Notes under the pieces: model-generated
The model's database searches: none
Told to the model about the DNA's origin: nothing
Seen by the model: only the letters and a program-made list of their open reading frames with translations
Shown here: positions 1 through 64,000 of the stretch, in pieces
Numbering within the stretch: the first letter of the stretch is position 1
How the letters are laid out: each line of letters starts with the position of its first letter
Position numbers and translations under genes: made by a program
Sequence record: NC_008515.1
Direction: 5' to 3' (one strand)
Length of the DNA stretch: 64,000 nt
DNA from: Escherichia phage RB32

Positions 1-38
1 TGCTGAGTATGTTCCAGTATCTCATGGTATGTCAATGG

Positions 39-46
39 TATAAATA
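39..46 (+). promoter_or_regulatory. T4-type late promoter (TATAAATA) upstream of gene 18
   Basis: Exact TATAAATA about 30 nt upstream of the gene 18 ATG. Confidence 0.55.
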
Positions 47-74
47 TATTAAAGCATATTAAAGAGGATTAAAA

Positions 75-2054
75 ATGACTTTATTATCTCCGGGCATTGA
101 GCTCAAAGAAACTACGGTTCAAAGCACCGTGGTTAATAACTCTACTGGTACAGCAGCTTTGGCCGGTAAATTCCAGTGGGGTCCTGCTTTTCAGATTAAA
201 CAGGTTACAAATGAAGTAGATTTAGTTAATACTTTTGGTCAACCAACCGCTGAAACTGCTGACTATTTTATGTCTGCGATGAATTTCTTGCAGTACGGAA
301 ATGACTTACGAGTAGTTCGTGCTGTTGATAGAGATACCGCTAAAAACTCATCTCCGATTGCCGGTAATATTGAATACACAATTTCTACCCCAGGTAGTAA
401 CTACGCAGTTGGAGATAAAATCACGGTCAAATATGTTTCAGATGCTATTGAAACTGAAGGTAAAATTACTGAAGTAGACACAGATGGAAAAATTAAGAAA
501 ATTAATATTCCTACTGCAAAAATTATCGCTAAAGCTAAAGAAGTCGGTGAATATCCAACACTAGGTTCTAACTGGACTGCGGAAATTTCTTCATCTTCCT
601 CTGGTTTAGCTGCAGTAATAACTCTTGGAAAAATTATTACTGATTCTGGTATTTTATTAGCTGAAATTGAAAATGCTGAAGCTGCTATGACAGCGGTTGA
701 CTTTCAAGCAAATCTTAAAAAATACGGAATTCCAGGAGTAGTAGCGCTTTATCCAGGCGAATTGGGCGATAAAATTGAAATTGAAATCGTATCTAAAGCT
801 GACTATGCAAAAGGAGCTTCTGCATTACTCCCAATTTATCCGGGCGGTGGTACTCGCGCATCTACTGCTAAAGCAGTGTTTGGATATGGACCACAAACTG
901 ATTCACAGTACGCTATTATAGTTCGTCGCAATGATGCTATTGTTCAAAGCGTTGTTCTTTCAACTAAGCGTGGTGAAAAAGATATTTACGATAGTAACAT
1001 CTATATCGATGACTTTTTCGCAAAAGGCGGCTCAGAATATATTTTTGCAACTGCACAAAACTGGCCAGAAGGCTTCTCTGGAATTTTAACTCTGTCTGGT
1101 GGATTATCATCAAATGCTGAAGTAACAGCAGGAGATTTGATGGAAGCTTGGGACTTCTTTGCTGACCGTGAATCTGTTGACGTTCAACTGTTTATTGCAG
1201 GTTCTTGTGCCGGTGAATCTTTAGAAACAGCATCTACCGTCCAAAAACACGTCGTTTCAATTGGGGATGCTCGCCAAGATTGCTTAGTATTGTGTTCTCC
1301 TCCGCGTGAAACTGTGGTTGGAATTCCTGTAACTCGTGCAGTTGATAACTTAGTCAATTGGAGAACTGCAGCAGGTTCATACACTGATAATAACTTTAAT
1401 ATCAGTTCAACCTATGCAGCAATTGATGGTAACTACAAGTATCAGTATGACAAATATAATGATGTGAATCGTTGGGTTCCATTAGCAGCTGATATTGCTG
1501 GTTTATGCGCAAGAACTGATAACGTATCTCAGACTTGGATGTCACCAGCTGGTTATAATCGTGGCCAGATTCTTAACGTTATTAAACTTGCTATTGAAAC
1601 TCGCCAAGCTCAGCGCGACCGTTTATACCAAGAAGCTATCAACCCGGTAACCGGTACAGGTGGTGATGGTTACGTATTGTATGGTGATAAAACAGCTACT
1701 TCTGTTCCTTCTCCATTTGATCGTATTAACGTTCGTCGTCTGTTTAATATGTTGAAAACGAATATCGGACGTAGTTCAAAATATCGTTTGTTCGAATTAA
1801 ACAACGCGTTTACTCGTTCATCATTCCGCACAGAAACTGCCCAATACTTACAGGGAATTAAAGCTCTCGGTGGAATTTATGAATATCGTGTAGTTTGCGA
1901 TACAACAAATAACACTCCGTCAGTAATTGATAGAAATGAGTTTGTTGCAACATTCTACATCCAACCGGCTAGAAGCATTAACTACATTACCTTGAACTTC
2001 GTAGCAACTGCTACTGGTGCAGATTTCGATGAGTTAACTGGTCTTGCAGGTTAA
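75..2054 (+). CDS. 18: Contractile tail sheath protein gp18
   Basis: 659 aa ORF, same length as T4 gp18; sequence recognised; position before gene 19. Confidence 0.95.
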   Translation: MTLLSPGIELKETTVQSTVVNNSTGTAALAGKFQWGPAFQIKQVTNEVDLVNTFGQPTAETADYFMSAMNFLQYGNDLRVVRAVDRDTAKNSSPIAGNIEYTISTPGSNYAVGDKITVKYVSDAIETEGKITEVDTDGKIKKINIPTAKIIAKAKEVGEYPTLGSNWTAEISSSSSGLAAVITLGKIITDSGILLAEIENAEAAMTAVDFQANLKKYGIPGVVALYPGELGDKIEIEIVSKADYAKGASALLPIYPGGGTRASTAKAVFGYGPQTDSQYAIIVRRNDAIVQSVVLSTKRGEKDIYDSNIYIDDFFAKGGSEYIFATAQNWPEGFSGILTLSGGLSSNAEVTAGDLMEAWDFFADRESVDVQLFIAGSCAGESLETASTVQKHVVSIGDARQDCLVLCSPPRETVVGIPVTRAVDNLVNWRTAAGSYTDNNFNISSTYAAIDGNYKYQYDKYNDVNRWVPLAADIAGLCARTDNVSQTWMSPAGYNRGQILNVIKLAIETRQAQRDRLYQEAINPVTGTGGDGYVLYGDKTATSVPSPFDRINVRRLFNMLKTNIGRSSKYRLFELNNAFTRSSFRTETAQYLQGIKALGGIYEYRVVCDTTNNTPSVIDRNEFVATFYIQPARSINYITLNFVATATGADFDELTGLAG

Positions 2055-2070
2055 TACGGTGCATTCTAAA

Positions 2071-2088
2071 GGCCTGTTTCGGCAGGCC
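2071..2088 (+). terminator. Stem-loop (GGCCTG/CAGGCC) just after the gene 18 stop
   Basis: Inverted repeat seen in sequence; no clear T-run, so may be an RNA stability element rather than a terminator. Confidence 0.3.
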
Positions 2089-2089
2089 A

Positions 2090-2097
2090 TATAAATA
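2090..2097 (+). promoter_or_regulatory. Late promoter TATAAATA (first of two) upstream of gene 19
   Basis: Exact TATAAATA in the 18-19 intergenic region. Confidence 0.5.
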
Positions 2098-2148
2098 CAC
2101 TATATCCTTAATTCTTTAATTCTATATGCCCTAGGTTAAACATAGGGA

Positions 2149-2156
2149 TATAAATA
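2149..2156 (+). promoter_or_regulatory. Late promoter TATAAATA (second) upstream of gene 19
   Basis: Exact TATAAATA 15 nt upstream of the gene 19 ATG. Confidence 0.5.
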
Positions 2157-2170
2157 CTACAGAGGCTAAT

Positions 2171-2662
2171 ATGTTTGTAGATGATGTAACACGAGCGTTT
2201 GAATCTGGTGATTTTGCTCGACCTAACTTATTCCAAGTAGAAATTTCTTATCTTGGACAAAATTTTACGTTTCAATGTAAAGCCACTGCTTTACCAGCTG
2301 GTATTGTAGAAAAAATTCCAGTCGGATTTATGAACCGTAAAATTAACGTAGCAGGCGATCGTACATTCGATGACTGGACTATTACAGTAATGAATGATGA
2401 GGCGCATGATGCACGCCAGAAGTTTGTTGACTGGCAAAGCATTGCTGCTGGGCAAGGAAACGAAATTACTGGTGGAAAACCAGCAGAGTATAAAAAGAGT
2501 GCTATTGTACGCCAATATGCTCGTGACGCTAAAACTGTAACAAAAGAAGTCGAAATTAAAGGCCTGTGGCCTACTAACGTGGGTGAACTTCAGTTAGATT
2601 GGGATTCAAACAATGAAATCCAAACCTTTGAAGTAACTCTCGCTCTCGATTATTGGGAATAA
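2171..2662 (+). CDS. 19: Tail tube protein gp19
   Basis: 163 aa, matches T4 gp19 length; synteny. Confidence 0.93.
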   Translation: MFVDDVTRAFESGDFARPNLFQVEISYLGQNFTFQCKATALPAGIVEKIPVGFMNRKINVAGDRTFDDWTITVMNDEAHDARQKFVDWQSIAAGQGNEITGGKPAEYKKSAIVRQYARDAKTVTKEVEIKGLWPTNVGELQLDWDSNNEIQTFEVTLALDYWE

Positions 2663-2667
2663 AATGA

Positions 2668-2685
2668 ATGGGGAGAAATCCCCAT
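2668..2685 (+). terminator. Stem-loop ATGGGGA-GAAA-TCCCCAT after gene 19
   Basis: 7-bp stem with GNRA tetraloop seen directly. Confidence 0.4.
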
Positions 2686-2694
2686 CCTGCTTAA

Positions 2695-4319
<1,625 letters not shown>

Positions 4320-4320
<1 letters not shown>

Positions 4321-4562
4321 TGGAAGGTTTAATTGAAGCTATTAAATCAAACGACCTCGTAGCCGCTCGTAAATTATTTGCTGAAGCCATGGCTGCAAGA
4401 ACGATTGATTTAATTAAAGAAGAAAAAATCGCTATCGCTCGTAATTTCTTAATCGAAGGTGAAGAACCTGAAGACGAGGATGATGACGAAGATGGTGATG
4501 ATAAAGACGACAAAAAAGACAAAGACTCTGACGAAGATGACGAAGACGAGGATGATGAATAA
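4320..4562 (+). CDS. 67: Prohead core protein gp67 (acidic C-terminal tail)
   Basis: 80 aa, D/E-rich C-terminus; TAATG overlap with gene 20 stop. Confidence 0.9.
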
Positions 4563-4987
4563 TGCTTCTGATCCCTGAAACTCATGAATTAGTTCTCGAG
4601 AATGTCGAAGCACTTATTTCTGAAGCACAGGGTCGCTTTGACGAATTGTCTTCTGCTTTAAATAAAGACGATATAAATACAATTGTCGAGAATATGCTTG
4701 ATGATGAAACTGATTTAGCAGTTGCATTAGCTTCTATTAATGAAAACATGCCGTTAAATGAATTCATTGTTAAGCACGTTTCAGCTCGTGGTGAAATTAC
4801 ACGTACTAAAGACCGCAAAACACGTGAACGTAATGCATTTCAAACCACTGGGCTGTCTAAAGCAAAACGTAGACAAATTGCTCGCAAAGCTACCAAAACG
4901 AAGATTGCCAATCCAGCAGGTCAATCTCGTGCTCAGCGTAAGCGTAAAAAAGCTCTTAAACGCCGTAAAGCATTAGGATTAAGCTAA
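4562..4987 (+). CDS. 68: Prohead core protein gp68
   Basis: 141 aa; overlapping stop/start junctions with genes 67 and 21. Confidence 0.9.
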
Positions 4988-5640
4988 TGAATGAACCCCA
5001 ATTACTAATTGAAACTTGGGGTCAACCTGGCGAAATTATTGATGGTGTGCCAATGCTCGAATCCCACGATGGAAAAGACTTAGGTTTAAAACCGGGTTTA
5101 TACATCGAAGGAATATTCATGCAAGCGGAAGTCGTCAATAGAAATAAACGTCTTTATCCAAAACGCATATTAGAAAAAGCGGTAAAAGACTATATTAATG
5201 AGCAAGTTTTAACTAAACAAGCTCTCGGAGAATTAAATCATCCTCCACGCGCTAATGTTGACCCGATGCAAGCCGCTATCATTATAGAAGATATGTGGTG
5301 GAAAGGAAATGACGTATACGGACGAGCTCGTGTTATTGAAGGTGACCATGGTCCTGGAGATAAATTAGCAGCTAATATTCGTGCCGGATGGATTCCAGGA
5401 GTTTCTTCTCGTGGATTAGGTTCATTGACTGACACAAATAAAGGTTATCGTATCGTAAACGAAGGATTCAAATTAACTGTAGGTGTTGATGCAGTATGGG
5501 GCCCAAGTGCTCCAGATGCATGGGTAACTCCTAAGGAAATTACCGAATCACAGACGGCGGAAGCCGATACAAGTGCCGATGACGCCTATATGGCTCTCGC
5601 AGAGGCCATGAAAAAAAGCGTTATAAATATTATTATCTAA
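4987..5640 (+). CDS. 21: Prohead core protease gp21
   Basis: 217 aa; recognised sequence; TAATG junction with gene 68. Confidence 0.93.
   Translation: MNEPQLLIETWGQPGEIIDGVPMLESHDGKDLGLKPGLYIEGIFMQAEVVNRNKRLYPKRILEKAVKDYINEQVLTKQALGELNHPPRANVDPMQAAIIIEDMWWKGNDVYGRARVIEGDHGPGDKLAANIRAGWIPGVSSRGLGSLTDTNKGYRIVNEGFKLTVGVDAVWGPSAPDAWVTPKEITESQTAEADTSADDAYMALAEAMKKSVINIII
5622..5629 (+). promoter_or_regulatory. Late promoter TATAAATA inside the 3' end of gene 21, upstream of gene 22
   Basis: Exact TATAAATA 28 nt upstream of the gene 22 ATG. Confidence 0.5.
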
Positions 5641-5656
5641 ACAACAGGACTACAAA

Positions 5657-6466
5657 ATGCTTAAAGAACAACTGATTGCTGAAGCGCAAAAAATTGATGC
5701 TTCCGTTGCTCTTGATAGTATTTTCGAATCAGTTAATATTTCTCCGGAAGCAAAAGAAACTTTCGGCACTGTATTCGAAGCTACCGTCAAGCAGCACGCC
5801 GTTAAATTAGCTGAATCTCATATCGCTAAAATTGCTGAAAAAGCAGAAGAAGAAGTAGAAAAAAATAAAGAAGAAGCCGAAGAAAAAGCTGAGAAGAAAA
5901 TCGCTGAGCAAGCTTCTAAATTCATTGACCATCTTGCGAAAGAATGGCTCGCTGAAAATAAATTAGCAGTTGATAAAGGCATCAAAGCCGAACTGTTTGA
6001 ATCCATGCTTGGTGGATTAAAAGAGCTCTTTGTTGAACACAACGTTGTTGTTCCAGAAGAATCAGTTGATGTTGTGGCTGAAATGGAAGAAGAGTTGCAA
6101 GAACATAAAGAAGAATCAGCTCGTCTGTTCGAAGAACTCAATATGCGCGACGCATATATCAATTATGTGCAGCGTGAAGTGGCATTGAGCGAAAGTACTA
6201 AAGATCTGACTGAGTCTCAAAAAGAAAAAGTCTCTGCTCTGGTCGAAGGTATGGATTATTCAGATGAATTCTCAAATAAATTGAGTGCCATCGTAGAAAT
6301 GGTGAAGAAGTCTAATAAAGATGAAAGCACTATTACTGAGGGTATAAATACTCCTGATACTGAAGCAGCCGGACTGAATTTCGTCACTGAAGCTGTAGAA
6401 GATAAAGCTGCACCTGGTGCAGAAGATATTGTAAGTGTATATGCGAAAGTCGCATCTCGTTTCTAA
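5657..6466 (+). CDS. 22: Prohead scaffolding core protein gp22
   Basis: 269 aa, same as T4 gp22; E/K-rich coiled-coil character. Confidence 0.93.
   Translation: MLKEQLIAEAQKIDASVALDSIFESVNISPEAKETFGTVFEATVKQHAVKLAESHIAKIAEKAEEEVEKNKEEAEEKAEKKIAEQASKFIDHLAKEWLAENKLAVDKGIKAELFESMLGGLKELFVEHNVVVPEESVDVVAEMEEELQEHKEESARLFEELNMRDAYINYVQREVALSESTKDLTESQKEKVSALVEGMDYSDEFSNKLSAIVEMVKKSNKDESTITEGINTPDTEAAGLNFVTEAVEDKAAPGAEDIVSVYAKVASRF
6343..6350 (+). promoter_or_regulatory. Late promoter P23 (TATAAATA) inside gene 22
   Basis: Exact TATAAATA about 135 nt upstream of the gene 23 ATG. Confidence 0.55.
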
Positions 6467-6484
6467 TTTTAAAGGTTAACACAA

Positions 6485-8050
6485 ATGACTATCAAAACTA
6501 AAGCTGAACTTTTGAACAAATGGAAGCCATTACTGGAAGGTGAAGGTTTACCGGAAATTGCTAATAGCAAACAAGCGATTATCGCTAAAATCTTTGAAAA
6601 CCAGGAAAAAGATTTCCAGACAGCTCCAGAGTACAAAGACGAAAAAATCGCTCAGGCGTTCGGTTCTTTCTTAACAGAAGCTGAAATCGGTGGTGACCAC
6701 GGTTACAATGCTACTAACATCGCTGCTGGTCAGACTTCTGGCGCAGTAACTCAGATTGGCCCAGCTGTTATGGGTATGGTACGTCGTGCTATTCCTAACC
6801 TGATTGCTTTCGATATTTGCGGTGTTCAGCCGATGAACAGCCCGACCGGTCAGGTATTCGCACTGCGCGCAGTATATGGTAAAGACCCAATCGCTGCCGG
6901 CGCTAAAGAAGCATTCCACCCAATGTATGGTCCAGATGCAATGTTCTCTGGTCAGGGTGCTGCTAAGAAATTCGCAGCTCTGGCTGCTAGCACACAAACC
7001 ACAGTAGGTGATATCTATACTCACTTCTTCCAGGACACTGGTACTGTGTATCTGCAGGCTTCTGCTCAAGTAACAATTAGTTCTACTGCAGATGATGCAG
7101 CTAAATTAGATGCTGAAATTAAGAAACAAATGGAAGCTGGTGCACTGGTAGAAATCGCTGAAGGTATGGCTACTTCTATCGCTGAACTTCAGGAAAGTTT
7201 CAACGGTTCCACCGATAACCCATGGAATGAAATGGGCTTCCGTATCGATAAACAAGTTATCGAAGCTAAATCGCGCCAGCTGAAAGCTGCTTACTCTATC
7301 GAATTAGCACAAGACCTCCGCGCTGTTCACGGTATGGATGCTGATGCTGAACTGTCTGGTATTCTGGCTACAGAAATCATGCTGGAAATCAACCGTGAAG
7401 TCGTTGATTGGATTAACTACTCAGCTCAGGTTGGTAAATCTGGTATGACCCTGACTCCGGGTTCTAAAGCTGGTGTATTTGACTTCCAGGACCCAATCGA
7501 TATTCGTGGTGCTCGCTGGGCAGGTGAATCCTTTAAAGCTCTGTTGTTCCAGATTGACAAAGAAGCAGTTGAAATTGCTCGTCAGACCGGTCGTGGTGAA
7601 GGTAACTTCATTATCGCTTCCCGTAACGTAGTTAACGTTCTGGCTTCAGTTGATACCGGCATTTCTTATGCTGCACAGGGTCTGGCTACCGGCTTTAACA
7701 CTGATACTACCAAGTCAGTATTTGCTGGTGTTCTGGGTGGTAAATACCGTGTATATATCGACCAGTATGCTAAACAGGATTACTTCACTGTAGGTTATAA
7801 AGGTCCGAACGAAATGGATGCTGGTATTTACTACGCTCCATATGTAGCTCTGACTCCACTGCGTGGTTCTGATCCGAAGAACTTCCAACCAGTAATGGGA
7901 TTCAAAACTCGTTACGGTATCGGTATCAACCCATTTGCAGAATCCGCTGCTCAGGCTCCGGCTTCTCGCATCCAGAGCGGTATGCCTTCTATTCTGAATA
8001 GCCTTGGTAAAAACGCTTACTTCCGCCGTGTATATGTTAAAGGTATCTAA
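6485..8050 (+). CDS. 23: Major capsid protein gp23
   Basis: 521 aa; N-terminus MTIKTKAELLNKWKPLLEGEG recognised as T4 gp23. Confidence 0.97.
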   Translation: MTIKTKAELLNKWKPLLEGEGLPEIANSKQAIIAKIFENQEKDFQTAPEYKDEKIAQAFGSFLTEAEIGGDHGYNATNIAAGQTSGAVTQIGPAVMGMVRRAIPNLIAFDICGVQPMNSPTGQVFALRAVYGKDPIAAGAKEAFHPMYGPDAMFSGQGAAKKFAALAASTQTTVGDIYTHFFQDTGTVYLQASAQVTISSTADDAAKLDAEIKKQMEAGALVEIAEGMATSIAELQESFNGSTDNPWNEMGFRIDKQVIEAKSRQLKAAYSIELAQDLRAVHGMDADAELSGILATEIMLEINREVVDWINYSAQVGKSGMTLTPGSKAGVFDFQDPIDIRGARWAGESFKALLFQIDKEAVEIARQTGRGEGNFIIASRNVVNVLASVDTGISYAAQGLATGFNTDTTKSVFAGVLGGKYRVYIDQYAKQDYFTVGYKGPNEMDAGIYYAPYVALTPLRGSDPKNFQPVMGFKTRYGIGINPFAESAAQAPASRIQSGMPSILNSLGKNAYFRRVYVKGI

Positions 8051-8065
8051 TCTTTGACGATTTAA

Positions 8066-8094
8066 GGGACCTTCGGGTCCCTTTAGTTGTTTTT
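8066..8094 (+). terminator. Rho-independent terminator after gene 23 (GGGACC-TTCG-GGTCCC plus T-run)
   Basis: Perfect 6-bp stem, UUCG tetraloop and T-rich tail seen directly. Confidence 0.7.
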
Positions 8095-8098
8095 ATGG

Positions 8099-8106
8099 TA
8101 TAAATA
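8099..8106 (+). promoter_or_regulatory. Late promoter TATAAATA upstream of gene 24
   Basis: Exact TATAAATA 27 nt upstream of the ATG. Confidence 0.55.
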
Positions 8107-8133
8107 AATCATATAAACCAAAAGGAAAGCGCA

Positions 8134-9417
8134 ATGGCTAAAATCAACGAACTTCTGCGCGAATCAACCACAACGAATAGCAACTCAATCGGTCGCCCAA
8201 ATCTCGTTGCTTTGACTCGCGCTACCACTAAATTAATATATTCTGACATTGTAGCAACGCAAAGAACTAATCAACCTGTTGCTGCTTTTTATGGTATCAA
8301 ATACCTTAACCCAGATAACGAATTTACATTTAAAACTGGTGCTACTTACGCTGGCGAAGCTGGATATGTAGATCGAGAACAAATCACGGAATTAACAGAA
8401 GAGTCTAAATTAACTCTCAATAAAGGCGATTTATTCAAATATAATAATATCGTTTATAAAGTATTAGAAGATACACCATTTGCTACCATTGAAGAAAGCG
8501 ATTTAGAATTAGCTCTTCAGATTGCAATTGTTCTTTTAAAGGTTCGTCTATTTTCTGACGCAGCGTCAACAAGCAAATTTGAAAGCTCTGATAGCGAAAT
8601 TGCGGATGCTAGATTCCAGATTAATAAATGGCAAACCGCCGTTAAATCTCGTAAACTTAAAACTGGCATTACAGTTGAATTGGCTCAAGATTTAGAAGCA
8701 AACGGATTCGACGCTCCTAATTTCCTGGAAGATTTGCTTGCAACTGAAATGGCAGATGAAATCAATAAAGATATTCTGCAGTCTTTGATTACAGTATCAA
8801 AACGTTATAAAGTTACAGGAATTACTGATACTGGATTCATTGATTTGAGTTATGCATCTGCTCCTGAAGCAGGTCGTTCATTATACCGAATGGTATGTGA
8901 AATGGTTTCGCATATCCAAAAAGAATCAACTTATACAGCAACGTTCTGTGTTGCTTCAGCTCGTGCTGCTGCGATTCTTGCTGCATCAGGTTGGTTAAAA
9001 CATAAACCAGAAGATGATAAATATCTTTCACAAAATGCCTACGGGTTCTTAGCTAATGGTTTACCGCTTTATTGCGATACTAACAGCCCATTAGATTATG
9101 TAATCGTTGGTGTAGTAGAAAATATTGGCGAAAAAGAAATTGTTGGGTCAATTTTCTATGCTCCGTATACAGAAGGTCTTGACTTAGATGACCCTGAACA
9201 TGTAGGTGCATTTAAAGTTATAGTTGACCCAGAAAGTTTGCAGCCATCTATCGGTTTATTAGTTAGATATGCTTTATCTGCAAATCCTTACACTGTAGCA
9301 AAAGATGAAAAAGAAGCAAGAATAATTGATGGTGGAGACATGGATAAAATGGCGGGTCGTTCAGATTTGTCTGTTTTATTAGGTGTTAAGCTACCAAAAA
9401 TTATTGTTGATGAATAA
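8134..9417 (+). CDS. 24: Capsid vertex protein gp24
   Basis: 427 aa, same as T4 gp24; follows gene 23. Confidence 0.93.
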   Translation: MAKINELLRESTTTNSNSIGRPNLVALTRATTKLIYSDIVATQRTNQPVAAFYGIKYLNPDNEFTFKTGATYAGEAGYVDREQITELTEESKLTLNKGDLFKYNNIVYKVLEDTPFATIEESDLELALQIAIVLLKVRLFSDAASTSKFESSDSEIADARFQINKWQTAVKSRKLKTGITVELAQDLEANGFDAPNFLEDLLATEMADEINKDILQSLITVSKRYKVTGITDTGFIDLSYASAPEAGRSLYRMVCEMVSHIQKESTYTATFCVASARAAAILAASGWLKHKPEDDKYLSQNAYGFLANGLPLYCDTNSPLDYVIVGVVENIGEKEIVGSIFYAPYTEGLDLDDPEHVGAFKVIVDPESLQPSIGLLVRYALSANPYTVAKDEKEARIIDGGDMDKMAGRSDLSVLLGVKLPKIIVDE

Positions 9418-9423
9418 AACAAA

Positions 9424-9445
9424 GGGACCTTTCGGTCCCTTTTTA
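9424..9445. terminator. Bidirectional terminator hairpin (GGGACC-TTTC-GGTCCC) between convergent genes 24 and rnlB
   Basis: Perfect stem with T-run on + strand and T-rich tail on - strand. Confidence 0.65.
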
Positions 9446-9446
9446 T

Positions 9447-10451
9447 TTAACTTACCAATTCAATCCAAGCCGGACGAAGTACATCTTGTACCATTTTAAC
9501 TAATTCCTTTTTAATCAAAGAAGGATTATCCGCTTGAGTTAGAGTAATACCTTCACGAGAAGTTTCTTCCAAAATATCTTGAACAGTTAGTCCCATCACC
9601 TTTCCAAAATCTTTTGGACCAATTTCGCCAATTTTAGAAATAACGTTATTTATCCGGTTCAGTGTAACGTAGCAAGCTAAAATTCCCAGCAATTTATTAT
9701 CAGCTTCTGACAGCTCAACTTTAGCTTTAATAGGCTTATCAGACTTTTTCTTTTCGCTAAATTTAGAGTTCTTGCATTTAATCGCTACACGATTGCCATT
9801 AGGCATCCAAGAAGGATAACAAGGTTTCAATACATATCCTTCAGCGGTAAATACTTCGCCTTTTGCTTTGGCATTCCAGACGCATTTATTTGCATCAACT
9901 AATCCAGCATGGTCTACTGTAAAATTATAATCTTGGACGACAGAATCTAAATCATTTGGCAATTTAATAAGCTCTTCAAATTTACCACGACCTAAAAGTG
10001 GAGCCATTTTAAATTTAAATGTATTACAGAATGATTCCATCATATAATCATCGACATAAGTCACATCACCACTTTCTGTAGTGACAATAATGTCAAATAC
10101 ATAAAAATCTTTATCGCCATAATCGACATTCTTCTGAATGCCAGGTCCAGCGAATTCGCCAAAGACTTGATAAGATACAACCGCTGAGGTTTCCATAATA
10201 TCTTGTACTGCTTTAATAGAATCTTTGTAATTCTTTAGAATAATTTCATACCCAAAGAAATCTTCAGCAGGAAGAATCGGTCCAGTACGTTTAGCACAAG
10301 TTGCTTTATCGCGCTCAATAATCAACGAGAAATTTGTACCATGAATCTTTTCACGAGCTACCCATTCGCCGCCAGTCAATCCCAAGCTATAAAGTTTTTC
10401 AATAAATTTAGAGTTGTAATGATTTTCAAGACTGCTATACTTTTTAAACAT
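9447..10451 (-). CDS. rnlB: RNA ligase 2 (Rnl2)
   Basis: 334 aa; recognised T4 Rnl2 sequence including a KIHGTN-type ligase lysine motif. Confidence 0.93.
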
Positions 10452-10460
10452 AATTAATCC

Positions 10461-10739
10461 TCAAAATGTAATTTCTAACCAATCACCATCACGCTGATCA
10501 CTATTAACTTTAAAGCTGAATCCTTCTTTTCTCAGCCAATCACCAATTTCTTCAGTAATCAATTTATCACGAGCAGTACAATAATAACTAAAATATGTTT
10601 TACCTTGTTCAGCTGCTTTATTAGCAAGTTCCGAAAAATCTTTAATAAAACACTCTAGCTTAAACTGTTTGCTTTTAAGTGCTTTTTCGCGTAATTGATT
10701 AGCAAAAGATTCATTTTCATAAAGATCATACTGTTCCAT
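10461..10739 (-). CDS. Hypothetical protein (position of T4 24.2)
   Basis: 92 aa ORF, tightly packed between rnlB and the next ORF. Confidence 0.6.
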   Translation of the reverse strand: MEQYDLYENESFANQLREKALKSKQFKLECFIKDFSELANKAAEQGKTYFSYYCTARDKLITEEIGDWLRKEGFSFKVNSDQRDGDWLEITF

Positions 10740-10941
10740 TTTTCACCTTTTTATTAATATGTCTTTTTCTATAGACAACTTTTTCTCGAGTCTCAAATTT
10801 ATTCTTAGCAGTCATAGCTCGAGCCCATAATACAGCCACTTCTTTTGCCTGTAAGTTCAATTCACGAGCAATTTCAATGAATGACTTTCCAGACTCATGA
10901 AGAGTAAACACCACAACCTCAGTTCTCATAATCAATCTCAT
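10726..10941 (-). CDS. Hypothetical protein with possible helix-turn-helix (position of T4 24.3); start uncertain
   Basis: 71 aa ORF; segment FIEIARELNLQAKEVAVLWARA looks HTH-like. Confidence 0.5.
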   Translation of the reverse strand: MRLIMRTEVVVFTLHESGKSFIEIARELNLQAKEVAVLWARAMTAKNKFETREKVVYRKRHINKKVKNGTV

Positions 10942-11010
10942 GTTATCGAGTTGGTGCCATTATATACATCATTTTCTGATTGTGTTTTGTGTGCTTTCAA
11001 AATGAAGAAA

Positions 11011-11024
11011 GGGGCCGAAGCCCC
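11011..11024 (-). terminator. Hairpin GGGGC-CGAA-GCCCC just downstream of the hoc stop
   Basis: Perfect 5-bp stem, tetraloop, T-rich tail on - strand. Confidence 0.55.
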
Positions 11025-11029
11025 TACGA

Positions 11030-12160
11030 TTATGGATAGGTATAGATGATACCAGTTTCTAAAGCAGTTTTATGAATGATGTATCCATTACGCGATTCTT
11101 GGACATCAACTTCTGGATAATCTTTCATCATCTTCTGGAGAGTGTAACGATGCAAGTAGTACTTACTATCTGGATCGTCAGTTTTCCAATCTTTACCTTC
11201 TTCGGTCATTTTTTGGATTTCATCCATAACCCACCAACCGCACCAGATGTAAGCTGAAGTACGATGTGGAAGAGGATGAACATAAGGCAATTCACCTTCT
11301 GGTTCTGGAGCAACTTTATCAGTTACCTGAACTTGACCTTCTGCTGTAATAGTTTTGCTATCATAATCAGTAGCAGTAACAGTTGCAGTAACTTCAATAG
11401 TTTGACTTCCAATAGATGAGGTATCAACTGTATACACATTAGTCGATCCTTCTACAGGAGAAGAGTCTTTCTTCCATGAATAAGTAATTTGCGCTTCTTC
11501 TGGAGCATCAGTGACATTAGCAGTAAATGTAGCCGAAGCATCTTGCTGAACATTAATAGAAGGAGGAGTCAATGTAACCTGTGGATTCATTGTCTTTTTA
11601 TTAACCGTCAATGATACTTCATTGGAAGTAACTTCCTTTTCATTATAATTTTCTGCAGTTACTTGGGCTACACACTTAATTTTTTTAACTCCGCTTGTAG
11701 TAGGAGTATAATTGAATGTAGCAGAAGTTGCTTCGCCCACAGGAGAATCGTCAACGTACCATTGATACGTAGCAGTTGCGCCCGATGGCTGCGAAGCTAA
11801 AGCAGCAGTAAATTCAACAGCTGTTCCGATTACTCCAGCAGCAGGACTATCAGGAGTTACAGCTAAGGTAGTTGTCTGCGTCTTATTTTGAACTGTGATA
11901 GTTGTACTAATTTCAGCTGTTTCAGCTTCAGCTTCTGGAACTGTATTTGTTGCAACCACTTTAATAGTCTTTTGACCAGCAGGTCCTTTTAATACATAAT
12001 TAAAGGTTGCTTCAGCTCCATCCTGTGGAACATTATCTACACTCCAAGCATAGGTAATAGTTCCACCTTCAGTTTGACCACTGGGTGCAGCAGTAAACTG
12101 CTTGGTTTCATCAATAACCCCCGTTGGTGTTTTAGGAGTTATATCAACTGTAAAAGTCAT
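11030..12160 (-). CDS. hoc: Highly immunogenic outer capsid protein Hoc (Ig-like repeats)
   Basis: 376 aa; T/S/V-rich repeated Ig-like segments; sequence recognised. Confidence 0.93.
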   Translation of the reverse strand: MTFTVDITPKTPTGVIDETKQFTAAPSGQTEGGTITYAWSVDNVPQDGAEATFNYVLKGPAGQKTIKVVATNTVPEAEAETAEISTTITVQNKTQTTTLAVTPDSPAAGVIGTAVEFTAALASQPSGATATYQWYVDDSPVGEATSATFNYTPTTSGVKKIKCVAQVTAENYNEKEVTSNEVSLTVNKKTMNPQVTLTPPSINVQQDASATFTANVTDAPEEAQITYSWKKDSSPVEGSTNVYTVDTSSIGSQTIEVTATVTATDYDSKTITAEGQVQVTDKVAPEPEGELPYVHPLPHRTSAYIWCGWWVMDEIQKMTEEGKDWKTDDPDSKYYLHRYTLQKMMKDYPEVDVQESRNGYIIHKTALETGIIYTYP

Positions 12161-12169
12161 AAGTTATCC

Positions 12170-12850
12170 TTATTTTAATGTTACGAAAGAAGAATTACGT
12201 GTTTCACGAATTAGAACTGATCCGTCACGATTAATGTAGTAAATTAAGCTAAATAAAGTTTGGTGTGCCGATGCGTGTTCAAAACTAGTTGGGTGAGATT
12301 TCCAATCTGGAGTTTCAGCAATCCACTGGTAAATCCACCAAGGAACAGTGCAGAATCCTGGATTTTTTCCAATCAGCTGAAGATTCGGGCTAAAGTTTTT
12401 CGGAAGAGTAAATACAGACGGCTTTTCAGATTCAATAATCTCAGCTACAGCCTGTTCGAATTTTTCTTCAACAAAAGGAGTATCTTCAATTAAAACATCG
12501 GTATTTTCAGGAATTTTATCCGTTTCTACTACTTCAATTTTAATGTCAGATTTAACCGGAGAATCAATCAGAAGTGCTGCTTCTGGATTGACTTCTTCAT
12601 CGTCATATTTTAACCCCTCTGCGGCATCAGCAGCATTGATTAAGTCTTTAATAGATAACCCATCAGTCTCTGGCATAGGTTCACTAGCGAGCTTCTGGAG
12701 GGCTTCTTCAATATCAATAACGATATTATCAAAAGATTTATTCTTTTTGACCTTTATACCAAACTGTTCAGCATATTCAGCTAATTTAGCTTTAGCTTCT
12801 TTATTATCATCAAGAGCCTTCAGCTCTGCAATATAATCTTTATCTATCAT
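12170..12850 (-). CDS. inh: Inh, inhibitor of prohead protease
   Basis: 226 aa; directly upstream of hoc as in T4. Confidence 0.85.
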   Translation of the reverse strand: MIDKDYIAELKALDDNKEAKAKLAEYAEQFGIKVKKNKSFDNIVIDIEEALQKLASEPMPETDGLSIKDLINAADAAEGLKYDDEEVNPEAALLIDSPVKSDIKIEVVETDKIPENTDVLIEDTPFVEEKFEQAVAEIIESEKPSVFTLPKNFSPNLQLIGKNPGFCTVPWWIYQWIAETPDWKSHPTSFEHASAHQTLFSLIYYINRDGSVLIRETRNSSFVTLK

Positions 12851-12863
12851 AATATTTCCTCAG

Positions 12864-12871
12864 TATAAATA
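12864..12871 (+). promoter_or_regulatory. Late promoter TATAAATA upstream of uvsW
   Basis: Exact TATAAATA 30 nt upstream of the uvsW ATG. Confidence 0.55.
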
Positions 12872-12900
12872 TAGATATATTTATTACATGGTATTTAGAC

Positions 12901-14412
12901 ATGACTGACATTAAAGTACATTTTTATGATTTTAGTCACGTGAGAATTGATTGTGAAGAAAGTACATTTCATGAACTCCGTGATTTCTTTAGCTTTGAAG
13001 CTGATGGGTATCGTTTTAATCCGAAGTACAGATATGGCCACTGGGATGGACGAATCCGTCTTTTAGATTATAATCGTCTTCTTCCATTCGGCTTAGTCGG
13101 GCAAATTAAAAAGTTCTGTGATAACTTTGGCTATAAAGCCTGGATTGACCCACAAATTAACGAAAAAGAAGAATTATCAAGAAAAGATTTTGATGAATGG
13201 CTTTCTAAATTAGAAATCTATTCAGGAAATAAAAGAATTGAACCACACTGGTATCAAAAAGATGCAGTGTTTGAAGGATTAGTTAATCGTCGTAGAATTC
13301 TTAATCTTCCAACATCCGCTGGTAAATCGTTAATTCAAGCTTTGCTTGCGCGATATTATTTGGAAAATTATGAAGGTAAAATTCTTATCATTGTTCCAAC
13401 AACTGCTCTGACAACTCAGATGGCTGATGACTTTGTTGACTATCGTTTATTCAGTCATGCAATGATAAAGAAAATCGGTGGCGGAGCATCAAAAGATGAT
13501 AAATATAAAAATGATGCACCAGTCGTTGTTGGTACATGGCAAACTGTAGTAAAACAACCGAAAGAATGGTTCTCACAGTTTGGAATGATGATGAATGATG
13601 AATGCCATCTTGCTACAGGAAAAAGTATTTCATCTATCATATCAGGTCTAAATAACTGCATGTTTAAATTTGGTCTATCAGGTTCATTACGTGATGGCAA
13701 AGCCAATATCATGCAGTACGTTGGAATGTTTGGTGAAATATTTAAGCCAGTAACGACTTCTAAATTAATGGAAGATGGACAAGTAACTGAGTTAAAAATT
13801 AATAGTATTTTTCTTCGTTATCCTGATGAGTTTACTACTAAATTAAAGGGAAAAACTTACCAAGAAGAAATAAAAATTATTACTGGGCTTAGTAAAAGAA
13901 ATAAATGGATCGCTAAATTAGCTATTAAGCTTGCGCAAAAAGATGAAAACGCTTTTGTCATGTTTAAACATGTATCGCATGGTAAAGCTATTTTCGATTT
14001 AATTAAAAATGAATACGATAAAGTTTATTACGTATCAGGGGAAGTTGATACCGAAACCCGCAATATAATGAAAACCTTAGCTGAAAATGGTAAAGGAATA
14101 ATTATAGTAGCTAGTTATGGTGTATTTTCTACTGGTATTTCAGTTAAAAATCTGCATCACGTTGTTTTAGCGCACGGTGTTAAATCAAAAATCATTGTAT
14201 TACAAACAATCGGTCGTGTATTACGTAAGCATGGTTCTAAGACAATAGCAACAGTCTGGGACCTCATAGATGATTGTGGTGTTAAGCCAAAATCTGCTAA
14301 TACGAAAAAGAAATATGTTCATTTGAACTATCTTTTAAAACACGGCATTGATCGTATTCAGCGCTACGCAGATGAAAAATTTAATTACGTAATGAAAACA
14401 GTTAATTTATAA
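12901..14412 (+). CDS. uvsW: UvsW SF2 DNA helicase
   Basis: 503 aa; Walker A LPTSAGKS and DECH box visible. Confidence 0.93.
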   Translation: MTDIKVHFYDFSHVRIDCEESTFHELRDFFSFEADGYRFNPKYRYGHWDGRIRLLDYNRLLPFGLVGQIKKFCDNFGYKAWIDPQINEKEELSRKDFDEWLSKLEIYSGNKRIEPHWYQKDAVFEGLVNRRRILNLPTSAGKSLIQALLARYYLENYEGKILIIVPTTALTTQMADDFVDYRLFSHAMIKKIGGGASKDDKYKNDAPVVVGTWQTVVKQPKEWFSQFGMMMNDECHLATGKSISSIISGLNNCMFKFGLSGSLRDGKANIMQYVGMFGEIFKPVTTSKLMEDGQVTELKINSIFLRYPDEFTTKLKGKTYQEEIKIITGLSKRNKWIAKLAIKLAQKDENAFVMFKHVSHGKAIFDLIKNEYDKVYYVSGEVDTETRNIMKTLAENGKGIIIVASYGVFSTGISVKNLHHVVLAHGVKSKIIVLQTIGRVLRKHGSKTIATVWDLIDDCGVKPKSANTKKKYVHLNYLLKHGIDRIQRYADEKFNYVMKTVNL

Positions 14413-14427
14413 GGGCTTCGGCCCTTT
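14413..14427 (+). terminator. Hairpin GGGC-TTCG-GCCC immediately after the uvsW stop, merging into the uvsW.1 SD
   Basis: Stem-loop then TTTGGAGAAAAAG-ATG seen directly. Confidence 0.45.
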
Positions 14428-14437
14428 GGAGAAAAAG

Positions 14438-14668
14438 ATGTTACTAGAATTTAAACAATTTCTTTATGAAGCTTCTATTGATGAATTTATGGGTAAAATT
14501 GCCTCTTGTCAAACATTAGAAGGTTTAGAAGAACTTGAAGCTTATTATAAGAAAAGAGTCAAAGAAACTGAATTAAAAGATACTGATGACATCTCTGTGA
14601 GAGATGCTTTGGCAGGAAAAAGAGCTGAATTAGAAGATTCAGACGATGAAGTAGAAGAAAGCTTTTAA
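14438..14668 (+). CDS. uvsW.1: UvsW.1 small acidic protein
   Basis: ORF track starts at TTG 14426; ATG at 14438 with GGAGA SD gives 76 aa. Confidence 0.8.
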   Translation: MLLEFKQFLYEASIDEFMGKIASCQTLEGLEELEAYYKKRVKETELKDTDDISVRDALAGKRAELEDSDDEVEESF

Positions 14669-14671
14669 ATT

Positions 14672-14700
14672 AAAAAAGGCCCAACCAAAAAGGAAGGGCC
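14672..14700 (-). terminator. Terminator for the - strand uvsY operon (GGCCC/GGGCC stem, 13-nt loop, T6 tail on - strand)
   Basis: Inverted repeat plus A6 on + strand (T6 on -). Confidence 0.45.
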
Positions 14701-14723
14701 AAAACTATAGACTAAAGGTCACA

Positions 14724-14891
14724 CTATAGCAAAAGTTGTGTTTCATTTAATTGTTCTTCCGAACTTTCTGAAACTGGTAGTTCTTTAATGTAATTATAAC
14801 AAGGCCCAGGATGTACAGGACCTTTGTCTGTTTCAACAACCAATGCAGAATCGATTGGAGTTTTACAGACAACACAAATCTTATCTGACAT
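14724..14891 (-). CDS. Small Cys-containing protein, 55 aa (position of T4 uvsY.-2); not in the ORF track
   Basis: Hand translation MSDKICVVCKTPIDSALVVETDKGPVHPGPCYNYIKELPVSESSEEQLNETQLLL; ATG preceded by GGAGA SD; CxxC...C pattern. Confidence 0.55.
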   Translation of the reverse strand: MSDKICVVCKTPIDSALVVETDKGPVHPGPCYNYIKELPVSESSEEQLNETQLLL

Positions 14892-14919
14892 GATTGTCTC
14901 CTCTAAATTATATATCTAT

Positions 14920-15216
14920 TTATACAACTCTCATATGCATATCAATGCCCATATCTTTAGAATAAAAATATTCATCAAGATATCCGGCAAATTTTCCTTT
15001 AATATAAAGGACATCTTCACCACATGGATGGTCGGCCAGGATACGAATATCCTGACGCTTAAGATTATGCTTTTTCATTAAGAATTGAATTTCCGTTTCA
15101 AATTCTTCTTCATAATTAAAAGCATCATCAATACTATATCTCTCATTATTTTCCAGCCTCAAATGCTCGCATGTCTTGAATATGCTTAATAGCAAATCCA
15201 CGTGATTTAATAGCAT
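14920..15216 (-). CDS. Hypothetical protein downstream of uvsY (position of uvsY.-1); start uncertain
   Basis: ORF-track frame overlaps the uvsY 3' end; first in-frame ATG is at 15216. Confidence 0.45.
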   Translation of the reverse strand: MLLNHVDLLLSIFKTCEHLRLENNERYSIDDAFNYEEEFETEIQFLMKKHNLKRQDIRILADHPCGEDVLYIKGKFAGYLDEYFYSKDMGIDMHMRVV

Positions 15217-15559
15217 CAAGAGCTCCGCTACAGAAATCCAATAAAATCCCCCAATACTGTAACGAGGTATCAACCTTTAAAACATCCTTATCAGCTGATA
15301 GAACTGTCTTCATTTCTGATTTCTCGTAACGATCCATACTAAATTCATCACCATCTCCTCGTCCCGAGTAGTAGTCTAATTTAGCTTTAAGAGCAACTTT
15401 TTTCTGTGCGTCAATTCTAAGCATTTCCTTTTTAATACTTGAATGCTTATTAAGCCATTTACTATATAACATCACATTATTAGCTGCTTCATACTGTAAT
15501 TTAGTCGAATCTATAAACACATCTTTCTTCAATTCTTCTTGAAGATCTTCTAATCTCAT
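15146..15559 (-). CDS. uvsY: UvsY recombination mediator
   Basis: 137 aa; recognised T4 UvsY sequence. Confidence 0.95.
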   Translation of the reverse strand: MRLEDLQEELKKDVFIDSTKLQYEAANNVMLYSKWLNKHSSIKKEMLRIDAQKKVALKAKLDYYSGRGDGDEFSMDRYEKSEMKTVLSADKDVLKVDTSLQYWGILLDFCSGALDAIKSRGFAIKHIQDMRAFEAGK

Positions 15560-15599
15560 ATTGTTCTCTATTCAATTGTTATTGGATGGACTTAGATTC

Positions 15600-15627
15600 A
15601 TTATACCACGTTTATACGTGAAGCATT
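15600..15627 (-). promoter_or_regulatory. Candidate MotA-dependent middle promoter for uvsY (MotA box AATGCTTCA, 13-nt spacer, TATAAT)
   Basis: MotA-box-like TGCTTCA and TATAAT read on - strand about 40 nt upstream of the uvsY ATG. Confidence 0.5.
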
Positions 15628-16024
15628 ATACTCTATTACTAGAAGCCAATTGCAGTTTTATCTGCTCAATATCATCGGGGTTATCGATGACCGAAAAGCG
15701 TATTTCTACTATCAGAGTATAATCATCATAAACGGGTATCACATTAACTGATAATTTATCAATACGCGGCTCATAGTTTCTTACTGCGCTTTCGATATTG
15801 CGCTCAACTGTATCAGCAGTAAGAGGAGTCATATTTTCAAAAAGCTGGTCTGATAAATCACATCCAAATTCAGGGTCAAACGGTCTTGAACCTTTTCTTG
15901 TTGTAATAATTCCCAAAAGACTGTTTTTAATTGACCTTAATCCAAGTGATCTGGAAACATCTTTGTTCCAATCCATTTTCATTTCCGGGTCAATATCAGA
16001 ATAAAGCTTATTAATATTTGCCAT
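15626..16024 (-). CDS. 25: Baseplate wedge protein gp25
   Basis: 132 aa, same as T4 gp25; synteny with gene 26. Confidence 0.92.
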   Translation of the reverse strand: MANINKLYSDIDPEMKMDWNKDVSRSLGLRSIKNSLLGIITTRKGSRPFDPEFGCDLSDQLFENMTPLTADTVERNIESAVRNYEPRIDKLSVNVIPVYDDYTLIVEIRFSVIDNPDDIEQIKLQLASSNRV

Positions 16025-16650
16025 TATAGTAACTCAAAGAACTCTTTGAGGCCTCTTATTACGTGAGCATGGGTTTTTCCACACTCTGGACACTTAATTG
16101 GAACAGCCAAATAAACGGTAGGCTTTAAAAGCATATCTTTTATAGCTACAATATCTGACTCTGTGATGATAGAATATAAATCTTCTAGTTCCTTTTCATT
16201 TAAGTCTTCAACTGGAATGCTTTCCCCGTTAGCATGAATCGTTTCTATACATGATACTATCATGTGGGCTATATTTTTATCATCAAAAATTTTAGGGTAT
16301 CGGAATTTAATTTTAATGTCACCCAGTGTATACCAGAGGTCTTCTGGTGCATCTATTTGTGTGTGTAATAGATTTATATGGGTTGGTATTTCAGTTCCAC
16401 AGGTGCACTTCCAGGAGTTTTCGTGATTAACTTCGCCGAGAGAATGTGCCCATAAATGAATCAACAATAGTTCTGATTCTTGGCGGTTTAAATCTTTTGC
16501 ATTTGTGCAGTCTTTGATTAGCTTTTTAACAATTACTTCTACAGAACCATTATTTTTGGCAGTAATAAGTTCTAGATATTCTTTAAGCGTGAATGCGCGA
16601 CAATTGATTATTTTAGAACCAACTCTCACATCAAATTTGTATTCATACAT
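16024..16650 (-). CDS. 26: Baseplate hub protein gp26
   Basis: 208 aa; synteny. Confidence 0.9.
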
Positions 16651-16671
16651 ATTTAGCTCCTTTATTTATCA

Positions 16672-16683
16672 TATTTATAAATA
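16672..16683. promoter_or_regulatory. Overlapping divergent late promoters for genes 26 (-) and 51 (+) within the palindrome TATTTATAAATA
   Basis: TATAAATA reads on both strands inside a 12-bp perfect palindrome between the two divergent start codons. Confidence 0.55.
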
Positions 16684-16700
16684 GAATAAAAGGAGCATCT

Positions 16701-17450
16701 ATGGCAAACATTATTCGTTGTAAATTACCAGATGGTGTTCATCGTTTTAAACCATTTACGGTAGAAGATTATCGAGATTTTTTGTTAGTTCGAAACGATA
16801 TAGAACATCGGTCACCACAAGAACAAAAAGAAATAATTACTGATTTAATTGATGATTATTTTGGAGACTATCCGAAGACTTGGCAACCATTTATATTTTT
16901 GCAGGTATTTGTAGGGTCAATAGGTAAAACAAAAGTACCAGTCACATTCGTATGTCCAAAATGTAAAAAAGAAAAGACAGTTCCATTTGAAATATATCAA
17001 AAAGAATTAAAGGAACCTGTTTTTGATGTAGCTAATGTTAAAATTAAATTAAAGTTTCCTTCTGAGTTTTATGAAAATAAAGCAAAGATGATTACTGAAA
17101 ATATTCATTCTGTTCAAGTAGATGAAATATGGTATGATTGGAAGGAAATTAGCGAATCAAGTCAAATAGAACTTGTTGACGCCATCGAGATAGAAACATT
17201 AGAAAAAATTCTCGATTCAATGAATCCTATTAATTTAACATTGCACATGTCGTGTTGTAATAAGTATGTAAAAAAATACACTGATGTAGTAGATGTGTTT
17301 AAGCTATTAGTTAACCCAGATGAAATATTTACTTTTTATCAAATTAATCACACACTTGTAAAAAGTAATTATAGCTTAAATTCAATAATGAAAATGATTC
17401 CTGCCGAGCGCGGATTCGTATTAAAACTGATTGAGAAGGATAAACAATAA
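16701..17450 (+). CDS. 51: Baseplate hub assembly catalyst gp51
   Basis: 249 aa; synteny. Confidence 0.9.
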
Positions 17451-18625
17451 TGAGTATGTTGCAACGCCCCGGATATCCAAATCTCAGCGTTAAATTATTT
17501 GATAGCTACGACGCTTGGAGTAATAATAGATTTGTTGAATTAGCTGCTACTATTACTACATTAACTATGCGGGATTCTCTTTATGGCCGAAATGAAGGAA
17601 TGCTGCAGTTTTATGATTCTAAAAACATCCATACAAAAATGGATGGAAATGAAATAATTCAGATTTCTGTAGCTAATGCAAACGATATTAATAATGTTAA
17701 AACACGAATTTATGGATGTAAGCATTTTTCCGTGTCAGTAGATTCAAAGGGTGATAACATCATTGCTATTGAATTGGGAACTATTCATTCTATAGAAAAT
17801 CTTAAATTTGGCAGACCGTTTTTCCCTGATGCAGGTGAATCTATAAAAGAAATGCTTGGCGTCATTTATCAAGACCGCACATTATTAACTCCAGCAATAA
17901 ATGCTATAAATGCTTATGTTCCTGATATTCCGTGGACTAGCACATTTGAAAACTATTTGTCATATGTAAGAGAAGTTGCTCTAGCTGTAGGAAGCGACAA
18001 ATTTGTATTTGTATGGCAAGACATCATGGGAGTTAACATGATGGACTATGATATGATGATAAATCAAGAACCATATCCAATGATTGTCGGTGAGCCATCT
18101 TTAATAGGTCAATTCATCCAAGAATTAAAATATCCATTAGCATATGATTTCGTTTGGTTGACTAAATCGAATCCTCACAAACGTGACCCAATGAAAAATG
18201 CTACTATCTATGCTCATTCATTTTTAGATTCTTCATTGCCAATGATTACTACAGGAAAGGGCGAAAACTCTATTGTAGTGTCAAGATCAGGTGCTTATTC
18301 TGAAATGACTTATAGGAATGGATATGAAGAAGCTATTCGTCTTCAAACTATGGCACAATATGACGGCTATGCTAAATGTTCTACTGTCGGTAATTTTAAC
18401 TTGACTCCTGGCGTTAAAATTATTTTTAATGATAGTAAAAACCAATTTAAAACAGAATTTTACGTTGATGAAGTTATCCATGAATTATCCAATAATAATT
18501 CAGTAACTCATCTATATATGTTCACTAATGCAACGAAACTGGAAACAATAGACCCAGTTAAGGTTAAAAATGAATTTAAATCTGATACTACCACTGAAGA
18601 AAGTAGTTCTTCCAATAAGCAATAA
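17450..18625 (+). CDS. 27: Baseplate hub protein gp27
   Basis: 391 aa, same as T4 gp27. Confidence 0.92.
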
Positions 18626-19103
18626 AGAAGTTTCTATTCCTAAAATGGGTCTTAAACATTATAATATTTTAAAAGATGTTAAAGGTCCTGATGAAAATTT
18701 AAAACTTCTTATTGATTCTATTTGTCCGAATTTATCACCGGCAGAAGTTGATTTCGTTTCCATTCATTTATTGGAATTTAATGGAAAGATTAAATCTCGT
18801 AAAGAAATAGATGGATATACTTATGACATAAATGATGTTTATGTATGCCAAAGATTAGAGTTTCAATACCAAGGAAATACATTTTATTTTAGACCTCCTG
18901 GAAAATTTGAACAATTTTTAACTGTGAGTGATATGTTATCCAAATGCTTGCTTAAGGTCAATGATGAAGTTAAAGAAATTAATTTTCTTGAGATGCCAGC
19001 ATTCGTTTTAAAATGGGCAAATGATATTTTTACAACTTTAGCAATTCCTGGCCCTAATGGTCCAATAACTGGAATTGGCAATATTATTGGATTATTTGAA
19101 TGA
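18570..19103 (+). CDS. 28: Baseplate hub distal protein gp28
   Basis: 177 aa; ATG at 18570 overlaps the gene 27 3' end. Confidence 0.85.
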
Positions 19104-20872
19104 AAAAGCCACAAGAAATGCAAACGATGCGTAGAAAAGTTATTTCAGATAATAAACCAACACAGGAAGCGGCTAAATCCGCTTCCAACACTTTATCTGG
19201 GCTTAATGACATTTCTACAAAATTGGATGATGCTCAAGCTGCTTCTGAATTAATTGCTCAAACTGTCGAAGAAAAATCGAATGAAATAATTGGAGCAATT
19301 GACAATGTAGAAAGTGCAGTGAGTGATACTACTGCTGGTTCTGAATTAATTGCTGAAACTGTTGAAATTGGCAACAATATTAATAAAGAAATCGGTGAAT
19401 CACTCGGGAGCAAATTAGATAAATTAACAAGTTTACTAGAGCAAAAAATTCAGACAGCTGGAATTCAACAGACTGGGACTAGTTTAGCTACAGTTGAAAG
19501 CGCTATTCCTGTTAAAGTCGTTGAGGATGATACTGCTGAATCTGTGGGTCCTTTATTACCGGCTCCCGAAGCAGTTAATAATGATCCTGACGCTGATTTT
19601 TTCCCTGCCCCTCAGCCAGTTGAGCCAAAGCAAGAATCACCAGAAGAAAAACAGAAAAAAGAAGCATTTAACTTAAAATTATCTCAAGCTTTAGATAAAT
19701 TAACAAAGACTGTTGATTTTGGATTTAAGAAATCCATTTCAATTAGTGATAAAATATCAAGCATGTTATTTAAGTACACCATCAGTGCTGCTATTGAAGC
19801 TGCTAAAATGACTGCAATGATATTGGCTGTTGTTGTTGGAATAGACCTGTTGATGGTTCATTTTAAATACTGGTCAGATAAATTTTCAAAAGCCTGGGAT
19901 TTATTTAATACTGACTTTACTAAATTCTCTAGCGAAACCGGAACATGGGGTCCTTTATTACAGAGCATCTTTGATTCTATTGATGAAATTAAAAAGTTCT
20001 GGGAAGCGGGAGATTGGGGTGGATTGACAGTAGCTATTGTAGAAGGGCTTGGAAAGGTTCTTTATAATTTAGGAGAACTTATTCAGCTTGGAATGGCTAA
20101 ATTATCTGCGGCAATTCTTCGAGTCATTCCTGGCATGAAGGATACCGCTGATGAAGTAGAAGGAAGAGCACTAGAAAATTTCCAAAATACTACAAATGCT
20201 TCTCTTAGCAAAGAAGACCAAGAAAAAGTTGCAAATTATCAATATAAAAGAATGAATGGAGACCTTGGTCCGATAGCAAAAGGGTTAGACAAAATTGCGA
20301 ACTGGAAAACTCGTGCATCTAACTGGATTCGTGGCGTTGATAATAAAGAAGCACTAACGACTGATGAAGAGAGAGCAGAGGAAGAAGAAAAATTAAAGCA
20401 ACTTTCTCCGGAGGAAGCTAAAATTGCTTTAATGAAAGCTAATGAAGCTCGTGCTGCTATGAATCGTTTTGATCAATACGCCGATTCAGCTGATATGAGT
20501 AAAGACTCAACAGTTAAATCAGTTGAAGCTGCCTATGAAGACCTTAAAAAACGGATGGATGACCCGGATTTAAATAATTCACCGGCAGTTAAAAAAGAAC
20601 TTGCTGCTAGATTTTCTAAAATTGATGCTACATATCAAGAGCTCAAGAAAAATCAGCCTAATGCCAAACCTGAAACTTCTGCTAAATCGCCAGAAGCAAA
20701 ACAAGTCCAGGTAATAGAAAAGAACAAAGCACAGCAAGCTCCTGTTCAACAAGCATCTCCTTCAATCAATAATACTAATAATGTTATTAAGAAAAATACT
20801 GTCGTTCATAATATGACACCTGTTACGAGTACAACTGCTCCTGGTGTATTTGATGCGACTGGAGTTAATTAA
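19100..20872 (+). CDS. 29: Baseplate hub / tail length determinator gp29
   Basis: 590 aa, same as T4 gp29. Confidence 0.92.
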   Translation: MKKPQEMQTMRRKVISDNKPTQEAAKSASNTLSGLNDISTKLDDAQAASELIAQTVEEKSNEIIGAIDNVESAVSDTTAGSELIAETVEIGNNINKEIGESLGSKLDKLTSLLEQKIQTAGIQQTGTSLATVESAIPVKVVEDDTAESVGPLLPAPEAVNNDPDADFFPAPQPVEPKQESPEEKQKKEAFNLKLSQALDKLTKTVDFGFKKSISISDKISSMLFKYTISAAIEAAKMTAMILAVVVGIDLLMVHFKYWSDKFSKAWDLFNTDFTKFSSETGTWGPLLQSIFDSIDEIKKFWEAGDWGGLTVAIVEGLGKVLYNLGELIQLGMAKLSAAILRVIPGMKDTADEVEGRALENFQNTTNASLSKEDQEKVANYQYKRMNGDLGPIAKGLDKIANWKTRASNWIRGVDNKEALTTDEERAEEEEKLKQLSPEEAKIALMKANEARAAMNRFDQYADSADMSKDSTVKSVEAAYEDLKKRMDDPDLNNSPAVKKELAARFSKIDATYQELKKNQPNAKPETSAKSPEAKQVQVIEKNKAQQAPVQQASPSINNTNNVIKKNTVVHNMTPVTSTTAPGVFDATGVN

Positions 20873-20880
20873 GGAATAAT

Positions 20881-21975
20881 ATGGCAATTGTTAAAGAAAT
20901 AACTGCTGATTTAATTAAAAAGTCCGGTGAGAAAATTTCAGCCGGACAGAGTACTAAATCAGAAGTAGGAACTAAAACATACACTGCCCAGTTTCCAACT
21001 GGGCGTGCTAGTGGTAATGACACTACAGGGGACTTCCAGGTAACAGATCTATATAAGAATGGATTATTATTTACTGCATACAATATGTCATCTAGGGATT
21101 CTGGAAGTCTTAGATCGATGAGATCTAACTACTCTTCTTCATCTTCGAGTATTTTACGTACAGCCAGAAACACTATTAGTAGTACAGTATCAAAACTATC
21201 AAATGGATTAATATCAAATAATAATTCAGGAACAATAAGTAAAGCTCCTATCGCAAATATTCTTTTACCGAGATCTAAATCCGATGTTGATACATCATCA
21301 CATAGATTTAATGATGTTCAAGAAAGTCTTATCAGCAGAGGCGGAGGTACTGCTACTGGAGTGCTAAGTAATATTGCTTCAACCGCAGTATTTGGGGCGT
21401 TGGAAAGTATAACACAAGGTATAATGGCTGATAATAATGAACAGATTTATACGACAGCCAGAAGTATGTATGGTGGTGCTGAAAATAGAACTAAAGTGTT
21501 TACATGGGATTTGACTCCACGTTCAACAGAAGATTTAATGGCTATTATTAATATCTATCAATATTTTAACTATTTTTCTTATGGTGAAACGGGTAAATCT
21601 CAATATGCTGCTGAAATAAAGGGGTATTTAGATGATTGGTATCGTTCTACGTTAATTGAACCTTTATCTCCGGAAGACGCAGCTAAAAATAAAACACTAT
21701 TTGAGAAAATGACATCGAGTTTAACTAACGTTCTAGTAGTTTCAAACCCGACAGTTTGGATGGTGAAAAACTTTGGTGCAACATCTAAGTTTGATGGAAA
21801 AACGGAAATATTTGGTCCATGCCAAATACAGAGCATAAGATTTGATAAAACACCTAATGGTAACTTTAACGGATTAGCTATTGCTCCAAACCTCCCTAGT
21901 ACATTTACTCTCGAGATTACTATGAGAGAAATTATCACGTTAAACCGTGCTTCTTTATATGCGGGGACTTTTTAA
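20881..21975 (+). CDS. 48: Baseplate tail-tube junction protein gp48
   Basis: 364 aa; synteny. Confidence 0.9.
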   Translation: MAIVKEITADLIKKSGEKISAGQSTKSEVGTKTYTAQFPTGRASGNDTTGDFQVTDLYKNGLLFTAYNMSSRDSGSLRSMRSNYSSSSSSILRTARNTISSTVSKLSNGLISNNNSGTISKAPIANILLPRSKSDVDTSSHRFNDVQESLISRGGGTATGVLSNIASTAVFGALESITQGIMADNNEQIYTTARSMYGGAENRTKVFTWDLTPRSTEDLMAIINIYQYFNYFSYGETGKSQYAAEIKGYLDDWYRSTLIEPLSPEDAAKNKTLFEKMTSSLTNVLVVSNPTVWMVKNFGATSKFDGKTEIFGPCQIQSIRFDKTPNGNFNGLAIAPNLPSTFTLEITMREIITLNRASLYAGTF

Positions 21976-22940
21976 TGTATTCTTTAGAGGAATTTAATAA
22001 TCAAGCAATAAACGCAGATTTCCAACGTAATAATATGTTTAGCTGCGTTTTTGCAACAACTCCATCAACTAAAAGCTCTTCGTTGATAAGTTCAATTAGC
22101 AACTTTTCTTATAATAACTTGGGCCTAAATTCAGATTGGTTAGGATTAACCCAAGGTGATATTAATCAGGGAATTACCACGCTAATTACAGCTGGCACAC
22201 AAAAACTGATAAGAAAATCAGGGGTTAGTAAATATCTTATTGGTGCCATGAGTCAACGTACAGTTCAAAGTTTATTAGGCTCATTTACAGTTGGTACATA
22301 TTTAATTGACTTCTTTAACATGGCATATAACTCATCTGGATTGATGATATATTCCGTAAAAATGCCAGAGAATAGATTATCCTATGAAACTGACTGGAAC
22401 TATAATTCTCCTAATATTCGTATAACTGGGAGAGAATTAGACCCTTTGGTTATTTCATTTAGAATGGATTCAGAAGCTTGTAACTATCGTGCAATGCAAG
22501 ACTGGGTTAACTCTGTTCAAGACCCAGTAACTGGATTACGTGCTTTGCCACAAGATGTCGAGGCAGATATTCAGGTTAATCTTCATTCTCGTAATGGATT
22601 GCCTCATACTGCGGTGATGTTCACCGGATGCATTCCAGTGTCAGTGAGCGCTCCTGAGTTATCATATGATGGAGATAACCAAATAACTACATTTGATGTT
22701 ACTTTTGCGTATAGAGTCATGCAGGCTGGAGCAGTTGATAGACAAGCTGCGCTTGAATGGCTTGAATCTGCTGCTATAAATGGTATTCAAAGCGTTCTCG
22801 GAAATAGTGGAGGTGTTACTGGACTATCTAATTCGCTTTCACGACTCAGTAGATTAGGGGGAACTGCAGGAAGCATTTCAAACATTAATACTATGACAGG
22901 AATTGTCAATTCGCAAAGTAAAATATTAGGAGCAATATAA
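21975..22940 (+). CDS. 54: Baseplate tail-tube initiator gp54
   Basis: 321 aa; synteny. Confidence 0.9.
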   Translation: MYSLEEFNNQAINADFQRNNMFSCVFATTPSTKSSSLISSISNFSYNNLGLNSDWLGLTQGDINQGITTLITAGTQKLIRKSGVSKYLIGAMSQRTVQSLLGSFTVGTYLIDFFNMAYNSSGLMIYSVKMPENRLSYETDWNYNSPNIRITGRELDPLVISFRMDSEACNYRAMQDWVNSVQDPVTGLRALPQDVEADIQVNLHSRNGLPHTAVMFTGCIPVSVSAPELSYDGDNQITTFDVTFAYRVMQAGAVDRQAALEWLESAAINGIQSVLGNSGGVTGLSNSLSRLSRLGGTAGSISNINTMTGIVNSQSKILGAI

Positions 22941-22944
22941 CAAT

Positions 22945-22962
22945 GGGGACCTTTCGGTCCCC
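22945..22962. terminator. Hairpin GGGGACC-TTTC-GGTCCCC after gene 54, followed by a T-rich tract on +
   Basis: Perfect 7-bp stem; same motif family as the gene 23 and 24 terminators. Confidence 0.6.
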
Positions 22963-22968
22963 ATATTT

Positions 22969-23259
22969 TTATTTACGGAATGAAATGAAAGCAGCAACTG
23001 AAGCAACTAAACTGTCTTCAATATAAACTTCAATTTTTACCGGAGCTTCTGACTCGAATTTACCTGTTACTACACCCTGAAAAATACTTTCAGTCTGTTC
23101 TGGCTTTGAAAAATTTTCAGAAGGAAAAATTCCGAACTTTTTATCTGTTCCAAAAATTTTAATAAATTCATCGTAAACTGCTTCATTAAAAGCATTATCA
23201 GCAGGAATAACGCCTTCAACTACAAGTTCTTGACCTAAAAAGCGTAAAGAAGATTTCAT
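22969..23259 (-). CDS. Hypothetical protein (position of T4 alt.-3)
   Basis: 96 aa ORF; ATG 7 nt downstream of a GAGGA SD inside the repeated early-promoter cassette. Confidence 0.65.
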   Translation of the reverse strand: MKSSLRFLGQELVVEGVIPADNAFNEAVYDEFIKIFGTDKKFGIFPSENFSKPEQTESIFQGVVTGKFESEAPVKIEVYIEDSLVASVAAFISFRK

Positions 23260-23266
23260 TTTGTGT

Positions 23267-23320
23267 TCCTCATGTTATGTCAGTAAGACTACTATAACAC
23301 AACACGAGGGACTTGTAAAC
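23267..23320 (-). promoter_or_regulatory. Early promoter cassette (-35 GTTTAC, TGn-TATAGT -10, 5'UTR, GAGGA SD); copy 1 of a 54-bp perfect repeat
   Basis: Read on - strand: GTTTACAAGTCCCTCGTGTTGTGTTATAGTAGTCTTACTGACATAACATGAGGA; identical to 38633-38686. Confidence 0.6.
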
Positions 23321-25377
23321 TACATTTTGAACTTTTTAGACATTCCGTTGATGTTAACCAAAGAAGCTAAGATTTGAGAAACTTCATTTTCCTCTTCTTT
23401 TGATTCTTCTACAAGGAATTGATTAAATCCAGTCATTGGACGAACTTCACCAGTTTCCATTAGATGGTCGCCATCATATACTGATTCCTCTAATTGTTCA
23501 GAAGGAGGAACGATTGTACCTTCGATTAGATACTTGTTATAAGCAGTTTCTTTCATAAAGTACGTACTTACTTTATTAATCTTCAGTAAAATTCCACGCG
23601 GTAGAATAACTTCAGCTTCTGATGGAAATCCTGATAAATGACCTGGAACGATAACTTTGATTCGCTCAGCTCCTTTAATTACCATACCCACGCTAGTTTC
23701 AGCATCTTCATTGGCATATGTAGAATGACTACCCGTATGCATTAAATCTTCTGCATCAACGGAACCTTCTCCTTCACCAGAAAATACTGCGCCGGAATCA
23801 TCTAGAGCCATATAGTTTTTACCATGCTCACCGAAGATATTTGGTTTAAGCGATGTGGATACGAAGTTCTTGAAATAGAACATTTTATTTTCAATGTTAT
23901 GACGCAAAGTTTTAAAGGTAACTTCTTGTCCACGATAAAGCGTAGTTCCTGGAGGAAGAACCGAACCTTTAGCGAATGCAGAATCCAACGTCTCGATGTG
24001 CTTAATGGCACGTTCCATATATTCTTCACGGGTAGAATCTGGTTTACCCAAAAGGAACGAGTTCATTTCAACATATGAATCTGCACAATAATCTTCAATT
24101 ACATCAGATTCAGCTTGAGTTAATCCTTTTGGAGTTACTTCGGTGCTTGCGTATTCATATGCCTGAGCGGCAGATTCATTAATCAATTTATAAATGCCAT
24201 TCATTACAAATTGAATAATAGCTGTCTTTTCATCTGGCGTAGCTTTAGAACCTTTAACCAAATCATTGATAATTTTCTTAATAACATCAAAGCTATTAGA
24301 AATATTAATATCAGCAAGATCGCTTAAAATTTTATCAGTTTTATAATCAAAGAATTCTTTATTCTTTAAATATTCTTGAGAACCTTGATATGTTATATCG
24401 CTCTGCAACTTGATGGATGGATCACGTAAACGTGCATGGGCTAATGCAATATGATTTCGGAAGTTTTCTAGTTCATAATCGCTAGATTTAAAACGAGAAG
24501 CACTCCTCATACCACCGATAGCTCCTTTGCTGAAGTTTGAACCAATCTGAATAACGCCAGAGTTCATTGGTCCTTCTGCTTTATATACCGGAACTTTAGA
24601 TTCAAACTCTTGATATTTCTTAGCAGCGAAGCTATCACCCTGAAGTGAAGCATCAACAGTAGAATATTGAGCTTGTGCTGCTAATCGACGACTAATTTTA
24701 GTTTTCTGAATAACAGCTTGGTCCGTGCGCTTATCATTTTCTAAAGCAATAGAAGCAGCAACAGCGACAGCTTTAGGAACAGCATTACCTGTTTTAACGT
24801 CTACATAAACATCACCAACCTTTGATTCAACTTTTGTGAATAACTCAGTTGAAATAGGAGGTACACCTGGAATGTCTTCTAAATTGGCATTTTTACGGTA
24901 AACCATAATATATGCATACTTTTTATCATAGTCCCAGATTTCCTTTAAAAGAACATATCGACCTGCTCCTTTAGTACGTACTAAACGGTCAGCAATAACT
25001 TGCATTTGACGAGCAGCGCCATTTGTTTTACTTTTTAGTACGCGGAATAGGCATGCGTCAATTTTATACTGCTTCATTGTTTGAAGAGCAGTATCAAAAA
25101 CAGCATTAATGACACCAATTGGATTTCCACCCAAGTTTCTAAGCTTAACCAGCGATAATTTCTCGTTGACACCTATCATTACGATATGCATCATTTTATC
25201 GCCTGGCTTAACGTTTTTATTCGTATCACCACCAGAGGTGTATGTACAAAATCTAAATCCAGGAAGCACGCTTTCTTCGCCGGCTTGAATAGCAAAAATT
25301 TGTGGTATTTTATGCTTAGGATTTAAGTTAACAACCGGCGCCGAAGCGCCGTCAAATAATTCTGTAATAAGTTCCAT
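23320..25377 (-). CDS. Alt-like ADP-ribosyltransferase paralogue (capsid-packaged internal protein type)
   Basis: 685 aa; N-terminal ~230 aa closely similar to Alt; C-terminal region keeps R (YRG), STS and EAE catalytic motifs; N-terminal MELITE suits gp21 processing. Confidence 0.85.
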   Translation of the reverse strand: MELITELFDGASAPVVNLNPKHKIPQIFAIQAGEESVLPGFRFCTYTSGGDTNKNVKPGDKMMHIVMIGVNEKLSLVKLRNLGGNPIGVINAVFDTALQTMKQYKIDACLFRVLKSKTNGAARQMQVIADRLVRTKGAGRYVLLKEIWDYDKKYAYIMVYRKNANLEDIPGVPPISTELFTKVESKVGDVYVDVKTGNAVPKAVAVAASIALENDKRTDQAVIQKTKISRRLAAQAQYSTVDASLQGDSFAAKKYQEFESKVPVYKAEGPMNSGVIQIGSNFSKGAIGGMRSASRFKSSDYELENFRNHIALAHARLRDPSIKLQSDITYQGSQEYLKNKEFFDYKTDKILSDLADINISNSFDVIKKIINDLVKGSKATPDEKTAIIQFVMNGIYKLINESAAQAYEYASTEVTPKGLTQAESDVIEDYCADSYVEMNSFLLGKPDSTREEYMERAIKHIETLDSAFAKGSVLPPGTTLYRGQEVTFKTLRHNIENKMFYFKNFVSTSLKPNIFGEHGKNYMALDDSGAVFSGEGEGSVDAEDLMHTGSHSTYANEDAETSVGMVIKGAERIKVIVPGHLSGFPSEAEVILPRGILLKINKVSTYFMKETAYNKYLIEGTIVPPSEQLEESVYDGDHLMETGEVRPMTGFNQFLVEESKEEENEVSQILASLVNINGMSKKFKM

Positions 25378-25380
25378 GAT

Positions 25381-27477
25381 TTATCCTTGAACGAACTTGT
25401 AAGGCATGTTTGTAATATCTATGCAAGACGCAATAATTCCAAGAGATGATTCTACTTTCTGTTTAACATTTGATGAAACAAATGATGCAAAGTCAACTCT
25501 GTCTTCTACTTCAATATCACCTGTCATTGCAACTACTTCGCCGGTTTCCATTAGACAGTCTCCGTCATAAATTACCGATTCGGTGAGTTCTTCTGTGGTC
25601 ATAACTTCAGCTTGAATGAGTTTTGTATTATTAGATGTTGTTCCGTCATTATTAGAAGCATCAGTTATTTTATTAACTTTGACCATCAACCCGCGCGGTA
25701 GAATAACTTCAGCTTCTGTTGCTATTCCGAGACTTCCTGGATATACAACATTAACTTTATGAGCTCCATCAATTGCCCATCCTATTTGAACTTTAACGTA
25801 TTCAGGATTTTCTTTATACGCTCTTATTTCGTTTGGATTAATAGTTATTCCTTCTTCATTTTTATCAACTGTTAATTCGTTACGAGCTTCTGGTTCTAAA
25901 AGACCAATACCAGCATGTGTAATTCCAAAACGTCCAAAAATGATAGGAGTTAAAGAAGTAGATACAAAATTTCTGAAATAGAACACTTTATTTTTAACTA
26001 GTGCTTCGTATATAGGAGCAGTCATACTTTGAGCACGATAAACTGTAATGCCTTCCGGTATGCGGTCACCATTTTCAAAAGCTGAATCTAAATTATTTAT
26101 AGCAGATTCAATTTCTTTTTCACTCATTACATCATATCGTTCTGGATTGTAACGACCTAAAAGAAGATTATTAATGTCTGTATATCCTGAACCACAATAC
26201 TCTCTAATACCGCGCTTTTGTGATGGAGTATATTTAGAACCATCACGGGCAATAGTAATATCAATCATTGGACCAGCACCAATTCCAGAAAAGCTATAAA
26301 TCATTCGTTTGAGGAATTTAGTTTTTGCTGCATTCCAGGCATTTTTAGTTATTTCTCCCCAGACTTCATCTGGTTGCCCTTTACGAGTTTTATTATGTTT
26401 ATCAAGCCAATTATCTTTATATTCTTCAAAGAATTTATTAACAGCTGCTGCGTATTTCTCTAAACATTTTATTGAAGTAGTTGGCTCATTTTTTATCGCG
26501 TTAAAAATTACATCTTTAATTTTTTCGGAAACTTCATCAACCTCACTTTTTGAAAAGAATTTATAGTCATAGTGAAGTTCATTCGCAGTTCCTTCGGCAA
26601 TAATTTTTGCTGCCTTAGTTTTAGAAGCTAATGAATTAATTCCAAGCTTCATTTCTTCTGCTTCGGGAATTAAAGGAGCGGTAGCAGGTTTATTGAAATT
26701 AGCTGCGGTAGATTCATACTTCTGGAATAATTCACTTTCAAACCTAGAAGATTCCAATGATTGACTTTGCGCAATTGCTCTACGGGAAATTTTAACTTTA
26801 ACGATTACAGCTTGGTCAGAACGTTTATCATTTTCTTGCGCAATAGATGCTGCAATTGCCTCATTTTTAGTTACTTGGGCTCCAGTATCTTTATTGATAT
26901 AAACATCACCGACCTTCGATTCAACTTTAGTAAAGAGCTCGGTACTAATTTCCGGAACTCCTGGAATGTCTTCTAGTGATACATTTTTGCGATGTATAAG
27001 AATATATGCATACTTTTTATCATAATCCCAGAGTTCCTTAAGAAGGACGTATCTACCACCTGAACGACTACGGATAAGTCTATCAGCAATAACTTGAATT
27101 TGTCGAGCTTGGCCAGCAGTTTTAGACTTAAGAATACGAAGCATACAAGCATCAATTTTATACTGACGCATCGTTTGCATTGCAACAGTAAAAACTGAAT
27201 TGATATAATTAATTGGGCTTGGACCAAGACCTTTTAATTTAGCAATTGAACCTTTAGCAGTTAATGTAAAAGGAACAATATGCATCATTTTATCGCCCAT
27301 TTTTAAATCGCGATTAGTATCACCTCCAGATGTATAGGTACATAAACGAAAGCCTGGTTGTTCAATTGCATCATCAACATGAACTGAAAAAATTTGCGGT
27401 ATTTTCTTCTTTGGATTTAAGTTTGTAATCGGAAGAGTAGTATCTTCGTCAAATAATTCTGTAATGAGTTCCATCAT
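25381..27477 (-). CDS. alt: Alt, RNA polymerase ADP-ribosyltransferase (injected internal head protein)
   Basis: 698 aa; N-terminus MELITELFDEDTTLPITNL recognised as T4 Alt; R-STS-EAE motifs present. Confidence 0.9.
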   Translation of the reverse strand: MMELITELFDEDTTLPITNLNPKKKIPQIFSVHVDDAIEQPGFRLCTYTSGGDTNRDLKMGDKMMHIVPFTLTAKGSIAKLKGLGPSPINYINSVFTVAMQTMRQYKIDACMLRILKSKTAGQARQIQVIADRLIRSRSGGRYVLLKELWDYDKKYAYILIHRKNVSLEDIPGVPEISTELFTKVESKVGDVYINKDTGAQVTKNEAIAASIAQENDKRSDQAVIVKVKISRRAIAQSQSLESSRFESELFQKYESTAANFNKPATAPLIPEAEEMKLGINSLASKTKAAKIIAEGTANELHYDYKFFSKSEVDEVSEKIKDVIFNAIKNEPTTSIKCLEKYAAAVNKFFEEYKDNWLDKHNKTRKGQPDEVWGEITKNAWNAAKTKFLKRMIYSFSGIGAGPMIDITIARDGSKYTPSQKRGIREYCGSGYTDINNLLLGRYNPERYDVMSEKEIESAINNLDSAFENGDRIPEGITVYRAQSMTAPIYEALVKNKVFYFRNFVSTSLTPIIFGRFGITHAGIGLLEPEARNELTVDKNEEGITINPNEIRAYKENPEYVKVQIGWAIDGAHKVNVVYPGSLGIATEAEVILPRGLMVKVNKITDASNNDGTTSNNTKLIQAEVMTTEELTESVIYDGDCLMETGEVVAMTGDIEVEDRVDFASFVSSNVKQKVESSLGIIASCIDITNMPYKFVQG

Positions 27478-27497
27478 ATCCTCTCTAGTGTTTATTC

Positions 27498-27505
27498 TAT
27501 TTATA
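27498..27505 (-). promoter_or_regulatory. Late promoter TATAAATA (- strand) upstream of alt
   Basis: TATTTATA on + strand (TATAAATA on -) about 20 nt upstream of the alt ATG; fits late packaging of Alt. Confidence 0.5.
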
Positions 27506-27526
27506 AAATTAAAGGCCCGAAGGCCT

Positions 27527-27715
27527 TTAATAATCTATTGGTAAGAGAGTACGATATATTTCAAACTTTGGACCTTTTTCATAGGCATCAAATGTTTCTG
27601 TGAATTTATTATAAGCATATGCATCTATAAATTCAATCATGATTTGTGATACAGAAGTAGAAACATCTCCACCTTCTTTTTGAGCCACGACAATTGTTTC
27701 TAAGTAAGCTTTCAT
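27527..27715 (-). CDS. Hypothetical small protein between gene 30 and alt
   Basis: 62 aa; ATGA start/stop overlap with the gene 30 stop. Confidence 0.55.
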   Translation of the reverse strand: MKAYLETIVVAQKEGGDVSTSVSQIMIEFIDAYAYNKFTETFDAYEKGPKFEIYRTLLPIDY

Positions 27716-29172
27716 AGACCAGTTACCTCATGAAAATCACCAAATACATCTTCGAATGTATTAGCTTTAGTTTTATCTTCACGTAAACGAATCGCAATCG
27801 GAAGAAATAATTTAACGTAATCAGTGCGGCCATCAGATTTTAACCAACCGTTGCATTCGCACTCTAGAATTTTTCCAATATAATAATTTTGGTTTTCCAT
27901 GATGCGAGTACGGTCAAGTTCATGTGATTTTACACCGGCTTTATCTTTTAAGCCTGAACCAGCATTTACTTTAATTTTTCCACACTCTGATTCAAGAATA
28001 AATCCACCTGCTTTAGTAGGGTCTTTACGGTGAGGATAAATTCCTACAATTTTTAAATCAACATCAATTACTTCTTTAAATTTATAGAGATTTTTTGAAC
28101 GAGCATTTTCCCACAATCCATCGGTATTTTTGAGAATAATACCTTCAAGACCTTGGTCAATATACTTTTTGTAAATAACCTTAGCTTCATCTAGGTTATT
28201 TACTACCTGGTTTTCAATTAAAATTACTTTATCATAGCCTGATGTCATTTGTTCTAGTTTAGAAAAACGTACATCATATTTTAAACGAAATGCTGGAAGA
28301 CCGTATACTTCTACCAACGGTACATAATCCCAGACCTGAAACTTCATGCATTGAGCTTCTTTTTCTGAAATAGTTCCTTTTAAAGATTTATTAGCGATTC
28401 CATTAGAAGCAGTACGTGATTCAGCTACTTCTGTGAAGTCTTTAGCTTTGCTAATTTCAGGAGTGTCAAAAAGAAAATCTAGGCCTTCTGATTCCTTTTT
28501 AACTTGCTCATGGTATACCAATTCGCCATCAATTAACACACCTTCTGGATGAATCTGGCGGGCTTCAGCAGTCATTTTGATTAACTCTTCCTTAAGAAGA
28601 TCTAATCCTAGGTATTCATTACCAGCTCGTGATAAAAGACGAACATCATCTAATTCATCACCTCTGACTTCAGCAAAGCACCGAGCTCCATCAGCTTTTA
28701 ATTGGGCAAAGGCTGGAAATTTGATATTCTTATTAATGCCTTTTTCATCATAAGAACTTGCCAGCATTTGAGGTTGTTCAGGAATTAAACCTGGCCAAAC
28801 TTTGTTTGCAATAGATACTGATGCACCGCATTCAAGGTCTCGCATCATCACCCGACGCAAAACTTCAACATCATCTTTTTTACCGTCAGTAATATATCCA
28901 GTTAATTCCTCAATTGCCGCATTTCCAGTCAATTTCCGAGTAGCTAACGTGAATTCAATGAAGTCAAGCATATCGGTAAGAGTCAACATTCCAAAACTCT
29001 GGGTAGCAATACCAGGTTTAGGCCATTTCTTGATATAATACTGTAACCCACGAGAATAAGTCAGACGATATACTCGTTTAAGCAATTCATTATCTTTATT
29101 CTTTTCAAGAATTGCTTGCTTCTGCTTAGTTGAACCAATAGATGCTATTTCGTTCAGAATTTTAAGAATCAT
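27712..29172 (-). CDS. 30: ATP-dependent DNA ligase gp30
   Basis: 486 aa; N-terminus MILKILNEIASIGSTKQKQAILEKNKDNELLKRVY recognised as T4 DNA ligase. Confidence 0.97.
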   Translation of the reverse strand: MILKILNEIASIGSTKQKQAILEKNKDNELLKRVYRLTYSRGLQYYIKKWPKPGIATQSFGMLTLTDMLDFIEFTLATRKLTGNAAIEELTGYITDGKKDDVEVLRRVMMRDLECGASVSIANKVWPGLIPEQPQMLASSYDEKGINKNIKFPAFAQLKADGARCFAEVRGDELDDVRLLSRAGNEYLGLDLLKEELIKMTAEARQIHPEGVLIDGELVYHEQVKKESEGLDFLFDTPEISKAKDFTEVAESRTASNGIANKSLKGTISEKEAQCMKFQVWDYVPLVEVYGLPAFRLKYDVRFSKLEQMTSGYDKVILIENQVVNNLDEAKVIYKKYIDQGLEGIILKNTDGLWENARSKNLYKFKEVIDVDLKIVGIYPHRKDPTKAGGFILESECGKIKVNAGSGLKDKAGVKSHELDRTRIMENQNYYIGKILECECNGWLKSDGRTDYVKLFLPIAIRLREDKTKANTFEDVFGDFHEVTGL

Positions 29173-29438
29173 TGTTCATCCTTTAGAGTTTGGTTTACAG
29201 CTCTATTATAAATCAATTCATCATTAAGCTCAGTCAAAGACCTGTGGTACGTGGTTCTAACTTTATTTCCTTGCATCCAGTGCTTGACGTAAATGAAACC
29301 TTGCTCTACACATTTTTTAAAAATTCGTTCGTCTTTTTGAGCTCGGAATTCTGGATTGCATCTAAAAAATTGATTTACGTGACCGTAATCACGTGTAGTA
29401 TTACCTTCATTTTCATAAATAGTGTGAACGACAAACAT
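29169..29438 (-). CDS. Hypothetical protein (position of 30.1)
   Basis: 89 aa ORF in tight operon arrangement. Confidence 0.6.
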   Translation of the reverse strand: MFVVHTIYENEGNTTRDYGHVNQFFRCNPEFRAQKDERIFKKCVEQGFIYVKHWMQGNKVRTTYHRSLTELNDELIYNRAVNQTLKDEQ

Positions 29439-30277
29439 TAGAATGCTCCTTGGAAAATATTATCACCACTAGTAGGTCTATTATACAAATACTCTATGCC
29501 ACCAGGTTTAATATAGTTCCATGTCTGAAACGGATGTGTCTGATATGGATGATATAGATGATTATAAGGATTAAATCCAGGAGTTCTCCAGGTAGTGTTC
29601 CAAGGAAAAGAATCGTTTTTAATCATCTTTTCAATTACATCTTTTATAGCTTTTTCACTATCAAAACTTTCTTTATTTTCCTTCGATGGAAAAAGCTTAT
29701 TCTCGACATCATTCCATGTATAAACTCGCTGAGCAGTTTTTGGAATACTGTCACGCTCCCCTCGAGCCATCCAATAAACAGGAACATTTAATATTTCACT
29801 CGCATGATCGCAGTGATGAGCGAGATCGTCAATATAACAAATTACGTTATATTTCTCTTTTGCCTTTTTGAACAACTCTTCTTTTGAAGAATCATGACCA
29901 CACATCATTACTTCTGAGAAGGCACCAGGAAAAAGAGCATTCAAATTAAATTGGCGATTCAACAGAGCGTCAATAGAATCACCTAATGCTGTAACAGCTA
30001 CAAAATTATAATCTTCTTTTAATTTGTTAATTACACACAGGGCATCTTTATACGGAGACAAGTAACGAATAAAATCTGAACGATTGTATTTTTCAATTAA
30101 CTTGACGCCAAGTTCTTCGTCACAATTAAAGAGTTTACCTGGAGAAATAAATTTCTCATCTTGGATCATTTTTAAAATATGTTCTAACGGAAGATTATAT
30201 TTCTGGGCAAAATAAGGAAGGCCTGATTGCCAGCTTAAACATACTCCATCAATATCAGTCAAAATAGTTGGCTTCAT
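29438..30277 (-). CDS. HAD-superfamily phosphatase-like protein (position of 30.2)
   Basis: 279 aa; motif I LTDIDGV, motif II FVAVTA, motif IV YIDD; aromatic-rich C-terminal tail. Confidence 0.65.
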   Translation of the reverse strand: MKPTILTDIDGVCLSWQSGLPYFAQKYNLPLEHILKMIQDEKFISPGKLFNCDEELGVKLIEKYNRSDFIRYLSPYKDALCVINKLKEDYNFVAVTALGDSIDALLNRQFNLNALFPGAFSEVMMCGHDSSKEELFKKAKEKYNVICYIDDLAHHCDHASEILNVPVYWMARGERDSIPKTAQRVYTWNDVENKLFPSKENKESFDSEKAIKDVIEKMIKNDSFPWNTTWRTPGFNPYNHLYHPYQTHPFQTWNYIKPGGIEYLYNRPTSGDNIFQGAF

Positions 30278-30738
30278 AGAGAGTCTCTTAATAGATTTAA
30301 CACATCAATAAATTCAGCTTCGGTTAGTATTGTATCATCTTTTGTTAGACCACTAGCCATGCTGTGCTTCAAAACTTTTCCTTTCGAGGCTTGTAATGCA
30401 TCACGAAAGCCCCTGTTTTGGATCGCTGCTTCAAAATATGCATTTGTGTATAATTCTTTCCACGCTGGAGAGTATCTTGAAAATGGAACTCCAAGCCAGA
30501 ACAACGTGCCACGGTCCTGAGCTCTAGCATAAGCTCGTCCAGCTTGTTGGGCGGCAAGCCCGGATAAACCAAATATACGACGTTGTTGTTCAACATTTTT
30601 CACTTTGCATCCTTGGAGGAATCCTTCAAGACCTCCGAATTGAATACCATCCATGACGAAAGGCCATTGGGCGAAATTGCTTAATGCACATGATGGCCAT
30701 CTAAAATTGCTTCTAATCTCTAACTCAGACATTTTCAA
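30274..30738 (-). CDS. NADAR/YbiA-like (DUF1768-type) protein (position of 30.3)
   Basis: 154 aa; LSNFAQWPFVMDG resembles the YbiA/NADAR signature FSNFAAWPIKVDG (from memory). Confidence 0.6.
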   Translation of the reverse strand: MKMSELEIRSNFRWPSCALSNFAQWPFVMDGIQFGGLEGFLQGCKVKNVEQQRRIFGLSGLAAQQAGRAYARAQDRGTLFWLGVPFSRYSPAWKELYTNAYFEAAIQNRGFRDALQASKGKVLKHSMASGLTKDDTILTEAEFIDVLNLLRDSL

Positions 30739-30931
30739 TACTTATAATTTCAACATCAGCCCAATGACCATAGCAAGGAAGACGAAATTCAACTGGCCAG
30801 TTAGGGTCCTTTTCTAATATAATAGACTTAACTTGTGGTTCTTCATGTTCATCGGTATATGGACCTTTATATGTTACTTTATATGTGACCTTAATGTACT
30901 GAATTCCAAAAATCTTATTAATTATATTCAT
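30725..30931 (-). CDS. Hypothetical protein (30.x cluster)
   Basis: 68 aa ORF overlapping neighbours at both ends. Confidence 0.5.
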   Translation of the reverse strand: MNIINKIFGIQYIKVTYKVTYKGPYTDEHEEPQVKSIILEKDPNWPVEFRLPCYGHWADVEIISIENV

Positions 30932-31125
30932 ACTAATTCCTTTAATCCGTAAATAGGAGATAATTCATCACCCATACGAATGTCTTCATTTCCATCTACC
31001 CAGGAAACAATATAAGCCTCTTTTATTTGAACACCACACCATTTAAATGGAGGTAGAACCTTAGAAATTAATCCAGGTATACCAACTCCCTTTAATTCAA
31101 CAGTTTGACCTAAAAAGAATTTCAT
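30928..31125 (-). CDS. Hypothetical protein (30.x cluster)
   Basis: 65 aa ORF with ATGA-type junctions. Confidence 0.5.
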   Translation of the reverse strand: MKFFLGQTVELKGVGIPGLISKVLPPFKWCGVQIKEAYIVSWVDGNEDIRMGDELSPIYGLKELV

Positions 31126-31463
31126 TAGAACCTCATTTGAAAACCGTGCGATTTAACATTACCGCCGCCAATATCAGAAATGTTAATTTCACGCGCAATT
31201 GAAGGGTCAATGTCAATTTCACGATTGAGTTTAGTGATAGCTAAAGTATCACGCCCATTTACTGTACGAAATTCTAAAGGACAAACCACATCAACGTAAT
31301 TTTTAATCGATTCACTGGTAGGTTGCAAATGTGCAGAAAGGTCTTTGGGCGCCTTTGAGAAAACAACTTCACAGAAATTTTTGCGGGTGTCAAAATAAGT
31401 AGTCATAAACATAATGTTTTCCTCAGTAAGGGGCCGAAGCCCCTGTTTTATTTTAAATATCAA
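31125..31463 (-). CDS. Hypothetical protein (30.x cluster)
   Basis: 112 aa ORF; start codon uncertain. Confidence 0.5.
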   Translation of the reverse strand: MIFKIKQGLRPLTEENIMFMTTYFDTRKNFCEVVFSKAPKDLSAHLQPTSESIKNYVDVVCPLEFRTVNGRDTLAITKLNREIDIDPSIAREINISDIGGGNVKSHGFQMRF

Positions 31464-31818
31464 ATTCGTTAAGAACTACATCAAAGATTGCTTCAAGATG
31501 CTCAGGTTTAGCTCTGTTACTCAGAATATGACGAATCCAAGTTTTAACCAAAAGCTTGCGATTAGCACCATTCCAGCAAGGATGAGTCCCTAAATCGCGT
31601 TGACGAAAATCATCATCCAAAGCAATTTTGAAGTTGGAACCTTCCATAGTGATGGAAACTGTAATACCATTTTCAAATCGCATATAAACGTAGTTAGGAG
31701 TCATATACTGTTCAATTTCGCATACTGATCCATTTTGATGTTTCCAAAGGCAGATGGTATCAATAGAACCTGCAATACCATTAGAAACATATTTACGTTC
31801 AAAGTTGATGTAGTTCAT
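31453..31818 (-). CDS. Hypothetical protein (30.x cluster)
   Basis: 121 aa ORF; ATG checked at 31816-31818; early promoter just upstream. Confidence 0.6.
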   Translation of the reverse strand: MNYINFERKYVSNGIAGSIDTICLWKHQNGSVCEIEQYMTPNYVYMRFENGITVSITMEGSNFKIALDDDFRQRDLGTHPCWNGANRKLLVKTWIRHILSNRAKPEHLEAIFDVVLNEFDI

Positions 31819-31855
31819 TTTTATTCTCCGAGATGTTTAATTGCAGTACAGGTAT

Positions 31856-31884
31856 ATAATATCATATCCTGTACCAAAGTAAAC
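31856..31884 (-). promoter_or_regulatory. Early promoter (GTTTAC, 17-nt spacer, TATTAT) upstream of the 121-aa ORF
   Basis: T4-early-type -35 GTTTAC and -10 TATTAT on - strand; -10 bracketed by inverted repeat GTACAGG/CCTGTAC. Confidence 0.5.
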
Positions 31885-31886
31885 AA

Positions 31887-32219
31887 TTATTTTACTATTT
31901 TCCAATGCTGCATGTCAAGTTTACCAACTTTTTTCATCTTCTCAATCAAACGTTCGGCACGTTGGCGAGCTGTAACATAATGCCATTCGCCTAATTCATT
32001 TTGTTCAATTTTTCCAACGATTACTGTATTCAATTCATAAATCCAACCAGTAAAGAAATTATGAACTTGAATTGTAAAGGTGAAATCTGTTCCCATACCT
32101 TCTGTTGTTTCTACTTCAATAATATCACCTTCAACTGCCATTAAGAACCACATAGTTTCATCATATTTACCATTGAAGCATTTAGTTTTAACTGTAGCGT
32201 TCAGATTAATCGTTTTCAT
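31887..32219 (-). CDS. Hypothetical protein (30.x cluster)
   Basis: 110 aa ORF; ATG checked at 32217-32219. Confidence 0.6.
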   Translation of the reverse strand: MKTINLNATVKTKCFNGKYDETMWFLMAVEGDIIEVETTEGMGTDFTFTIQVHNFFTGWIYELNTVIVGKIEQNELGEWHYVTARQRAERLIEKMKKVGKLDMQHWKIVK

Positions 32220-32246
32220 TTTATTCTCCTTTGTTTGTGTAAGATA

Positions 32247-32276
32247 ATACTATCACAAAGGAACTATACTGTAAAC
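32247..32276 (-). promoter_or_regulatory. Early promoter (GTTTAC, 18-nt spacer, TAGTAT) upstream of the 110-aa ORF
   Basis: Read on - strand directly upstream of the ORF start. Confidence 0.45.
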
Positions 32277-32293
32277 AACTTTATGTAATCTTT

Positions 32294-32323
32294 GGAAAAT
32301 AAAAAGGACTCCCGAAGGAGTCC
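32294..32323 (-). terminator. Rho-independent terminator (GGACTCC-CGAA-GGAGTCC plus T-run on - strand)
   Basis: Perfect 7-bp stem, tetraloop, T-run; directly after the 32329 ORF stop. Confidence 0.65.
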
Positions 32324-32328
32324 TCAAC

Positions 32329-32547
32329 TTATGCTTTCTGCTTACCAAAACGAGAAGCATCATCTCGAAGAACCGCACGTGCTCGGCGCATGATCTTCTC
32401 AACAGTTTGATTGATACGAGAGTTCGACCCACGCTTGTAGCCAGCGCGTTTAGAATCACCAACTTTCTTTTCAACTGCTTTCTTTGCTTTAGCTTGTTTT
32501 GCCATTATAAATTCTCTTTTAAATGAAAATGCAGGACTTATTGGCAT
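32329..32547 (-). CDS. Small basic (K/R-rich) protein (position of 30.9); start may be the internal ATG at 32505
   Basis: 72 aa ORF; lysine-rich MAKQAKAKKAVEKK segment; followed by terminator. Confidence 0.55.
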   Translation of the reverse strand: MPISPAFSFKREFIMAKQAKAKKAVEKKVGDSKRAGYKRGSNSRINQTVEKIMRRARAVLRDDASRFGKQKA

Positions 32548-32626
32548 TGCCTGCGCAAGCCCTCAAGGGGAACATAGGTTTTTGGATATTTAACGACCAG
32601 GATAACCATAAACCTCGTCAACATAA

Positions 32627-32875
32627 TTACTTCAATGTTACCACAAAGTGACGAACTGCTTTTCGTGCAGCAGAAGCCAAAGGCTTAGCATATTTAAGTT
32701 CATCTTTTTCCTGAAGCTCAGCAGCTAATGCGGTTTGAGCAGGATTCAGATGTTTGAAATAACGCAGAATTTCAAGAGCTTCGGCTTCAACATCAATAGA
32801 TGCGCCATAGTTTTCGTGACCATTATTCCATGCGTTTCGTTGCAGTTCAAGAGCGTGTTGTAATTGTTTAATCAT
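32627..32875 (-). CDS. rIII: rIII lysis inhibition accessory protein
   Basis: 82 aa; recognised T4 rIII sequence. Confidence 0.9.
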   Translation of the reverse strand: MIKQLQHALELQRNAWNNGHENYGASIDVEAEALEILRYFKHLNPAQTALAAELQEKDELKYAKPLASAARKAVRHFVVTLK

Positions 32876-33022
32876 TTAAAAATTCTCGTTAGAGATTAAA
32901 ACTCGGTAGTCACGTTCTTCTGAATTTCATCTTCTTTCGACAGATCTCTCAGTTGTAGACTACCACATAGAATTGTTCGGTTAACTTATTATTCCGACAC
33001 CCAATTCATATTATTATTTATA

Positions 33023-33358
33023 TCACTTATAAAGACATGGAATAGCTTTATAGTGACAAGTAACGAATTTTTGTTTAATTTCTTTTGGCTGCTTAAGACC
33101 CAGAGCTACAAAAGGATGCGGAACATTTCGAATTTGACCAACTGGAAGAGAAGTCAAATCACCAACTTCGCAGAAACCTTCAGGAACATCAGGACCGACA
33201 GAGTGAACTACACACAGTTCAGGAACTTCACCTTGAACACGTTTACCGATAATAAGTCCTGATTCTGTAACTTCTTCATCACCGGCTTGTGCAGGTTCAG
33301 AAACTAAAATAACATATTCACCGACAGCACGAATTGGTAGCTGTTGTACTTCAGACAT
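33023..33358 (-). CDS. 31: gp31 co-chaperonin (GroES functional analogue)
   Basis: 111 aa; recognised T4 gp31 sequence. Confidence 0.95.
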
Positions 33359-33388
33359 CGTTTTTCCTTTTTGTTAACAGATGAATTA

Positions 33389-33415
33389 ATAATAACAAAT
33401 AATTCTTAAAGCATT
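33389..33415 (-). promoter_or_regulatory. Candidate MotA-dependent middle promoter for gene 31 (AATGCTTTA, 12-nt spacer, TATTAT)
   Basis: MotA-box-like TGCTTTA and -10 read on - strand about 30-55 nt upstream of the gene 31 ATG. Confidence 0.45.
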
Positions 33416-33723
33416 TATTTACCAATAAATTGGAGCAAATGCTCAACTTTCATACCATTAACGGAAATCAATTTGTCAATAGAAAAACCTCGCCATGCAC
33501 CAAGCTCAACATCAAACACTGGAATCATGTCAGTAGATTCTTTCCGAGTAGATTCAGTCAATTTACCAGTTTGCATGGTTGGCATAAAGTCTGCATCACG
33601 AGTACCTTTCATAGTACGAATAGTACCATCAGACTTTTCAAAAACTACGTTTGAAACACCCATGGACAATTTAGTTTTCAAAATTTCACGAATTGCTACT
33701 TTCTGCTCAGTTGTCAGTTTCAT
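33415..33723 (-). CDS. Hypothetical protein (position of 31.1)
   Basis: 102 aa ORF. Confidence 0.6.
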   Translation of the reverse strand: MKLTTEQKVAIREILKTKLSMGVSNVVFEKSDGTIRTMKGTRDADFMPTMQTGKLTESTRKESTDMIPVFDVELGAWRGFSIDKLISVNGMKVEHLLQFIGK

Positions 33724-33960
33724 TTATTTACCTATTACAGTTTTAATATGAGTTGTTCCACGTTCTTTAAGGGTGGAAAGTAATTTTTGGCATTTTTCTA
33801 AATCAGATTTCCAACTATATGGTTTATCAATACAAACCCAATTTGTCTTATAATACTGTTTCCATTTAGAGAAAAAATATTTCTTATACTCTACAGCAAA
33901 CGAGATGTTCTCATTAGAATAAGAACTAATTGCTGTGAGCTTTACCAAACGAAATTTCAT
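33724..33960 (-). CDS. Hypothetical protein (position of 31.2)
   Basis: 78 aa ORF. Confidence 0.55.
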   Translation of the reverse strand: MKFRLVKLTAISSYSNENISFAVEYKKYFFSKWKQYYKTNWVCIDKPYSWKSDLEKCQKLLSTLKERGTTHIKTVIGK

Positions 33961-34541
33961 TATTCACCGCAGAATTCGTTGATATTTTCCCAGTTTAACT
34001 TATTCAAGTTTTTCTTAGGAACATTAAACACTTCAATACCTGCATTTCGCAGAATATCATCCCAGCCAGGTTTATTTTTATCGTATGTTTCACAATAAAC
34101 CAGCTTTTTAATACCAGATTGAGCTATCGCTTTTGCGCAATCTGGACAGGGAGAAAGTGTTACATACATAGTAGCACCTTCAATAGAAGAACCATTTCGT
34201 GCAGCAAACAAAATTGCATTTAGTTCAGCATGAATTTCATTTTTAGATGACCATTCCGAGTGAGCACTACGATGTTCTTTCGCCAAGACAAAACGATCAG
34301 TTGAACCAAATGATACACATTCAGGCTTATGACCTTGAATGATAGTATGTTTAGGCTTATTCAACAACCAACCTTGCTCAGCAGCATAATCACAACAGTT
34401 CACACCCCCTGCGGGTGAACCATTATACCCAGTAGAAATAATACGTCCATTCTTTTCAATTACTGCTCCTACCTTCCAGGAGCAACATTTTGATTCCTGC
34501 GATACTAAATATGCAATTTGAAGTACTGTACTCGCTTTCAT
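33960..34541 (-). CDS. cd: dCMP deaminase
   Basis: 193 aa; HAE and PCPDC zinc-binding deaminase motifs. Confidence 0.95.
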   Translation of the reverse strand: MKASTVLQIAYLVSQESKCCSWKVGAVIEKNGRIISTGYNGSPAGGVNCCDYAAEQGWLLNKPKHTIIQGHKPECVSFGSTDRFVLAKEHRSAHSEWSSKNEIHAELNAILFAARNGSSIEGATMYVTLSPCPDCAKAIAQSGIKKLVYCETYDKNKPGWDDILRNAGIEVFNVPKKNLNKLNWENINEFCGE

Positions 34542-34876
34542 TTCATAATCACCAGATAAGCAGATTTAGCAGTTTCAACACGATAAATTTCGTGACGAAG
34601 TTTAGTTATACTTTTAATAACAGAACTAATTATATTCTGCCCATCTTTAAAGCGGTTTTTCTTATCAATAAAAATTGCACCAGCCATCTTTTTGTGAAGC
34701 TCAACTTGATACTTCGTCACAATAATAGCATCATACACAGAAGGATGAATACTATTCACTAAAGTATCATTCATTAAAGTTATTCTAATGAACTGTGCTG
34801 TTTCAGAATCAAGCGCTCTATGATCGCCAGTATCATTTTCAAGACAATTATCAATTATATCAGTTAAATTCATCAT
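34538..34876 (-). CDS. Hypothetical protein (cd.1 position)
   Basis: 112 aa ORF, overlapping junctions. Confidence 0.55.
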   Translation of the reverse strand: MMNLTDIIDNCLENDTGDHRALDSETAQFIRITLMNDTLVNSIHPSVYDAIIVTKYQVELHKKMAGAIFIDKKNRFKDGQNIISSVIKSITKLRHEIYRVETAKSAYLVIMK

Positions 34877-35109
34877 AGTACGCCATACACCCTTTGTGCT
34901 TCAACTAATCCATCAAAATCCAGTTTAAGATGCGATATTTGATCGCCATCACCTGGATTCACAATTACTAATACTGAACGAGGAGTTTCGGTAATAACGC
35001 GAACCGACGTTTCAGGAAATCGTTCAGAAACCTTATTTACCAATTCTTGAGCAAATAGTTTAACTTTTTCTTGGAATTCTTTAACAGTAATTGGTTTTTC
35101 GCTTAGCAT
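34873..35109 (-). CDS. Hypothetical protein (cd.2 position)
   Basis: 78 aa ORF. Confidence 0.55.
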   Translation of the reverse strand: MLSEKPITVKEFQEKVKLFAQELVNKVSERFPETSVRVITETPRSVLVIVNPGDGDQISHLKLDFDGLVEAQRVYGVL

Positions 35110-35630
35110 GTTGATCCTAGCTCCTTACTTTCAACGTTTTTAACTAATTTGACAGAAACTAATTCAGCATCTTGAGTAATCATTACCGGGCCTTCTTCAT
35201 ACTCTTCAAGATATTCTAGAGCTTTCTTTTTAGCTTCTTCCTTCGTATCAGTTTGAGCATAGATATAAAACATACAACCAGTAATACCTACTACTTTCCA
35301 CTTAATTTCTTTATCAGCTTTAATTTCAAATTTACTGACAGAATCATCTTTTTGAACTTCTTCGAAAAAAGAATATTCTAACATATAAGCAATTGAAAAT
35401 AACGGGCTAACTTTATAGGATTCACCCATTACATCAACAGCTTTATACCAACAATCATCAATTTCGCGTTTAATGCTAATAACATTTTTCGCAGGATCTA
35501 TTTTTACTTTAAATGAATTTTCCCCAATAAACTGGGCAATTCGTTTATTAGCCCCGCAAGTTTCATTAAAAATATCTTTATATCCAGCTTTAAAGCGATA
35601 AACCTTATCTTCTTCAAACCATTCGCTCAT
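35103..35630 (-). CDS. Hypothetical protein (cd.3 position)
   Basis: 175 aa ORF; ATG checked; early promoter upstream. Confidence 0.6.
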   Translation of the reverse strand: MSEWFEEDKVYRFKAGYKDIFNETCGANKRIAQFIGENSFKVKIDPAKNVISIKREIDDCWYKAVDVMGESYKVSPLFSIAYMLEYSFFEEVQKDDSVSKFEIKADKEIKWKVVGITGCMFYIYAQTDTKEEAKKKALEYLEEYEEGPVMITQDAELVSVKLVKNVESKELGSTC

Positions 35631-35660
35631 TTCAATTTCCTCATTTGTTTTGGTAGAGCT

Positions 35661-35690
35661 ATAATATCACAACTCTACCGTAAAGTAAAC
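35661..35690 (-). promoter_or_regulatory. Early promoter (GTTTAC, 18-nt spacer, TATTAT) upstream of the 175-aa ORF
   Basis: Read on - strand; -10 bracketed by inverted repeat GGTAGAG/CTCTACC. Confidence 0.5.
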
Positions 35691-35692
35691 TA

Positions 35693-35968
35693 TTAAATTG
35701 CTTTGAATTCTGATGTCTGTGATTCAAAGCGAATGTCGCCTTTGATAACTAGCTCAGCATCAAGACCAAATACAACAATGATATGCGCGGAACCTGGATA
35801 CAACGTAATGGCAATAGAATCCACCTGGTCTGGAAGCAAAGCGTTCAATACATGAGTCACTTGAGCGTGGATTCGAAGTTCAGCTGCATTATCAAGCTTT
35901 TCAAACATGTTATTAGCGATAATTTGGCTAAACACTACTTCTACGATTTTAGAGTAAGTCGGAAACAT
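35693..35968 (-). CDS. Hypothetical protein (cd.4 position)
   Basis: 91 aa ORF. Confidence 0.55.
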   Translation of the reverse strand: MFPTYSKIVEVVFSQIIANNMFEKLDNAAELRIHAQVTHVLNALLPDQVDSIAITLYPGSAHIIVVFGLDAELVIKGDIRFESQTSEFKAI

Positions 35969-36032
35969 ATTTACCTCACATAATTTTCTTCAAGCCAATT
36001 AATAATATCCCAAGTTTCATGGTGCAAAGCCA

Positions 36033-37254
<1,222 letters not shown>

Positions 37255-37258
<4 letters not shown>

Positions 37259-37485
37259 TTATTTTTCTCAACCAACGATTGAATATAATCATGCAGGTCT
37301 TTAGATGCTTTACCCCACTTATTTTGATATTCATTTTTAAGATTAGCTCGAGATTGAGCTAATAAAACATCATTAGTTGGAGGTAAAGATTCTAACCGCT
37401 GAATCTGGCGTCCATAAATCATTGCAGCCATCTCGGATTCATAAATCAATCCTTTGAGATGTTCAAATTGATGCCATGAAATCAT
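37255..37485 (-). CDS. Hypothetical protein
   Basis: 76 aa ORF with ATGA-type junctions. Confidence 0.5.
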
Positions 37486-37781
37486 TTACATTTATCCTCT
37501 TTTAGCTCTTGACGATAATAACATATCATAGTTTTTTGGTCATGTACATATCGTTTTACATCATTAAGCCAAATACGAAATTCCTGGGAATCTTCAAATG
37601 GCATACCGACCCAAGCTTTACCATCAATAACTTTAACTTGCCAAGATAGTTTAGCTTCATCATATGACTTTATTTGTACAGGCCAATTAGGATGAACTGT
37701 TTCTTTCTTTACTTCTAGAGGCTTTGTCGAACAACCAACTAGAAGACCAATAGATAATATTACTGCCGATAGTTTAATCAT
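37482..37781 (-). CDS. Outer-membrane spanin (Rz1-like lipoprotein); corresponds to T4 pseT.2
   Basis: 99 aa; signal peptide with lipobox LLVGC; adjacent to the i-spanin. Confidence 0.7.
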   Translation of the reverse strand: MIKLSAVILSIGLLVGCSTKPLEVKKETVHPNWPVQIKSYDEAKLSWQVKVIDGKAWVGMPFEDSQEFRIWLNDVKRYVHDQKTMICYYRQELKEDKCK

Positions 37782-38131
37782 TTAGAAAGGTCCTGGATGT
37801 CTTCTGCGAACTTGTTGAAGGAGTTGTTGATTTGTTTTTCAACCAATCCTGGCTTATGAGCCACCACATCCGCCTTCTTTGCATCTTTGCGCAGTTTTTC
37901 ATTTTCACGCTCAATAGCAGCAATTGCCTCACGATTTTTAGTATTCATCGCATCAATATAATTATACTGAATTCGCAAATTATTTAATGCTAAAGCGTTT
38001 TCATTGGCTGTTTTTGTAATTTCAGTAACTGATGTTTCTAATCTTTCTACCTTATTTTTTAAAATAATAGATGTTCCGCCAAATGCTATTACAAGTAATA
38101 GCAATCCAGTTGTTGTATTACTTAATTGCAT
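37778..38131 (-). CDS. Inner-membrane spanin (Rz-like); corresponds to T4 pseT.3
   Basis: 117 aa; N-terminal transmembrane helix then coiled-coil periplasmic domain. Confidence 0.7.
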   Translation of the reverse strand: MQLSNTTTGLLLLVIAFGGTSIILKNKVERLETSVTEITKTANENALALNNLRIQYNYIDAMNTKNREAIAAIERENEKLRKDAKKADVVAHKPGLVEKQINNSFNKFAEDIQDLSK

Positions 38132-38628
38132 AAAGTTTTAATAACCTCTATAATATCGTCTTGAGAAAGACCGTTAATTAAAATATGATGTTCCGCCGGA
38201 GATTTAGAAATTTTAAAGCATGCCGCAACATCTTCTGCCATATCCGATGCGCTACGATTTGGATTACTAATTCCAAGACGATGTTTTCCTGTTAAAGGAT
38301 TAACGATGATATAGCATTTACAGCTATTGATATGAACATTAGGTTGAGTCTGATTAATGAACACTTCACAATCATACTTAGCGAGTTGATTTTCTAAAAA
38401 GACTTTCATCTCTTCAACCGCATCAGGAAGCATATCACGGGCTTGCTCAAGACGACGATTTCGATATTCTTTAATGGTCGTTTTCCGCTTGACTTGCTTA
38501 GCTAAATCTTTCTTAAGATCGGTGATATATCCAACTCGACGATTTCCTTTGAATACAGAAATCCCATCTGTAGTATCACCGTATGCTTCAACGACCATTT
38601 CAGTAGTAATAAGTTGTAAATCCATCAT
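38122..38628 (-). CDS. alc: Alc, inhibitor of host transcription on cytosine DNA
   Basis: 168 aa; recognised T4 Alc sequence. Confidence 0.9.
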   Translation of the reverse strand: MMDLQLITTEMVVEAYGDTTDGISVFKGNRRVGYITDLKKDLAKQVKRKTTIKEYRNRRLEQARDMLPDAVEEMKVFLENQLAKYDCEVFINQTQPNVHINSCKCYIIVNPLTGKHRLGISNPNRSASDMAEDVAACFKISKSPAEHHILINGLSQDDIIEVIKTLCN

Positions 38629-38632
38629 AAAG

Positions 38633-38686
38633 TCCTCATGTTATGTCAGTAAGACTACTATAACACAACACGAGGGACTTGTAAAC
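38633..38686 (-). promoter_or_regulatory. Early promoter cassette upstream of alc; copy 2 of the 54-bp perfect repeat
   Basis: Identical 54 nt to 23267-23320; -35 GTTTAC sits 3 nt after the rnlA stop; GAGGA SD 7 nt before the alc ATG. Confidence 0.6.
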
Positions 38687-38689
38687 AGC

Positions 38690-40277
<1,588 letters not shown>

Positions 40278-40285
40278 AATAAAAT

Positions 40286-40299
40286 GGGCCTTGCGGCCC
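40286..40299 (-). promoter_or_regulatory. Stable hairpin (GGGCC-GCAA-GGCCC) between the SD-like TAAGGAG and the denA ATG
   Basis: On - strand: nrdB stop TAA-GGAG, then the hairpin, then AUUUUAUU-AUG. Confidence 0.5.
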
Positions 40300-40304
40300 A
40301 CTCC

Positions 40305-41483
40305 TTAAAAGTATTTTTTAAAACTCATCATAACTTTATCATCAACATCATTATCAATCTGTGCAACAAGGTAAGATGACAGTTCTACTTCTTGTGGCGC
40401 GGATTGAACATTATCAGAATTAAGATATTCACGAATCCAAGGATATGGGTGTTTAACCGGAGCATCGGTAATTGGGCATGGAAGACCACACTGTTTCATA
40501 CGAGATACAGTTAAGTAATCAATAAAGCTCCACATGCTATTTGTATTTAATCCAGGAACATCGCCATCTTTAAATAAATGAACTGCCCAATCTTTTTCTT
40601 GGCGGTTAACTTCCATGAAAATATCAACTGCTTCTTGTTCACACTCTTGAGCAATTTTAACCCATTCATCACCATCAGTACCGGATTGAAGTTGACGAAT
40701 AATATATTGGGTGCCTTTAAGGTGAAGCTGTTCATCGCGTGCAATGAACTTCATAATCTTGGCATTACCTTCCATGATTTCCATGTTCTTATGGAAGTTA
40801 AAGGTACATGCAAAAGATACATAAAAACGAATAGCTTCTAAGGCATTAATAACGTGTAAACAGAGGTAAAGAGACTTCATTAAAGCACATTTAGCTTCGG
40901 CTTCTTGTTTAATAGCTCGGTTTAAACGAAAATCAGCATCAGGAGATTCTTTAGCTAGTTCTACAAATTCTTTAGCGTTTTCCCATTCACGGGTTTTAAC
41001 CAAGACATCATCATAATAGCGACCGATAGATTCAGCACGTTTCATGATAGCTTCATCTAATACAATCTCATCAAATACCTTCGATGGATCAGTATAAAGA
41101 TTTCGCATGATATGAGTATATGAACGACTGTGAATAGTTTCACTAAAAGTCCATGTAGCAACCCACGTATCAAGGCTTGGGTCTGAAATTAATGACATAA
41201 GTACAGCAGACGGCGCACGACCCTGAATGCTATCCAAAAGTGATTGATACTTCAAGTTGTTAGTAAAAATATTTTGCTGATACTGAGGAAGCTTATTAAA
41301 CTGTGCAGCATCCATCATTAAGTTTACTTCTTCCGGGCGCCAGAAAAATGATAAGGACTTTTCTGTAAGTTCTTCAAATACTCGATGCCGTTGAATATCA
41401 TAACGCGCAATACCAAGACCTGAACCAAAAAACATAGGTTCTTTTAAAACATCAACTGGGTTTGTATTAAAAACTGTGCTCAT
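40305..41483 (-). CDS. nrdB: Ribonucleotide reductase small subunit NrdB (uninterrupted, no intron)
   Basis: Single 392-aa ORF with no interruption. Confidence 0.93.
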   Translation of the reverse strand: MSTVFNTNPVDVLKEPMFFGSGLGIARYDIQRHRVFEELTEKSLSFFWRPEEVNLMMDAAQFNKLPQYQQNIFTNNLKYQSLLDSIQGRAPSAVLMSLISDPSLDTWVATWTFSETIHSRSYTHIMRNLYTDPSKVFDEIVLDEAIMKRAESIGRYYDDVLVKTREWENAKEFVELAKESPDADFRLNRAIKQEAEAKCALMKSLYLCLHVINALEAIRFYVSFACTFNFHKNMEIMEGNAKIMKFIARDEQLHLKGTQYIIRQLQSGTDGDEWVKIAQECEQEAVDIFMEVNRQEKDWAVHLFKDGDVPGLNTNSMWSFIDYLTVSRMKQCGLPCPITDAPVKHPYPWIREYLNSDNVQSAPQEVELSSYLVAQIDNDVDDKVMMSFKKYF

Positions 41484-41534
41484 AAATTTTCCACTTAGTT
41501 AATAGTTGGTGACTCGTCCGTGAGTCAAATTATA

Positions 41535-43799
41535 TCATAATTTACAGGATGAACAATCTTCAGCTTTTGGAGTTTCTATTTCATAATCATCAGTACCAGA
41601 ACCATCACGGGTATTATGATAATAGAAATTTTTAATGCCATAATACCATCCGTATAGCATGTCATCAATCATTATTGACATTGGAACCTTTCCTTTTGGA
41701 AAAATCTGCGGGTCATAGTATGTATTCGCTGAAGCTGATTGACATACCCATTTCAGCATAATAGCTACCTGCGTAAGATAAGGTTTATTACCTTTCTTAG
41801 CTAATTTCCACGTATAATCATATAGGTCTATGTTATGCTCAATATTGGGCACGACTTGATTAAAGGAGCCCTCTTTTGATTCTTTAACAGAGACTGGTCC
41901 ACGTGGAGGCTCGATGCCGTTTGTACTGTTAGAAACTTGGGAAGATGACTCACATGGCATAAGTGCTGATAATGTGCTATTACGGATGCCAAAGAGCTTA
42001 AGGTCTTCCCGCAGCGCCGACCAGTCACAAACGTATTTTGGAGCTGCGATTTGGTCAATCTTTTTATTGTACCAGTCGATAGGTAGTTCGCCTCGAGACC
42101 AACGAGTGTCTGAATAATATTCGCAAGGTCCTTTTTCTTTGGCGAGCTTAATGGATGCTTTAATGAGTCCATACTGTAATCTCTCAAATAGTTCATGTGT
42201 TAAATCGTTAGCATCTTCATAAGAAGCAAAGTTACTTGCCAGCCAAGCTGCATAGTTAGTAACACCTACACCAAGGTTACGACGCTTTTTAGCTTTTTCT
42301 GCTTCAGGAACTGGATATCCTTGGTAATCCAAAAGATTATCAAGAGCACGAACTTGAACTTCTGCCAATTCATTAATTTTATCTTGGTCTTGCCAGTCAA
42401 AATTATCTAGTACGAATGCAGATAACGTGCACAAGCCAATTTCAGCATCAGGACTATTCACATCATTTGTTGGAATAGCAATTTCACAGCACAAGTTACT
42501 CTGACGAATAGGTGCCTTTTCACGAATAAACGGAGTATAGTTATTCGTATTATCAATGAACTGCACATAAATCCTTGCTGTTCCTGAACGTTCAGTCATG
42601 AGCAATTCAAATAGTTCACGGGCTTTAATACGCTTTTTGCGAATATTAGGGTCTTTTTCTGCTGCTTCGTATAATTCACGGAAACGGTCTTGGTCTTTAA
42701 AATAAGAATAATAAAGCTCGCCACCCATTTCATGCGGACTGAACAAAGTAATATAATCGTTCTTTCCGAATCGTTCCATCATCAAATCATTCAGTTGAAC
42801 ACCATAATCCATATGACGAATGCGGTTTTCTTCTACGCCTTTGTTATTTTTCAAAACGAGAAGATTTTCAACTTCCAAATGCCAAATAGGATAATAAGCA
42901 GTAGCAGCGCCGCCACGAATTCCACCCTGTGAGCATGATTTAACAGCAGTCTGAAAATGTTTCCAAAAAGGAATAACACCAGTATGGCGTACTTCACCCA
43001 TGCCAATCTTAGAACCTTCGGCACGAATCATACCAACGTTAATACCAATTCCAGCGCGTTTAGAGATATATTCAACAATTGAAGCGGAAGCCTTATTGAT
43101 AGACTTCAATGAATCTCCTGCCTCAATAACAACACATGAACTAAACTGTCGAGTTGGAGTACGACAACCAGCCATAATAGGAGTTGGCAATGAAATCTGT
43201 CGAGTAGATACTGCTTCATAAAAACGAATAACGTGTTTTAATCTATCAACAGGTTCATCTTGATGCAGTGCCATTCCAATAGTCATAAATGCAAACTGTG
43301 GAGTTTCATAAATTTGACCAGTGGTTTTATCTTTAACTAGATATTTTTCTTTTAATTGCATCGCCCCGGAATAAGTAAATTCCATATCCCGTTCGTGCTT
43401 AATTTTTGATTCTAAAAATGTAATTTCTTCTGCTGAATATTTTGACAATAATTCAGGGTCATATTTACCTTCATTTACACAATAAGAAATATGGTCAATA
43501 AATGAACGTGGTTCATACTGCCCATAAACATGCTTACGAAGAGCAAACATTAAACAACGCGCAGCTACATATTGATAATCAGGCTCTTCAACCGAAATAG
43601 AATTCGCAGCAGCCTTAATGACAATAGTCTGAATATCATCAGTTGTCATTCCATCACGGAGATAAGATTTAATATTTTCATATAATTCATAAGGATCTAC
43701 TGATGTTCCTTCAGCTGCCCAAGATAAAACTTTAATAATTTTTTGTGGGTCAAAGCTCTGAGAAACACCACTACTTTTGATAACATTAATTAATTGCAT
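41535..43799 (-). CDS. nrdA: Ribonucleotide reductase large subunit NrdA
   Basis: 754 aa, same as T4 NrdA; N-terminal ATP-cone. Confidence 0.95.
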   Translation of the reverse strand: MQLINVIKSSGVSQSFDPQKIIKVLSWAAEGTSVDPYELYENIKSYLRDGMTTDDIQTIVIKAAANSISVEEPDYQYVAARCLMFALRKHVYGQYEPRSFIDHISYCVNEGKYDPELLSKYSAEEITFLESKIKHERDMEFTYSGAMQLKEKYLVKDKTTGQIYETPQFAFMTIGMALHQDEPVDRLKHVIRFYEAVSTRQISLPTPIMAGCRTPTRQFSSCVVIEAGDSLKSINKASASIVEYISKRAGIGINVGMIRAEGSKIGMGEVRHTGVIPFWKHFQTAVKSCSQGGIRGGAATAYYPIWHLEVENLLVLKNNKGVEENRIRHMDYGVQLNDLMMERFGKNDYITLFSPHEMGGELYYSYFKDQDRFRELYEAAEKDPNIRKKRIKARELFELLMTERSGTARIYVQFIDNTNNYTPFIREKAPIRQSNLCCEIAIPTNDVNSPDAEIGLCTLSAFVLDNFDWQDQDKINELAEVQVRALDNLLDYQGYPVPEAEKAKKRRNLGVGVTNYAAWLASNFASYEDANDLTHELFERLQYGLIKASIKLAKEKGPCEYYSDTRWSRGELPIDWYNKKIDQIAAPKYVCDWSALREDLKLFGIRNSTLSALMPCESSSQVSNSTNGIEPPRGPVSVKESKEGSFNQVVPNIEHNIDLYDYTWKLAKKGNKPYLTQVAIMLKWVCQSASANTYYDPQIFPKGKVPMSIMIDDMLYGWYYGIKNFYYHNTRDGSGTDDYEIETPKAEDCSSCKL

Positions 43800-44116
43800 A
43801 AGTCCTCAACTTGAAAATCGTCTTTAAACAATCGGTTAACTATATGAGCTATTATATCACCATGACACGGCTTTGGTTTACATGTGCATCCTAGCCTCAT
43901 TCCACGTAAAGGCTCTAAATGTGCTTTAGTTATTTCTCCGGATTTAATTCGACGTATAAAATCTTTTTTGAATAATTCAATGGCAGCCTCCCGGCTGCCA
44001 GCATCTTTACCGACGTAATTCCCCCAAAATGTACCACGGTGAATATTAACATCAAAGTCGGATTTATATTTATTCACTACCCGGCATAGACGGCCCGCGC
44101 GGTTGTAGGTGTTCAT
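43790..44116 (-). CDS. DUF4326-like small protein (Cys/His motif [12 protein letters not shown])
   Basis: 108 aa; pattern matches my recollection of the DUF4326 family. Confidence 0.6.
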
Positions 44117-44345
44117 ATTGTTCTTCCGTTAAAACAGTAATATCGTAGTAACAGTCAGAAGAAGTTTTAACTGTAGAAATTTTATTATCAAAATACTCAC
44201 GAGTCATTTTATGAGTATAATATTTTTTGCCATAAATGATAATAGGCTGATTTGGTCCTGGAACTTCTAACTCACTTGGATTAGGAAGTGTAAAAAGAAC
44301 TACACCAGAAGTATCTTTAAATCGTAAAATCATATATCCTCGCAA
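44070..44345 (-). CDS. Hypothetical protein between td and nrdA
   Basis: 91 aa ORF; overlaps the next ORF by 47 nt in another frame. Confidence 0.5.
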
Positions 44346-44356
44346 TTAAATTAAAA

Positions 44357-45217
44357 TTACACCGCCATCTTTCCTTTAATAGAAGGGTGTGATTCATAGT
44401 TGTTAAGAACAAAATTATGCGGCTTTACGAATTGACTCAACCAAAATACCTGCGATTCTGTGTCCCATTCATCAAATTCATCTGGAAATTTTAATTGCAA
44501 TTCGCATAAATCCATAGGTTCACGACGTAAAATTTCTTTACATTGTTCTACGTGATTCATATAGATATGAGTATTACCACCGGAAAATATCAAATCTCCC
44601 GGAATAAGATTACACATCTTAGCTACAATATGAACTAACGTAGCATATGATGCAATGTTGAATGGCAAGCCCAAGAACACGTCAACACTTCTTTGATACC
44701 ACTGTAAATCCAAATAGCCATTACGCACATTAAATTGATAGAACATATGACAAGGCGGTAATGCCATATATTTAAGTTCAGCTGGATTCCACGCAGAAAC
44801 AATTTGTCGCCTATCATTCGGCAGTTTTTTAATACGATCAATAACTTCTACAATTTGGTCTACACCGCCAAAATCACGCCATTGTTTTCCATAAATTGGA
44901 CCAAGTTCACCGCTATGGTATCCTAAATCTTTTGCTTGATTTTCGTAATTTTCATCCCAGACTGTTTTGCCTTGAATTAATGAATCATGCTGAATTAATC
45001 GTAAATCATTGACATTTGTGCTTCCTGATAAAAACCATATTAACTCAGCAATGCAAGCTTTCCAGGCGAGCTTTTTAGTTGTTACTGCAGGAAAACCTTT
45101 GGTTAAATCCCAACGCAATTTAGTACCGAACAAAGCAATTGTTCCTGTGCCTGTTCGGTCATCAGTTTCGTAGCCATTTTCAAAAATGTCTTTAATTAAA
45201 TCTTGGTATTGTTTCAT
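44357..45217 (-). CDS. td: Thymidylate synthase (uninterrupted, no intron)
   Basis: Single 286-aa ORF, same as spliced T4 Td; active-site region LPPCH present. Confidence 0.95.
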   Translation of the reverse strand: MKQYQDLIKDIFENGYETDDRTGTGTIALFGTKLRWDLTKGFPAVTTKKLAWKACIAELIWFLSGSTNVNDLRLIQHDSLIQGKTVWDENYENQAKDLGYHSGELGPIYGKQWRDFGGVDQIVEVIDRIKKLPNDRRQIVSAWNPAELKYMALPPCHMFYQFNVRNGYLDLQWYQRSVDVFLGLPFNIASYATLVHIVAKMCNLIPGDLIFSGGNTHIYMNHVEQCKEILRREPMDLCELQLKFPDEFDEWDTESQVFWLSQFVKPHNFVLNNYESHPSIKGKMAV

Positions 45218-45262
45218 TTAGTACCTTATATAAATTATAATACATTTTATGAAGCTAAATAA

Positions 45263-45610
45263 TCAATACGGTTTAGCATCAAATTTTCTCTCAATTTCAG
45301 GCGTGAAATATAATTCTTTACCGCGTTTGGAAAAGCGACCAATAATATGATAATTATTCTCATCAAACGTGATATTACCAATATCCATAGCTTTCAACCA
45401 AATATCGATATTTCTATCCAGCTTTATGTCAAAATTCCAATACGGAAAACTATTACCGAAAATACTGCAAGCGGATTCAGTGCAACAACTGCTATAAATC
45501 TTGTCTTTAGGAACTACTAATTGATAGACACCTTTAATAAACTGAGGACCCTGCCATTTTGGTTGTTTCGCGTCTTTTTCTAATAGAATAGGGTAATAAT
45601 TAAAGTTCAT
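45263..45610 (-). CDS. Hypothetical protein between frd and td, with no T4 counterpart at this position
   Basis: ORF track starts at GTG 45622; first ATG at 45610 gives 115 aa; no motif recognised. Confidence 0.55.
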   Translation of the reverse strand: MNFNYYPILLEKDAKQPKWQGPQFIKGVYQLVVPKDKIYSSCCTESACSIFGNSFPYWNFDIKLDRNIDIWLKAMDIGNITFDENNYHIIGRFSKRGKELYFTPEIERKFDAKPY

Positions 45611-45630
45611 ATTTTCCGGCACGCGTTATT

Positions 45631-46471
<841 letters not shown>

Positions 46472-46499
<28 letters not shown>

Positions 46500-46714
46500 T
46501 CAGCTTTAAACTGCTCGACGTCAGAATGGTAAATCCAGAATCCTGCACTTTCTCCGTCTTCATAAAGAGGACATCCATCACATTCATCTTCCCATCCCAT
46601 GTCACGTAAAAGATGTTCAGCTTTTTCAACAAGTTCAGAATCTTTACCGATGATATTAAAATACCATTTACCTCTAACTTCTGAATCTTTGATACTCTGA
46701 CGTTGTAATCTCAT
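46472..46714 (-). CDS. Hypothetical protein (frd.x cluster) with CxxC pair
   Basis: 80 aa ORF with strong SD GGAGAATAAA-ATG. Confidence 0.6.
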
Positions 46715-46852
46715 TTTATTCTCCTTAGCAAGTTTTAATCAAAAGATATAAACAGACCAACATAACTGCTGCCATAATATAAGGTGCGAACATTTTCTTT
46801 TCTCCATTAGTTTTGATAGGGTAATAGTATCACACTACTACCCTGATGTAAA

Positions 46853-47254
46853 CTACTTTTTGAAAGTTTTTCGCAAAAGTTCAATGATTTCATCTACATT
46901 ATTTTCGTCAACAATGCAGTGAATTTTTGTTACGCCAGAAACCTTGTCTTTGACTTCATCCTCTTCAGAAGTCGGTTCTTTATATTCGCGGAAACAATAA
47001 AACTCTTCTTCACTAAGTTCAAAATAATCATCACCCATACCATCATCATTATAAATTTCACCATTAGCACAAATGATTTCGGTTACATAATCAAAGCCAT
47101 CTAAACTTGATATTGATTTAACTTCAAACCAACCGCCATTTTCTTGAATGATGCCGACCATACTAGCATTTGATGAACTAATATCAATGAAAGATTTAAT
47201 ACGATGTGGATTTAACTCGTATTTTTTGCCGATTTCCATTTTGATTTTCCTCAT
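46853..47254 (-). CDS. Hypothetical protein (frd.x cluster)
   Basis: 133 aa ORF. Confidence 0.6.
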   Translation of the reverse strand: MRKIKMEIGKKYELNPHRIKSFIDISSSNASMVGIIQENGGWFEVKSISSLDGFDYVTEIICANGEIYNDDGMGDDYFELSEEEFYCFREYKEPTSEEDEVKDKVSGVTKIHCIVDENNVDEIIELLRKTFKK

Positions 47255-47285
47255 TTTAATAGGGGCTTAATAGCCCCCTTGATAA

Positions 47286-47513
47286 TTATTGTTCAATCAG
47301 TCCCATGTAAAATTCTACGTCTTCAGCATCCATACCATCGCAGTATTCATTAGCCATAAACCGCTCAAGAACTTCTAAAGGACCTTCAATAACGATTTGA
47401 ATACTCCAAAACTTAGAATCTTGTACACTTGTGATACTAAGTTCAGGATAACGATTACGAATAATTTCTTCAATATATTCAAAATCAACGATGTCAATAT
47501 CAACTTTAGCCAT
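47286..47513 (-). CDS. Hypothetical acidic protein (frd.3 position)
   Basis: ORF track starts at TTG 47537; ATG at 47513 with AAGAGGAAA SD gives 75 aa. Confidence 0.6.
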
Positions 47514-47556
47514 ATTATTTTCCTCTTTAATTATCAACAGTATTGCCGATAGTTGT

Positions 47557-47586
47557 ATAATACCATAGAAGAACAGGGATGTAAAC
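47557..47586 (-). promoter_or_regulatory. Early promoter (GTTTAC, 18-nt spacer, TATTAT) downstream of the gene 32 terminator
   Basis: Read on - strand immediately after the terminator hairpin. Confidence 0.5.
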
Positions 47587-47610
47587 AGTTTTGTGAAAAA
47601 ATTTTGAAAT

Positions 47611-47635
47611 AAAAAAGGGGACCTCTAGGGTCCCC
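47611..47635 (-). terminator. Rho-independent terminator after gene 32 (GGGGACC-CTAGA-GGTCCCC plus T6 on - strand)
   Basis: Perfect 7-bp stem and T6 tail seen directly. Confidence 0.7.
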
Positions 47636-47657
47636 AATTAATTAGTAATATAATCTA

Positions 47658-48566
47658 TTAAAGATCATTCAAAAGGTCATCCAGGTCCGTGTCATCAGCA
47701 CTAGATGAACTGCCAGAGCTTGAGCTCATAAAATCATCTTCAGTTTTTGTATTGAAGTCATCAACATTGAATGCATCCAAATCATCAGCAACTTTATCAG
47801 CTTTCTTAGCAGCAGTTGCAGCGGCACCGCCCATCACAGCAGTTCCCATAACTTGACTGAACTTAGTGCTCAGTTCTTCAAACGATTTGAATTTATCTTT
47901 AGAAGTCATTTCAGAAAGGTCAACCATTTGTTCGAACAGTTCTTTCTGGAAAGATTCATCGTCAATGTTTGGAATCGCAGATTGATTCAGGAATTTAGAT
48001 TCATCGTAGTTACTAAATCCAGAAACTTGTTTAACTTTCAGTACAAAGTTAGCACCTTCCCACGGACAAGTTACATCAACCGGAGTTTCACCCATTTCGA
48101 CATCAACCGCAATCATTGCATTGATTTTATCCCAGATTTTCTTACCGAAACGGTATTTAAATACTTTACCTTCATTTTCTGGAGCAGCTGGGTCTTTTAC
48201 AACAAGAATGTTAGCCCAGTAAGAAGTTTTACGTTTAACAAGACCGTACTCTTTATTGTCAGTGTTGTACAAATCATTTTTACTGATGTATTGACATACT
48301 GGGCAAGAATCGTAATCACCGTGGGTAGATGAACAGTTTTCAATATACCATTTACCATTTTTCTTGAAACCGTGATTTACAAGAATTGCGAATGGTGCTT
48401 GTTCATCATTTTTAGACGGAAGAAAACGAATTACTGCTTGACCGTTACCCGCATTATCGAGTTTCAGTTTCCACTCGCCTTTATCTTCAGAAGAAAAACC
48501 ACCTTTATTTCCAGCCAGTTTAGCCATTTGTGCAGCGAGTTCAGCAGTAGATTTACGTTTAAACAT
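47658..48566 (-). CDS. 32: Single-stranded DNA-binding protein gp32
   Basis: 302 aa; recognised sequence with zinc-binding Cys/His and acidic C-terminus. Confidence 0.97.
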
Positions 48567-48665
48567 TTTTATTTCCTTTTTAATTTAATTAACAGTTGGT
48601 GCTATGACGATGTATGACCTCATAGCTGGTCAGTGAGATAATTATAATCTATTTATAATAAGCAA
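48567..48665 (-). promoter_or_regulatory. Gene 32 mRNA leader: autoregulatory pseudoknot (about 48599-48636) plus A/U-rich unstructured tract; TATAAATA on - strand at 48650-48657
   Basis: - strand reads CUGACCAGCUAUGAGGUCAUACAUCGUCAUAGCAC, matching the gene 32 pseudoknot as I recall it. Confidence 0.7.
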
Positions 48666-49319
48666 TTAATACTTGCAAGATTTCACAGTTTCAATGAAAA
48701 CATTTTTAGCTTTCTGTGAATCAATATTTAAAATTTTTCTATAAGCCTTTAACTTTATAGAATAATTATTCCAGACTAAATTATCAGTCTGTTCATCATG
48801 TTTATCAATTATATTTAAAAATGAATCAAGCAAGATAAACGTCTCAAACGAAATTATGTTCGATTGAAGCAGTTTAAAAATATAACTTGATTGAACTTTT
48901 GGATTATACTCAAAGATTTCTTTAAAAGCAGAAACTTCAACTTTTTTACTAAAATAATAAATGTTGCGAATATCTTCTTCAAACTTAAATTTAATTTGCT
49001 TTAAGCGTCCGATATATTCACGATAAAACACAAGTGCATCAGCGTCAGAGATGTCACCAATCCAAGCATCTTGGTTGGCAACCAAATTGCTTATAAAGAT
49101 TAAAGCAAGTTCCTTTAATTTATATTTTTCTGATAACTTCTGGAAAAAATACTTATCCCTTCGCTTTTGATAAGCGGCATCAGACACCCGCATGCACCAA
49201 TTATACTTAATAACATCATACTTTCCATTCATATGTTGTTTTATCATTAAGTATAATTTATAAACTGATTTACCATCAATGTATCTTTCACCACCAGCAG
49301 GCATGCGGAGTTTAATCAT
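48666..49319 (-). CDS. 59: gp59 helicase loader
   Basis: 217 aa, same as T4 gp59; directly follows gene 32 with no intervening gene. Confidence 0.92.
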   Translation of the reverse strand: MIKLRMPAGGERYIDGKSVYKLYLMIKQHMNGKYDVIKYNWCMRVSDAAYQKRRDKYFFQKLSEKYKLKELALIFISNLVANQDAWIGDISDADALVFYREYIGRLKQIKFKFEEDIRNIYYFSKKVEVSAFKEIFEYNPKVQSSYIFKLLQSNIISFETFILLDSFLNIIDKHDEQTDNLVWNNYSIKLKAYRKILNIDSQKAKNVFIETVKSCKY

Positions 49320-49654
49320 AGTAGAAAATCTAATGTATTAGTTTTTTCACAACGAACAACAGAAGGACGTAAAAGATTTTCATCAATAGCTTCTGACTGA
49401 ATTTTTTCAATTATACCCGAAGGAATGAATTTAGCAAATTGAGTTTCAGGAATAGAATTTTCTTCCAAGAATGCTGTTGTAGCTTCAAGATAACTCATTC
49501 CAAACTTTTCTACCATTTTTTCAATAATAAATCCGTTTTCTTGACGATCAAGAAGCTTTGCTATTTCATCCTTTTCTTTCTTGATTGAAAGTTCTTTTTC
49601 TGAAAGACCGGTCTCATCGACCGGACGAATATCATTTAGAGAAAACTGTGTCAT
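49316..49654 (-). CDS. 33: gp33 late transcription co-activator
   Basis: ORF track starts at TTG 49663; ATG at 49654 gives 112 aa starting MTQFSLNDIRPVDE. Confidence 0.9.
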   Translation of the reverse strand: MTQFSLNDIRPVDETGLSEKELSIKKEKDEIAKLLDRQENGFIIEKMVEKFGMSYLEATTAFLEENSIPETQFAKFIPSGIIEKIQSEAIDENLLRPSVVRCEKTNTLDFLL

Positions 49655-49901
49655 AAAGTTCAACTACCTCTTCAGTTTCAGCTTCAAACACATCACGATT
49701 ATCTTTATGATACAAAGCTAATAGACGATTAAACATCTTACCATCAACGCCAAGTTCATCTTTGGCACGAATTCGAATGTCTTTAATCAATTCATTATAA
49801 CCGGAAATTTTCAGTTTATGATCAGATGCTTCTTTAATAAATTTAGCCAAGTCTTCGCCATGGATAGCTTCATCAAATTCAACCATTTCTTTTTTAGCCA
49901 T
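49632..49901 (-). CDS. dsbA: DsbA double-stranded DNA-binding late transcription enhancer
   Basis: 89 aa; synteny between genes 33 and rnh. Confidence 0.85.
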   Translation of the reverse strand: MAKKEMVEFDEAIHGEDLAKFIKEASDHKLKISGYNELIKDIRIRAKDELGVDGKMFNRLLALYHKDNRDVFEAETEEVVELYDTVFSK

Positions 49902-49909
49902 TATTCACC

Positions 49910-50827
49910 TCAAAATTCATTAATGCTATTAGTTAATTTAGAAAGACCCGCTTTTACAAAATATGAATAAATTTTGCCACGCGGTGGTAATTTATATGAA
50001 TTATAGTAATTCACAATGTTTGAAGCAATATTATCAGGAATATAATCAAAATCAATTAGAACTAAATTTTCTTTATAACGATTATATTCAGATTCTGTGA
50101 GAAGCACCTTAGCTTGCTCACGGTCATTAGCAATAGCTTCAACGATTGAAGTTTTCATTGAAGGAGTTCGTTCACCTTCAACTCTGGTAAACCAAAAGTC
50201 AGAACGTACTTTAACTGAAGCAACGTTATCCTTTTTGTCACCCTTAAGAATTTTAGTCATACAATCAATTTCAGCAGAACCGCTTTTAATTTTAACCCAT
50301 TTCTTGTGCATCGGTGACCATTGCTTAACATTTGGGTATTTGTGAAGTTGAGTAAAGTCACCATCCGACGAAATGATTAAAATCTTGTGTCCTTCTAAAG
50401 AGAACTTTTTAACAAGCACAGCAATGTGGTCATCTGCTTCATACTTATCAATATCCATAACAATGTATGGCATATAAGCTTTCAATTCATCTATAACTTT
50501 ATGACTGGATTCAAAATAACCTTCCCAGTCCCAAGTAGATTCTTCTCGTGCTTTTCCACGGTTTTTCTTATAATAATAAGCGAAATCACGACGCCAATAT
50601 CCAGATTTTGCGTTATCGATACACAGTACAATTTTAGTGTATCCAAGAGTTTTTGCTTTTTTGACATTAAACTTAATTGAGTTCAATATCAAATGACGAA
50701 CCATTGATAAATTAATTTTTTCTTTATCTGGGAAGTTTACTAGAGCAGTTGAAAGAGCAATTTGACTAAAGTCAATAAAGCAAATTCCTTCTTTGTAATC
50801 TTCATCCAGCATCATTTCTAAATCCAT
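49910..50827 (-). CDS. rnh: RNase H (5'-3' exonuclease/flap endonuclease)
   Basis: ORF track starts at TTG 50842; ATG at 50827 gives 305 aa starting MDLEMMLDEDYKEG. Confidence 0.93.
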   Translation of the reverse strand: MDLEMMLDEDYKEGICFIDFSQIALSTALVNFPDKEKINLSMVRHLILNSIKFNVKKAKTLGYTKIVLCIDNAKSGYWRRDFAYYYKKNRGKAREESTWDWEGYFESSHKVIDELKAYMPYIVMDIDKYEADDHIAVLVKKFSLEGHKILIISSDGDFTQLHKYPNVKQWSPMHKKWVKIKSGSAEIDCMTKILKGDKKDNVASVKVRSDFWFTRVEGERTPSMKTSIVEAIANDREQAKVLLTESEYNRYKENLVLIDFDYIPDNIASNIVNYYNSYKLPPRGKIYSYFVKAGLSKLTNSINEF

Positions 50828-50856
50828 ATGAACCTCGTTCAATTAGTGAGATTTCT

Positions 50857-50886
50857 ATTATATACTATCTAAATCTTAAAGTAAAC
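50857..50886 (-). promoter_or_regulatory. Early promoter for rnh (GTTTAC, 18-nt spacer, TATAAT)
   Basis: -35 and perfect -10 read on - strand; -10 bracketed by inverted repeat AGATTT/AAATCT. Confidence 0.55.
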
Positions 50887-50889
50887 AGG

Positions 50890-50897
50890 TATAAATA
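50890..50897 (+). promoter_or_regulatory. Late promoter TATAAATA upstream of gene 34
   Basis: Exact TATAAATA 35 nt upstream of the gene 34 ATG. Confidence 0.55.
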
Positions 50898-50931
50898 CTT
50901 ATTATTGAAAACACAATAGGAGCCCGGGAGA

Positions 50932-53900
50932 ATGGCCGAGATTAAAAGAAAGTTCAGAGCAGAAGATGGTCTGGACGCAGGTGGCGATAAAATAATCAAC
51001 GTAGCTTTAGCTGATCGTACCGTAGGAACTGACGGTGTTAACGTTGATTACTTAATTCAAGAAAACACAGTTCAGCAATATGATCCAACTCGTGGATATT
51101 TAAAAGATTTTGTAATCATTTATAATAATCGTTTTTGGGCAGCAACGGATAATATTCCAAAACCTGCTGGAAATTTTAATAGAATTCGTTGGAAAGCATT
51201 ACGTACTGATGCCGTATATACAACCGTATCATCTGGACCATATCAATTAAAATCCGGAGAAGCAATTTCAGTAGATACATCAGTTGGCAATGACATTGAG
51301 TTTACTTTACCACCTTCTCCGCTTGATGGAGAAACCGTAATAATTCAAGATATCGGTGGAAAACCTGGCATAAATCAGGTTAAAATAAATTCTTCAAATC
51401 AGAGTATTGTCAATTTTAGAGGTGAACAGGTACGTTCAGTTTTAATGACTCATCCAAAGTCACAGATGGTATTCATTTTTAATAATCGTTTGTGGCAAAT
51501 GTATATTGCTGATTATAGCAGAGAAGCTGCGATTGTTACTCCATCGACTGTATATCAAGCACAATCTAATGATTTTATCGTACGTAGATTTACTTCTGCC
51601 GCACCGATTAATGTTAAACTTCCAAGATTTGCCAATCATGGAGATATCATTAATTTCGTTGATTTAGATAAATTAAATCCACTTTATCATACAATTGTTA
51701 CGACATATGATGAAACAACGTCAGTGCAAGAAGTTGGAACTCATTCCATTGAAGGCCGTACATCGATTGACGGTTTCTTGATGTTTGATGATAATGAGAA
51801 ATTGTGGAGATTGTTTGACGGGGATAGTAAAGCACGTTTACGCATTATAACAACTAATTCTAATATTCGTCCAAATGAAGAAGTTATGGTATTTGGTGCG
51901 AATAACGGAACAGCCCAAACAATTGAGCTTCAGCTTCCAACTGATATTTCTGTTGGTGATACTGTTAAAATTTCCATGAATTACATGAGAAAAGGACAAA
52001 CAGTTAAAATCAAAGCTGCCGGTGAAGATAAAATTGCTTCTTCAGTTCAATTACTGCAATTCCCAAAACGTTCAGAATATCCGCCTGAAGCTGAATGGGT
52101 AACAGTTCAAGAATTAGTTTTTAATGGTGAAACTAATTATGTACCAGTTTTGCAACTTGCTTATATAGAAGATTCTGATAGAAAATACTGGGTTGTACAG
52201 CAAAACGTTCCAACAGTTGAAAGAGTCGATTCTTTAAATAATTCTACTAGAGCAAGATTAGGCGTAATTGCTTTAGCTACACAAGCTCAAGCAAATGCTG
52301 ATTTAGAAAATTCTCCGCAAAAAGAATTGGCAATTACTCCAGAAACGTTAGCTAATCGTACTGCTACTGAAACTCGCAGAGGTATTGCAAGAATAGCAAC
52401 TACTGCTCAAGTAAATCAGAACACCACATTCTCTTTTGCAGATGACCTTATCATCACTCCTAAAAAGCTGAATGAAAGAACTGCTACAGAAACTCGTAGA
52501 GGTGTTGCTGAAATTGCTACGCAGCAAGAAACTAATACAGGTACTGATGATACTACAATCATCACTCCTAAAAAGCTTCAAGCTCGTCAAGGTTCTGAAT
52601 CATTATCTGGTATTGTAACTTTTGTATCTACTGCAGGAGCTGCTCCAGCTTCTAGCCGTGAATTAAATGGTACGAATGTTTATAATAAAAACACTAATAA
52701 TTTAGTTGTTTCACCTAAAGCTTTGGATCAGTATAAAGCTACTCCAACGCAACAAGGCGCAGTAATTTTAGCAGTTGAAAGTGAAGTAATTGCTGGACAG
52801 AGTCAGGAAGGATGGGCAAATGCGGTTGTAACACCAGAAACGTTACATAAAAAGACATCAACTGATGGAAGAATTGGTTTAATTGAAATTGCTACGCAAA
52901 GTGAAGTTAATACAGGAACTGATTATACTCGTGCAGTCACTCCTAAAACTTTAAATGACCGTAGAGCAACTGAAAGTTTAAGTGGTATAGCTGAAATTGC
53001 GACACAAGTTGAATTCGACGCAGGCGTCGACGATACTCGTATCTCTACACCATTAAAAATTAAAACCAGATTTAATAGTACTGATCGTACTTCTGTTGTT
53101 GCTCTATCTGGATTAGTTGAATCAGGAACTCTCTGGGACCATTATACCCTTAATATTCTTGAAGCAAATGAGACACAGCGTGGTACACTTCGTGTAGCTA
53201 CGCAGGTCGAAGCTGCTGCAGGAACATTAGATAATGTTTTAATAACTCCTAAAAAGCTTTTAGGTACTAAATCTACTGAAGCACAGGAAGGTGTTATTAA
53301 AGTTGCAACTCAGTCTGAAACTGTGACTGGAACGTCAGCAAATACTGCTGTATCTCCAAAAAATTTAAAATGGATTGTGCAGAGTGAACCTACTTGGGCA
53401 GCAACTACTCTGATAAGAGGTTTTGTTAAAACTTCGTCTGGTTCAATTACATTCGTTGGTAATGATACAGCCGGTTCTACCCAAGATTTAGAACTGTATG
53501 AGAAAAATAACTATGCAGTATCACCATATGAATTAAACCGTGTATTAGCAAATTATCTGCCGTTAAAAGCAAAAGCGGTAGATAGTAATTTATTAGATGG
53601 TCTAGATTCACTCCAGTTCATTCGTAGGGATATTGCGCAGACAGTTAATGGATCATTAACCTTAACCCAACAAACGAATCTGAGTGCCCCTCTTGTATCA
53701 TCTAGTACTGCTACGTTTGGTGGATCAGTTACAGCAAATAGTGTACTAACTATTTCTAATACTGGAACAGAAACTCATCTGATTTTTGAGAAAGGACCTC
53801 AAACTGGAACAAACCCGGCTCAAACGATGACTGTCAGAGTGTGGGGAAATCAATTTAGTGGGGAATCAGACACAACACGTTCTACCGTATTTGAAGTTAG

Positions 53901-54801
53901 TGATGAAACGTCTAGTCATTTTTATTCTCAGCGTAATAAAGCTGGAAATATAACATTTAATATCAACGGTACAGTAACACCGATAAATGTTAATGCTTCA
54001 GGAACATTGAATGCAAATGGTGCTGCAACATTTGGTAATTCAGTCACTGCAACTGGTGAAATTATTTCTCGAAGCGCAAATGCTTTCCGTGCTATTAACG
54101 GAAATTATGGTTTCATTGTTCGCAATGATGGGTCAGTAACGAATTTTATGCTTACTGCATCGGGTGATCAAACTGGCGGATTTAATGGATTGCGTCCTTT
54201 AGCTATTAATAATGCATCTGGCCAAGTAACGATTGGTGAAAGCTTAATCATTGCAAAAGGTGCTACTATAAGTTCGGGTGGTTTGACTGTTAACTCGAGA
54301 ATTCGTTCTCAGGGTACTAAAACCTCTGATTTATATACCCGTGCGCCAACATCTGATACAGTAGGATTCTGGTCAATCGATATTAATGATTCAGCCACTT
54401 ATAACCAGTTTCCGGGTTATTTTAAAATGGTTGAAAAAACTAATGAAGTGACTGGACTTCCATACTTAGAACGTGGTGAAGAAGTTAAATCTCCTGGTAC
54501 ATTGACTCAGTTTGGTAACACACTTGATTCACTTTACCAAGATTGGATTACTTATCCAACGACCCCAGAAGCACGTACCACTCGCTGGACGCGTACATGG
54601 CAGAAAACTAAAAATTCTTGGTCAAGTTTTGTTCAGGTATTTGATGGAGGTAACCCTCCTCAACCTTCGGATATAGGAGCAATCCCATCTGATAATGGAA
54701 TAATAGGTAATCTTACTATTCGTGATTTCTTACGAATTGGTAATGTTCGCATTATTCCTGACCTAGTGAATAAAACTGTTAAATTTGAATGGGTTGAATA
54801 A
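50932..54801 (+). CDS. 34: Long tail fiber proximal subunit gp34
   Basis: 1289 aa, same as T4 gp34; internal repeats. Confidence 0.95.
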   Translation: MAEIKRKFRAEDGLDAGGDKIINVALADRTVGTDGVNVDYLIQENTVQQYDPTRGYLKDFVIIYNNRFWAATDNIPKPAGNFNRIRWKALRTDAVYTTVSSGPYQLKSGEAISVDTSVGNDIEFTLPPSPLDGETVIIQDIGGKPGINQVKINSSNQSIVNFRGEQVRSVLMTHPKSQMVFIFNNRLWQMYIADYSREAAIVTPSTVYQAQSNDFIVRRFTSAAPINVKLPRFANHGDIINFVDLDKLNPLYHTIVTTYDETTSVQEVGTHSIEGRTSIDGFLMFDDNEKLWRLFDGDSKARLRIITTNSNIRPNEEVMVFGANNGTAQTIELQLPTDISVGDTVKISMNYMRKGQTVKIKAAGEDKIASSVQLLQFPKRSEYPPEAEWVTVQELVFNGETNYVPVLQLAYIEDSDRKYWVVQQNVPTVERVDSLNNSTRARLGVIALATQAQANADLENSPQKELAITPETLANRTATETRRGIARIATTAQVNQNTTFSFADDLIITPKKLNERTATETRRGVAEIATQQETNTGTDDTTIITPKKLQARQGSESLSGIVTFVSTAGAAPASSRELNGTNVYNKNTNNLVVSPKALDQYKATPTQQGAVILAVESEVIAGQSQEGWANAVVTPETLHKKTSTDGRIGLIEIATQSEVNTGTDYTRAVTPKTLNDRRATESLSGIAEIATQVEFDAGVDDTRISTPLKIKTRFNSTDRTSVVALSGLVESGTLWDHYTLNILEANETQRGTLRVATQVEAAAGTLDNVLITPKKLLGTKSTEAQEGVIKVATQSETVTGTSANTAVSPKNLKWIVQSEPTWAATTLIRGFVKTSSGSITFVGNDTAGSTQDLELYEKNNYAVSPYELNRVLANYLPLKAKAVDSNLLDGLDSLQFIRRDIAQTVNGSLTLTQQTNLSAPLVSSSTATFGGSVTANSVLTISNTGTETHLIFEKGPQTGTNPAQTMTVRVWGNQFSGESDTTRSTVFEVSDETSSHFYSQRNKAGNITFNINGTVTPINVNASGTLNANGAATFGNSVTATGEIISRSANAFRAINGNYGFIVRNDGSVTNFMLTASGDQTGGFNGLRPLAINNASGQVTIGESLIIAKGATISSGGLTVNSRIRSQGTKTSDLYTRAPTSDTVGFWSIDINDSATYNQFPGYFKMVEKTNEVTGLPYLERGEEVKSPGTLTQFGNTLDSLYQDWITYPTTPEARTTRWTRTWQKTKNSWSSFVQVFDGGNPPQPSDIGAIPSDNGIIGNLTIRDFLRIGNVRIIPDLVNKTVKFEWVE
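52249..53361 (+). repeat. Tandem ~40-aa repeat units inside gp34 (recurring TPK/TPE...RATE..RG.A.IAT motif)
   Basis: About 8-9 copies of the peptide motif; identical ~20-nt strings such as ATCATCACTCCTAAAAAGCT recur. Confidence 0.7.
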
Positions 54802-54809
54802 GAGGTATT

Positions 54810-55925
54810 ATGGAAAAATTTATGGCAGAGTTTGGACAAGGATATGTCCAAACGCCATTTTTATCGGAAAGCAATTCAGTAAGATATAAAATAAGCATAG
54901 CGGGTTCTTGCCCGCTTTCTACTGCGGGGCCATATGTTAAATTTCAGGATAATCCCGTTGGAAATCAAACATTTAGTGCAGGTCTTCATTTAAGAGTTTT
55001 TGACCCTTCTACAGGAGCATTAGTTGATAGTAAGTCATATGCTTTTTCTGCTTCAAACAATACAACATCTACCGCTTTTGTCAGTTTCATGAATTCTTTG
55101 TCAAACAATAGACTTGTTGCTATATTAACTAGCGGAAAGGTTAATTTTCCTCCTGAAGTGGTATCTTGGTTAAGGGGAGCAGGAACTTCAGTTTTCCCAT
55201 CAGATTCAGTATTGTCAAGATTTGACGTGTCATATGCTGCTTTTTACACTTCTTCTAAAAGAGCTATCGCATTAGAGCATGTTAAACTAAGTAATAGAAA
55301 AAGCACAGATGACTATCAAACTATGTTAGATGTTGTATTTGATAGTTTAGAAGACGTCGGAGCTACAGGATTTCCTAAAAGAACATACGAAAGCGTTGAG
55401 CAATTTATGTCTGCGGTTGGTGGAACTAATAACGAAATTGCGCGATTGCCAACTTCAGCTGCTATAAGTAAACTTTCTGACTACAATTTAATTCCTGGTG
55501 ATGTTCTTTATCTTAAAGCACAACTATATGCTGATGCTGATTTACTTGATCTTGGAACTGCAAATATATCTATTCGTTTTTATGATGCATCAAATGGATA
55601 TATTTCCTCGACCCAAGCTGAGTTTACTGGGCAAGCTGGGTCTTGGGAATTAAAAGAAGATTATGTAGTTGTTCCTGAAAATGCAGTAGGATTTACGATA
55701 TATGCACAAAGAACTGCCCAAGCAGGTCAAGGCGGCATGAGAAATTTAAGCTTTTCTGAAGTATCAAGAAATGGCGGAATTTCGAAACCTGCTGAATTTG
55801 GTGTCAATGGTATTCGTGTTAATTATATCGGTGAATCCTCTTCACCTCCAGATATAATGGTACTTCCTACACAGGCATCGTCTAAAACTGGTAAAGTGTT
55901 TGGACAGGAATTTAGAGAAGTTTAA
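54810..55925 (+). CDS. 35: Long tail fiber hinge connector gp35
   Basis: 371 aa; synteny. Confidence 0.9.
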   Translation: MEKFMAEFGQGYVQTPFLSESNSVRYKISIAGSCPLSTAGPYVKFQDNPVGNQTFSAGLHLRVFDPSTGALVDSKSYAFSASNNTTSTAFVSFMNSLSNNRLVAILTSGKVNFPPEVVSWLRGAGTSVFPSDSVLSRFDVSYAAFYTSSKRAIALEHVKLSNRKSTDDYQTMLDVVFDSLEDVGATGFPKRTYESVEQFMSAVGGTNNEIARLPTSAAISKLSDYNLIPGDVLYLKAQLYADADLLDLGTANISIRFYDASNGYISSTQAEFTGQAGSWELKEDYVVVPENAVGFTIYAQRTAQAGQGGMRNLSFSEVSRNGGISKPAEFGVNGIRVNYIGESSSPPDIMVLPTQASSKTGKVFGQEFREV

Positions 55926-55931
55926 ACTGAG

Positions 55932-55954
55932 GGAGCCTTCGGGTTCCTTTTTTC
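55932..55954 (+). terminator. Terminator hairpin (GGAGCC-TTCG-GGTTCC with one G-U pair) plus T7 after gene 35
   Basis: Stem-loop and T-run seen directly. Confidence 0.55.
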
Positions 55955-55956
55955 TT

Positions 55957-55964
55957 TATAAATA
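55957..55964 (+). promoter_or_regulatory. Late promoter TATAAATA upstream of gene 36
   Basis: Exact TATAAATA 24 nt upstream of the ATG. Confidence 0.55.
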
Positions 55965-55987
55965 ATATTAAAATAAAGGGGCATACA

Positions 55988-56638
55988 ATGGCTGATTTAA
56001 AAGTAGGTTCAACTGTAGGTGGATCTGTCATTTGGCATCAAGGAAATTTTCCATTGAATTCAGCCGGTGACGATGTACTCTACAAATCATTTAAAATATA
56101 TTCAGAATATAATAAACCGCAGGCAGCTGATAACGATTTCGTTTCTAAAGCTAATGGTGGTACTTACGCCGGTCCAATTACTATTAATTACGGGGTAAAT
56201 AGTTATCTTCAATTAAGTAATAATGAAACCCCTATCCGAATTCGTTCTGGTGGCGGCACTGGTAATACTCTTGTAGTTGGCGGCTCTTCCGGCGGTATTA
56301 GTTTTAGACCTGCAGGTAGTGAAATCACTACTGGACAAATTACTATTACGCCAGAAGGTTTGACAACATTTACCAGGGCTGTAACGGCTCCATCGGTAAC
56401 TGTTACATCTACTCCTTCCGCAGCATCTGATGTTACTCGCAAAGATTATGTTGATGGAGCAATAAATACTGTTACAGCAAATGCAAACTCTAGGGTATTA
56501 CGCTCTGGAGACACTATGACAGGAAATTTAACTGCGCCAAACCTTTTTTCACAGAATCCTGCATCTCAACCTTCACACGTTCCACGATTTGACCAAATCG
56601 TAATTAAGGATTCTGTTCAAGATTTCGGCTATTATTAA
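55988..56638 (+). CDS. 36: Long tail fiber distal connector gp36
   Basis: 216 aa; synteny. Confidence 0.9.
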
Positions 56639-56646
56639 GAGGACTT

Positions 56647-59600
56647 ATGGCTACTTTAAAACAAATACAATTTAAAAGAAGCAAAATTGCAGGTCAACGT
56701 CCTGCAGCTTCAGTATTAGCCGAAGGTGAATTGGCTATAAACTTAAAAGATAAAACAATTTTCACAAAAGATGACTCAGGTAGTGTTATAGAATTAGGTT
56801 TAAAATATGGAGGAACTATAAATGGATCTTTAGAGGTTACAGAAAATATAACTGGAACTTTAATTGGAAATTCTAGTACAGCTACTAAATTGCAAACATC
56901 TAGGAAAATTAATGGTATATCTTTTGATGGATCAAAGGACATTACACTAACTCCATCTGATATAAATGTAAATAGTACAACATTTATAAAAAATAACGGC
57001 GAATTACCCGTTGATGCTAATTTAGATACATACGGGCCCATTGAAGAATATCTTGGTGTTTGGTCGAAATCTACTTCAACAAATGCGCAACCAGCAAATA
57101 AATTCCCAGAAGAAAATGCCGTAGGTGTACTAGAAGTATTTGTGGCCGGCCAATTTGCTGGCACTCAGCGTTATACTGTAAGATCTGGTAACGTCTATAT
57201 TCGTTCCTTATCTGCTAAATGGAATGGCGTCGATGGTCCATGGGGTGTGTGGCGTAATGTTCAAGCGTCAACTCGTCCACTTTCACAAACGATTGACCTT
57301 GATAGCTTGGGAGAATTAGAACATTGTGGCTTATGGAGAAACAGTTCAAGCGCAATCGCATCATTTGATCGCCATTATCCAGAAGAAGGATCAGCCGCAC
57401 AAGGATTTTTAGAAATATTTGAAGGTGGTTTATACACGAGAACGCAGCGATATACTACCCGCATGGGTATGGTTTATACTCGTTGTCTCGCTGCCGCATG
57501 GGATGCTAGTGCACCTAAGTGGGAGGAATGGAAGCAGGTTGGTCATGGCACACCAGCGACTTTCTATGACGGAGATCTGAATGATTTTAAAACTCCTGGG
57601 TTATATAATATTTTAGGCACTGATGCCGTTATTAACTGTCCTACCGGTGAAGGTTTGCCGACTGTTATTGTTGGTTTGCTGGAAGTTAAACAGCGTGCTT
57701 CTGGCGGTGCTATTTTCCAAAAATTTACTACTGCCGGAACGGGTGCAACTACTCGCGATCGTATTTTTGAGCGTGCATATACTGGTGGTGTGTGGGGTGC
57801 ATGGAACGAAGTATATACATCTTATTCTCTGCCAATTACTTTGGGTATGGGTGGTGTTAAAGCTCAATTAGCGGAGCTAGATTGGAACACATTTGATTTT
57901 GTTCCTGGCAGTATGTTTAGCGTTCCTTTGAACAAAATAAAGAACATGCCAGCAAATATGGATTGGGGTACGATTGACGGAAACTTGATCATGTTTTCCG
58001 TTGGACCAAGCGAGGGTGACGGAACAGGTCGAACAATTCAATTATGGCGTGGAAGAGCAACACAATCAGACTATCGTTATTTTGTTGTTCGTATTACTGG
58101 ACCTTTGACGAATAGAACTTGTACAGCTCGACGCGTTGTTCTTGAAGATGGTCGCCACACATGGACAGCTCAACAAGATTTTAATGGCGCAGTTAACTTC
58201 GGTGCTCCTACCAATTTTAACTCTACTGTTAATCTTAATAACACTACCACTTTTAAAACAGCAGTTAAATTCCGCTCATCTAATGCATTCCGTATGTATG
58301 CCGGAAAATTTGGTACAATTTTCCGTAATGATGGAGAGAGTCTTTATATTCTTTCCACCGACGAAGATGATCAAGATGGAAACTTTAATACAAATAGACC
58401 TTTCCGTTATGAATTAAGAACTGGTGATGTTACTTTGGGTGGTGCTGTTGGTGCTAACGTTTTAAAATTAAAACGTGATTCTCTCACCGCATTTTTTGGC
58501 GGTGATATTAACATGAAAGGCACGATGACTTTTGACGCCGGACGTTTAGGATCACGAGATTATTTTAAATTTAACCATTGGGGTGATAGCAATAACGCTC
58601 GTGATAACATCATCCAGTTAGAAGATAGCCAAGGCGCCCATTTTTCCACTGAACGTACTTTAGCGACAGGTGCAATTAAAACTCGTTTCTTTGGCGAAAC
58701 ATTCACTGATGGTACATTATACCTAAATCAGATGAATAATAGCTCTGAACGATTCTCTATCAACAATTGGGGAAATTCAGAAGTTGGTCGCGCGGCAGTA
58801 TTGGAAGTCGGCGATTCAAAAGGTTATCACTTCTATGCTGAACGCAGGACAGATAACAGTTTGATGTTTGATGTTGCTGGTTCTTTGATCGTGCATGGAC
58901 CTAGCGGAATAACCATCAAAAACTCAACTGGTGCACGACATATCTGGTTTAGAGATGATAGCGATGCAGAAAAGGCTGTTATCTGGGCTACAGATGAGGG
59001 TATTTTACATATTCGCAATAATCATGGGGGTTCATTTAGTCATCACTTCCAGGGTGCAATGATTAAAGCGGGAGAGCGTGTTCCATATAGTGGTGAATAC
59101 GCTCTTATCCGTGGTAATATTTCCGGTGGTGCATGGGTAGACTGGCGAGATCGTCCGGCTGGATTGTTGGTAGACTGTCAGGACTCACGAAATCAAGCAT
59201 ATAGCATTTGGAAAGCTACTCATTGGGGCGAACAGCACCTTGCGGCGATGGGTGTTCATGCTGGCGGTGGTAATCCTCAGGTTGTATTGCATGTGGGTGG
59301 GAGTGATTATGCATTTGCATTTAACGGTGATTTTACTGCTGGTGCTGCTGTATATTGTAACGACGTTTATATTCGTTCTGACCGTCGTCTGAAAATTAAT
59401 GTTGAAGACTACGAAGAGAATGCGGTGGATAAGGTAAATAAACTCAAAGTTAAAACCTATGATAAAGTTAAATCTCTTTCTGACCGCGAAGTTATCGGCC
59501 ATGAGATTGGTATTATCGCACAGGATTTGCAAGAAGTATTACCGGAAGCTGTTAGCACTTCTAGTGTCGGATCTCAGGATAACCCAGAAGAAATTTTAAC

Positions 59601-59730
59601 AATTTCTAACTCTGCTGTGAACGCGCTTTTAATTAAGGCTATCCAAGAAATGAGCGAAGAAATTAAAGAATTAAAAACGCCTTTCTTCACTAAAATTGCT
59701 CGCAAAATTAGTAATTATTTTAAATTCTAA
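56647..59730 (+). CDS. 37: Long tail fiber distal subunit gp37 with C-terminal intramolecular chaperone domain (T2 type)
   Basis: 1027 aa; N-terminus [16 protein letters not shown]; C-terminal ~110 aa ([14 protein letters not shown]...) resembles self-cleaving chaperone domains of tail fibers. Confidence 0.92.
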
Positions 59731-59736
59731 CAACAA

Positions 59737-59752
59737 GGGGCTTTGCCCCTTT
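59737..59752 (+). terminator. Hairpin GGGGC-TTT-GCCCC after gene 37, merging into the gene 38 SD
   Basis: Stem-loop then TTTGGAGAAAATT-ATG; same architecture as the uvsW/uvsW.1 junction. Confidence 0.45.
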
Positions 59753-59762
59753 GGAGAAAATT

Positions 59763-60563
59763 ATGGCAGTAGTTGGAGTTCCTGGCTGGATTGGAAGTTC
59801 AGCCGTAAATGAAACGGGTCAGCGCTGGATGAGTCAAGCAGCTGGTCAATTAAGATTGGGTGTTCCTTGCTGGATGAGTCAATTTGCAGGTCGCTCAAGA
59901 GAAATTATTCATACACTTGGAGCGGACCATAACTTTAATGGTCAATGGTTCCGAGATAGATGTTTTGAGGCAGGTAGTGCACCTATAGTGTTTAATATTA
60001 CCGGAAATTTGGTATCATATTCTAGAGACGTTCCTTTATTCTTCATGTACGGAGATACACCTAATGAATATGTTCAGTTGAATATTGGTGGCGGCGTCCA
60101 TATGTGGGGTAGAGGTGGACAAGGTGGATGGACTCATTCCGGCGGAGATGGTAATGGTCAACAAGGTGGTCATTGTATTCAAAATGACATCGGTGGACGA
60201 TTAAGAATTAATAACGGTGGAGTAATTTGTGGTGGAGGTGGAGGTGGAGGTGGTATCGCTTATCGTCCTCACTCTGGTGCAAAATGGCAAGATATTGGTG
60301 GTGGTGGAGGAAGACCATTTGGCCCAGGAGGAGGCGGAGGTTATTCCGGCGGCGCAGCTTCTTATGATGGCCCAGGAGGTGGTTATAATTATGGTAATGC
60401 TCACTCTGGCCAGGGTGGTGATGCTGGCGCAAATGGACAAAATGCCTGGCATGATGGCGGTAAAGTTCTAAAAGTTGGAGCTGGTGGCGCTGCCGGATAT
60501 GCTGTTATAGGATCAGCTCCAACATGGCAAAATGTTGGAGTAATATATGGTCCAAGGGTATAA
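59763..60563 (+). CDS. 38: gp38 receptor-binding adhesin (T2/T6 type, glycine-rich motifs)
   Basis: ORF track starts at TTG 59751; ATG at 59763 gives 266 aa starting [19 protein letters not shown]; poly-Gly motifs separate variable segments. Confidence 0.9.
60229..60342 (+). repeat. Glycine codon tracts (GGT/GGA/GGC runs) encoding the gp38 glycine-rich motifs
   Basis: Runs at about 60231-60254, 60297-60312 and 60323-60340; they generate the spurious antisense/alternate-frame ORFs in the track. Confidence 0.75.
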
Positions 60564-60594
60564 TTTTGAATAAATATCCTTAAAAGGAGGGTCT

Positions 60595-61251
60595 ATGGCA
60601 GCACCTAGAATATCATTTTCGCCCTCTGATATTCTATTTGGTGTTCTAGATCGCTTGTTCAAAGATAACGCTACCGGGAAAGTTCTTGCTTCCCGGGTAG
60701 CTGTCGTAATTCTTTTGTTTATGATGGCGATTGTTTGGTATAGGGGAGATAGTTTCTTTGAGTACTATAAGCAATCAAAGTATGAAACATACAGTGAAAT
60801 TATTGAAAAGGAAAGAAATGCACGCTTTGAATCTGTCGCCCTGGAACAACTCCAGATAGTTCACATATCATCTGAGGCAGACTTTAGTGCGGTGTATTCT
60901 TTCCGCCCTAAAAACTTAAACTATTTTGTTGATATTATAGCATATGAAGGAAAATTACCTTCAACAATAAGTGAAAAATCACTTGGAGGATATCCTGTTG
61001 ATAAAACTATGGATGAATATGCAGTTCATTTAAATGGACGTCATTATTATTCCAACTCAAAATTTGCTTTTTTACCAACTAAAAAGCCTACTCCCGAAAT
61101 AAACTACATGTACAGTTGTCCATATTTTAATTTGGATAATATCTATGCTGGAACAATAACCATGTACTGGTATAGAAATGATCATATAAGTAATGACCGC
61201 CTTGAATCAATATGTGCTCAGGCGGCCAGAATATTAGGAAGGGCTAAATAA
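60595..61251 (+). CDS. t: Holin T
   Basis: 218 aa; recognised T4 holin sequence with one N-terminal TMD and large periplasmic domain. Confidence 0.95.
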   Translation: MAAPRISFSPSDILFGVLDRLFKDNATGKVLASRVAVVILLFMMAIVWYRGDSFFEYYKQSKYETYSEIIEKERNARFESVALEQLQIVHISSEADFSAVYSFRPKNLNYFVDIIAYEGKLPSTISEKSLGGYPVDKTMDEYAVHLNGRHYYSNSKFAFLPTKKPTPEINYMYSCPYFNLDNIYAGTITMYWYRNDHISNDRLESICAQAARILGRAK

Positions 61252-61524
61252 TTATTTGTTTGTATACATTTCTAAATATCTATATACACCCTCAAAACCC
61301 TCGTTGAATTCGTCGATGAGGGTTTTCTTATCTTCTTGAGTTAATTCAGAAACAATTTTACGGAATGAATTCTGATTTAATTTTCTACCTTCATGTGTTA
61401 CTCCAATCTCATTCAGAAATGCAATAAAATTAGCACGATTCTCAACAATATCTTCTCTGGAAAATTTAATCAAAATAGACGCAACAGTAATAATTTCACG
61501 AACTGTATCAATGTTTTTATTCAT
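61252..61524 (-). CDS. asiA: AsiA anti-sigma70 factor
   Basis: 90 aa; recognised sequence MNKNIDTVREIITVASILIKFSRED. Confidence 0.95.
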   Translation of the reverse strand: MNKNIDTVREIITVASILIKFSREDIVENRANFIAFLNEIGVTHEGRKLNQNSFRKIVSELTQEDKKTLIDEFNEGFEGVYRYLEMYTNK

Positions 61525-61536
61525 TAACTATACCAC

Positions 61537-61689
61537 TCAATTAGTTGACTTTGTTATAATATCATCAGACGCTTGATTTGTAAACTGGTCTGTGCTATTT
61601 TCTTCAAAAATTTTTTCTACGAATTCCTTGAACGACTCGCGTTCCTGAGCTGCATTATGCTCGATTACCTTTTCAAGATTATGACTCAT
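61537..61689 (-). CDS. Small acidic ORF (50 aa) between arn and asiA; not in the ORF track
   Basis: Hand translation MSHNLEKVIEHNAAQERESFKEFVEKIFEENSTDQFTNQASDDIITKSTN; ATGA overlap with the arn stop. Confidence 0.45.
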   Translation of the reverse strand: MSHNLEKVIEHNAAQERESFKEFVEKIFEENSTDQFTNQASDDIITKSTN

Positions 61690-61964
61690 TCGAAATAATC
61701 TTCAATTTCGTAATCATGGACATAAATCATTATAGTTTTTAATATATCATCAATACTTTTTCCTGGAGCTGGAATTACGTAGAAATATCCTGCTTTTGAG
61801 AGGTCTTTATAAGTTCCAACCAAGAAATCATTATTCTCGAGATGTAGTTCTTCAACTAATTCATTGACAATTGAGTGATATAGATTTGGTAGAAACTTAT
61901 ATAGCTTTTCTAGAATATCAATTTTGATTGTATATTGAACCACAGATTGAGAATCAATAATCAT
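61686..61964 (-). CDS. arn: Arn anti-restriction nuclease (McrBC inhibitor)
   Basis: 92 aa acidic protein; recognised T4 Arn sequence. Confidence 0.85.
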   Translation of the reverse strand: MIIDSQSVVQYTIKIDILEKLYKFLPNLYHSIVNELVEELHLENNDFLVGTYKDLSKAGYFYVIPAPGKSIDDILKTIMIYVHDYEIEDYFE

Positions 61965-62073
61965 AGACCTTCCCCTTATGTTTCTGTTTGCGATTAGATT
62001 CTTTAAACGCTTTCTTCTTATCTTTATGGACAGAAGCTTTATTAAAATTATGTTTTGCGACTAAATTGTTCAT
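61954..62073 (-). CDS. Possible small lysine-rich ORF (39 aa) overlapping the arn start; not in the ORF track
   Basis: Hand translation MNNLVAKHNFNKASVHKDKKKAFKESNRKQKHKGKVYDY; overlaps the 72-aa ORF in another frame, so only one may be real. Confidence 0.3.
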   Translation of the reverse strand: MNNLVAKHNFNKASVHKDKKKAFKESNRKQKHKGKVYDY

Positions 62074-62266
62074 AATGCTGAATTACCTCTCTTAAACATT
62101 TGCATGTGAATGAAAACTTTTTAGCTACACCACATTCAAATATGTGTTCTCTTAAATCGCGTGTATCAGTATATCCCATCTCAACAATAAAATGTCGTAT
62201 TAGATTTTTATCTTTATCGTTTAGAGAATTAAAATAATCAGATTTTGAATTAATTTCCCTGGCCAA
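62048..62266 (-). CDS. Hypothetical protein (arn.x cluster)
   Basis: 72 aa ORF. Confidence 0.5.
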   Translation of the reverse strand: MAREINSKSDYFNSLNDKDKNLIRHFIVEMGYTDTRDLREHIFECGVAKKFSFTCKCLREVIQHYEQFSRKT

Positions 62267-62546
62267 ATTGAATCACCTTCAGTTGACGTTTTAACTCTTT
62301 TATCATTTCTTCGTTCATCGCAATATAAAGATCGCGTAAAGCAGGTTTTAGCATTCCATTTACCGGAGAACTAAATGGACATACATAATCTTTTCCTACG
62401 AGCTTTTTGGCGAATTCCATATCGCAGAACTTAAATCCCGGCTCATTGGTATAAATTCCCCAATTAGTTGACATCATTTTATTGGCATATTCCAATGCCT
62501 GGATTTGATTAGTAATTCCATCAATTTGAAACTTTTTAATATTCAT
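62250..62546 (-). CDS. Hypothetical protein (arn.x cluster)
   Basis: 98 aa ORF. Confidence 0.55.
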   Translation of the reverse strand: MNIKKFQIDGITNQIQALEYANKMMSTNWGIYTNEPGFKFCDMEFAKKLVGKDYVCPFSSPVNGMLKPALRDLYIAMNEEMIKELKRQLKVIQFGQGN

Positions 62547-63013
62547 TAGTAAAGGTCCTCAGAGTAAAGTTCTTTTTCACTACCACCACGTTCAATACGT
62601 ACTTGTCCAGCGTAAGTTGCAATAATCATTGCTTCTTCACGTGTCCAATAATTACTATATTGATCAATAAACCCTTGGTCATCATCACAAACATGGTCTG
62701 ATACAAGTTTATCACTTACCTGGTCAAGAACTTCAGCCATATCTTTAGAATAATGACGAGCACCAGGAATAACCAGAGTCCCACCATCTTTTAACTTAAA
62801 GCGGTTGGCTGCACACACAATTCGACGTTGATATTTTTCATTATTGTTCCAATGAGCTACTTGCCAACAGATTTCAGGAACCTCTTCTAAAACATCCTCT
62901 TCCGTATATTCGGTGTAGTCGCCATAGGCCTGTAATTTAGCTGCTAGACTTTCTGGAGTTTCACGTAATAAAGCCAGGTCTAATAATTCAAGACGCTCTT
63001 TGAAGGTTTTCAT
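62546..63013 (-). CDS. Hypothetical protein, 155 aa (arn.x cluster)
   Basis: ORF with ATGA coupling at both ends; no motif recognised confidently. Confidence 0.6.
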
Positions 63014-63165
63014 TTGGTTTCCTCAACACTTTTAATTTTTATAGCTTGTTTAGAACTTTCAAAGCATTGACAATATACTCTTACCGCATCAAACTGGTTG
63101 GCCGCTTTAAGATGGACTACACCTTCGCCGTTATAAAATTCTACGACAATTTTAAATGTTTTCAT
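63010..63165 (-). CDS. Small ORF (51 aa) linking two neighbours by ATGA overlaps; not in the ORF track
   Basis: Hand translation [51 protein letters not shown]; ATGA overlaps at both ends. Confidence 0.5.
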
Positions 63166-63491
63166 TTAAACCATCCTTTAATACGTTGCCATAAAGTTTT
63201 CTGTTGAGCTTTGTTAACACCAATTGAGCGAATAACTGGTTGAGATTCATGGAATTCTTTATAATCAGCAAGGTAAATTTCGTAAGCTGAATCCATAAAG
63301 GAACTTATAGCTGCCATGAAATTATTGCGAATACCTACTGGAGCATCTTTACTTTCACGAATAATCATGTATTTACCAGTCTTAATCTTTACAATAGTTC
63401 CAAGATAAGCTCCATGGTACCAAATATCCCAACCCTCTTGAGTAGGTTCTGCACAACGACGAAGTTCATTAACAATTTCTAACTTGTTCAT
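63162..63491 (-). CDS. Hypothetical protein (arn.x cluster)
   Basis: 109 aa ORF. Confidence 0.55.
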   Translation of the reverse strand: MNKLEIVNELRRCAEPTQEGWDIWYHGAYLGTIVKIKTGKYMIIRESKDAPVGIRNNFMAAISSFMDSAYEIYLADYKEFHESQPVIRSIGVNKAQQKTLWQRIKGWFK

Positions 63492-63501
63492 TATTTATTC
63501 C

Positions 63502-64000
63502 TCACAGTTCAGATGCTACAGCGATTACTGCTTCAATGTTTTCTGCCGAGCGTTTAATGTCAAGATACACATTACCGTTTTTAGCGATTTTACATGACAT
63601 TCCGATGTCAGTAAATTTCTGAATATGATGTTCCATCATTTTGTATCCAAAAATTCGCATATTTCCATTGTTGTTAATTTCAAAATTGCGAATTCCGTGA
63701 GTGCGTTTTTCTAAAATAGCGAGATAATTACTACGATAAGTTTCAACCTTTTTAAGAACAAATCCATTTTCATCTAAAAGTTTTAACATGAGGTCTTTAT
63801 CTTCTTCCATATCGGAAGTAATCTCGCGAGCTTTACGAGTTGCTCGTTTTTTCAGCAGTTCAGGAGCATTTTCTTGTGCGTATAAAGTTGCTGCATTTGA
63901 AATAATATCCTGAGCTTCACCAGTAATGATTAATCCATCACCAGATTTCTCCACCAGGCCTTTTTTAATCAATACCCCAATATTACTATTAACTACTGCG
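63502..64000 (-). CDS. motA: MotA middle-transcription activator, 3' portion (5' end lies beyond the window)
   Basis: Translated segment matches the T4 MotA C-terminal region (…GVLIKKGLVEKSGDGLIITGEAQDIISNAATLYAQENAPELLKKRATRKAREITSDMEEDK…); frame stays open to the window edge. Confidence 0.9.
   Translation of the reverse strand, partial: AVVNSNIGVLIKKGLVEKSGDGLIITGEAQDIISNAATLYAQENAPELLKKRATRKAREITSDMEEDKDLMLKLLDENGFVLKKVETYRSNYLAILEKRTHGIRNFEINNNGNMRIFGYKMMEHHIQKFTDIGMSCKIAKNGNVYLDIKRSAENIEAVIAVASEL

Follow-up and report, generated by a model that had tools for sequence, protein, structure and literature searches.

A 12-bp palindrome as a probable shared bidirectional late promoter of genes 26 and 51 in T4-like phages

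The 12-bp palindrome TATTTATAAATA, located in the spacer between the divergent genes 26 and 51, very probably serves as a shared bidirectional promoter of the T4 late type, in which the box TATAAATA would lie at −13 to −6 of each of the two divergent units. Strong comparative evidence from related genomes indicates that the function of the palindrome is real, and the element is deeply conserved. Gene 51 would be the first gene of the rightward unit, followed by hub genes, and the leftward unit would lead into genes 26 and 25. The two-way late promoter itself is not a discovery of the present work, as both the T4 literature and GenBank have contained it for some 35 years. What is new here is only how widely it is conserved, a range that takes in a shorter palindromic form in Aeromonas phages; the earlier finding in T4 is confirmed and left unchanged. 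The element may be regarded as a textbook-clean case, in which a single 12-bp sequence would drive both halves of the baseplate-hub gene cluster, and it illustrates how a minimal promoter consisting only of a −10-type element can be truly bidirectional.

The element, its boxes and the flanking genes

The palindrome is perfect, being identical to its own reverse complement, and the initial annotation had reported it with the same sequence and at the same position, both of which were read back from the window (the whole stretch of 64,000 nucleotides that was analysed). The late-promoter consensus, said to be readable on both strands, is indeed found on each of them as TATAAATA (Table 1). The two boxes have 4 bp in common, namely the central, self-complementary TATA at 16676-16679. 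The dyad centre (16677/16678) is displaced by 2 bp from the midpoint of the two ATG codons, in agreement with the description of the element as lying midway between divergent starts. The start codons at 16650 and 16701 and their divergent open reading frames were found as described, and both gene names, 26 and 51, agree with the T4 record AF158101.6. In that record (T4 coordinate = window coordinate + 99,778), genes 25 and uvsY follow gene 26, and gene 51 is followed by genes 27, 28 and 29.

The palindrome TATTTATAAATA occurs once in the window, compared with 0.03 copies expected from dinucleotide-preserving shuffles. The single box TATAAATA is present in 19 copies, against 8.9 ± 3.0 expected, and 19 copies were reached by no shuffle. 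Within the 50-bp spacer between genes 26 and 51, the TATTTATAAATA element is the sole late-promoter consensus, and a search of this spacer for a sigma-70-like promoter gave none. The box is separated from the ATG by 17 nt on the gene 51 side and by 21 nt on the gene 26 side.

A T4 late promoter has no −35 element: it is made up of a lone 8-bp box, placed about one helical turn before the start and followed by an AT-rich segment (PMC2988020). The box occupies positions −13 to −6 (PMC1524935). The spacer presents the same arrangement twice. On each strand a perfect TATAAATA consensus is situated at −13 to −6 of the predicted start, no −35 element is present, and an AT-rich segment lies just downstream of the box. 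Each box stands directly upstream of a virion (baseplate) gene, 26 or 51, a position that is conserved among the relatives. The predicted starts, 16666 and 16689, face away from each other at a distance of 23 bp. From −17 to −6 the gene 51 and gene 26 promoters are identical, and only the downstream bases (−5 to +1) differ, reading GAATAA and TGATAA on the two sides, with A or T at five of the six positions in each. Therefore, the intrinsic strengths of the two promoters should be similar. Geiduschek and Kassavetis have cautioned that not all of the 50 listed T4 late sites are proven to be active in vivo (PMC2988020).

The central claim of the initial annotation, that genes 26 and 51 have back-to-back late promoters, is thus well supported by the consensus on both strands, by its being the only one in the spacer and by the lack of a sigma-70-like site there. 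Additional support comes from the invariance of the element across genera while its flanks drift, and from the annotations of M77695.1 and phage ASO78A, which are considered below.

Table 1. Coordinates of the palindrome, the promoter boxes, the predicted starts and the neighbouring features (window coordinates unless indicated otherwise)
Feature	Position	Strand	Basis
12-bp palindrome TATTTATAAATA, with both late boxes	16672..16683		sequence; invariant in 52/57 related 26/51 spacers
Late box TATAAATA, gene 51 (−13 to −6)	16676..16683	+	sequence; annotated equivalents in M77695.1, MZ726795.1
Late box TATAAATA, gene 26 (−13 to −6)	16672..16679	−	sequence; annotated equivalents in M77695.1, MZ726795.1
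Second, variant box GATAAATA, gene 26 direction, one mismatch	16663..16670	−	all Tequatrovirus spacers, no other sampled genus; annotated in M77695.1
Predicted start, gene 51 operon; A, 6 nt past box; 12-nt leader	16689	+	rule box = −13 to −6 (PMC1524935)
Predicted start, gene 26-25 operon; A; 16-nt leader	16666	−	rule box = −13 to −6 (PMC1524935)
Shine-Dalgarno AAGGAG, gene 51	16690..16695	+	sequence
Shine-Dalgarno AAGGAG, gene 26	16657..16662	−	sequence
Gene 26, baseplate hub subunit, 208 aa; heads leftward late unit 26-25	16024..16650	−	ORF, AF158101.6
Gene 51, baseplate hub assembly catalyst, 249 aa; heads rightward late operon 51-27-28...	16701..17450	+	ORF, AF158101.6
Aeromonas 26/51 spacers with TATTTAAATA (n = 3)	1138-1191, 1137-1185, 1134-1185 of their retrieved loci

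The geometry of the two boxes suggests how initiation might proceed. In the cryo-EM structure, the DNA is unwound from −12 to +2, and gp55 inserts the non-template residues A−12, A−9 and A−8 into pockets (PMC7892883). At the palindrome, the host RNA polymerase with the sigma-like gp55 would melt the same interval and flip the same three adenines, giving a bubble at 16677-16690 for the gene 51 promoter (+1 at 16689) and at 16678-16665 for the gene 26 promoter (+1 at 16666). The dyad centre would hold the two flipped A−12 residues, one on base pair 16677 and one on 16678, so that melting would nucleate at one spot and spread either to the right (to about 16689) or to the left (to about 16666).

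Both boxes had been annotated long before. The GenBank entry M77695.1, an old 2.8-kb T4 record of genes 25, 26 and uvsY, contains a TATA_box for protein 51 at 768-774 that overlaps one for protein 26 at 772-779, as well as two further variant boxes for gene 26. The spacer in the window is base-for-base that of T4 in this record. Compared with the overlapping divergent late promoters P26/P51 of T4, the element and the annotated boxes are likewise the same and no substantive difference was observed, the window being derived from an RB33-like relative within Tequatrovirus and not from T4 itself. In phage ASO78A (MZ726795.1), both overlapping T4-type late promoters were marked by the annotators. 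A 1989 paper by Scarlato et al. (Virology 171:475) reportedly bears a title stating that 'overlapping promoters direct divergent transcription of the base plate gene cluster', and transcript mapping is said to have been reported both there and in the 1991 paper of Gruidl et al. The entry M77695.1 is most likely the record of the latter (Virology 184:359), since the title of that paper names the same three genes; the paper is cited in the reference list of PMC2988022. A full-text literature search for the 12-mer returned nothing relevant.

Conservation among T4-like phages and rival explanations

A query of 801 bp around the site matched about 500 Tequatrovirus genomes, with 100% identity to phage RB33 and 99% to T4. 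Of 57 related 26/51 spacers, 52 contain the palindrome unchanged, with gp26 identity extending down to ~38%, while the flanking spacer bases vary. We compared the 26/51 spacers of 13 representative phages from GenBank, whose gp26 identity ranges from 64% down to 29%, and the identical 12-mer was found in 11 of them. Its carriers belong to Karam-, Moon-, Mosig-, Jiaoda-, Marfa-, Dhaka-, Gapriver-, Muldoon- and Lazarusvirus, together with an unclassified Acinetobacter phage and T4. In a scan of IMG/VR with a 9-sequence gp26 alignment, the 12-mer was present in the spacer of all 41 loci.

The contrast with the surrounding bases is evident when 28 distinct sequences are anchored on the palindrome: all 12 of its columns are invariant and 59 of the 60 flanking columns vary, most of them with a majority-base frequency of 30-70%. 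The predicted +1 base is A in 32/32 distinct relatives on the gene 51 side and in 29/32 on the gene 26 side. The spacing from box to ATG in the relatives is ~15-24 nt for gene 51 and 16-22 nt for gene 26, except for 33-34 nt in two Acinetobacter phages. The invariance of the 12 bases is what would be expected from purifying selection on two overlapping promoters; thus, it does not by itself demonstrate selection for the overlap.

The departures from the 12-bp form are informative as well. In the Aeromonas phages phage 25, avDM9-HANS and Riv-10, the spacer contains the 10-bp palindrome TATTTAAATA, which places TAAATA / TTTAAATA on both strands and represents a shorter form of the two-way design. 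In Krischvirus GEC-3S, a 1-bp insertion (TATTTATAAAATA) breaks the palindrome and leaves the gene 51-direction box intact. The spacer of this phage is longer, 70 bp (locus 1131-1206), and transcription towards gene 26 may rely on ACTAAATA, located a few bases further on. Genes 26 and 51 do not form a divergent pair in Aeh1, in one cyanophage or in one Pseudomonas phage.

The same data bear on other explanations of the palindrome. Phage DNA of this kind is AT-rich, and about nine copies of TATAAATA per window are expected by chance, so that an accidental AT-rich palindrome might be considered. However, the 12-mer has an expectation of 0.03, it falls exactly in the spacer between genes 26 and 51, and it is invariant across genera. 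Its conservation in the relatives refutes a chance origin, to which we assign a practically negligible probability. It is also very unlikely that only one half of the palindrome acts as a promoter and that the other gene is served from elsewhere, for instance gene 26 by the variant box GATAAATA (16670 to 16663) or by read-through. This second gene 26 box does exist and is annotated in M77695.1, and variant late promoters can be used (PMC2988020). Despite this, the variant box is restricted to Tequatrovirus; the other genera that have the 12-bp form all retain the consensus palindrome. A start from GATAAATA, which is placed one base after the consensus gene 26 box, would land within the Shine-Dalgarno sequence, and read-through RNA is predicted to hide that sequence. 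For gene 51, neither a further consensus box nor a near-consensus one is present in the spacer.

Operators bound by dimers typically show perfect dyad symmetry, and the palindrome might therefore be conserved mainly as the site of a dimeric DNA-binding protein that regulates both operons, rather than for recognition by the polymerase. Precedents for proteins bound at late promoters exist in T4, where low-affinity A/T-rich sites of DsbA overlap two late promoters (PMC2988020) and I-TevI binds over its own late promoter and represses it (PMC2988022). We consider this explanation highly improbable. No known protein is assigned to the palindrome, and in the Krischvirus variant the symmetry is lost, yet the box towards gene 51 remains whole. 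Moreover, the symmetry arises automatically when two copies of TATAAATA overlap through their self-complementary TATA. A shared promoter for both genes is the reading that we retain.

Two further functions were considered and rejected. A cruciform is implausible for a 12-bp, all-AT palindrome without a loop, and a role as replication origin was dismissed as oriF is annotated ~1.1 kb away, near uvsY (AF158101.6).

Competition and the choice of direction

The initial annotation expected the two initiation events to compete or interfere. Steric competition between the two initiation complexes is indeed a reasonable and plausible expectation, which follows from the geometry of the shared promoter. 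With starts located 23 bp apart and back to back, the complexes would cover nearly the same DNA and could not coexist. Both open complexes would occupy essentially the same ~60 bp, and both would melt 16677-16678. In T4 late complexes, gp33 cross-links at −39 and −36/−35, and gp45 is positioned at the upstream end, adding 13 bp (PMC2988020). Given this upstream reach, each complex would extend past the start of the other, which would make simultaneous occupancy sterically impossible. At sigma-70 bidirectional promoters, competition occurs only at high activity or occupancy, the basal activity being too low (PMC12825309).

Activation of late promoters requires a nick in the non-transcribed strand, and the orientation of the clamp sets the polarity (PMC2988020). 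The clamp-tethered polymerase is thought to scan the DNA in one dimension (PMC7892883), so that a complex of a given polarity would meet only its own box at the palindrome. We propose that in vivo it is probably the orientation of the gp45 sliding clamp, and not the DNA, that determines the direction, a point that is missing from the initial annotation. The clamp orientation would in turn depend on which strand held the nick or primer end at the loading site. If the clamp sets the direction, the symmetry of the DNA need not imply a random choice. The element is a good substrate for asking what determines promoter direction when the DNA offers no cue.

A more speculative possibility, which we regard as unlikely, is that perfect symmetry has been selected for and not just tolerated. 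The DNA between −17 and −6 carries nothing that distinguishes the two directions, and the choice of promoter would then be dictated solely by how the incoming gp45 clamp is oriented. This orientation differs between the leading- and lagging-strand daughter duplexes, and the element would, if the idea were true, read out replication polarity. The two baseplate operons would then be split between sister DNA molecules, or balanced, mutually exclusive bursts would be enforced. Such selection would also account for the maintenance of a two-way palindrome in two forms, of 12 bp and 10 bp, across the family.

Ribosome sites and related systems

The two Shine-Dalgarno sequences are complementary to each other, and consequently the spacer forms a larger inverted repeat, in which GCTCCTTT (16656-16663) corresponds to AAAGGAGC (16689-16696) over 8 bp. 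In the predicted folds of both strands, GCUCCUUU is base-paired with AAAGGAGC (z = −2.7 and −1.9), and both predicted late starts fall between the hairpin arms, inside the loop. The two starts are 1-5 nt upstream of the strong Shine-Dalgarno sequences, and late transcripts beginning there would lack the complementary arm that sequesters the ribosome site. Folding thus predicts that read-through RNA of either strand hides its Shine-Dalgarno sequence in the long-transcript hairpin, whereas in the late transcripts it would be free. Sequestration of the ribosome site has been demonstrated for genes 25 and 26 (PMC2988022), and at these genes it is therefore already known.

In this respect the spacer resembles the T4 genes e, soc and I-TevI (the arrangement is also reported for genes 25 and 26), in which a late promoter is located inside the hairpin and late transcripts lack the 5' arm. 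In contrast to e, soc and I-TevI, the 26/51 spacer has as its 5' arm nothing more than the complement of the Shine-Dalgarno sequence that belongs to the divergent gene, and the device would therefore work in both directions.

Warman et al. (2021) are said to have described bacterial bidirectional promoters that arise from symmetry of the −10 element. In this class the divergent starts are 7-25 bp apart, with 18 bp the commonest distance and 10 and 23 bp also common (PMC12825309, PMC10268837). The separation of the predicted starts in the phage element, whose boxes share 4 bp, is 23 bp and lies within this range. In the bacterial promoters one short pseudo-symmetric −10-type element binds the polymerase in either orientation, with mutually exclusive occupancy, and the phage element would do likewise. 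The phage element is the gp55 counterpart of the bacterial class and not a member of it: the bacterial promoters rely on TATAAT-like symmetry read by the housekeeping sigma factor, whereas here an 8-mer with perfect symmetry is recognised by gp55, not sigma-70, at late genes. Further differences are the lack of a −35 or upstream element that could bias direction, and activation by a sliding clamp whose orientation can set it. In addition, both phage products are essential mRNAs, and neither represents antisense noise.

T4 has a second junction of two divergent late genes, the 47-bp spacer between genes 4 and 53 (T4 77338-77384). This spacer likewise carries a consensus box on each strand and holds a near-copy of the palindrome, TATTTATAAACA. 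Unlike those of the 26/51 spacer, which overlap back to back, the boxes between genes 4 and 53 are face to face and 7 bp apart, and the predicted 5' ends cross by ~5 nt instead of diverging.

Several minor features were observed within gene 26. In M77695.1 another variant box, TATGAATA, is annotated directly after the gene 26 ATG. An internal in-frame product of the gene, gp26', is annotated in the T4 record at 115802-116089, corresponding by homology to 16024-16311 of the window (− strand). A terminator-like palindrome, CTCAAAGAACTCTTTGAG, lies at 16033-16050, shortly before gene 25 begins at 16024 on the − strand, and agrees with the published hairpin that joins the split ribosome site of gene 25.

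Follow-up and report, generated by a model that had tools for sequence, protein, structure and literature searches.

Two paralogous alt genes of T4-type phages encode predicted virion-borne ADP-ribosyltransferases

Phage RB33 carries two intact genes of the Alt family, alt and alt.-2, whose products (Alt and Alt2) belong by profile, motifs and model fold to the R-S-E clade of C3/VIP2-like ADP-ribosyltransferases (ARTs). The probable explanation, in our judgement, is that they form a two-gene late operon encoding two paralogous virion-borne effectors, most likely with different or partly overlapping targets. Alt, which enters the cell together with the phage DNA and reprograms the host before phage gene expression, is the textbook phage enzyme of this kind, and almost all knowledge of it comes from T4, a minority genotype that lacks the second enzyme. 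Injection of two different ADP-ribosyltransferases is probable for most T-even relatives, T2 and T6 among them; for some Dhakavirus phages the number may be three. If this is true, immediate-early host take-over is richer than in the T4 model, and Alt2 is a candidate for explaining why T-even phages differ in how they take over the host or in how sensitive they are to its defences. The gene content itself is no new observation. The pair was annotated and published earlier: the alt duplication was already noted in papers of 2006 and 2026, and the genome paper of 2026, on phage 6phi13, interprets the gene pair as is done here (PMC13600099).

Organization of the alt locus

The window (the whole stretch of 64,000 nucleotides that was analysed, record NC_008515.1) is 100% identical to RB33, in whose GenBank record the pair is annotated as alt and alt.-2; RefSeq calls both genes "Alt-like". 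The genes of the locus are as follows.

25381..27474, minus strand: alt (copy 1), 697 aa, orthologue of T4 alt; GenBank RB33_196, 'adenosylribosyl-transferase'
23320..25377, minus strand: alt.-2 (copy 2, 'Alt2'), 685 aa, full-length Alt paralogue; GenBank RB33_195, noted as alt.-2
22969..23259, minus strand: alt.-3, 96 aa, DUF5498; downstream neighbour, identical to T4 Alt.-3, at which the alt locus ends

Both alt copies lie antisense to the baseplate genes, with gene 30/alt.1 on one side and alt.-3/gene 54 on the other. They had been predicted as two head-to-tail Alt-like genes with a 3-nt gap, and the ORFs and the letters of the junction agree with this: the stop codon TAA of alt (25383..25381) is followed by ATC and then by the ATG of alt.-2 at 25377. 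The predicted size of 685 aa also stood, while that of 698 aa needs a minor correction. The ORF listing gives copy 1 as 25381..27477 (698 aa), with an extra upstream ATG included. The start is more likely the second ATG (27474), giving 697 aa, because the GAGG Shine-Dalgarno core of alt ends 2 nt upstream of the first ATG and 5 nt upstream of the second, and because MELITE is the annotated protein start both in the GenBank record and in T4.

Candidate transcription and translation signals of the pair are listed below.

27498..27505, minus strand: T4-type late-promoter motif TATAAATA, directly upstream of alt; consensus match
27506..27528, minus strand: G+C-rich hairpin followed by a T run (AAAGGCCTTCGGGCCTTTAATTTT), after alt.1; read from the sequence
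25384..25388, minus strand: Shine-Dalgarno AAGGA for alt.-2, 6 nt before the ATG and abutting the alt stop codon
23291..23320, minus strand: early-promoter-like site (GTTTAC, 18 nt, TATAGT), overlapping the alt.-2 stop; read from the sequence

The AAAGGCCTTCGGGCCTTTAATTTT hairpin is terminator-like and may part the upstream early genes from alt. No promoter or terminator was seen near the alt/alt.-2 junction when these stretches were read directly, so alt and alt.-2 are read as one transcription unit. With the promoter assigned by consensus match, the pair would be a two-gene late operon; the late-promoter motif occurs 19 times in the window, where chance alone would give 8.9, and a second TATAAATA lies inside alt (26094..26101). 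The early-promoter-like site would serve alt.-3.

Alt and Alt2 are divergent paralogues

As judged by sequence comparison, both genes are true paralogues of T4 alt. Alt and Alt2 are 41% identical over their full length (BLASTP, E = 3e-158), and Alt2 is 41-42% identical to T4 Alt across 100% of its own length (E ~1e-138). Both match PHROG 802 over the full length (Alt, E = 1e-273; Alt2, residues 1-685, E = 1.3e-256), and NCBIfam gave no model for either. According to the original prediction, the two proteins share the N-terminal ~230 aa, including MELITE, and are strongly diverged in the middle and catalytic regions. The alignments bear this out: both start with MELITE and are 67% identical over aa 1-235, with 12-23% identity over codons 241-440 and 10-23% in the insert between S-T-S and E-x-E. 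What diverges is the middle region, together with the catalytic-domain loops.

Catalytic domain and fold

The catalytic domains and codons lie at the following positions.

25594..26343, minus strand: ART catalytic domain of Alt (PF03496), which aligns with CdtA and iota Ia in the regions of the Arg and of E-x-E
23518..24132, minus strand: ART catalytic domain of Alt2
26035..26037 (R480), 25960..25962 (S505), 25714..25716 (E587) and 25708..25710 (E589), minus strand: Alt catalytic codons
23932..23934 (R482), 23857..23859 (S507), 23617..23619 (E587) and 23611..23613 (E589), minus strand: Alt2 catalytic codons

In the Pfam scan PF03496 (gathering score 23.4 bits) was matched by Alt with 128.7 bits (E = 2.3e-37) and by Alt2 with 72.0 bits (E = 5.6e-20). 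The R, S-T-S and E-x-E motifs, which had been proposed as candidates in both proteins, are in register: R480 in YRAQ, S505-T-S507 and E587-A-E589 in Alt; R482 in YRGQ, S507-T-S509 and E587-A-E589 in Alt2. FVSTSL and EAEVILPRG are common to the two. Copy 2 has kept its catalytic Arg and both Glu residues upon alignment, and R482, S507, S509, E587 and E589 are invariant among 16 diverse family members. The aligned counterparts are R478/S503/E574/E576 in T4 Alt, R72/E163/E165 in ModA and R73/E171/E173 in ModB, and the motifs are in register with those of CdtA as well. E-to-A mutants at the E-x-E motif have been published as catalytically dead. The E-x-E motif predicts arginine as the acceptor residue, and arginine specificity is presumed on this basis.

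Copy 1 alone reached CdtA and iota toxin in a search of PDB sequences. Alt2 had no match to PDB sequences at E <= 1 (phmmer), so a fold comparison of a model was needed. The AF2 model of Alt2 (mean pLDDT 76.6) has the ART fold, with a Foldseek E-value of 9e-9.

Distribution of the pair and partial loss of the second copy in T4

A single alt plus small ORFs had been expected at this place in T4, and the T4 annotation (alt, alt.-1, alt.-2, alt.-3) confirms it. When the T4 region was compared with RB33 by blastn, identity was 95% over the first ~350 nt up to a break and 97% after the break. Together with the T4 annotation, this gives one missing segment.

23340..25029, minus strand: segment of alt.-2 (~1.69 kb) missing in T4

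T4 keeps the first ~116 codons of the second gene, split into its alt.-1 and alt.-2, and the last ~6 codons. The RefSeq note of T4 describes alt.-1/alt.-2 as 'an old duplication of the first part of gene alt'; the comparison with RB33 shows these small ORFs to be the remnant of a full-length second gene that was later truncated.

A survey of copy number in T-even genomes, proposed earlier as a check, found both genes in about 400 phage genomes, including T2 and T6, and the T4-type deletion of Alt2 in 91 records (T4 and 90 others). An intact 685-aa ORF, >=90% identical, is present in ~400 records. In Moonvirus CF1 the Alt2 copy is split into two ORFs. The full-length Alt2 type is also found in Dhakavirus, and in some Dhakavirus phages the arrays reach three copies. 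The pair is the common state in most T4-type phages, and T4 with its single alt is the exception.

Selection on Alt2 was estimated from six phages (RB33, T2, T6, RB51, pSs-1 and IME339). Shigella phage sb4 was left out of the set: alt, alt.-2 and gene 48 are all fragmented there, and sequencing error is suspected. Between Alt2 orthologues dN/dS was 0.014-0.048, with 19-95 synonymous and 1-16 non-synonymous differences. Alt2 is under purifying selection and, because of these values, is not a pseudogene.

Phylogeny and hybrid genes

Trees of the N-terminal module and of the body gave different groupings. The N-module tree groups the sequences by genus (bootstrap 181/200 and 200/200), whereas the body tree groups them by type across genera (bootstrap 200/200). 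Each body type is ~35% identical to the other type and ~50% identical to its own cross-genus counterpart. When the alignment served as the profile for a second homologue search, the 258 proteins found were those already in hand, and no diversity was gained. Recent gene conversion between the copies was rejected, as paralogue dS is saturated along the whole length, N-module included; any homogenisation is therefore old.

A single hybrid gene, with the Alt N-terminus on an Alt2 body, was found on at least two long contigs (L009 and L011). Three independent samples gave hybrids with three different crossover points; for two of these the contigs are 65 and 110 kb long. They are unlikely to be assembly artefacts, since no exact word of >=26 nt is common to the two RB33 genes and the three crossovers come from independent samples. 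Real recombinants appear to be the better reading of these genes.

N-terminal module

The module occupies the first 235 residues of each protein.

26770..27474, minus strand: N-terminal module of Alt (aa 1-235), MELITE with I-T-E at residues 4-6
24673..25377, minus strand: N-terminal module of Alt2 (aa 1-235), 67% identical to the Alt module; proposed capsid-delivery module

The claim that MELITE fits the (L/I)xE rule holds at the motif level: I-T-E stands at residues 4-6 in both Alt and Alt2, and the motif is conserved in 16/16 aligned members, in which residue 6 is Glu without exception and residue 4 is either L or I. The module is rare, with 69 cluster representatives in 1.84 billion proteins, and it is located at the N-terminus in nearly all full-length ones of these. 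The cargo behind it is an ART of one family in 8/10 distant members scanned. PF26846 (Tevenvirinae_ADPRT) and PF03496 are precomputed for close relatives (e.g. P0001, 98% identical); the Pfam scan of the two window proteins returned PF03496 alone and no match to PF26846. A short N-terminal peptide of gpAlt is reportedly removed by gp21, and ~40 copies of gpAlt are present in the prohead core (PMC9958956). Cleavage and core presence are what the papers examined report; a packaging role for the N-module is not established in them, even for T4 Alt.

Proposed function of Alt and Alt2

The N-module (~235 aa) would begin with a gp21 site, (L/I)-x-E at residues 4-6, presumably cleaved after Glu6, and would place the protein in the prohead core, leading to its injection with the DNA. 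Behind it are predicted a helical, highly variable middle region (aa ~240-410), a C3/VIP2-type R-S-E ART domain and a type-specific C-terminal tail. Modification of host proteins would occur in the first seconds of infection. The differences between Alt and Alt2 are in the middle region and in the loops that lie between S-T-S and E-x-E, a stretch that in related toxins contains the substrate-selecting loop. From this divergence we infer that the sets of host proteins modified by the two are most likely different, or overlap only in part. They could share RNA polymerase alpha as main target.

In its evolution the locus itself behaves like an array of one to three effector cassettes, in which the enzyme bodies are old types common to several genera and the N-modules are alike within a genome; recombination between N-modules, plus deletions, removes copies. 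A wider proposal, to which we give slightly less than an even chance, is suggested by the discordance of the trees, by the hybrids and by the variation in copy number: that the alt locus is the injected-effector array of Tevenvirinae. Genome-specific N-modules would address swappable ART bodies to the phage's own prohead, each body having its own host target, and the body set would be a determinant of host range or counter-defence, by analogy with polymorphic toxins. At least three old body types, exchanged horizontally (Alt, Alt2 and a third Dhakavirus type), would be present in one to three copies and would be swapped, fused by unequal crossing-over and deleted. Their host targets may include defence proteins.

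Alt2 might instead be a redundant dosage or back-up copy, packaged, active and directed at what Alt itself modifies (RNA polymerase alpha and others), its divergence reflecting drift or escape from a host inhibitor rather than new specificity. Alt and Alt2 do share architecture, catalytic residues and operon, and either body is dispensable in nature, Alt2 being deleted in the 91 records and the Alt body lost in the hybrids. Nevertheless, we regard redundancy as unlikely: the body types are distinct across genera, with full bootstrap support and the higher identity within a type noted above, and the retention of both genes in so many genomes under strong purifying selection is unexpected of a merely redundant copy.

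Slightly less likely again is an active but unpackaged Alt2 that acts late in the producing cell on host or phage proteins. The late-operon position is consistent with such a role, as is a literature search in which no virion proteomics was found for Alt2; the search gave no enzymology and no mutant phenotype either. However, Alt2 keeps the whole N-module with (L/I)-x-E at residues 4-6, like the packaged Alt, and the hybrids join an Alt N-module directly to an Alt2 body, whereas ModA and ModB of T4, which do act in the cell, are of ~200 aa and have no such module. T4 Alt is also called a core protein (PMC11404850; PMC9958956), in line with an Alt2 that is mainly a structural component of the prohead core with a vestigial or inactive enzyme domain; we consider this improbable. 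A decaying duplicate, a pseudogene in the making, deserves almost no credence and is refuted for RB33 by the selection analysis: most of the gene is lost in T4 and 90 other records and the Moonvirus CF1 copy is split, but the ORF is intact in ~400 records and its dN/dS is low. Two injected effectors with at least partly different targets remain our preferred reading.

Comparison with known systems

T4 Alt (gpAlt) is a NAD(+)--arginine ADP-ribosyltransferase and an injected internal head protein. Copy 1 of RB33 is ~100% identical to it over the N-terminal 240 aa and 88-95% identical in the C-tail, but its body differs (55% identity) and represents a different allele. Alt2 has the same architecture as T4 Alt, the same MELITE start, R/S-T-S/E-x-E residues, locus and strand; its body, from aa 236 onwards, shares 30-37% identity with Alt bodies and forms a separate cross-genus type. 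The T4 products Alt.-1 and Alt.-2, hypothetical proteins of 62 and 67 aa, derive from the same gene as RB33 alt.-2, of which ~1.69 kb is deleted in T4 and the remainder is frame-shifted.

ModA and ModB are in the same R-S-E ART clade as Alt2, and the catalytic Arg, Ser and E-x-E align. They are small proteins of the T4 srd-modA-modB-mrh cluster without N-module, middle region or C-tail, and their identity to Alt2 is 19-21%, in the catalytic domain only. Alt2, with 685 aa, an N-module and a place in the alt locus, is not of this type. ModA and ModB are early and not packaged (PMC5512222).

The C3-like/VIP2/iota-type toxins (Vis, C3bot, CDTa, Certhrax) are 14-26% identical to Alt and Alt2. Unlike these toxins, Alt and Alt2 carry an insert of ~50-60 aa between S-T-S and E-x-E. 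Delivery is by the phage capsid for Alt and, as predicted, for Alt2, in contrast to secretion for the toxins.

Fusions of ARTs with head-packaged MuF domains are on record (PMC9503650). No relation between the N-module and MuF was found in any search run, and the likeness of the alt locus to polymorphic toxins, polyvalent proteins and MuF-ARTs is one of mode of working, not of family membership: in all of them a conserved N-terminal part stays with the carrier, and the effector part varies, swaps and recombines.

Organization and expression signals of the alt locus

Phage RB33 (KM607001, 100% identical over this region) belongs to the genus Tequatrovirus, and the neighbour genes at its alt locus are the same as in T4. 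Alt and Alt2 denote the products of the upstream gene alt and the downstream paralogue alt.-2. The features of the locus are:

25381..27477, minus strand, alt ORF as listed, 698 aa
23320..25377, minus strand, alt.-2 ORF, 685 aa
27498..27505, minus strand, T4 late-promoter motif TATAAATA, a consensus match ~20 nt upstream of the alt start
After alt.1, directly before the late-promoter motif, G+C-rich hairpin plus T run, read from sequence
6 nt before the alt.-2 ATG, abutting the alt stop codon, minus strand, AAGGA, read from sequence
Plus strand, neighbours of the locus, genes 29, 48 and 54
Minus strand, alt.-3 (DUF5498), both alt genes, alt.1, DNA ligase (gene 30), 30.1 onward

The original prediction described two head-to-tail Alt-like genes of 698 and 685 aa with a 3-nt gap. 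The arrangement and the downstream length stood, and the gap is real because only ATC separates the alt stop codon (TAA, 25383..25381) from the alt.-2 ATG. The upstream length was revised. The alt gene starts with two ATGs side by side; a GAGG Shine-Dalgarno core lies upstream, at a spacing of 2 nt from the first and 5 nt from the second. Given this spacing, and since the protein starts as MELITE in the GenBank record and in T4, we took the alt start as 27474, and 697 aa is preferred.

The pair reads as one putative late transcription unit, because there is a late motif upstream, alt.-2 has its own AAGGA, and no promoter-like or terminator-like sequence was seen near the alt/alt.-2 junction in a reading of the junction itself. 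Late expression is the timing needed by a protein built into proheads. A second exact TATAAATA is located inside alt (26094..26101, minus strand), ~720 nt ahead of the alt.-2 ATG, and may be an internal late promoter for alt.-2 or a chance match. At the other end, an early-promoter-like GTTTAC-18-TATAGT (consensus reading, window 23291..23320) overlaps with the stop codon of alt.-2 and would act on alt.-3. A hairpin GGGGACC-GAAA-GGTCCCC (window 22945..22962) separates alt.-3 from the convergent gene 54 and resembles a terminator working in both directions.

Alt and Alt2 are full-length paralogues with intact catalytic residues

Alt and Alt2 were 41% identical over their full length (BLASTP, E = 3e-158). 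PHROG 802 ("Alt-like RNA polymerase ADP-ribosyltransferase") matched both end to end (E = 1e-273 for Alt and 1e-257 for Alt2), and Pfam PF03496 scored 128.7 and 72.0 bits, respectively, against a threshold of 23.4. As predicted, the N-terminal ~230 aa are common to both copies (67% identity over the first 235 residues), and the middle and catalytic regions are strongly diverged: identity was down to 12-23% at codons 241-440 and was 10-23% in the insert between S-T-S and E-x-E, though it came back up to 40-50% in the catalytic-domain core.

The candidate R / S-T-S / E-x-E set noted in both copies was borne out. Across 16 aligned family members, R482, S507, S509, E587 and E589 (Alt2 numbering) were invariant, as were ILPRG after E-x-E and an upstream Y430...N439 motif. 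The Alt2 catalytic columns align with R478/S503/E574/E576 of T4 Alt, R72/E163/E165 of ModA and R73/E171/E173 of ModB, with no catalytic Arg or Glu missing. ADP-ribosylation is lost in the published mutants Alt E577A and ModA E165A (PMC11404850); the second motif Glu of T4 Alt is E576 in RefSeq numbering, and the published E577 is therefore taken as off by one.

Distribution, selection and the deletion in T4

At ≥80% coverage, 337 phage records contain the 4.9-kb region, T2, T6 and RB27 among them, and about 400 have a full-length alt.-2 orthologue of ≥90% identity (tblastn). In RefSeq both genes carry the name "Alt-like RNA polymerase ADP-ribosyltransferase", and the T6 record notes an "apparent insertion in alt.-2; also similar to alt". 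Pairwise comparison of alt.-2 from six phages (RB33, T2, T6, RB51, pSs-1 and IME339) gave 19-95 synonymous versus 1-16 non-synonymous differences and dN/dS of 0.014-0.048, equally low as that of alt itself (0.02-0.08 among phages with the same alt allele). Alt2 as a decaying duplicate is refuted by these values and by the intact orthologues.

Two records stand apart. Shigella phage sb4 (PQ666542) has alt, alt.-2 and gene 48 each in several ORF pieces, most likely a sequencing or assembly error rather than biology. PV654520.1 (142 kb) bears the title 'Pseudomonas phage vB_PSGBLB0006' and a Pseudomonas aeruginosa phage label; it contains DNA 98.7% identical to the Tequatrovirus alt.-2/alt.-3 region, which points to a wrong host label or an assembly of mixed origin.

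As the original prediction tentatively stated, T4 has a single Alt plus small ORFs: its annotation shows alt, then alt.-1 (62 aa) and alt.-2 (67 aa), which the RefSeq note describes as an old duplication of the first part of alt. By blastn, T4 matched RB33 alt.-2 at 95% identity over the first ~350 nt and then at 97% over the last ~20 nt of the gene; from this jump, T4 lacks ~1.69 kb from within the gene (window ~23340..25029) and also has a break in the reading frame. Contrary to the RefSeq note, alt.-1 and alt.-2 of T4 (L001:5066-5451) are, judging from the alignment, the remnant of a full-length alt.-2. A 301-nt probe over the T4 junction was contiguous in 91 of 498 matching records, with its halves apart in the rest. 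Thus two genes are the majority state in the group and T4 is derived.

The N-module and the body have discordant histories

Copy number also varies in related genera. Dhakavirus UGJNEcP3 (L013:861-7124) has three tandem Alt-like genes at the locus (695, 681 and 707 aa), with 3 nt between each pair by annotated coordinates, and Moonvirus CF1 (L014:1872-6123) has two, the second split into two ORFs. We compared residues 1-235 (N-module) and residue 236 to the end (body) separately. The three Dhakavirus N-modules are mutually 67-90% identical, and cross-genus pairs share only 42-45% regardless of type. For the body, RB33 Alt was 50% identical to Dhakavirus copy 1 over 469 aa and RB33 Alt2 51% identical to copy 3 over 479 aa, while Alt versus Alt2 gave 35% over 284 aa. 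Neighbour-joining trees of 13 sequences agreed with this, and the histories of N-module and body are discordant.

Bootstrap support (200 replicates) for clades in the N-module and body trees
Tequatrovirus genome clade: N-module 181/200, body 0/200
Dhakavirus genome clade: N-module 200/200, body 0/200
Alt-type clade across genera: N-module 0/200, body 200/200
Alt2-type clade across genera: N-module 0/200, body 200/200

The body of copy 1 exists as at least two alleles, an RB33/T2/T6 type and a T4/pSs-1 type, only ~55% identical over window 25381..26769. The N-modules of the two types agree at ~100%. Between RB33 Alt and T4 Alt, identity is ~100% over 240 residues, 15-65% by segment in the body and ~90% in the tail. 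Phage pSs-1 has the T4-type Alt body beside an ordinary Alt2.

Only 69 cluster representatives among 1.84 billion proteins carry the N-module. Setting aside roughly twelve short fragments, their lengths are 460-790 aa and the module is N-terminal. Ten members, the most distant or shortest, were scanned, and an ADP-ribosyltransferase (ART) domain lies behind the module in eight of them. The distant proteins P0214 (485 aa) and P0215 (541 aa) have an N-module-like start at 23-27% identity, and neither gave a Pfam ART match. P0214 looks like a degenerate ART, with LYK for LYR and N-S-E for E-x-E; in the P0215 body no Alt-type motifs were seen, which hints that its cargo may be non-ART.

Hybrid alt genes

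Three database proteins (P0003, P0005 and P0007) are hybrids with an Alt N-terminus on an Alt2 body. The hybrid genes are located at L009:5001-7055, L010:5001-7061 and L011:5001-7061 (Logan SRR24155011 and SRR19633722; ENA ERZ27282683). Their crossovers are clean and all different, at about nt 545-560, 640-650 and 150-163. Two of the contigs, L009 and L011, are long (65 kb and 110 kb), and in these no alt gene other than the hybrid lies between alt.1 and alt.-3, as unequal crossing-over between tandem N-modules would produce; in L010 the hybrid ends a 7-kb contig, with the downstream neighbour outside. Collapse by the assembler is unlikely, since RB33 alt and alt.-2 have no common exact word of 26 nt or more.

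Proposed roles of Alt and Alt2

T4 Alt is present in the prohead core at about 40 copies and loses a small N-terminal peptide to gp21, the prohead protease. It is injected together with the DNA, and its ADP-ribosylation targets in the host are RNA polymerase and further proteins (PMC9958956, PMC5512222). RB33 Alt and Alt2 would both be synthesized late from one operon and built into the prohead via the common N-module. Both would be trimmed after Glu6, leaving a predicted new N-terminus at Leu7 (LFDGASAPVVNLNPK), and would then be injected; the I-T-E at this site fits the (L/I)-x-E rule, and its position is invariant. An active Alt2 that is not packaged is doubtful, as its N-module and cleavage motif are conserved.

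A C-terminal motif, YDGDxLMETGE, occurs at aa 634-644 of Alt2 (window 23395..23427) and aa 636-646 of Alt. Most of its positions do not vary (Y, D, G, D, E, G and the last E are fixed in 16/16 family members), and its L-M-E (Alt2 residue 641) fits the gp21 rule in most members. A second cut there would cost 44-54 residues; in the Alt2 model, residues 646-674 behind L-M-E have pLDDT < 50.

In R-S-E ARTs, E-x-E goes with an arginine acceptor, and asparagine is the target of Q-x-E enzymes such as C3. Arginine is thus the acceptor predicted from E-x-E for both proteins. They differ in the helical middle region, in the long insert after S-T-S and in the short stretch leading up to E-x-E (GSLGIATEAE in Alt versus HLSGFPSEAE in Alt2). 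The substrate-recognition turn of C3-like toxins falls within the corresponding variable parts, so different target sets would be the most economical reading. A redundant Alt2 with the same targets is unlikely, two distinct body types having been kept long-term under purifying selection; a mainly structural or inactive Alt2 is quite improbable, with the catalytic residues invariant. Taken whole, the account of two proteins from one late operon, both packaged, trimmed, injected and arginine-specific, with different targets, is in our view moderately probable; Alt2 packaging and target divergence are its weakest links.

Comparison with known T-even systems

A literature search found no experimental work on Alt2. 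Nolan et al. (2006) classed T4 alt.-1/alt.-2, RB49ORF183c and 44RRORF188c as duplicated paralogues of alt and pointed out that phage 44RR has an alt duplicate of full length (PMC1524935). A 2026 genome report on phages 6phi13 and SHFML-11 described two paralogous Alt-like proteins of 43.29% identity and suggested functional divergence and a wider target range (PMC13600099). The original observation is correct and its interpretation reasonable, but the pair is an already annotated and remarked T-even feature, not a discovery; the modular behaviour of the alt locus is a modestly interesting extension.

What the first reader, a model, noticed from the sequence alone, without database searches (positions are those of the whole stretch)
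23267..23320. 54-bp perfect direct repeat (second copy 38633-38686) carrying a complete early promoter, 5'UTR and SD
An identical 54-nt string precedes two unrelated genes 15.4 kb apart (the alt.-3-position ORF and alc). On the - strand it reads -35 GTTTAC, an 18-nt spacer, TGT-TATAGT and a GAGGA SD, so both genes would share promoter strength and leader. Two same-orientation perfect repeats are also a substrate for homologous deletion of the intervening block (alt, gene 30, cd, pseT, spanins). Perfect identity beyond the promoter hexamers suggests recent copying or selection on the leader RNA.
Basis: seen in the sequence. Interest (0 to 1): 0.5.

Follow-up and report, generated by a model that had tools for sequence, protein, structure and literature searches.

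The report
Duplicated early-promoter hairpin cassette (alc, alt.-3)
The 54-base repeat is real: it is a T4-type early promoter plus ribosome-binding site that also folds into a hairpin hiding that site in longer transcripts, it sits in front of alc and alt.-3 in nearly all T4-like (Tequatrovirus) phage records searched, and it is an ordinary regulatory cassette rather than a recent or dangerous duplication.

Summary
Observation confirmed. An exact 54-nt direct repeat lies at 23267-23320 and 38633-38686 (read on the - strand), in front of alt.-3 and alc. The window is phage RB33.

It is not RB33-specific or recent. The 54-mer gives 995 places in 498 Tequatrovirus records, T4 included (53/54 between its copies). 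Copies within a genome differ by 0-5 bases, and some multi-site variants occur at both loci, which points to occasional gene conversion.

The promoter reading holds: TTTACA-17-TGn-TATAGT plus GAGGA. As RNA it folds at -22 kcal/mol (z -5.4), pairing the promoter spacer with the leader and Shine-Dalgarno. A transcript from the cassette's own promoter would lack the 5' arm.

In front of alc this arrangement is kept in six Tevenvirinae genera with different, co-varying arm sequences (own-arm duplex -20.5 vs cross-genus -11.7 kcal/mol; 2/720 permutations). alt.-3 in five other genera has a different promoter cassette, so Tequatrovirus probably copied the alc cassette onto alt.-3.

The deletion idea is not supported. 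The interval holds genes 30 and 31, and 0 of 498 records carry a deletion or duplication junction.

Closest known kinds: PeSL promoter/stem-loop cassettes and the RBS-hiding hairpins of T4 e, soc, 49 and I-TevI. Interest is modest.

The parts
23267..23320 (-). Cassette copy A (54 nt), in front of alt.-3; its first base is the last base of the alt.-2 stop codon
38633..38686 (-). Cassette copy B (54 nt), in the rnlA-alc spacer
23314..23319 (-). -35 hexamer TTTACA of copy A (T4 early consensus GTTTAC starts at 23320)
   Evidence: sequence
23291..23299 (-). Extended -10 of copy A: TGT (23299-23297) + TATAGT (23296-23291)
   Evidence: TG_before_second yes
38680..38685 (-). -35 hexamer TTTACA of copy B
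38657..38665 (-). Extended -10 of copy B: TGT + TATAGT
23268..23309 (-). Predicted RNA hairpin of copy A (cassette nt 12-53). 5' arm 23309-23296 (promoter spacer and first base of the -10), 2-nt bulge, inner stem 23293-23290 / 23285-23282, loop 23289-23286, 3' arm 23281-23268 (leader + SD)
   Evidence: -22 kcal/mol, z -5.4, 0/200 shuffles; kept in 111-nt context
38634..38675 (-). Predicted RNA hairpin of copy B (same pairs)
   Evidence: 111-nt context: -31.3 kcal/mol, z -4.3; for conservation in other genera
23267..23271 (-). Shine-Dalgarno GAGGA of alt.-3; G50, A51, G52 and G53 are paired in the hairpin; 7 nt before the ATG at 23259
38633..38637 (-). Shine-Dalgarno GAGGA of alc; 7 nt before the annotated ATG at 38625 (4 nt before an ATG at 38628)
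23284..23284 (-). Expected transcription start of copy A (about 7 nt after the -10; inferred, not mapped). It lies in the descending strand of the hairpin, so the cassette's own transcript lacks the 5' arm
   Evidence: inference from sigma-70 geometry; (own-transcript leaders fold at only -4.5 / -1.8 kcal/mol, z about 0)
38650..38650 (-). Expected transcription start of copy B (inferred)
   Evidence: as above
22969..23259 (-). alt.-3 (96 aa), gene served by copy A
   Evidence: PMC11618068: non-essential, function unknown, C-terminal extension mutants escape CmdTAC
38122..38625 (-). alc (inhibitor of host transcription), gene served by copy B

Best explanation
The 54-bp unit is a composite T4-type regulatory cassette with three overlapping functions.

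(a) As DNA it is a strong sigma-70 early promoter: TTTACA, 17 bp, TGn, TATAGT.

(b) Its transcribed part is a roughly 18-nt leader ending in the Shine-Dalgarno GAGGA.

(c) The promoter spacer is complementary to that leader/SD. Any RNA that enters the cassette from upstream therefore folds into an 18-bp hairpin that buries the SD. Such RNA would be rnlA read-through for alc, or alt/alt.-2 read-through for alt.-3. RNA started at the cassette's own promoter begins in the descending strand and leaves the SD free.

The likely effect is that alc, and alt.-3 in Tequatrovirus, are translated only from their own immediate-early transcripts and not from long delayed-early, middle or late read-through RNA. 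This is the same logic as the T4 e, soc, 49 and I-TevI hairpins, but with an early promoter inside instead of a late one.

The architecture is ancestral at alc, where it is seen in six genera. In the Tequatrovirus ancestor the whole alc cassette replaced the different early-promoter cassette in front of alt.-3. Since then the two copies have exchanged variants now and then by gene conversion.

Shown here: the repeat, its promoter-like anatomy, the predicted hairpin, arm co-evolution, and the distribution across phages. Inferred: the transcription start, read-through, the translational effect, and the direction of copying.
For: Repeat and promoter anatomy.

Genus-wide presence: the 54-mer gives 995 places in 498 records. 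T4 has 53/54 identity between its two copies.

Hairpin: -22 kcal/mol, z -5.4, 0/200 shuffles, and it is kept in 111-nt contexts at both loci. Leaders of the cassette's own transcripts are unstructured. All 23 Tequatrovirus haplotypes keep a hairpin of -15.8 to -25.2 kcal/mol. The sense strand folds at -22.0 against -12.8 for the antisense strand, because three pairs are G.U.

Substitutions inside the genus are mostly in the loop or bulge, or are wobble-compatible. There is one full C-G to U-G to U-A series.

Across genera: the rnlA-alc spacers of Karam-, Moon-, Jiaoda-, Dhaka- and Gelderlandvirus have GTTTACA followed by a spacer complementary to their own SD region, with different sequences and compensatory changes. 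Own-arm duplex energy averages -20.5 against -11.7 kcal/mol for cross-genus pairings, and only 2 of 720 permutations do as well.

No U-tract follows the hairpin, and the scan does not call it terminator-like.

Read-through is plausible. No terminator-like site lies between rnlA and alc or between alt and alt.-3, and a late-promoter motif sits upstream of alt.

alt.-3 upstream regions in five other genera are a different cassette without SD pairing.

Gene conversion: four haplotypes, including two double variants, are shared between the two loci. Intragenomic difference averages 2.3 against 2.71 between genomes, permutation p about 0.02.

Precedent: e, soc, 49 and I-TevI (PMC3014915); T4 early promoters as UP/-35/TGn/-10 promoters (PMC2988021).
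Against: No transcription start, transcript or translation data were available for either locus; no T4 TSS map was found in the paper library.

Within Tequatrovirus, covariation alone is not significant: 102 of 500 shuffles reach the observed score.

Mosigvirus alc lacks the hairpin (-7.7 kcal/mol), so it is not indispensable.

In a 60-nt spacer, overlap of promoter, hairpin and SD could partly reflect compaction rather than selection for SD masking.

Hairpins centred on the -10 occur at other early promoters in the window without touching the SD. This favours a more general role, such as attenuation or RNA stability.

The genomes sampled for the conversion test were chosen for divergent cassettes, and p is only about 0.02.

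The direction of copying rests on five outgroup genera, with one genome examined for each.
Confidence: 0.6

Rival explanations
1. The hairpin is mainly a transcription attenuator or 3'-end stabiliser for the upstream mRNA (rnlA, alt.-2). This is the 'stem-loop' half of a PeSL promoter/terminator cassette, and pairing with the SD is a by-product of packing everything into 60 nt.
For: PeSL stem-loops in RB49/phi1 were shown to terminate transcription (PMC2839356). An annotation pipeline called a rho-independent terminator on the alt.-3 copy of phage SA20RB. Other early promoters in the window have -10-centred hairpins that do not include the SD (31884, 35690, 46853).
Against: No U-run follows the hairpin at either copy or in any of the six genera, and the scan does not call it terminator-like. 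In all six genera the 3' arm ends exactly on the SD. In PeSLs as described, the stem-loop lies upstream of the promoter rather than across it (PMC4122927).
Confidence: 0.2
2. The inverted repeat acts on DNA, not RNA. It would be a binding site for a dimeric regulator (for example in early-promoter shut-off), or a cruciform or recombination site that promotes cassette exchange.
For: The palindrome covers the promoter core. Cassettes of this kind sit at different genes in different genera. Arbiol et al. speculated that PeSL stem-loops may be targets of a recombination protein.
Against: In Tequatrovirus three pairs are G.U, and the common variants are wobble-compatible on the sense strand only (sense -22.0 against antisense -12.8 kcal/mol). 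Arm sequences differ completely between genera while complementarity is kept. That fits an RNA helix better than a conserved protein-binding sequence.
Confidence: 0.08
3. There is no function beyond two copies of a good promoter. The repeat is a neutral relic of one duplication, and its palindromic character and identity are incidental or due to recent copying in RB33.
For: Within the genus the cassette is not more conserved than its flanks: pairwise difference 3.6-5.0% against 0.6-2.5% in coding flanks in a sample biased towards divergent cassettes. Covariation within the genus is not significant.
Against: The pair is present with fixed boundaries in nearly all of the 498 records, so it is not recent. 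The arms co-evolve across six genera. A hairpin of this strength was never reached in 200 shuffles.
Confidence: 0.07

Closest known systems
PeSL (promoter-early stem-loop) regulatory cassettes of T4-type phages (Arbiol et al. 2010, PMC2839356; Comeau et al. 2014, PMC4122927)
   Same: [quoted passage not shown] It holds a strong sigma-70-like early promoter (PST/T4 consensus TTTACW-N17-TAYWAT), a stem-loop and an SD. It is repeated within a genome, long enough for T4 homologous recombination, and found at different genes in related phages.
   Different: The stem-loop spans the promoter and the SD instead of lying just upstream of the promoter, and has no terminator-like U-run. The two copies are 15.4 kb apart in a conserved block containing essential genes, not flanking a dispensable ORFan. 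No indel or mini-circle product is seen: 0 of 498 records carry a recombinant junction.
RBS-sequestering hairpins with an internal promoter in T4 genes e, soc, 49 and I-TevI (McPheeters et al. 1986; reviewed in PMC3014915)
   Same: The SD is buried in a helix in transcripts that come from upstream. A promoter placed inside the structure yields a shorter RNA that lacks the 5' strand and is translatable.
   Different: Those cases use late promoters (TATAAATA) and delay expression to late infection. Here the internal promoter is an early sigma-70 promoter, so the gate would restrict translation to the immediate-early period. The effect on translation is untested here. alc is not mentioned in that review, and alt.-3 is absent from its list of examples.
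T4 early promoters ('uber' UP/-35/TGn/-10 promoters; Hinton 2010, PMC2988021)
   Same: GTTTAC-type -35, 17-bp spacer, TGn, a near-consensus -10, and A/T-rich DNA upstream.
   Different: Two promoters share 54 identical bases including the whole spacer and leader. This goes well beyond the family consensus, and the spacer is constrained by complementarity to the SD.
Concerted evolution of dispersed short repeats by gene conversion
   Same: Multi-site variants occur at both loci, and intragenomic copies are slightly more alike than intergenomic ones.
   Different: Homogenisation is weak (0-5 differences per genome), and phage-phage recombination uncouples the two loci.

Membership tests
T4-type early (sigma-70) promoter | -35 GTTTAC/TTTACA, 17 (+/-1) bp spacer, -10 close to TATAAT | tested here: met
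   TTTACA-17-TATAGT at both copies, 10/12 matches
T4-type early (sigma-70) promoter | Extended -10 (TGn at -15 to -13) | tested here: met
   TGT directly before TATAGT at both copies
T4-type early (sigma-70) promoter | A/T-rich UP element at about -40 to -60 | tested here: inconclusive
   A/T-rich DNA is present upstream of both copies (alc: GAAAAATTATAAAAAATTTAT; alt.-3: TCTAAAAAGTTCAAAATGTA). It lies outside the repeat, differs between copies and was not scored.
T4-type early (sigma-70) promoter | [quoted passage not shown] | not testable with these tools
   No TSS data set for T4 or RB33 was found in the paper library
PeSL cassette | Intergenic unit combining an early promoter, a stable stem-loop and an SD | tested here: met
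   However, the stem-loop overlaps the promoter and SD rather than preceding the promoter.
PeSL cassette | Stem-loop works as a transcription terminator or attenuator | tested here: inconclusive
   No U-run and not terminator-like in the scan. Termination itself cannot be measured here.
PeSL cassette | Associated with insertions, deletions or replacements between related genomes | tested here: inconclusive
   Cassette replacement at alt.-3 between genera and related cassettes at other genes. No indel between the two copies in 498 records.
RBS-sequestering hairpin with internal promoter (T4 e / soc / 49 / I-TevI type) | SD and/or start codon paired in a stable helix in upstream-initiated RNA | tested here: met
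   Prediction only: G50-G53 paired, -22 kcal/mol, z -5.4. Arms co-evolve in six genera.
RBS-sequestering hairpin with internal promoter (T4 e / soc / 49 / I-TevI type) | A promoter inside the structure, so that its own transcript lacks the 5' strand | tested here: met
   The -10 is at cassette nt 25-30, at the top of the hairpin. The expected start at about nt 37 lies in the descending strand. The start is inferred.
RBS-sequestering hairpin with internal promoter (T4 e / soc / 49 / I-TevI type) | The internal promoter is a late promoter (TATAAATA) | tested here: not met
   No TATAAATA in the cassette; the promoter is of the early sigma-70 type
RBS-sequestering hairpin with internal promoter (T4 e / soc / 49 / I-TevI type) | Translation from long transcripts measurably reduced | not testable with these tools
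   Needs reporter or ribosome-binding assays
Intrinsic (rho-independent) terminator | G+C-rich hairpin followed directly by a U-run | tested here: not met
   The tails are AACACAAAAUG and CUUUAUGAUGG. Neither copy is listed among the terminator-like sites.
Any curated RNA family (Rfam 15) | Match at or above gathering score | tested here: not met
   Only a chance miRNA hit at E 0.78, 16.8 bits against a gathering score of 135. Nothing at copy A.

The most novel reading that the evidence does not exclude
An early promoter built into an SD-masking hairpin is a conserved 'immediate-early only' translational gate for the host-shutoff gene alc in at least six Tevenvirinae genera, and it was transplanted as a unit onto alt.-3 in Tequatrovirus. 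It would be the mirror image of the classical late-only gates of e, soc, 49 and I-TevI. It may also be one case of a wider rule that T4 early-promoter cassettes carry -10-centred hairpins that insulate each gene from read-through RNA.
Probability: 0.4. Interest if true: 0.5.

Novelty: new member of a known kind. Interest (0 to 1): 0.35.

Why it matters
For genome scanning, the lesson is that a perfect dispersed repeat in a T4-like genome can be an old, genus-wide regulatory cassette rather than a recent event or an instability hotspot.

For T4 biology, the cassette suggests a simple and testable rule. Alc, which blocks transcription of cytosine-containing DNA, and the little-known Alt.-3 protein would be made only from their own early transcripts, because every longer RNA hides their ribosome-binding site. 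That would add an early-only counterpart to the textbook late-only hairpin gates. It would also explain why the promoter spacer is conserved together with the leader. Finally, it gives a clean natural example of a promoter/leader module being copied from one gene to another.

Tried and rejected
- Recent copying in RB33: rejected. There are 995 places in 498 records with the same boundaries everywhere.
- Viable deletion or duplication between the copies: synthetic junction queries found 0 of 498 records with either junction.
- Intrinsic terminator: rejected, because there is no U-run.
- Known RNA family: none found.
- Covariation within Tequatrovirus: too little variation to be significant, with 102 of 500 shuffles reaching the observed score. 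Other genera were therefore used.
- Scans of IMG/VR and of JGI metagenomes for more copies returned only 9 and 10 stretches, so GenBank phage records were used instead.
- Literature: no mapped start site for either promoter and no description of the alc hairpin was found. Miller et al. 2003 is not held, 'alt.-3' occurs in only two held papers, and no T4 TSS map was found. Older T4 literature could therefore still contain it.
- An expected second copy of the genus-specific alc cassette in front of alt.-3 in Dhakavirus and Jiaodavirus: not found. Dhakavirus has none in that block. Jiaodavirus shares only the -10-to-SD half.

Full report
**1. The observation**

Read on the - strand, the string GTTTACAAGTCCCTCGTGTTGTGTTATAGTAGTCTTACTGACATAACATGAGGA occurs at 23267-23320 and 38633-38686 and nowhere else in the window, even with three mismatches. 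None of 100 dinucleotide-preserving shuffles gave a match. Identity ends abruptly on both sides. It is the only long perfect direct repeat in the window; the other repeat families are the alt/alt.-2 paralogy and coding repeats.

The window is 100% identical to phage RB33, KM607001.1. Copy A begins on the last base of the alt.-2 stop codon and ends 7 nt before the alt.-3 start codon. Copy B lies in the 64-nt rnlA-alc spacer.

**2. Distribution**

The 54-mer finds 498 phage records, all T4-like, with 995 places, that is about two per record. The best copy is at least 99% identical in 256 records and 95-99% in 237.

T4 itself has the alc copy identical to RB33 and an alt.-3 copy with one change, G40A.

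I examined 20 genomes or long contigs that hold both copies. Both always have the same 54-nt boundaries, and they differ from each other by 0-5 bases. The repeat is therefore old and genus-wide. RB33's perfect identity means only that it carries the commonest haplotype at both loci.

**3. Exchange between the copies**

The same variants turn up at both loci in different genomes. These include two double variants, A29+A32 and A32+T34, and four haplotypes are shared between the loci.

Copies within a genome are slightly more alike than copies from different genomes: mean 2.3 against 2.71 differences, permutation p about 0.02. This fits occasional gene conversion diluted by phage-phage recombination.

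The sample was chosen for divergent cassettes, so the diversity values are inflated. Those values are 3.6-5.0% in the cassette against 0.6-2.5% in coding flanks.

**4. Anatomy**

Both copies match a T4 early promoter: TTTACA, a 17-nt spacer, TGn, TATAGT. T4 early promoters are described as UP/-35/TGn/-10 promoters (PMC2988021). The A/T-rich upstream DNA lies outside the repeat and differs between the copies, so equal promoter strength does not follow.

The new point is that cassette nt 12-53 form a near-perfect inverted repeat. As RNA the 54-mer folds into an 18-bp hairpin of -22 kcal/mol (z -5.4, 0 of 200 shuffles). The hairpin is retained in 111-nt contexts at both loci.
- The 5' arm is the promoter spacer.
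- The -10 sits at the top of the hairpin.
- The 3' arm is the leader and covers G50-G53 of the GAGGA Shine-Dalgarno.

The expected start, about 7 nt after the -10 at cassette nt 37, lies in the descending strand. The promoter's own transcript therefore cannot form the helix, and its leader is unstructured (-1.8 and -4.5 kcal/mol, z about 0).

No U-run follows the hairpin, the scan does not call it terminator-like, and no Rfam family matches.

**5. Is the hairpin selected?**

Inside Tequatrovirus all 23 haplotypes keep a hairpin of -15.8 to -25.2 kcal/mol. Most variation is in the loop or bulge or is wobble-compatible, and one pair shows the series C-G, U-G, U-A. The sense strand folds much better than the antisense strand, -22.0 against -12.8 kcal/mol. 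There is too little variation for significance, however: 102 of 500 shuffles reach the observed covariation score.

Other genera settle the question. The rnlA-alc spacers of Karamvirus, Moonvirus, Jiaodavirus, Dhakavirus and Gelderlandvirus all have GTTTACA followed at once by a spacer complementary to their own SD region. The hairpins measure -16 to -22.5 kcal/mol, and the arm sequences differ and carry compensatory changes. One example is CCATTTGG/CCAAATGG against CCGTTTAG/CTAAACGG.

Pairing each 5' arm with its own 3' arm gives a mean of -20.5 kcal/mol. Pairing it with the 3' arms of other genera gives -11.7. Only 2 of 720 permutations do as well, namely the identity and the swap of the two identical arms.

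Mosigvirus is the exception: its alc promoter has no such hairpin.

**6. Origin of the second copy**

In Dhaka-, Jiaoda-, Gapriver-, Mosig- and Karamvirus the alt.-3 homologue is preceded by a different early-promoter cassette. That cassette has a small palindrome in the spacer and no SD pairing.

So the SD-masking cassette is ancestral at alc and specific to Tequatrovirus at alt.-3. The simplest reading is that the alc cassette was copied onto the alt.-3 promoter in the Tequatrovirus ancestor.

Related cassettes sit in front of other genes in other genera, for example after gene 32 in a Mosigvirus and before gp62 in S16. This matches the picture of shuffled promoter cassettes drawn for PeSLs (PMC2839356, PMC4122927).

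**7. Likely mechanism**

RNA arriving from upstream would mask the SD, while RNA from the cassette's own promoter would not.

Read-through is plausible at both loci. No terminator-like site lies between rnlA and alc or between alt and alt.-3, and a late-promoter motif lies just upstream of alt.

This is the logic demonstrated for T4 e and described for soc, 49 and I-TevI, where a late promoter lies inside an RBS-masking hairpin (PMC3014915). Here the promoter is early, so translation would be confined to the immediate-early period.

This step is inferred. A role as attenuator or RNA stabiliser, as for PeSL stem-loops, remains possible. It is favoured by the -10-centred hairpins at other early promoters in the window that do not touch the SD.

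**8. The deletion idea**

Fifty-four bases are enough for T4 recombination (Singer et al. 1982, as cited in PMC2839356). But the interval holds genes 30 and 31, which are classical essential T4 genes (established knowledge; annotation). Queries made of the predicted deletion junction and of the duplication junction found no record, out of 498, with either junction. Such recombinants may arise, but they are not seen among isolates.

**9. Verdict**

The promoter/leader/SD reading is correct but incomplete. 'Recent copying' is wrong, and the deletion hazard has no visible consequence.

The feature is a member of known kinds: T4 early-promoter cassettes, and RBS-masking hairpins with an internal promoter. 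It has one modestly new aspect, an early promoter embedded in an SD-masking hairpin. That aspect is conserved at alc across genera and duplicated onto alt.-3 in Tequatrovirus. I found no description of it, but Miller et al. 2003 was not held and the older T4 literature I recalled was not consulted.

Noticed in passing
L040:16262-16336, L041 around 7134-7200 (- strand), L042, L043, L044, L038: The alt.-3 promoters of five other genera, and the Mosigvirus alc promoter, carry a mini-palindrome in the -35/-10 spacer with an AAGGA-like loop. The arms differ between genera but stay complementary (GCAC/GTGC, ACACA/TGTGT, CCACA/TGTGG, ATCAC/GTGAT, CACCA/TGGTG). This looks like a second conserved spacer structure of unknown role.
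   Followed up: partly
window, - strand, promoter starts at 31884, 35690, 46853, 32276, 47586: Other GTTTAC-type early promoters in the window also have hairpins centred on the -10 (-16 kcal/mol, z about -3 to -4). At 32276 and 47586 the hairpins pair the SD. The promoter-in-hairpin layout may be common among T4 early promoters.
   Followed up: partly
window 23320-25377 and 25381-27474 (- strand): RB33 has a full-length alt paralogue (alt.-2, 685 aa) in tandem with alt, with 71-78% nucleotide identity in blocks. In T4 the same position holds only the broken remnants alt.-1 and alt.-2.
   Followed up: no
window 27505 (- strand): A late-promoter motif TATAAATA sits directly upstream of alt, just after a GGCCTTCGGGCC hairpin. 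Late transcripts from here would run through alt and alt.-2 into the alt.-3 cassette.
   Followed up: no
window 22943-22964; also 9424-9439: A bidirectional terminator-like hairpin GGGGACC-TTTC-GGTCCCC lies between the convergent genes 54 and alt.-3. A near-identical hairpin occurs at 9424.
   Followed up: no
window 23273-23256 and 38639-38625 (- strand): In both cassettes an AUG just before the SD (cassette nt 48-50) opens a 5-codon mini-ORF: AUG AGG AAC ACA AAA UGA and AUG AGG ACU UUA UGA. Its stop overlaps the start AUG of alt.-3, or the first AUG of alc, as AUGA. Read from the sequence only.
   Followed up: no
phage collection: The Dhakavirus alc-type cassette occurs 2-4 times per genome and the Jiaodavirus one twice, while the Karamvirus one is single-copy. 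Multi-copy promoter cassettes are therefore not peculiar to Tequatrovirus. The extra Dhakavirus sites were not located.
   Followed up: partly
L015 (phage SA20RB) 32792-32841: A public annotation calls the alt.-3 copy of the cassette a rho-independent terminator (WebGeSTer). The same record annotates several overlapping early-promoter/terminator pairs elsewhere.
   Followed up: no

What the first reader, a model, noticed from the sequence alone, without database searches (positions are those of the whole stretch)
29438..30277. HAD-superfamily phosphatase-like protein with an aromatic-rich C-terminal tail
The 279-aa ORF has HAD motifs I (LTDIDGV), II (FVAVTA) and IV (YIDD), typical of phosphatases or 5'(3')-nucleotidases. 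A C-terminal ~60 aa rich in W/Y/F/P/H (PWNTTWRTPGFNPYNHLYHPYQTHPFQTWNY) is unusual for this fold and may be a targeting or binding module. In a phage with modified-nucleotide metabolism, a nucleotidase could shape dNTP pools or remove a signalling nucleotide.
Basis: partly seen in the sequence, partly recalled or inferred. Interest (0 to 1): 0.4.

Follow-up and report, generated by a model that had tools for sequence, protein, structure and literature searches.

The report
T4 gene 30.2: nucleotidase-like HAD phosphatase
This is gene 30.2 of a T4-like phage: a well-conserved enzyme of the HAD phosphatase class that most resembles enzymes removing the phosphate from DNA building blocks. It carries an unusual floppy, aromatic-rich tail that only some relatives have. 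It is a sensible but fairly ordinary annotation gain for a gene still listed as 'unknown function'.

Summary

Pfam and NCBIfam miss the protein directly, and PHROGs files it in phrog_420, 'unknown function'. Family profiles link it specifically to 5'(3')-deoxyribonucleotidases (Pfam NT5C). Its best solved relatives are nucleotidases, and a bridging homologue clears Pfam's NT5C threshold and aligns to the 30.2 family at 99.5% hhalign probability.

The tail is real and unusual: 41% W/Y/F/H/P, the most extreme stretch in the window. It is predicted disordered, absent from most relatives, and fast-evolving (dN/dS about 0.3 against 0.01-0.04 for the core). It ends in a conserved peptide, GG-IEYLxxxPT.

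The best explanation is a Mg-dependent nucleoside-monophosphate phosphatase with a lineage-specific docking tail. Its substrate is unknown. The gene is dispensable in laboratory screens. It lies between adfN (an anti-DarTG1 NADAR enzyme) and the DNA ligase, which suggests testable but unproven links.

The parts
29438..30277 (-). Gene 30.2 coding sequence (279 aa plus stop), orthologue of T4 30.2
   Evidence: ORF list. 100% nucleotide identity to phage RB33, and the gene is annotated 30.2 in AR1 and PP01.
29693..30277 (-). HAD catalytic core plus cap, residues 1-195
   Evidence: pLDDT above 94 over this range. HAD fold matches. Core dN/dS 0.01-0.04.
30242..30262 (-). HAD motif I, LTDIDGV (residues 6-12). 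D8 is the predicted nucleophile and D10 the predicted general acid/base.
   Evidence: D8 and D10 are invariant. They align with N12 (the D12N mutation) and D14 of mouse cdN structure 2jao, and with DMDEV of 3bwv.
30008..30241 (-). Helical C1-type cap inserted between motifs I and II (residues 13-90). It carries conserved W16, S18, F43, Y64, S67 and F69.
   Evidence: Helices 16-26, 32-40, 46-49, 54-66, 68-72 and 77-86 in the model. Conservation. These positions align with aromatic residues of the cdN cap.
29987..30004 (-). HAD motif II, FVAVTA (residues 92-97), with T96
   Evidence: T96 is at least 90% conserved and A97 is invariant. It aligns with 'ATA' of 3bwv.
29882..29884 (-). HAD motif III lysine, K132
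   Evidence: Invariant in both alignments. Aligns with the Lys of 3bwv.
29825..29836 (-). HAD motif IV, YIDD (residues 148-151). D150 and D151 are the predicted Mg2+ ligands.
   Evidence: D150 and D151 are invariant among T4-like homologues. The consensus is ED in the wider family, where D151 is at least 90% conserved.
29618..29680 (-). Amphipathic linker helix, residues about 200-220
   Evidence: Helix 200-220 in the model at pLDDT about 70-88. Its sequence is poorly conserved.
29504..29617 (-). Aromatic/proline-rich low-complexity spacer, residues 221-258
   Evidence: pLDDT about 45-60 with no secondary structure. Composition outlier. In-frame indels between close relatives.
29441..29503 (-). 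Conserved C-terminal peptide, residues 259-279 (GG-IEYLYNRPT-SGDNIFQGAF)
   Evidence: The motif [ILVT]E[YW]xxx[QR]PT lies 6-10 residues from the C-terminus in 19 sequences, namely RB33 plus 18 cluster representatives. It occurs nowhere else in the window.
30274..30738 (-). Upstream neighbour, gene 30.3 = adfN (NADAR DNA ADP-ribosylglycohydrolase). Its stop overlaps the 30.2 start (ATGA).
   Evidence: Pfam Phage_30_3, E=1e-69. Function from PMC11825919. Junction read directly from the sequence.
29169..29438 (-). Downstream neighbour, gene 30.1 (DUF3045, 89 aa). Its start overlaps the 30.2 stop (TAATG).
   Evidence: Pfam DUF3045, E=3e-64. Junction. Its presence co-occurs with the tail.
27712..29172 (-). 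Gene 30, ATP-dependent DNA ligase, next in the same gene string
   Evidence: Pfam DNA_ligase_A_M. It lies within about 700 bp of the HAD gene in 67 of 79 related loci.

Best explanation
gp30.2 is a Mg2+-dependent phosphomonoesterase of the HAD superfamily with a helical C1 cap. It belongs to a large phage family (phrog_420) that is a divergent offshoot of the 5'(3')-deoxyribonucleotidase (NT5C) group.

Inferred mechanism, from established HAD chemistry: D8 attacks the phosphate to form an aspartyl-phosphate intermediate; D10 protonates the leaving nucleoside oxygen and then activates water; T96 and K132 hold the phosphate; D150 and D151 hold Mg2+. The cap closes over a small substrate, and conserved aromatic residues (W16, F43, Y64, F69) form the nucleoside pocket.

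The most likely substrates are nucleoside or deoxynucleoside monophosphates, so the enzyme would trim or rebalance the nucleotide pool during infection. It is an auxiliary rather than an essential function.

The C-terminal 80 residues are not part of the enzyme. They comprise a linker helix, a disordered aromatic/proline-rich spacer and a short conserved terminal peptide. Together these most likely act as a lineage-specific tether that docks the enzyme onto a partner that is not yet identified.

Shown here: the fold, the motifs, the family relationship, the tail's disorder, variability and composition, and the gene linkage. Inferred: catalysis, substrate class and the docking role.

For: Motifs: D8, D10, K132, D150 and D151 are invariant and T96 is at least 90% conserved. 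They persist down to 21% identity.

Nucleotidase link:
- The A2 profile's best PDB hit is cdN, E=0.035, aligned over motif I and the cap.
- The wider A3 profile's best hit is 3bwv, a putative 5'(3')-deoxyribonucleotidase, at E=1.5e-5 and aligned end to end. Next come the yeast SDT1/SSM1 pyrimidine nucleotidase structures and, more weakly, an XMP phosphatase.
- 33 of 67 scanned family members hit Pfam NT5C, against 15 for Hydrolase and 13 for HAD_2.
- P0212 scores 35.6 bits against the NT5C cut-off of 24.8, and aligns with the 30.2 family at hhalign probability 99.5%, E=1e-22, over 185 columns.
- Secondary PHROG hits are to '5'-3' deoxyribonucleotidase'.
- Named BFVD structural neighbours are mostly '5' nucleotidase'.

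Context: replication and nucleotide-metabolism genes surround relatives outside the T-even phages. These include ribonucleotide reductase and thymidylate synthase, and the order clamp loader, dCMP deaminase, a 97-aa ORF, HAD, PhoH.

Precedents: PBS1 Dtm is a PF06941 dTMP phosphatase that was found by the same kind of structural similarity at 16% identity (PMC12697855). T5 Dmp is a dNMP phosphatase that remodels dNTP pools (PMC12265719).

Tail: pLDDT below 60. It is absent in 44 of 102 close cluster representatives and in 134 of 144 wider representatives. Tail dN is 0.092 against 0.002 for the core, with dN/dS about 0.3 and in-frame indels. The terminal peptide is conserved.

Dispensability: T4 30.2 knock-down is scored 'Not Fit' (PMC11879866 supplement).
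Against: The query itself matches no Pfam or NCBIfam HAD or NT5C model, even at E<=1, so the NT5C link is transitive.

No biochemical data for any phrog_420 member were found.

T4 recycles host-derived dNMPs, so a broad dNMP phosphatase would seem counter-productive. No particular substrate is suggested by T4's known hydroxymethylcytosine pathway.

The docking role of the tail is inference only. No partner is identified, and the motif occurs in no other protein of the window.
Confidence: 0.68

Rival explanations
1. gp30.2 is a capped HAD phosphatase acting on a small phosphoester that is not a nucleotide, such as a sugar phosphate (ribose-5-phosphate), phosphoglycolate or a cofactor precursor.
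Against: Sequence-level evidence points consistently to nucleotidases. Conserved cap aromatics align with those of cdN. Gene contexts are nucleotide and DNA metabolism.
Confidence: 0.15
2. gp30.2 is a polynucleotide 3'-phosphatase that heals DNA ends for the adjacent DNA ligase. This would be an end-healing and sealing pair like PNKP with a ligase.
For: The ligase lies within about 700 bp of the HAD gene in 67 of 79 related loci. That includes two clades in which the order is inverted but the proximity is kept. Weak PHROG hits to polynucleotide kinase occur for the query (E=0.003) and for P0125 (E=6e-7). PNK/phosphatases appear among the BFVD structural neighbours.
Against: The protein has a roughly 78-residue helical C1 cap. 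In established HAD classification such caps go with small substrates, and polynucleotide phosphatases are cap-less. These phages already carry a PNK with a HAD_PNKP domain in the same region. Linkage to the ligase disappears in the more distant family members, and the T4-like core is broadly syntenic anyway. Matches to NT5C are stronger and full length.
Confidence: 0.07
3. gp30.2 works with the upstream AdfN (gp30.3) in counter-defence against DNA ADP-ribosylation. It would either clear breakdown products of released ADP-ribose, such as AMP or ribose-5-phosphate, or be the unidentified T-even factor that AdfN needs for full activity.
For: adfN and 30.2 overlap by 4 nt (ATGA). When adfN is present it always lies upstream on the same strand, within 1 kb, in 31 of 79 loci. 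AdfN-T4 does not rescue uninfected E. coli, and is said to need 'an as-yet unknown T4 factor' (PMC11825919). In cellular genomes, ADP-ribosylglycohydrolase neighbourhoods are often coupled to phosphatases, including a 'HAD superfamily 5' nucleotidase', predicted to process the released ADP-ribose (PMC9503650).
Against: The HAD gene occurs without adfN in 48 of 79 loci, even after an iterative search, so its core function cannot depend on AdfN. T4 has well over 200 other candidate genes for the potentiating factor. The paper maps the resistance determinant to 30.3 alone and did not test 30.2. Tail presence is negatively associated with adfN (odds ratio 0.26).
Confidence: 0.07
4. gp30.2 is a catalytically dead HAD scaffold whose real function lies in the tail.
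For: The gene is dispensable in a laboratory knock-down screen. The tail carries a conserved terminal peptide.
Against: All catalytic residues are invariant across hundreds of sequences, and the core has dN/dS 0.01-0.04. Most family members have no tail at all.
Confidence: 0.02

Closest known systems
5'(3')-deoxyribonucleotidases, Pfam NT5C / PF06941 (human and mouse cdN and mdN; S. epidermidis 3bwv)
   Same: Both have a HAD core with a helical C1 cap of similar size. All four motifs align end to end with 3bwv. Motif I and the cap align with cdN, and W16, F43, Y64 and F69 fall on Phe20, Phe46, Tyr67 and Phe72 (or the adjacent Phe73) of mouse cdN. From my recollection of the published cdN and mdN structures, not verified here, the first two form the base-stacking pair. 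The bridging homologue P0212 clears the Pfam threshold.
   Different: The query itself does not hit the Pfam model. Sequence identity is only about 14-20%. The family has its own invariant residues, namely R108, N111 and W188, and in this lineage an 80-residue C-terminal extension.
Phage PBS1 dTMP phosphatase Dtm (PF06941)
   Same: It is a phage-encoded, NT5C-type, Mg-dependent HAD nucleotidase. It was identified by structural similarity to the mitochondrial deoxyribonucleotidase at about 16% identity, and it shapes the nucleotide pool (PMC12697855).
   Different: Dtm serves dU-DNA synthesis by removing dTMP. T4-like phages have no equivalent need, and no direct sequence comparison was made here. 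No tail is reported for Dtm.
Phage T5 deoxynucleoside 5'-monophosphatase Dmp
   Same: It is a phage dNMP phosphatase that remodels host dNTP pools, and it is not essential. Mutations in it change the interaction with a nucleotide-sensing defence system, Clover (PMC12265719).
   Different: Dmp is a pre-early gene linked to host DNA destruction and the export of nucleosides. Homology to gp30.2 was not tested here, and it does not belong to phrog_420 as far as these searches show.
T4 polynucleotide kinase 3'-phosphatase domain (HAD_PNKP)
   Same: Both are HAD phosphatases of the same phage, with weak profile similarity.
   Different: The PNK phosphatase acts on polynucleotide ends, lacks a large cap and is fused to a kinase. 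gp30.2 stands alone and is capped.

Membership tests
HAD superfamily | Rossmann-like HAD core fold | tested here: met
HAD superfamily | Motif I, DxDx(T/V), with the nucleophile Asp and the Asp+2 acid/base | tested here: met
   D8-I-D10-G-V12. D8 and D10 are invariant and align with the catalytic pair of cdN and 3bwv.
HAD superfamily | Motif II Ser/Thr, motif III Lys, and motif IV acidic pair | tested here: met
   T96 is at least 90% conserved. K132 is invariant. D150 and D151 are invariant in T4-like members, with an ED consensus in the wider family.
HAD superfamily | Mg-dependent phosphoryl-transfer activity | not testable with these tools
   This needs an enzyme assay. No published assay was found.
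HAD C1-cap class (small-molecule substrates) | Helical cap inserted between motifs I and II | tested here: met
Pfam NT5C (PF06941), 5'(3')-deoxyribonucleotidase | The protein itself scores above the curated Pfam threshold | tested here: not met
   No NT5C hit for the query even at E<=1. NCBIfam also gives none.
Pfam NT5C (PF06941), 5'(3')-deoxyribonucleotidase | Demonstrable full-length homology to members that pass the threshold | tested here: met
   P0212 scores 35.6 bits against the 24.8 cut-off over profile positions 2-174 of 180. hhalign of A2 against P0212 gives 99.5%, E=1e-22. 33 of 67 family members hit NT5C. 3bwv is the best PDB hit, E=1.5e-5.
Pfam NT5C (PF06941), 5'(3')-deoxyribonucleotidase | Aromatic residues of the nucleoside pocket in the cap | tested here: inconclusive
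   W16, F43, Y64 and F69 are conserved and align with aromatic residues of mouse cdN. The role of those cdN residues rests on my recollection; a literature search for it found nothing. No model coordinates were available to inspect.
Pfam NT5C (PF06941), 5'(3')-deoxyribonucleotidase | Hydrolysis of 5'- or 3'-dNMPs | not testable with these tools
   This needs an enzyme assay.
PNKP-type polynucleotide 3'-phosphatase | Cap-less active site open to polynucleotide ends, usually fused to a kinase | tested here: not met
   A large cap is present. There is no kinase domain and no HAD_PNKP Pfam hit, only weak PHROG similarity at E=0.003.

The most novel reading that the evidence does not exclude
gp30.2 is part of a counter-defence and repair string: adfN, then 30.2, then 30.1, then the DNA ligase. 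In this reading it is either the unidentified T-even factor that potentiates the anti-DarTG1 enzyme AdfN, or it clears nucleotide products of de-ADP-ribosylation. Its aromatic tail and conserved terminal peptide would tether it to a partner, with gp30.1 as a candidate because gp30.1 co-occurs with the tail.
Probability: 0.08. Interest if true: 0.65.

Novelty: new member of a known kind. Interest (0 to 1): 0.33.

Why it matters
T4 is the best-studied lytic phage, yet about 100 of its genes still have no function (PMC11825919). Gene 30.2 and its whole family, phrog_420, are still labelled 'unknown function' in the T4 annotation table of the CRISPRi-ART study and in PHROGs. The family has at least 1388 cluster representatives.

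Assigning the family to NT5C-like nucleotidases gives a concrete, cheap biochemical test. It would also add a missing catabolic enzyme to the T4 nucleotide-metabolism map. That is relevant now, because several bacterial defences sense or deplete nucleotide pools.

The position of 30.2, directly coupled to adfN, whose required helper factor is unknown, provides an obvious first candidate to test.

The variable tail with a conserved terminal peptide is a small, tractable case of a phage enzyme acquiring a docking module.

Tried and rejected
- Direct Pfam and NCBIfam scans of the query gave no HAD hit; the only matches were sub-threshold ones to thiamin pyrophosphokinase models.
- A single-sequence PDB search was not significant, E=1.2.
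- Literature searches for 'gp30.2' and for '30.2' with T4 found nothing relevant. The matches were DOI strings. One search failed on term length.
- The AFDB50 fold library was unavailable.
- The fusion proteins in the family (P0153, P0201, P0106, P0149, P0104) gave no Pfam domain in their extra regions, so they offer no Rosetta-stone clue.
- The cluster look-up returned no names or organisms for the bridging members.
- The tail motifs were searched in all six frames of the window and occur only in this gene, so there is no evidence of a docking peptide shared with other proteins.
- A sequence search of gp30.3 against the PDB found nothing; its function came from the literature instead.
- The promoter and terminator scan gave counts at background level, with nothing between 30.3 and gene 30.
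- A literature search to verify the base-stacking residues of mdN found nothing.
- An overlapping-gene or non-coding explanation for the tail was considered and rejected, because indels stay in frame and dN/dS is below 1.
Full report
**What is there**

The interval 29438..30277 holds a 279-aa ORF on the minus strand with an ATG start; the plus-strand reading is full of stops. The DNA is 100% identical to phage RB33, and 95-99% identical to about 400 other Tequatrovirus genomes. Where it is named, it is gene 30.2, 'hypothetical protein'.

The AR1 annotation and Pfam scans of the neighbours give this order along the transcribed strand:
- rIII
- 30.9 to 30.4
- 30.3 (Pfam Phage_30_3)
- 30.2
- 30.1 (DUF3045)
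- gene 30 (ATP-dependent DNA ligase)
- alt.1
- alt

The genes are tightly packed. The 30.2 ATG overlaps the 30.3 stop (ATGA), and the 30.2 stop overlaps the 30.1 start (TAATG). The ORF coordinates show that the 30.1 stop overlaps the ligase start by 4 nt. Promoter-like and terminator-like matches in the region are at background level, and none separates these genes.

**Check of the observation**

In a 99-sequence alignment of homologues, D8, D10, K132, D150 and D151 are invariant and T96 is at least 90% conserved. So are several non-catalytic residues: W16, S18, Y64, S67, D78, N84, R108 and N111. In a 67-sequence alignment that reaches down to 21% identity, D8, D10, R108 and K132 stay invariant, and W16, T96, N111, D151 and W188 are at least 90% conserved.

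The tail (residues 221-279) is 41% W/Y/F/H/P, 10% charged and 8% aliphatic. No other 59-aa stretch in the 65 long ORFs of the window reaches 41%; the next highest is 36%.

**What the protein is**

Direct library scans fail:
- Pfam and NCBIfam give no HAD hit.
- PHROGs places the protein in phrog_420, 'unknown function', with only a weak side hit to polynucleotide kinase.

Structure prediction from the alignment gives a confident model with mean pLDDT 85. Residues 1-195 are above 94. The model shows a strand bearing motif I, six helices between residues 16 and 86, and then the alternating strand-helix core.

Fold searches agree on the superfamily:
- Foldseek against the PDB finds 101 matches at E<=0.001, and the 50 listed are HAD-fold proteins. 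Mouse cytosolic 5'(3')-deoxyribonucleotidase is first at 5e-8. Human cdN, mitochondrial mdN and the S. epidermidis dNT-like protein 3bwv are also high.

Fold therefore establishes the superfamily and cap class but not the subfamily.

**Narrowing to the nucleotidase group**

Sequence profiles are more discriminating.

- The profile of the T4-like set finds only cdN in the PDB (E=0.035). The alignment covers motif I and the whole cap. D8 and D10 fall on the catalytic pair, and 2jao is the variant in which the nucleophile is mutated (D12N).
- An exhaustive profile search of 1.84 billion representatives shows that the family is large: 1388 representatives at E<=0.001 and 655 at E<=1e-10. Nearly all are 190-210 aa.
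- A profile including these distant members hits 3bwv at E=1.5e-5 over its full length, aligning all four motifs and the conserved C-terminal Trp. It then hits the yeast pyrimidine nucleotidase SDT1/SSM1 structures and, more weakly (E about 0.009), an XMP phosphatase. Two weaker hits at E about 0.004 are HAD subfamily IA entries deposited as drimenol synthase.
- Of the 67 scanned members, 33 match Pfam NT5C, 15 match Hydrolase and 13 match HAD_2.
- One member, P0212, scores 35.6 bits against the NT5C cut-off of 24.8 over nearly the whole model. It aligns to the 30.2 family with hhalign probability 99.5%, E=1e-22, over 185 columns.
- All sampled distant members are themselves phrog_420, with secondary hits to '5'-3' deoxyribonucleotidase' and to polynucleotide kinase.
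- In the viral structure library, the named neighbours beyond the family itself are mostly '5' nucleotidase' or 'deoxyribonucleotidase'.
- A few database records had already used such names for homologues: JGI's '5'(3')-deoxyribonucleotidase' and 'FMN phosphatase YigB', and 'HAD-superfamily hydrolase' for a Morganella phage.

The HAD idea is therefore not wholly new, although the T4 gene remains unannotated.

**Mechanism**

By the established chemistry of HAD phosphatases:
- D8 would form the aspartyl-phosphate intermediate.
- D10 would act as the general acid/base.
- T96 and K132 would bind the phosphate.
- D150 and D151 would bind Mg2+.

The presence of the Asp+2 residue and of the acidic motif IV argues for a phosphatase rather than a dehalogenase. 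The large cap argues for a small substrate.

The conserved cap aromatics W16, F43, Y64 and F69 align with Phe20, Phe46, Tyr67 and Phe72 (or the adjacent Phe73) of mouse cdN. As I recall, the equivalents of the first two sandwich the base in the cdN and mdN structures. I could not verify that here, and I could not inspect model coordinates. All of this is inference. No assay of any family member was found.

**Context**

Among 79 related loci, the ligase lies within about 700 bp of the HAD gene in 67. These include two clades (L002-4 and L070-72) in which the ligase is upstream rather than downstream.

An iterative search gave these counts:

| Neighbour | Loci with it (of 79) | Position |
|---|---|---|
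| DNA ligase | 67 | within about 700 bp |
| 30.1 | 33 | always between the HAD gene and the ligase |
| 30.3 | 31 | always upstream, same strand, within 1 kb |

Relatives without ligase linkage sit in other settings:
- directly downstream of a fused ribonucleotide reductase and near thymidylate synthase (L008);
- in the order clamp loader, dCMP deaminase, a 97-aa ORF, HAD, PhoH (L077);
- directly upstream of PhoH (L075, L076);
- flanked by a PD-(D/E)XK nuclease and a patatin-like phospholipase, with a gp59-type helicase loader two genes further on (L068);
- in what looks like a bacterial setting (L009).

The common theme is DNA and nucleotide metabolism.

**What the literature adds**

- PBS1 Dtm is a PF06941 enzyme, proven to be a dTMP phosphatase (PMC12697855).
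- T5 Dmp is a dNMP phosphatase that remodels pools, and mutating it lets the phage escape the Clover defence (PMC12265719).
- Gene 30.3 is AdfN, a NADAR enzyme that removes ADP-ribose from DNA and defeats DarTG1. It works fully only in T-even infections and needs 'an as-yet unknown T4 factor' (PMC11825919).
- In cellular genomes, ADP-ribosylglycohydrolase genes are often paired with phosphatases, including a HAD 5'-nucleotidase (PMC9503650).
- In a transcriptome-wide knock-down screen, T4 30.2 was 'Not Fit' (score -0.34, p=0.82). It is therefore dispensable in the laboratory, and it was still listed as unknown function (PMC11879866 supplement).

**The tail**

The tail has three parts:
- a helix at about residues 200-220 (pLDDT 70-88);
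- an unstructured aromatic/proline-rich spacer, residues 221-258;
- a terminal peptide, residues 259-279.

Among cluster representatives of close homologues, 57 of 102 have a long tail and 44 have none. In the wider family, 134 of 144 have none. Phages whose core is 74-75% identical to RB33 lack the tail, while others at 67% identity have one, so it has been gained or lost repeatedly.

Between close relatives the selection measures differ sharply:

| Region | dN | dN/dS |
|---|---|---|
| Core | 0.002 | 0.01-0.04 |
| Tail | 0.092 | about 0.3 |

The tail also shows in-frame indels. It is therefore coding in this frame, but under weaker constraint.

The motif [ILVT]E[YW]xxx[QR]PT, usually preceded by G-T-G, lies 6-10 residues from the C-terminus in 19 sequences (RB33 plus 18 cluster representatives). 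It occurs nowhere else in the window.

Tail presence goes with presence of 30.1: 25 loci have both, 3 only the tail, 7 only 30.1, and 31 neither. The Fisher p-value is 9e-9, but the loci are not phylogenetically independent. Tail presence goes against presence of adfN, with an odds ratio of 0.26.

The most economical reading is a disordered tether with a short docking peptide, specific to phages of enterobacteria. The partner is unknown, and gp30.1 is one candidate.

**Verdict**

The protein is a divergent, NT5C-like HAD nucleotidase family member with a lineage-specific tail.

- It formally fails the Pfam NT5C threshold, so I do not file it as a member of that Pfam family.
- It is homologous over its full length to proteins that pass the threshold, and most likely works like them.
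- The substrate, the biological role and the tail's partner remain open.
- The ligase and AdfN linkages are suggestive but are compatible with inherited synteny.

This is a useful annotation for a well-known 'unknown' gene rather than a surprising discovery. The AdfN-helper idea is the one reading that would raise its importance, and I rate it unlikely, at about 8%.

Noticed in passing
window 30274-30738 (-): The upstream gene 30.3 is AdfN, the NADAR DNA ADP-ribosylglycohydrolase that counters DarTG1 (PMC11825919). The RB33 copy matches the Pfam Phage_30_3 model over positions 1-138 of 138 and shows no RB69-like truncation, so RB33 is predicted to resist DarTG1. The ORF list starts it at a TTG (154 aa). 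T4 and AR1 annotate 459 nt, so the ATG two codons downstream is probably the true start.
   Followed up: partly
window 29169-29438 (-) and loci L011-L063: The small gene 30.1 (DUF3045) is present almost only where the HAD protein carries the long tail: 25 loci have both, 3 only the tail, 7 only 30.1, and 31 neither (Fisher p=9e-9, not corrected for phylogeny). In T4 its knock-down is 'Semi-Fit', which could be a polar effect on the ligase gene that overlaps its stop codon.
   Followed up: partly
L002-L004 and L070-L072: In two divergent T4-like clades the ligase lies upstream of the HAD gene, separated by one unknown gene of about 178 aa, rather than downstream. The surrounding genes are rearranged (endonuclease VII, PhoH, UvsY), yet the two genes stay neighbours.
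   Followed up: partly
L075 6903-7718, L076 7112-7879, L077 6723-7535, L010 6498-7331: In distant relatives, including contigs of 460-540 kb, a PhoH-like ATPase gene lies close to the HAD gene. It is directly downstream in three of the four loci.
   Followed up: no
P0153 (591 aa), P0201 (660 aa), P0106 (430 aa), P0149 (365 aa), P0104 (347 aa): A few family members are fused to long extra regions that match no Pfam family. In P0153 and P0201 the HAD domain is C-terminal.
   Followed up: partly
P0078: An Acinetobacter phage homologue of the HAD protein (216 aa) is named 'DNA ligase' in its NCBI record. This is probably an annotation slip caused by the adjacent ligase gene.
   Followed up: no
window 31889-31918 (-) and 32304-32325 (-): The best sigma-70-like match in the region (TTGACA, 18 nt spacer, TAAAAT; 11 of 12) overlaps the 3' end of ORF 31887..32219 and lies about 70 bp upstream of ORF 31453..31818. 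A strong GC-rich hairpin followed by a T-run lies further upstream, just downstream of the stop of a 72-aa ORF (32329..32547). Overall counts are at background level, so neither site is established.
   Followed up: no
L001 8804-12840 (phage AR1): AR1 is annotated with two adjacent alt (ADP-ribosyltransferase) genes. The window has a 698-aa Alt-like ORF at 25381-27477 (-). Whether RB33 also has a second copy was not checked.
   Followed up: no

Follow-up and report, generated by a model that had tools for sequence, protein, structure and literature searches.

An orthologue of the T4 anti-DarT factor AdfN in the gene 30 cluster of a T4-like Escherichia phage

The gene 30 cluster and the adfN reading frame

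The window (the whole stretch of DNA analysed here, 64,000 nucleotides of the Escherichia phage RB32 record NC_008515.1) contains a gene 30 cluster arranged as 30.4-30.3-30.2-30.1-30, the last being the ligase gene. Positions 29000-32500 of the window are a 100% match to the RB33 record KM607001. Over the longer interval 20882-64000 the comparison with KM607001 yielded one difference, an extra G at about 60113-60115 (GAGGTGG vs GAGTGG), with which the frame of gene 38 (tail-fibre adhesin; 59751/59763-60563, plus strand) stays intact over about 266-270 aa, whereas KM607001 annotates gp38 as a 146-aa truncated form. This discrepancy reflects either a sequencing error in KM607001 or the origin of the window from a near-identical genome.

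Read from the window sequence with a TTG start, the ORF of gene 30.3 spans 30274..30738 on the minus strand and encodes 154 aa, and both strings that an earlier note on this DNA had quoted from it (LSNFAQWPFVMDG and FGGLEGFLQGCK) are present letter for letter. The 154-aa frame described in that note therefore exists, although its start is better moved to the ATG at 30732, which gives a product of 152 aa, two residues fewer than the TTG form. The ATG is the more likely start: gene 30.4, which lies upstream, ends with a stop that overlaps it (ATGTCTGA); RB33 (KM607001 126392-126850) and T4 (128307-128765) are both annotated with this start; and numbering from it gives E36 and K43 as published. 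With this start, the coding sequence of adfN (gene 30.3) occupies 30274..30732 on the minus strand (152 aa and the stop codon) and corresponds to a single-domain NADAR core. The sequence and the alignment with T4 place the overlap of the 30.3 ATG with the end of 30.4 at 30725-30732, and the ATGA in which the 30.3 stop overlaps the 30.2 start at 30274..30277, both on the minus strand; the ATGA overlap suggests translational coupling of 30.3 and 30.2.

The 30.3 ORF is a real gene and not a chance reading frame, as indicated by three lines of evidence. In the comparison with T4 gene 30.3, synonymous codons account for 20 nucleotide differences and non-synonymous ones for three; the product matches the Pfam family PF08010 (Phage_30_3) end to end (E=9.9e-70, 233.2 bits against a gathering cutoff of 36); and a tblastn search with gp30.3 yielded 1509 phage records with a homologue, from phages of Escherichia, Klebsiella, Aeromonas, Acinetobacter, Vibrio and other hosts. 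The '95% coverage' given for many of these matches is an artefact of alignment trimming, the C-terminus being identical in T4. The internal ORF 30.3' annotated in T4 is also open in the window (30369-30596, minus strand, in another frame, 75 aa). It bears no sign of selection, however: 64 of its 75 residues are the same as in T4, compared with 75 of 77 when these bases are read in the frame of 30.3.

Two genes encoding Alt-type ADP-ribosyltransferases lie in tandem on the minus strand, at 23320-25377 (685 aa; PF03496, E=5.6e-20) and 25381-27474 (697 aa; PF03496, E=2.2e-37). The pair of Alt enzymes on which the earlier note had remarked is thus present as full-length paralogues, in contrast to T4, which has one alt gene and the short remnants alt.-1 and alt.-2.

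NADAR fold and conserved residues of gp30.3

The earlier note had taken the product for a NADAR/YbiA-like protein and had named a PF08719 (NADAR) profile match as a check. The Pfam search gave no direct PF08719 match for gp30.3 at E<=1, and the link to this profile appears solely at the level of the family profile and the structure. The NCBIfam scan of gp30.3 and the single-sequence search against PDB sequences returned nothing relevant, and the PHROGs scan returned solely family 652, of 'unknown function'. Since Pfam gave PF08010 without PF08719, NADAR status was sought by means of a family profile and structure prediction, both based on an alignment of 61 diverse gp30.3 homologues. The 61-sequence profile matches E. 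coli YbiA (2B3W) with E=0.0074 over a region spanning the SNF...E...K motif, and 10 of the 61 family members have a direct PF08719 match of their own (best E=1.5e-7). The confident AlphaFold2 model of gp30.3 computed on this alignment (pLDDT 92.9, pTM 0.88) has an alpha-helical core with two small flanking beta-sheets, the YbiA-like arrangement that defines the NADAR fold. Foldseek against the PDB returned as its top three matches 2B3W (YbiA), 8BAU (P. nicotianae NADAR) and 8BAT (G. lovleyi DarG1-NADAR), each with a probability of at least 0.99, while the fourth match reached just 0.04. The assignment made in the earlier note was borne out by these searches, with NADAR structures as the only ones returned and the catalytic Glu and Lys conserved, and the structure prediction that it had proposed agreed with the fold. 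Membership of gp30.3 in the NADAR superfamily is thus supported by the family profile, the PF08719 matches of family members and the predicted structure. The bioinformatic study of de Souza and Aravind had already counted gp30.3 proteins among the phage NADARs and placed these in the superfamily, as cited in Mol Cell 2023 (PMC11543638).

The residues S18-N19-F20, E36 and K43 are all present in gp30.3, with the E-x6-K element following SNF and aligned with the SNF...E...K of YbiA. The catalytic glutamate Glu36 (codon GAA, 30625..30627, minus strand) is found in 61 of the 61 family members; in the comparison of the family profile with YbiA it shares a column with the Glu of SEHYFQ, and its counterparts are E43 in the P. 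nicotianae NADAR and E88 in DarG1 of E. coli C7. The phosphate-coordinating lysine, Lys43 (codon AAA, 30604..30606, minus strand), is a Lys in 59 of the 61, and PnNADAR (E43/K50) and the C7 NADAR (E88/K95) share its spacing from the glutamate. The roles of the NADAR Glu and Lys are taken from PMC11543638. A third residue, His123 (codon CAC, 30364..30366, minus strand), is invariant in the family (61/61) and falls within the last beta-strand, residues 120-123 of the AlphaFold2 model. A His in this strand is the hallmark of the gp30.3 phage clade; YbiA-type proteins have Glu at the position, and DarG1-type proteins Asp (literature including PMC11543638). The HMMER alignment of one family member (P0078) with YbiA stops at K118/V124, one column short of the His.

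The model ends in a C-terminal alpha-helix, residues 138-151 (30280..30321, minus strand), and residues 138-152 are identical to those of T4. In RB69 a frameshift drops the last 15 residues of AdfN and thereby renders the phage sensitive to DarTG1 (PMC11825919). Unlike the RB69-type allele, the window protein has this helix at full length, and, judging by its sequence and model, it retains all the features that published work ties to AdfN function.

Among the structurally related proteins, the NADAR domain of DarG1 (E. coli C7; Geobacter/Trichlorobacter lovleyi, 8BAT) differs from gp30.3 in several respects. The phage protein lacks its N-terminal beta1-beta2-alpha1 extension and consists of the core alone, with 152 aa against the 219 aa of 8BAT (133 of the 219 8BAT residues were aligned), and it has His123 where DarG1 has a catalytic Asp in the last strand. 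DarG1 is encoded beside its toxin DarT1, whereas the neighbours of gp30.3 are 30.4 and the HAD-like 30.2, the sole ADP-ribosyltransferases (ARTs) near adfN being the Alt-type PF03496 proteins about 3 kb off.

Relation to T4 AdfN and a probable role against DarTG1

The gp30.3 of the window and that of T4 are equal in length and identical at 149 of 152 residues (98%), and the three substitutions (A67S, R107K and M125I) are conservative and fall in variable columns of the family. The T4 gene has the same neighbours, 30.4 upstream and 30.2 downstream, with the same overlapping start and stop codons, and its product shares E36, K43 and H123 as well as an identical C-terminal helix. The window ORF is an orthologue of the experimentally characterised T4 protein and, as such, a finding already known.

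T4 gene 30.3 was renamed adfN (anti-DarT factor NADAR) by Johannesman et al. (Nat Commun 2025, PMC11825919), who mapped the DarTG1 resistance of T-even phages to it; RB33 is not among the phages that they mention. In their work, deletion of adfN in T4 and T2 left the phages without plaques, specifically on DarTG1 hosts, and ectopic AdfN brought back the plaquing of RB69 on DarTG1; the gene is both necessary and sufficient against this system (PMC11825919). E36A, K43A and a 15-residue C-terminal truncation each impaired T4 AdfN; the purified protein took ADP-ribose off DNA; and DarTG2, which modifies thymidine, was not countered (PMC11825919). Hydrolysis of guanine-ADPr on DNA by T4 gp30.3 in vitro was also reported in Toxins 2024, where the protein did not rescue cells from DarT1 (PMC11125620), and guanosine-ADPr on RNA is hydrolysed in vitro by the T4 NADAR, which is less active on this RNA substrate than a DarG1-type NADAR (PMC11833690). 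Support for the guanine-ADPr activity of the T4 protein comes from four papers (PMC11825919, PMC11125620, PMC11833690 and PMC12945103), and papers that followed PMC11825919 describe the phage NADAR clade as inactive on cytidine-ADPr. In the methods of PMC11125620, the construct named 'T4 phage NADAR (gp30.3)' comprises residues 1-208, compared with 152 aa for the protein in T4; a few members of the gp30.3 family are about 201 aa long.

We estimate at roughly nine in ten the probability that the product of 30274-30732 is, as an AdfN orthologue, an enzymatic counter-defence against DarTG1. The orthology, the fold, the conservation of the residues and the intact C-terminus are established in this analysis; that the window protein acts like T4 AdfN, and the exact part of His123 in catalysis, we infer. 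The gene 30 cluster is an early region in T4-like phages (Iyer et al. 2022), and AdfN would be produced from it early. The DarT1 toxin of a host carrying DarTG1 would ADP-ribosylate guanines of the replicating phage DNA, and AdfN would cut the N-glycosidic bond between ribose and guanine, releasing ADP-ribose and restoring the template, on which replication and transcription could go on. In the active site, Lys43 would coordinate the diphosphate, and the distal ribose would be held by Glu36 together with His123. The earlier note had suggested a counter to DarT-like defence, and the 98%-identical T4 protein does neutralise DarTG1 as a DNA ADP-ribosylglycohydrolase (PMC11825919); this idea is correct, yet it is not a new inference.

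The mechanism of AdfN is, nevertheless, incomplete as described. Whereas DarG1 rescues uninfected cells from DarT1, T4 AdfN fails to protect uninfected E. coli from it and gives non-T-even phages no more than a partial rescue (PMC11825919, PMC11125620), its full activity being confined to T-even infection (PMC11825919). The missing rescue of uninfected cells and the partial rescue elsewhere argue that AdfN relies on a further T-even factor or context. [quoted passage not shown]

On this reading, RB33 and nearly every T4-like phage would carry a working enzyme that counters the ADP-ribosylation of DNA by DarTG1. The presence of AdfN could be useful in predicting phage host range and in choosing therapeutic phages, although this adds nothing beyond the published work on T4.

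Alternative roles and candidate partners

It is conceivable, if unlikely, that the main substrate of AdfN is ADP-ribosylated RNA (for instance guanines of tRNA or mRNA) or a soluble ADP-ribose-derived immune signal, with DarTG1 as one of several roles. Such a substrate would agree with the hydrolysis of guanosine-ADPr on RNA by the T4 NADAR in vitro (PMC11833690), and in three of 13 sampled genera the homologue lies within a cluster of tRNA genes or next to one, and not near the ligase gene (Aeromonas phage Aes012, Citrobacter phage Moon and Ralstonia phage RSP15). However, T4-like phages vary in their tRNA regions, so the adjacency may be due to chance, and its occurrence in three distant lineages may reflect either chance siting in a variable region or an RNA-related role. 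DarT1 is moreover a DNA ADP-ribosyltransferase, T4 and T2 deleted for adfN fail to form plaques specifically when the host carries DarTG1 (PMC11825919), and soluble substrates are absent from the assays in the NADAR literature cited here.

Two further roles receive far less weight. The earlier note had also raised the tuning of the phage's own modifications, that is, the erasure or adjustment of protein arginine-ADPr or RNAylation marks left by the Alt paralogues and ModA/ModB, and for this we found no support. Although adfN lies about 3 kb from two Alt genes, and T4-like NADARs are expressed early alongside ARTs (Iyer et al. 2022), the closeness of gene 30 and alt is ordinary T4 synteny, and the homologues in Aes012, Moon, K567 and RSP15 are far from any alt gene. 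The reported NADAR activities all concern base-linked ADPr, with guanine as the base or, in some clades, cytidine; NADARs are inactive on phosphate-linked ADPr, the phage clade is inactive on thymidine- and cytidine-ADPr, and arginine-ADPr activity was not found in the cited NADAR literature, which makes this role very improbable. The lowest probability of all goes to a housekeeping N-glycosidase that, like YbiA, would act on reactive intermediates of the riboflavin pathway, despite the fact that the closest PDB match at the sequence level is E. coli YbiA and that some database sources call the homologues 'YbiA'. In 61 of 61 family members a His stands in place of the last-strand Glu that defines YbiA, and a phylogeny puts the T4 clade nearest to DarG1-type NADARs and not to YbiA (PMC11825919). 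The phage protein also differs from E. coli YbiA (2B3W), the P. nicotianae NADAR (8BAU) and the PF08719 family in having this Glu-to-His change and no direct PF08719 match; the role of YbiA is a housekeeping one in the riboflavin pathway, unlike that of gp30.3, and there are no riboflavin pathway genes near adfN in the phage.

Counter-defence against DarTG1 remains our preferred reading, and a variant of it would make the T-even AdfN one half of a two-component system whose helper, either 30.2 or NrdA.1, is encoded in this window. The helper would process the released ADP-ribose, or it would stabilise or localise AdfN. We regard this arrangement as doubtful, with little probability attached to it. 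Gene 30.2 (29438-30277, minus strand) overlaps the adfN stop codon with its start codon, and its product gave no Pfam match. In an alignment of 53 sequences there is no variation at D8, D10, K132, D150 and D151 and almost none at T96; these residues correspond to HAD motifs I-IV. The AlphaFold2 model is confident over residues 1-195, the C-terminal 55 or so (about 224-279) being predicted as disordered, and Foldseek returned HAD hydrolases and phosphatases, including 5'(3')-deoxyribonucleotidases, with E values of about 1e-8. From motifs and model together, gp30.2 is a predicted HAD-superfamily hydrolase, phosphatase- or nucleotidase-like. It is found at most 1.3 kb downstream of gp30.3 in six of the 13 sampled genera, always between 30.3 and the ligase gene, and is not found in the flanks where 30.3 has moved (Tulanevirus, Moonvirus, Gelderlandvirus, Krischvirus, and one Vibrio, one Rhizobium and one Ralstonia phage). 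Since in these genera gp30.2 does not accompany a 30.3 that has moved, the linkage looks like inherited synteny and not functional coupling. Its occurrence in 1438 phage records, compared with 1509 for gp30.3 and with the same spread over genera, shows that both are widespread in Straboviridae, and no more.

The DUF4326-like protein that the earlier note had placed in this phage is NrdA.1, encoded at 43790-44116 on the minus strand (PF14216, E=5.5e-22) and recovered in a Pfam scan of ten small ORFs of unknown function; a regular-expression search for GNPF/YIGR-type motifs, aimed at such a protein, gave nothing useful. DUF4326 is a rhodanese-phosphatase clade for which fusions with NADAR, Macro and SLOG domains are common, as reported from other DNA viruses, and its predicted activity is the processing of the ribose-linked phosphates of ADPr (Iyer et al. 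2022). Homologues of NrdA.1 occur in 1781 phage records, and by analogy NrdA.1 is a possible functional associate of AdfN. Another candidate for the DUF4326-like protein, RB33_215 (35103-35630, minus strand), was set aside, as it had no Pfam match; this 175-aa ORF lies between cd.2 and cd.3, an interval in which T4 has no counterpart, and belongs to PHROG 3710, of 'unknown function'. Elsewhere in the window, gp31.1 (gene 31.1, 33415-33723, minus strand) has a WYL_2 / Sm-like SH3 match (PF10902, E=1.1e-20), and Arn.3 (62546-63013, minus strand) shows a weak, sub-threshold match to the prokaryotic E2 family B (PF14461, E=0.006).
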